A DNA stretch of 64,000 nucleotides from assembly GCA_038087875.1 (NCBI GenBank), contig CM075990.1, forward strand, positions 18,230,001 to 18,294,000. Direction: 5' to 3'. Positions 1 through 64,000 of the stretch are shown here, one piece after another. Source of the DNA: Malacoraja senta. Lineage: Eukaryota. A program made the position numbers and the translations under genes. The stretch's first letter is position 1, and each line of letters begins with the position of its first letter. The notes beneath the pieces were generated by a model. The model was given only the letters and a program-made list of their open reading frames with translations. It searched no databases and was not told where the DNA came from.

Positions 1-46400: not shown

Positions 46401-49400
46401 TTTGGGTTTCACCCTCCTGACTCCATTTGAATCTTTTCTGTGGCCTGCTCCTTCTGCGGTTTTGATTTGCCTGAGTGATGAAGCCCGTGTCACTGTAAAG
46501 GTTAGGTTGTGATTTATCGGACAGTGGGACAACATGCCCTCTGGTGCTTATTGATCTCCCCCTGGGGATTCCTTTTCACTGTGTACTGTCACTTGGTATT
46601 TGGCCCACGGTTTCATCACCCTTGTCCAAATCTATTTGCCTTACACTTGCCCTTCCATAGATTTGTGGGAGTCAGTCAGGATCCACCCTAGGTTTGAGTT
46701 TACTGTTATTCTCCATCATCCCCCCTTTGGTTTGGGTTTCACCCTCCTGACTCCATTTGAATCTTTTCTGTGGCCTGCTCCTTCTGCGGTTTTGATTTGC
46801 CTGAGTGATGAAGCCCGTGTCACTGTAAAGGTTAGGTTGTGATTTATCGGACAGTGGGACAACATGCCCTCTGGTGCTTATTGATCTCCCCCTGGGGATT
46901 CCTTTTCACTGTGTACTGTCACTTGGTATTTGGCCCACGGTTTCATCACCCTTGTCCAAATCTATTTGCCTTACACTTGCCCTTCCATAGATTTGTGGGA
47001 GTCAGTCAGGATCCACCCTAGGTTTGAGTTTACTGTTATTCTCCATCATCCCCCCTTTGGTTTGGGTTTCACCCTCCTGACTCCATTTGAATCTTTTCTG
47101 TGGCCTGCTCCTTCTGCGGTTTTGATTTGCCTGAGTGATGAAGCCCGTGTCACTGTAAAGGTTAGGTTGTGATTTATCGGACAGTGGGACAACATGCCCT
47201 CTGGTGCTTATTGATCTCCCCCTGGGGATTCCTTTTCACTGTGTACTGTCACTTGGTATTTGGCCCACGGTTTCATCACCCTTGTCCAAATCTATTTGCC
47301 TTACACTTGCCCTTCCATAGATTTGTGGGAGTCAGTCAGGATCCACCCTAGGTTTGAGTTTACTGTTATTCTCCATCATCCCCCCTTTGGTTTGGGTTTC
47401 ACCCTCCTGACTCCATTTGAATCTTTTCTGTGGCCTGCTCCTTCTGCGGTTTTGATTTGCCTGAGTGATGAAGCCCGTGTCACTGTAAAGGTTAGGTTGT
47501 GATTTATCGGACAGTGGGACAACATGCCCTCTGGTGCTTATTGATCTCCCCCTGGGGATTCCTTTTCACTGTGTACTGTCACTTGGTATTTGGCCCACGG
47601 TTTCATCACCCTTGTCCAAATCTATTTGCCTTACACTTGCCCTTCCATAGATTTGTGGGAGTCAGTCAGGATCCACCCTAGGTTTGAGTTTACTGTTATT
47701 CTCCATCATCCCCCCTTTGGTTTGGGTTTCACCCTCCTGACTCCATTTGAATCTTTTCTGTGGCCTGCTCCTTCTGCGGTTTTGATTTGCCTGAGTGATG
47801 AAGCCCGTGTCACTGTAAAGGTTAGGTTGTGATTTATCGGACAGTGGGACAACATGCCCTCTGGTGCTTATTGATCTCCCCCTGGGGATTCCTTTTCACT
47901 GTGTACTGTCACTTGGTATTTGGCCCACGGTTTCATCACCCTTGTCCAAATCTATTTGCCTTACACTTGCCCTTCCATAGATTTGTGGGAGTCAGTCAGG
48001 ATCCACCCTAGGTTTGAGTTTACTGTTATTCTCCATCATCCCCCCTTTGGTTTGGGTTTCACCCTCCTGACTCCATTTGAATCTTTTCTGTGGCCTGCTC
48101 CTTCTGCGGTTTTGATTTGCCTGAGTGATGAAGCCCGTGTCACTGTAAAGGTTAGGTTGTGATTTATCGGACAGTGGGACAACATGCCCTCTGGTGCTTA
48201 TTGATCTCCCCCTGGGGATTCCTTTTCACTGTGTACTGTCACTTGGTATTTGGCCCACGGTTTCATCACCCTTGTCCAAATCTATTTGCCTTACACTTGC
48301 CCTTCCATAGATTTGTGGGAGTCAGTCAGGATCCACCCTAGGTTTGAGTTTACTGTTATTCTCCATCATCCCCCCTTTGGTTTGGGTTTCACCCTCCTGA
48401 CTCCATTTGAATCTTTTCTGTGGCCTGCTCCTTCTGCGGTTTTGATTTGCCTGAGTGATGAAGCCCGTGTCACTGTAAAGGTTAGGTTGTGATTTATCGG
48501 ACAGTGGGACAACATGCCCTCTGGTGCTTATTGATCTCCCCCTGGGGATTCCTTTTCACTGTGTACTGTCACTTGGTATTTGGCCCACGGTTTCATCACC
48601 CTTGTCCAAATCTATTTGCCTTACACTTGCCCTTCCATAGATTTGTGGGAGTCAGTCAGGATCCACCCTAGGTTTGAGTTTACTGTTATTCTCCATCATC
48701 CCCCCTTTGGTTTGGGTTTCACCCTCCTGACTCCATTTGAATCTTTTCTGTGGCCTGCTCCTTCTGCGGTTTTGATTTGCCTGAGTGATGAAGCCCGTGT
48801 CACTGTAAAGGTTAGGTTGTGATTTATCGGACAGTGGGACAACATGCCCTCTGGTGCTTATTGATCTCCCCCTGGGGATTCCTTTTCACTGTGTACTGTC
48901 ACTTGGTATTTGGCCCACGGTTTCATCACCCTTGTCCAAATCTATTTGCCTTACACTTGCCCTTCCATAGATTTGTGGGAGTCAGTCAGGATCCACCCTA
49001 GGTTTGAGTTTACTGTTATTCTCCATCATCCCCCCTTTGGTTTGGGTTTCACCCTCCTGACTCCATTTGAATCTTTTCTGTGGCCTGCTCCTTCTGCGGT
49101 TTTGATTTGCCTGAGTGATGAAGCCCGTGTCACTGTAAAGGTTAGGTTGTGATTTATCGGACAGTGGGACAACATGCCCTCTGGTGCTTATTGATCTCCC
49201 CCTGGGGATTCCTTTTCACTGTGTACTGTCACTTGGTATTTGGCCCACGGTTTCATCACCCTTGTCCAAATCTATTTGCCTTACACTTGCCCTTCCATAG
49301 ATTTGTGGGAGTCAGTCAGGATCCACCCTAGGTTTGAGTTTACTGTTATTCTCCATCATCCCCCCTTTGGTTTGGGTTTCACCCTCCTGACTCCATTTGA

Positions 49401-52400
49401 ATCTTTTCTGTGGCCTGCTCCTTCTGCGGTTTTGATTTGCCTGAGTGATGAAGCCCGTGTCACTGTAAAGGTTAGGTTGTGATTTATCGGACAGTGGGAC
49501 AACATGCCCTCTGGTGCTTATTGATCTCCCCCTGGGGATTCCTTTTCACTGTGTACTGTCACTTGGTATTTGGCCCACGGTTTCATCACCCTTGTCCAAA
49601 TCTATTTGCCTTACACTTGCCCTTCCATAGATTTGTGGGAGTCAGTCAGGATCCACCCTAGGTTTGAGTTTACTGTTATTCTCCATCATCCCCCCTTTGG
49701 TTTGGGTTTCACCCTCCTGACTCCATTTGAATCTTTTCTGTGGCCTGCTCCTTCTGCGGTTTTGATTTGCCTGAGTGATGAAGCCCGTGTCACTGTAAAG
49801 GTTAGGTTGTGATTTATCGGACAGTGGGACAACATGCCCTCTGGTGCTTATTGATCTCCCCCTGGGGATTCCTTTTCACTGTGTACTGTCACTTGGTATT
49901 TGGCCCACGGTTTCATCACCCTTGTCCAAATCTATTTGCCTTACACTTGCCCTTCCATAGATTTGTGGGAGTCAGTCAGGATCCACCCTAGGTTTGAGTT
50001 TACTGTTATTCTCCATCATCCCCCCTTTGGTTTGGGTTTCACCCTCCTGACTCCATTTGAATCTTTTCTGTGGCCTGCTCCTTCTGCGGTTTTGATTTGC
50101 CTGAGTGATGAAGCCCGTGTCACTGTAAAGGTTAGGTTGTGATTTATCGGACAGTGGGACAACATGCCCTCTGGTGCTTATTGATCTCCCCCTGGGGATT
50201 CCTTTTCACTGTGTACTGTCACTTGGTATTTGGCCCACGGTTTCATCACCCTTGTCCAAATCTATTTGCCTTACACTTGCCCTTCCATAGATTTGTGGGA
50301 GTCAGTCAGGATCCACCCTAGGTTTGAGTTTACTGTTATTCTCCATCATCCCCCCTTTGGTTTGGGTTTCACCCTCCTGACTCCATTTGAATCTTTTCTG
50401 TGGCCTGCTCCTTCTGCGGTTTTGATTTGCCTGAGTGATGAAGCCCGTGTCACTGTAAAGGTTAGGTTGTGATTTATCGGACAGTGGGACAACATGCCCT
50501 CTGGTGCTTATTGATCTCCCCCTGGGGATTCCTTTTCACTGTGTACTGTCACTTGGTATTTGGCCCACGGTTTCATCACCCTTGTCCAAATCTATTTGCC
50601 TTACACTTGCCCTTCCATAGATTTGTGGGAGTCAGTCAGGATCCACCCTAGGTTTGAGTTTACTGTTATTCTCCATCATCCCCCCTTTGGTTTGGGTTTC
50701 ACCCTCCTGACTCCATTTGAATCTTTTCTGTGGCCTGCTCCTTCTGCGGTTTTGATTTGCCTGAGTGATGAAGCCCGTGTCACTGTAAAGGTTAGGTTGT
50801 GATTTATCGGACAGTGGGACAACATGCCCTCTGGTGCTTATTGATCTCCCCCTGGGGATTCCTTTTCACTGTGTACTGTCACTTGGTATTTGGCCCACGG
50901 TTTCATCACCCTTGTCCAAATCTATTTGCCTTACACTTGCCCTTCCATAGATTTGTGGGAGTCAGTCAGGATCCACCCTAGGTTTGAGTTTACTGTTATT
51001 CTCCATCATCCCCCCTTTGGTTTGGGTTTCACCCTCCTGACTCCATTTGAATCTTTTCTGTGGCCTGCTCCTTCTGCGGTTTTGATTTGCCTGAGTGATG
51101 AAGCCCGTGTCACTGTAAAGGTTAGGTTGTGATTTATCGGACAGTGGGACAACATGCCCTCTGGTGCTTATTGATCTCCCCCTGGGGATTCCTTTTCACT
51201 GTGTACTGTCACTTGGTATTTGGCCCACGGTTTCATCACCCTTGTCCAAATCTATTTGCCTTACACTTGCCCTTCCATAGATTTGTGGGAGTCAGTCAGG
51301 ATCCACCCTAGGTTTGAGTTTACTGTTATTCTCCATCATCCCCCCTTTGGTTTGGGTTTCACCCTCCTGACTCCATTTGAATCTTTTCTGTGGCCTGCTC
51401 CTTCTGCGGTTTTGATTTGCCTGAGTGATGAAGCCCGTGTCACTGTAAAGGTTAGGTTGTGATTTATCGGACAGTGGGACAACATGCCCTCTGGTGCTTA
51501 TTGATCTCCCCCTGGGGATTCCTTTTCACTGTGTACTGTCACTTGGTATTTGGCCCACGGTTTCATCACCCTTGTCCAAATCTATTTGCCTTACACTTGC
51601 CCTTCCATAGATTTGTGGGAGTCAGTCAGGATCCACCCTAGGTTTGAGTTTACTGTTATTCTCCATCATCCCCCCTTTGGTTTGGGTTTCACCCTCCTGA
51701 CTCCATTTGAATCTTTTCTGTGGCCTGCTCCTTCTGCGGTTTTGATTTGCCTGAGTGATGAAGCCCGTGTCACTGTAAAGGTTAGGTTGTGATTTATCGG
51801 ACAGTGGGACAACATGCCCTCTGGTGCTTATTGATCTCCCCCTGGGGATTCCTTTTCACTGTGTACTGTCACTTGGTATTTGGCCCACGGTTTCATCACC
51901 CTTGTCCAAATCTATTTGCCTTACACTTGCCCTTCCATAGATTTGTGGGAGTCAGTCAGGATCCACCCTAGGTTTGAGTTTACTGTTATTCTCCATCATC
52001 CCCCCTTTGGTTTGGGTTTCACCCTCCTGACTCCATTTGAATCTTTTCTGTGGCCTGCTCCTTCTGCGGTTTTGATTTGCCTGAGTGATGAAGCCCGTGT
52101 CACTGTAAAGGTTAGGTTGTGATTTATCGGACAGTGGGACAACATGCCCTCTGGTGCTTATTGATCTCCCCCTGGGGATTCCTTTTCACTGTGTACTGTC
52201 ACTTGGTATTTGGCCCACGGTTTCATCACCCTTGTCCAAATCTATTTGCCTTACACTTGCCCTTCCATAGATTTGTGGGAGTCAGTCAGGATCCACCCTA
52301 GGTTTGAGTTTACTGTTATTCTCCATCATCCCCCCTTTGGTTTGGGTTTCACCCTCCTGACTCCATTTGAATCTTTTCTGTGGCCTGCTCCTTCTGCGGT

Positions 52401-53960
52401 TTTGATTTGCCTGAGTGATGAAGCCCGTGTCACTGTAAAGGTTAGGTTGTGATTTATCGGACAGTGGGACAACATGCCCTCTGGTGCTTATTGATCTCCC
52501 CCTGGGGATTCCTTTTCACTGTGTACTGTCACTTGGTATTTGGCCCACGGTTTCATCACCCTTGTCCAAATCTATTTGCCTTACACTTGCCCTTCCATAG
52601 ATTTGTGGGAGTCAGTCAGGATCCACCCTAGGTTTGAGTTTACTGTTATTCTCCATCATCCCCCCTTTGGTTTGGGTTTCACCCTCCTGACTCCATTTGA
52701 ATCTTTTCTGTGGCCTGCTCCTTCTGCGGTTTTGATTTGCCTGAGTGATGAAGCCCGTGTCACTGTAAAGGTTAGGTTGTGATTTATCGGACAGTGGGAC
52801 AACATGCCCTCTGGTGCTTATTGATCTCCCCCTGGGGATTCCTTTTCACTGTGTACTGTCACTTGGTATTTGGCCCACGGTTTCATCACCCTTGTCCAAA
52901 TCTATTTGCCTTACACTTGCCCTTCCATAGATTTGTGGGAGTCAGTCAGGATCCACCCTAGGTTTGAGTTTACTGTTATTCTCCATCATCCCCCCTTTGG
53001 TTTGGGTTTCACCCTCCTGACTCCATTTGAATCTTTTCTGTGGCCTGCTCCTTCTGCGGTTTTGATTTGCCTGAGTGATGAAGCCCGTGTCACTGTAAAG
53101 GTTAGGTTGTGATTTATCGGACAGTGGGACAACATGCCCTCTGGTGCTTATTGATCTCCCCCTGGGGATTCCTTTTCACTGTGTACTGTCACTTGGTATT
53201 TGGCCCACGGTTTCATCACCCTTGTCCAAATCTATTTGCCTTACACTTGCCCTTCCATAGATTTGTGGGAGTCAGTCAGGATCCACCCTAGGTTTGAGTT
53301 TACTGTTATTCTCCATCATCCCCCCTTTGGTTTGGGTTTCACCCTCCTGACTCCATTTGAATCTTTTCTGTGGCCTGCTCCTTCTGCGGTTTTGATTTGC
53401 CTGAGTGATGAAGCCCGTGTCACTGTAAAGGTTAGGTTGTGATTTATCGGACAGTGGGACAACATGCCCTCTGGTGCTTATTGATCTCCCCCTGGGGATT
53501 CCTTTTCACTGTGTACTGTCACTTGGTATTTGGCCCACGGTTTCATCACCCTTGTCCAAATCTATTTGCCTTACACTTGCCCTTCCATAGATTTGTGGGA
53601 GTCAGTCAGGATCCACCCTAGGTTTGAGTTTACTGTTATTCTCCATCATCCCCCCTTTGGTTTGGGTTTCACCCTCCTGACTCCATTTGAATCTTTTCTG
53701 TGGCCTGCTCCTTCTGCGGTTTTGATTTGCCTGAGTGATGAAGCCCGTGTCACTGTAAAGGTTAGGTTGTGATTTATCGGACAGTGGGACAACATGCCCT
53801 CTGGTGCTTATTGATCTCCCCCTGGGGATTCCTTTTCACTGTGTACTGTCACTTGGTATTTGGCCCACGGTTTCATCACCCTTGTCCAAATCTATTTGCC
53901 TTACACTTGCCCTTCCATAGATTTGTGGGAGTCAGTCAGGATCCACCCTAGGTTTGAGTT
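43401..53960. repeat. 32 tandem copies of a 330-bp unit derived from the PLE region immediately downstream of the ORF2 stop codon
   Basis: The unit TACTGTTATT...GGTTTGAGTT equals 21938-22267. The period is exactly 330 (10560/330 = 32) and I saw no differences between copies. Confidence 0.97.
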
Positions 53961-54760
53961 TATGCTAGATTTAGGCCATTAGGCTCTTTTGTCTGTAGCG
54001 CTTCTATCCATAGCCTCTCTGCTCTCTTGCGTCTCCCTGTTGTCCAATTTATGTTTGTTTCCAGACCCATGATCTCTACGGACTGGATCCCATGTTGCTG
54101 GAAGTGTCTGCTAATGGGTATGGATTGGTCTCCCCTTGTGATGTTGCTGAGGTGTCCTGTCAGCCTGACTCTCATGCTGTTACCTGTTTCGCCTATGTAC
54201 AGTAAGTTGCACTCTTTACATCTAATTGCATACACCACATTCTTTTGCTCACAGGTTATCCTCTGTGCTATCTGGCCTTTCTTCCCTGTTACACTGTTCT
54301 CTATATTTTTGGCTATTACTAAATGGGTGCAGGCTCCACACCGTCTCTGCCCACAGTCTGGGTCTGTGTGTAGACTTGTACTGACCAGGATGTCCTTCAG
54401 ATTTTTAGCCCTCTTGAATGCTGACATTACCTTGTACCCCTTTAGTGTGGCAAATCCCCTTTGGAATTGTTCAAAACGGCCCTTGACTATTTTGTGGGCC
54501 TGGACTGCCATGTTGCCATATCTTGTGATTAGTGGCAAGTTCAATGTCGTCCCCGGCCTAGGTCTGGGTGCTTGTATGCTACTTAGAAAATCTGACTTAA
54601 TGTATCTTAATTTCCTTTTGCAGTAACCCCTCTGTCTGAGGGCGGTGAATAGGGTGCTTGTGGCCTGGTTGAAATCCTCCTCCCTAGTACATATACGGTG
54701 GAAGCGGGTCAGTTGTGACTTGACGATGACTGGGCAACGATTTTCCAGTTTCGCTATCAC
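53960..54760 (-). pseudogene. 5'-deleted ORF2: RT C-terminal region, Cys knuckle and GIY-YIG endonuclease
   Basis: Matches ORF2 from IVKSQL onward (one L>V change). The first 11 codons come from ribozyme sequence and the start codon is GTG. Confidence 0.85.
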
Positions 54761-55520
54761 TGTAGCTTCGTCAGGGAAAGAGATCTAGTCCTAGCCGGTT
54801 AGGGTTTTTAAAGGGTAGGTTGATGCTCCTCCCTTTCTGGGTGGAGCTTGCCATGTGTTGGGTCCTAGGACCGGTCACTTTGGTTGGGCACACCCTGTTT
54901 CTTGTTTGGACTGGTTAGCCCTCTTCCTTTGTTGTGTTAGTTACCACATGTCTCTGGTATCTTGTATCCTTTATTGCTAATGTTTTCAGCCTCTGTTGAT
55001 CAATAAATGTGCAAAAATCTCTTGTCCACTATTATGTTCTGCAAGTATTATCATGGGGTGAGTTGTGCTTTGCCTATCCTGTCTGACCATCCTTTGGCTC
55101 CCTCTCTGGTCCTCCCTGTCTCCCTATCCTAGTTTTAGAGTGTCCCTCACTTCAATCCTATGATTATTCGAGCCCACTCTATTTCGGTTTGTACTGTTAT
55201 TCTCCATCATCCCCCCTTTGGTTTGGGTTTCACCCTCCTGACTCCATTTGAATCTTTTCTGTGGCCTGCTCCTTCTGCGGTTTTGATTTGCCTGAGTGAT
55301 GAAGCCCGTGTCACTGTAAAGGTTAGGTTGTGATTTATCGGACAGTGGGACAACATGCCCTCTGGTGCTTATTGATCTCCCCCTGGGGATTCCTTTTCAC
55401 TGTGTACTGTCACTTGGTATTTGGCCCACGGTTTCATCACCCTTGTCCAAATCTATTTGCCTTACACTTGCCCTTCCATAGATTTGTGGGAGTCAGTCAG
55501 GATCCACCCTAGGTTTGAGT

Positions 55521-56321
55521 TTATGCTAGATTTAGGCCATTAGGCTCTTTTGTCTGTAGCGCTTCTATCCATAGCCTCTCTGCTCTCTTGCGTCTCCCTG
55601 TTGTCCAATTTATGTTTGTTTCCAGACCCATGATCTCTAGGGACTGGATCCCATGTTGCTGGAAGTGTCTGCTAATGGGTATGGATTGGTCTCCCCTTGT
55701 GATGTTGCTGAGGTGTCCTGTCAGCCTGACTCTCATGCTGTTACCTGTTTCGCCTATGTACAGTAAGTTGCACTCTTTACATCTAATTGCATACACCACA
55801 TTCTTTTGCTCACAGGTTATCCTCTGTGCTATCTGGCCTTTCTTCCCTGTTACACTGTTCTCTATATTTTTGGCTATTACTAAATGGGTGCAGGCTCCAC
55901 ACCGTCTCTGCCCACAGTCTGGGTCTGTGTGTAGACTTGTACTGACCAGGATGTCCTTCAGATTTTTAGCCCTCTTGAATGCTGACATTACCTTGTACCC
56001 CTTTAGTGTGGCAAATCCCCTTTGGAATTGTTCAAAACGGCCCTTGACTATTTTGTGGGCCTGGACTGCCATGTTGCCATATCTTGTGATTAGTGGCAAG
56101 TTCAATGTCGTCCCCGGCCTAGGTCTGGGTGCTTGTATGCTACTTAGAAAATCTGACTTAATGTATCTTAATTTCCTTTTGCAGTAACCCCTCTGTCTGA
56201 GGGCGGTGAATAGGGTGCTTGTGGCCTGGTTGAAATCCTCCTCCCTAGTACATATACGGTGGAAGCGGGTCAGTTGTGACTTGACGATGACTGGGCAACG
56301 ATTTTCCAGTTTCGCTATCAC
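55521..56321 (-). pseudogene. 5'-deleted ORF2 (endonuclease-containing fragment)
   Basis: Same 266-codon frame as 53960-54760. Confidence 0.85.
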
Positions 56322-57081
56322 TGTAGCTTCGTCAGGGAAAGAGATCTAGTCCTAGCCGGTTAGGGTTTTTAAAGGGTAGGTTGATGCTCCTCCCTTTCTG
56401 GGTGGAGCTTGCCATGTGTTGGGTCCTAGGACCGGTCACTTTGGTTGGGCACACCCTGTTTCTTGTTTGGACTGGGTAGCCCTCTTCCTTTGTTGTGTTA
56501 GTTACCACATGTCTCTGGTATCTTGTATCCTTTATTGCTAATGTTTTCAGCCTCTGTTGATCAATAAATGTGCAAAAATCTCTTGTCCACTATTATGTTC
56601 TGCAAGTATTATCATGGGGTGAGTTGTGCTTTGCCTATCCTGTCTGACCATCCTTTGGCTCCCTCTCTGGTCCTCCCTGTCTCCCTATCCTAGTTTTAGA
56701 GTGTCCCTCACTTCAATCCTATGATTATTCGAGCCCACTCTATTTCGGTTTGTACTGTTATTCTCCATCATCCCCCCTTTGTTTTGGGTTTCACCCTCCT
56801 GACTCCATTTGAATCTTTTCTGTGGCCTGCTCCTTCTGCGGTTTTGATTTGCCTGAGTGATGAAGCCCGTGTCACTGTAAAGGTTAGGTTGTGATTTATC
56901 GGACAGTGGGACAACATGCCCTCTGGTGCTTATTGATCTCCCCCTGGGGATTCCTTTTCACTGTGTACTGTCACTTGGTATTTGGCCCACGGTTTCATCA
57001 CCCTTGTCCAAATCTATTTGCCTTACACTTGCCCTTCCATAGATTTGTGGGAGTCAGTCAGGATCCACCCTAGGTTTGAGT

Positions 57082-57882
57082 TTATGCTAGATTTAGGCCA
57101 TTAGGCTCTTTTGTCTGTAGCGCTTCTATCCATAGCCTCTCTGCTCTCTTGCGTCTCCCTGTTGTCCAATTTATGTTTGTTTCCAGACCCATGATCTCTA
57201 GGGACTGGATCCCATGTTGCTGGAAGTGTCTGCTAATGGGTATGGATTGGTCTCCCCTTGTGATGTTGCTGAGGTGTCCTGTCAGCCTGACTCTCATGCT
57301 GTTACCTGTTTCGCCTATGTACAGTAAGTTGCACTCTTTACATCTAATTGCATACACCACATTCTTTTGCTCACAGGTTATCCTCTGTGCTATCTGGCCT
57401 TTCTTCCCTGTTACACTGTTCTCTATATTTTTGGCTATTACTAAATGGGTGCAGGCTCCACACCGTCTCTGCCCACAGTCTGGGTCTGTGTGTAGACTTG
57501 TACTGACCAGGATGTCCTTCAGATTTTTAGCCCTCTTGAATGCTGACATTACCTTGTACCCCTTTAGTGTGGCAAATCCCCTTTGGAATTGTTCAAAACG
57601 GCCCTTGACTATTTTGTGGGCCTGGACTGCCATGTTGCCATATCTTGTGATTAGTGGCAAGTTCAATGTCGTCCCCGGCCTAGGTCTGGGTGCTTGTATG
57701 CTACTTAGAAAATCTGACTTAATGTATCTTAATTTCCTTTTGCAGTAACCCCTCTGTCTGAGGGCGGTGAATAGGGTGCTTGTGGCCTGGTTGAAATCCT
57801 CCTCCCTAGTACATATACGGTGGAAGCGGGTCAGTTGTGACTTGACGATGACTGGGCAACGATTTTCCAGTTTCGCTATCAC
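57082..57882 (-). pseudogene. 5'-deleted ORF2 (endonuclease-containing fragment)
   Basis: Same 266-codon frame, period 1561. Confidence 0.85.
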
Positions 57883-58642
57883 TGTAGCTTCGTCAGGGAA
57901 AGAGATCTAGTCCTAGCCGGTTAGGGTTTTTAAAGGGTAGGTTGATGCTCCTCCCTTTCTGGGTGGAGCTTGCCATGTGTTGGGTCCTAGGACCGGTCAC
58001 TTTGGTTGGGCACACCCTGTTTCTTGTTTGGACTGGTTAGCCCTCTTCCTTTGTTGTGTTAGTTACCACATGTCTCTGGTATCTTGTATCCTTTATTGCT
58101 AATGTTTTCAGCCTCTGTTGATCAATAAATGTGCAAAAATCTCTTGTCCACTATTATGTTCTGCAAGTATTATCATGGGGTGAGTTGTGCTTTGCCTATC
58201 CTGTCTGACCATCCTTTGGCTCCCTCTCTGGTCCTCCCTGTCTCCCTATCCTAGTTTTAGAGTGTCCCTCACTTCAATCCTATGATTATTCGAGCCCACT
58301 CTATTTCGGTTTGTACTGTTATTCTCCATCATCCCCCCTTTGGTTTGGGTTTCACCCTCCTGACTCCATTTGAATCTTTTCTGTGGCCTGCTCCTTCTGC
58401 GGTTTTGATTTGCCTGAGTGATGAAGCCCGTGTCACTGTAAAGGTTAGGTTGTGATTTATCGGACAGTGGGACAACATGCCCTCTGGTGCTTATTGATCT
58501 CCCCCTGGGGATTCCTTTTCACTGTGTACTGTCACTTGGTATTTGGCCCACGGTTTCATCACCCTTGTCCAAATCTATTTGCCTTACACTTGCCCTTCCA
58601 TAGATTTGTGGGAGTCAGTCAGGATCCACCCTAGGTTTGAGT

Positions 58643-59443
58643 TTATGCTAGATTTAGGCCATTAGGCTCTTTTGTCTGTAGCGCTTCTATCCATAGCCTC
58701 TCTGCTCTCTTGCGTCTCCCTGTTGTCCAATTTATGTTTGTTTCCAGACCCATGATCTCTAGGGACTGGATCCCATGTTGCTGGAAGTGTCTGCTAATGG
58801 GTATGGATTGGTCTCCCCTTGTGATGTTGCTGAGGTGTCCTGTCAGCCTGACTCTCATGCTGTTACCTGTTTCGCCTATGTACAGTAAGTTGCACTCTTT
58901 ACATCTAATTGCATACACCACATTCTTTTGCTCACAGGTTATCCTTTGTGCTATCTGGCCTTTCTTCCCTGTTACACTGTTCTCTATATTTTTGGCTATT
59001 ACTAAATGGGTGCAGGCTCCACACCGTCTCTGCCCACAGTCTGGGTCTGTGTGTAGACTTGTACTGACCAGGATGTCCTTCAGATTTTTAGCCCTCTTGA
59101 ATGCTGACATTACCTTGTACCCCTTTAGTGTGGCAAATCCCCTTTGGAATTGTTCAAAACGGCCCTTGACTATTTTGTGGGCCTGGACTGCCATGTTGCC
59201 ATATCTTGTGATTAGTGGCAAGTTCAATGTCGTCCCCGGCCTAGGTCTGGGTGCTTGTATGCTACTTAGAAAATCTGACTTAATGTATCTTAATTTCCTT
59301 TTGCAGTAACCCCTCTGTCTGAGGGCGGTGAATAGGGTGCTTGTGGCCTGGTTGAAATCCTCCTCCCTAGTACATATACGGTGGAAGCGGGTCAGTTGTG
59401 ACTTGACGATGACTGGGCAACGATTTTCCAGTTTCGCTATCAC
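58643..59443 (-). pseudogene. 5'-deleted ORF2 (endonuclease-containing fragment)
   Basis: Same 266-codon frame, period 1561. Confidence 0.85.
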
Positions 59444-60203
59444 TGTAGCTTCGTCAGGGAAAGAGATCTAGTCCTAGCCGGTTAGGGTTTTTAAAGGGTA
59501 GGTTGATGCTCCTCCCTTTCTGGGTGGAGCTTGCCATGTGTTGGGTCCTAGGACCGGTCACTTTGGTTGGGCACACCCTGTTTCTTGTTTGGACTGGTTA
59601 GCCCTCTTCCTTTGTTGTGTTAGTTACCACATGTCTCTGGTATCTTGTATCCTTTATTGCTAATGTTTTCAGCCTCTGTTGATCAATAAATGTGCAAAAA
59701 TCTCTTGTCCACTATTATGTTCTGCAAGTATTATCATGGGGTGAGTTGTGCTTTGCCTATCCTGTCTGACCATCCTTTGGCTCCCTCTCTGGTCCTCCCT
59801 GTCTCCCTATCCTAGTTTTAGAGTGTCCCTCACTTCAATCCTATGATTATTCGAGCCCACTCTATTTCGGTTTGTACTGTTATTCTCCATCATCCCCCCT
59901 TTGGTTTGGGTTTCACCCTCCTGACTCCATTTGAATCTTTTCTGTGGCCTGCTCCTTCTGCGGTTTTGATTTGCCTGAGTGATGAAGCCCGTGTCACTGT
60001 AAAGGTTAGGTTGTGATTTATCGGACAGTGGGACAACATGCCCTCTGGTGCTTATTGATCTCCCCCTGGGGATTCCTTTTCACTGTGTACTGTCACTTGG
60101 TATTTGGCCCACGGTTTCATCACCCTTGTCCAAATCTATTTGCCTTACACTTGCCCTTCCATAGATTTGTGGGAGTCAGTCAGGATCCACCCTAGGTTTG
60201 AGT

Positions 60204-61004
60204 TTATGCTAGATTTAGGCCATTAGGCTCTTTTGTCTGTAGCGCTTCTATCCATAGCCTCTCTGCTCTCTTGCGTCTCCCTGTTGTCCAATTTATGTTT
60301 GTTTCCAGACCCATGATCTCTAGGGACTGGATCCCATGTTGCTGGAAGTGTCTGCTAATGGGTATGGATTGGTCTCCCCTTGTGATGTTGCTGAGGTGTC
60401 CTGTCAGCCTGACTCTCATGCTGTTACCTGTTTCGCCTATGTACAGTAAGTTGCACTCTTTACATCTAATTGCATACACCACATTCTTTTGCTCACAGGT
60501 TATCCTCTGTGCTATCTGGCCTTTCTTCCCTGTTACACTGTTCTCTATATTTTTGGCTATTACTAAATGGGTGCAGGCTCCACACCGTCTCTGCCCACAG
60601 TCTGGGTCTGTGTGTAGACTTGTACTGACCAGGATGTCCTTCAGATTTTTAGCCCTCTTGAATGCTGACATTACCTTGTACCCCTTTAGTGTGGCAAATC
60701 CCCTTTGGAATTGTTCAAAACGGCCCTTGACTATTTTGTGGGCCTGGACTGCCATGTTGCCATATCTTGTGATTAGTGGCAAGTTCAATGTCGTCCCCGG
60801 CCTAGGTCTGGGTGCTTGTATGCTACTTAGAAAATCTGACTTAATGTATCTTAATTTCCTTTTGCAGTAACCCCTCTGTCTGAGGGCGGTGAATAGGGTG
60901 CTTGTGGCCTGGTTGAAATCCTCCTCCCTAGTACATATACGGTGGAAGCGGGTCAGTTGTGACTTGACGATGACTGGGCAACGATTTTCCAGTTTCGCTA
61001 TCAC
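60204..61004 (-). pseudogene. 5'-deleted ORF2 (endonuclease-containing fragment)
   Basis: Same 266-codon frame, period 1561. Confidence 0.85.
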
Positions 61005-61764
61005 TGTAGCTTCGTCAGGGAAAGAGATCTAGTCCTAGCCGGTTAGGGTTTTTAAAGGGTAGGTTGATGCTCCTCCCTTTCTGGGTGGAGCTTGCCATGT
61101 GTTGGGTCCTAGGACCGGTCACTTTGGTTGGGCACACCCTGTTTCTTGTTTGGACTGGTTAGCCCTCTTCCTTTGTTGTGTTAGTTACCACATGTCTCTG
61201 GTATCTTGTATCCTTTATTGCTAATGTTTTCAGCCTCTGTTGATCAATAAATGTGCAAAAATCTCTTGTCCACTATTATGTTCTGCAAGTATTATCATGG
61301 GGTGAGTTGTGCTTTGCCTATCCTGTCTGACCATCCTTTGGCTCCCTCTCTGGTCCTCCCTGTCTCCCTATCCTAGTTTTAGAGTGTCCCTCACTTCAAT
61401 CCTATGATTATTCGAGCCCACTCTATTTCGGTTTGTACTGTTATTCTCCATCATCCCCCCTTTGGTTTGGGTTTCACCCTCCTGACTCCATTTGAATCTT
61501 TTCTGTGGCCTGCTCCTTCTGCGGTTTTGATTTGCCTGAGTGATGAAGCCCGTGTCACTGTAAAGGTTAGGTTGTGATTTATCGGACAGTGGGACAACAT
61601 GCCCTCTGGTGCTTATTGATCTCCCCCTGGGGATTCCTTTTCACTGTGTACTGTCACTTGGTATTTGGCCCACGGTTTCATCACCCTTGTCCAAATCTAT
61701 TTGCCTTACACTTGCCCTTCCATAGATTTGTGGGAGTCAGTCAGGATCCACCCTAGGTTTGAGT

Positions 61765-62565
61765 TTATGCTAGATTTAGGCCATTAGGCTCTTTTGTCTG
61801 TAGCGCTTCTATCCATAGCCTCTCTGCTCTCTTGCGTCTCCCTGTTGTCCAATTTATGTTTGTTTCCAGACCCATGATCTCTAGGGACTGGATCCCATGT
61901 TGCTGGAAGTGTCTGCTAATGGGTATGGATTGGTCTCCCCTTGTGATGTTGCTGAGGTGTCCTGTCAGCCTGACTCTCATGCTGTTACCTGTTTCGCCTA
62001 TGTACAGTAAGTTGCACTCTTTACATCTAATTGCATACACCACATTCTTTTGCTCACAGGTTATCCTCTGTGCTATCTGGCCTTTCTTCCCTGTTACACT
62101 GTTCTCTATATTTTTGGCTATTACTAAATGGGTGCAGGCTCCACACCGTCTCTGCCCACAGTCTGGGTCTGTGTGTAGACTTGTACTGACCAGGATGTCC
62201 TTCAGATTTTTAGCCCTCTTGAATGCTGACATTACCTTGTACCCCTTTAGTGTGGCAAATCCCCTTTGGAATTGTTCAAAACGGCCCTTGACTATTTTGT
62301 GGGCCTGGACTGCCATGTTGCCATATCTTGTGATTAGTGGCAAGTTCAATGTCGTCCCCGGCCTAGGTCTGGGTGCTTGTATGCTACTTAGAAAATCGGA
62401 CTTAATGTATCTTAATTTCCTTTTGCAGTAACCCCTCTGTCTGAGGGCGGTGAATAGGGTGCTTGTGGCCTGGTTGAAATCCTCCTCCCTAATACATATA
62501 CGGTGGAAGCGGGTCAGTTGTGACTTGACGATGACTGGGCAACGATTTTCCAGTTTCGCTATCAC
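61765..62565 (-). pseudogene. 5'-deleted ORF2 (endonuclease-containing fragment)
   Basis: Same frame with one T>I change (ICIREE). Confidence 0.85.
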
Positions 62566-63319
62566 TGTAGCTTCGTCAGGGAAAGAGATCTAGTCCTAGC
62601 CGGTTTTTAAAGGGTAGGTTGATGCTCCTCCCTTTCTGGGTGGAGCTTGCCATGTGTTGGGTCCTAGGACCGGTCACTTTGGTTGGGCACACCCTGTTTC
62701 TTGTTTGGACTGGTTAGCCCTCTTCCTTTGTTGTGTTAGTTACCACATGTCTCTGGTATCTTGTATCCTTTATTGCTAATGTTTTCAGCCTCTGTTGATC
62801 AATAAATGTGCAAAAATCTCTTGTCCACTATTATGTTCTGCAAGTATTATCATGGGGTGAGTTGTGCTTTGCCTATCCTGTCTGACCATCCTTTGGCTCC
62901 CTCTCTGGTCCTCCCTGTCTCCCTATCCTAGTTTTAGAGTGTCCCTCACTTCAATCCTATGATTATTCGAGCCCACTCTATTTCGGTTTGTACTGTTATT
63001 CTCCATCATCCCCCCTTTGGTTTGGGTTTCACCCTCCTGACTCCATTTGAATCTTTTCTGTGGCCTGCTCCTTCTGCGGTTTTGATTTGCCTGAGTGATG
63101 AAGCCCGTGTCACTGTAAAGGTTAGGTTGTGATTTATCGGACAGTGGGACAACATGCCCTCTGGTGCTTATTGATCTCCCCCTGGGGATTCCTTTTCACT
63201 GTGTACTGTCACTTGGTATTTGGCCCACGGTTTCATCACCCTTGTCCAAATCTATTTGCCTTACACTTGCCCTTCCATAGATTTGTGGGAGTCAGTCAGG
63301 ATCCACCCTAGGTTTGAGT

Positions 63320-64000
63320 TTATGCTAGATTTAGGCCATTAGGCTCTTTTGTCTGTAGCGCTTCTATCCATAGCCTCTCTGCTCTCTTGCGTCTCCCTGT
63401 TGTCCAATTTATGTTTGTTTCCAGACCCATGATCTCTAGGGACTGGATCCCATGTTGCTGGAAGTGTCTGCTAATGGGTATGGATTGGTCTCCCCTTGTG
63501 ATGTTGCTGAGGTGTCCTGTCAGCCTGACTCTCATGCTGTTACCTGTTTCGCCTATGTACAGTAAGTTGCACTCTTTACATCTAATTGCATACACCACAT
63601 TCTTTTGCTCACAGGTTATCCTCTGTGCTATCTGGCCTTTCTTCCCTGTTACACTGTTCTCTATATTTTTGGCTATTACTAAATGGGTGCAGGCTCCACA
63701 CCGTCTCTGCCCACAGTCTGGGTCTGTGTGTAGACTTGTACTGACCAGGATGTCCTTCAGATTTTTAGCCCTCTTGAATGCTGACATTACCTTGTACCCC
63801 TTTAGTGTGGCAAATCCCCTTTGGAATTGTTCAAAACGGCCCTTGACTATTTTGTGGGCCTGGACTGCCATGTTGCCATATCTTGTGATTAGTGGCAAGT
63901 TCAATGTCGTCCCCGGCCTAGGTCTGGGTGCTTGTATGCTACTTAGAAAATCTGACTTAATGTATCTTAATTTCCTTTTGCAGTAACCCCTCTGTCTGAG
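63320..64000 (-). pseudogene. ORF2 3' fragment cut by the window edge
   Basis: GIY-YIG coding region matching the other copies. It cannot be seen whether it continues as a derivative or as a full ORF2. Confidence 0.7.

Follow-up and report, generated by a model that had tools for sequence, protein, structure and literature searches.

The window, a 64,000-nt stretch of Malacoraja senta DNA, contains an element that is, judged by its motifs, Penelope-like and of the Neptune/Nematis type. A full 7467-bp unit (copy A, 14600–22066, minus strand) lies in tandem with a truncated, TTAGGG-capped copy B (22067–27145, minus strand), and the two copies together are flanked by TTAGGG repeat tracts. ORF2 (14800–16674, minus strand; 624 aa from the first ATG, 759 aa from stop to stop) comprises a predicted reverse transcriptase (RT), a Cys linker, and, at its C-terminus, a GIY-YIG endonuclease. 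Specifically, GIY-YIG is detected over the cut-off (E 4e-6), and RVT_1 (E 2e-6) scores 27.8 bits, slightly below the cut-off of 29.6. Among 8000 sequences scored, 2335 are homologues at E<=1e-50 and have the identical domain set, and the named homologues, at 50–54%, are fish proteins. The ORF2 translation carries the CX2-5CxxC linker and the endonuclease CCHH motif of the Neptune definition in PMC8557442, a motif set also present in Nematis. The presence of RT and C-terminal GIY-YIG in one ORF, and of tandem or partial-tandem copies with a hammerhead in each repeat, places the element among the endonuclease-bearing (EN+) Penelope-like elements (PLEs). Intact ORF2s in many copies mark the family as very young. 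Upstream of the first ATG, the reading frame of ORF2 stays open for a further 135 codons and runs into the end of ORF1, so that frameshifting or an alternative start is possible.

ORF1 (16998–18776, minus strand; 592 aa) gave no match in Pfam and PDB sequence searches; the likeness of its C-terminal part to SGNH/GDSL hydrolases comes from language-model features only (0.94) and is a lead. The unit further contains four ~600-bp G/T-rich repeats (19302–21760), which were excluded from junction mapping. These repeats contain ~112-bp subrepeats, their number differs among copies, and many telomere-capped element ends lie inside them. Near-identical relatives occur in public runs of other organisms (X3–X24; share 0.1–0.25), among which the relative in run X14 spans all 30 bins, and one protein (P0003) is 95% identical.

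An intact type I hammerhead motif is located at 18914–18976 (minus strand), with the predicted cut between 18922 (C17) and 18921, and a second intact copy lies at 26379–26441 (minus strand, C17 at 26387). Stem I pairs 18976–18969 with 18921–18914 (8 bp), the core CUGACGA occupies 18968–18962 and is accompanied by one extra A, stem II has 4 bp, GAAA lies at 18946–18943, and stem III has 5 bp. The motif thus presents the CUGANGA core, GAAA, the NUH triplet, and stems I–III of a type I hammerhead, and it is the sole match to the CUGANGA...GAAA pattern on either strand of 14600–22400. The 67-nt motif alone folds as a hammerhead in RNA folding; in longer contexts stems I and III are mostly off the predicted fold (pair probabilities 0.01–0.6), and the fold z-score is only -0.66. 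An Rfam search of 18700–19300 returned no hammerhead at the gathering threshold or at E<=10, and no related locus was found in metagenome contigs. An older, dispersed subfamily, ~90% identical (L108–L119, L048, L058, L059, L064, L065), also has intact hammerheads. In the comparison of the young with the older subfamily, motif differences are limited to N7 and loop II, with no compensatory pair.

The right part of the window is occupied by a tandem array of a 1561-bp derivative (53613–64000, minus strand), which continues to about G000:C14:18312960. Each unit is composed of 21793–23034 plus 18922–19238 and therefore has two junctions. Junction J1 (15567|18922; 54720–54739, plus strand) lies at 54727/54728 and recurs in the window at 56288, 57849, 59410, 60971, and 62532, all six positions agreeing exactly with the original prediction; 12 further copies lie past the window end, and the resulting 18 copies are one event, as had been proposed for the six. 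The left flank of J1 equals 14600–15567 with 0–2 mismatches over the final 200 nt, in line with the ORF2 origin predicted for it. The right flank begins at 18922, which had been named as the C of GUC on the RNA strand and coincides with C17 of the hammerhead. The predicted absence of microhomology and of GT-AG likewise holds, with an overlap of 0, no inserted bases, and 3354 skipped nt that on the RNA strand start with GG and end with GT. Spliceosomal intron loss is ruled out as the origin of J1, because the skipped segment lacks GT-AG ends, and a microhomology deletion is ruled out by the zero overlap; the lack of microhomology is by itself not significant (P 0.13).

The second junction, J2 (19238|21793; 55037–55056, plus strand, at 55046/55047), is present in every 1561-bp unit, also with an overlap of 0. 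Between J1 and J2 lies the leader piece (54728–55046, minus strand; equal to 18922–19238), which retains the 5′ part of the hammerhead up to GUC. In all 1561-bp units, ORF2 sequence stands in place of the stem I 3′ strand, so that consecutive units contain no complete hammerhead, and with this strand lost the unit as a monomer would be unable to cut itself. An independent array of 1443-bp units, built on the same plan with two joins each (15490|18922 and 19194|21788), lies at G000:C14:18349070–18360150 (L036–L037). A transcription start region may be indicated by the donor ends 19194, 19233, and 19238, and a 3′ end region by 21788–21805. A 200-N scaffold gap (41790–41989) separates the 1561-bp array from the intact copies. 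Telomere tracts on this contig lie ~200 kb inside the contig end and the strand switches beyond the array; the local order on C14 may thus be a result of scaffolding.

To survey other joins at the same base, we searched the genome with an exact 27-mer starting at 18922 and obtained 86 matches, of which 48 keep the normal flank of the hammerhead and 38 are rearranged; two more rearranged copies carrying a variant bring the latter to 40. These 40 copies represent nine distinct joins fitting 18922, all with different left ends: 15567 (18 copies), 15490 (8), 15370 (7), 15390 (2), 16688, 17384, 18646, 19233, and 14931. The joins are located on contigs C14, C897, C5485, C4451, and C2976, and their acceptor pieces belong to at least three haplotypes or sub-lineages. 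Overlap is 0 in seven of the nine joins, and the overlaps of 1 nt and 4 nt in the other two are compatible with 18922; inserted bases are found in none (0/9). The reciprocal end is also represented: on contig C5539, three copies in tandem end at 18921 and are joined to 21883, exactly so in 2/3, the third being shorter by one C within a C-run. The independent junctions that the original prediction had suggested looking for are thus present, and they support its reading of J1 as a fossil of ribozyme cleavage in vivo, a cleavage that we infer from the joins. Its term "deletion" is misleading; the join is exact, and is best understood as the fusion of a constant RNA 3′ end with a piece of the element whose 5′ truncation varies.

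Further anchors (upstream, downstream, telomere start, and protein) were used against bias towards 18922, and breakpoints were mapped in 749 kb (37 blocks) outside the ~600-bp repeats. Not counted as junctions were 56 ends of segments that enter the 600-bp repeats, the edges of blocks, and local indels of <150 nt. About 21 large rearrangement joins were mapped, of which 9 fit 18922 and ~12 lie elsewhere; no large join in the 749 kb has its right side in 18923–19137. For one preset base among 5002, the probability is 9e-29 for 9/20 and 1e-21 for 7/20. The cluster of joins at 18922 is real and well above chance, and chance as its cause is ruled out (P ~1e-28). No copy of the older subfamily (0/16) is broken or joined at the cut. 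In run X14, one join links 14827 to 18822, a position 100 nt from the cut.

The same counts bear on the idea that J1 is a fragile-site DNA deletion or an assembly artefact that matches the cut by accident. The region is repetitive and telomeric, with a scaffold gap nearby and lower-quality stretches, and four public runs, searched as contigs only, show no 18922 join among the matches listed. Against this stand nine different joins on five contigs in three sub-lineages, without microhomology and at the P value above, one of which (19233|18922) is a duplication rather than a deletion. We regard this explanation as the most improbable of those considered.

The element also makes contact with telomere repeats at a defined position. 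Nearly all telomere-to-element starts fall at one internal site (14600–14605, plus strand, and equally 22067–22072), where 6 nt, GGTTAG, are common to the element and the telomere repeat; the genome search gave 49 exact telomere-to-14600 starts. From this pattern the element appears to be an EN+ PLE specific for vertebrate telomere repeats, and none of this kind appeared among the papers listed by a literature search. In 100 sites examined out of 107, none was a telomere-to-18922 start, indicating that the cut end does not serve for priming; it is fused to element sequence alone, either while cDNA is being made or earlier. Similarly, the mappable part has 10 distinct ends with a telomere cap, and not one of them stops at 18921.

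A second single-base acceptor hotspot lies at 21939, with joins from 14801, 14804, and 14796 that give 330-, 333-, and 325-bp arrays. These three distinct arrays are located at 43401–53962 in the window (21939–22268 repeated, join 14801|21939), from G000:C3792:19560 onward, and at G000:C3840:123001–126436; run X2 adds two loose ends at 21939 (14815 and 14823). In the RNA, the site corresponds to a U^A bond, the hammerhead pattern has no match there, and Rfam has none at 21740–22300. A join hotspot thus does not require a ribozyme. This observation lends weight to a reading without any cleavage, in which the fold of the hammerhead would determine where the RT starts anew inside the RNA, the match to C17 being a matter of structure. 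The element uses its fixed sites 14600 and 21939 without a ribozyme, and PAc, according to PMC11167929, initiates internally at defined sites. Such re-initiation would, however, require placement exactly at C17, it leaves the reciprocal 18921 end unexplained, and telomere primers never use 18922; we consider it improbable.

The left breaks at the 18922 joins are U^N in 6/9 (P 0.002) and U^A in 4/9 (P 0.0008), a bias that was noticed post hoc and is equally a T|A bias at the DNA level. U^A is known as the most labile RNA bond. At the DNA level, a resemblance to the TTAGGG repeat's T|A step is seen at several donor ends, as expected if an endonuclease nick in an older genomic copy, at a T|A-like site, primed insertion from the ribozyme-cut 3′ end, with the arrays arising at the DNA level. 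PAc is described as nicking AT-rich DNA, its own sequence included (PMC11167929). Yet the main target of such nicks, the telomere repeats, has 0 starts at 18922 vs 49 at 14600, and we hold this route to be less probable still than internal re-initiation.

Taken jointly, the ligation, template-jump, and nick models make it very probable that ribozyme-cut ends are used in vivo. The original prediction had left two routes side by side, an RT jump or a ligation before reverse transcription; we favour the ligation route and retain the jump as its main rival. In the jump model, the RT stops on or runs off a broken RNA and moves onto a linear RNA at the 3′ end that the ribozyme has made, the arrays being formed by repeated jumps on that same RNA or by unequal DNA exchange. 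A fixed acceptor end with variable donor ends is equally expected from it, and the 1561- and 1443-bp units read naturally as two jumps, first to a short leader and then to a 3′ end near 21790. Non-LTR RTs do jump in vitro, according to PMC8857657, which nonetheless traces L1 chimeras to ligation beforehand. Furthermore, inserted bases are absent from all nine joins, and telomere primers leave the 18922 end unused (0 vs 49).

The arrays themselves bear on this choice. The identical join recurs in all four arrays that have a second pass, and no copy passes its own left break; the other five arrays stop or reach a contig edge before a second pass. If the RT jumped onto a new, full-length RNA, its next pass would be expected to extend beyond the donor break, which is seen in 0/4 arrays. 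In the 15390 array, both passes carry one variant absent from all other copies, and, as a point against the circle, the passes are unlike in the 600-bp repeat block. On contig C897, passes in one block differ by 3 substitutions and duplicated blocks by 0. Recurrence, private variants, and the C897 passes agree with one template having been copied again and again.

Most unit variants are likewise private (13/16 in the 1561-bp array and 10/10 in the 1443-bp array), in agreement with this reading. The 48 intact hammerhead flanks are expected from re-ligated circles and uncut multimers alike and do not discriminate between them. Exchange at the DNA level inside the arrays is proven, and recurrence is thus not unique to circles. 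Specifically, the join of the 330-bp array is found in unit 13 of the 1561-bp array, two variants of the latter are common to two non-adjacent units, blocks on contig C897 are duplicated, and the units of the 330-bp array are identical (31/31). These observations speak against a pure RNA account, and the DNA-level amplification seen in the arrays counts in favour of the jump model. On balance we judge a template jump to be possible but unlikely.

We give an even chance to the reading in which J1 records a cut RNA end ligated to the 5′ end of a broken element RNA, yielding a shortened circle that was copied repeatedly. The starting material is present: head-to-tail 7467-bp units lie in TTAGGG repeats with one hammerhead each. 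Read-through transcripts would be cut after GUC, giving a 2′,3′-cyclic-phosphate 3′ end (18922) and a 5′-OH end (18921). A host RtcB-type ligase would usually rejoin the matching ends into a seamless unit, and would sometimes join the cyclic-phosphate end to a 5′-OH from an internal RNA break (for J1, the U^A bond at 15567). Telomere DNA would prime cDNA at the internal site 14600, where the pattern of starts is seen, and rolling-circle copying by the RT of the element would produce tandem copies of the join. Later duplication at the DNA level altered some arrays. No ribozyme explains the second join in the 1561- and 1443-bp units (to 21793 and 21788). The ribozyme-free hotspot at 21939, the fold of stems I and III in longer contexts, the older-subfamily copies without a break at the cut, and the dispensable hammerhead of PAc count against this reading as well. 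More tentatively, and at somewhat less than even chances, the normal template may be a circle made by hammerhead cutting and RtcB ligation, from which telomere-primed rolling-circle reverse transcription builds tandem arrays; new satellites at telomeres (330, 1443, 1561, 3925, and 4506 bp) would then arise from mis-ligated circles in a single step.

The joins resemble the U6/LINE-1 chimeras described by Moldovan et al. 2019 (PMC6789731), in which RtcB joins the U6 cyclic-phosphate end to variably 5′-truncated L1 RNA. Both have a fixed RNA 3′ end and a variable 5′-truncated partner, lack inserted bases and microhomology, and are found in the genome. In contrast to those chimeras, the predicted source of the end here is the hammerhead of the element itself, the two partners belong to one and the same element, the joins recur in tandem, and ligation by RtcB would be the presumed step. 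For PLE hammerheads, Cervera and De la Peña 2014 (PMC4209133) proposed cleavage, ligation into circles, and more-than-unit cDNA, and noted a lack of evidence in vivo. Like theirs, the present motif is type I, has one additional base between 9 and 10.1, and occurs once in each repeat of head-to-tail tandems. Unlike their minimal metazoan motifs, it has a full 5-bp stem III, and here aberrant genomic joins mark the cut.

PAc, the Anolis Poseidon element studied by Frangieh et al. 2024 (PMC11167929), likewise has RT with C-terminal GIY-YIG, tandem copies, an internal cDNA start, and a hammerhead, which was dispensable in vitro and had no RNA-seq reads ending at its cut. PAc is described as lacking primer homology and as using AT-rich nicks, whereas the present element shares 6 nt with TTAGGG at its starts and its cut site is a join hotspot. 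With Neptune-clade PLEs, whose hammerhead function is called "still unclear" (Craig et al. 2021, PMC8557442, and preprint), it shares the C-terminal GIY-YIG with CCHH, the CX2-5CxxC linker, insertion into simple repeats, and the hammerhead, a likeness to the clade drawn by motifs alone; it differs in its telomere-repeat location and in a separate ORF1 with an SGNH-like end. Retrozyme RNA is cut by its hammerhead and circularised by RtcB in vitro (PMC7229834). The 1561-bp array resembles non-LTR retrozymes as a short, non-coding, PLE-derived tandem array (PMC7229834; bioRxiv 10.64898/2026.07.22.740005), but those keep the whole hammerhead and the 1561-bp unit has lost the stem I 3′ strand. Athena/Coprina elements and Terminons (PMC6431247) also combine G-rich telomere attachment via a short complementary stretch, telomere-capped chains, and a hammerhead; their RT protein has no endonuclease and their ribozyme lies beside the telomere-pairing stretch, whereas here the two are >3 kb apart.

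Hammerheads occur, to our knowledge, in nearly all canonical Penelope-like elements. We found no report of PLE genomic joins at a hammerhead cut among the papers that the literature searches listed, supplements and Arkhipova et al. 2017 being outside the scope of the search. That nine joins converge on a single base at the predicted cut is evidence from the genome for the existence of cut ends and for their entry into retrotransposition, and it bears on the open question of what role the hammerhead has in PLEs. If the circular-template reading is true, these nine joins would provide the circular-template model of PLEs with its first footprint in vivo. Counting joins at C17 offers a cheap test for any PLE family, and the joins described here provide defined substrates to tell ligation from template jumping. 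Finally, the finding suggests a route by which PLE tandem arrays and telomeric satellites originate.
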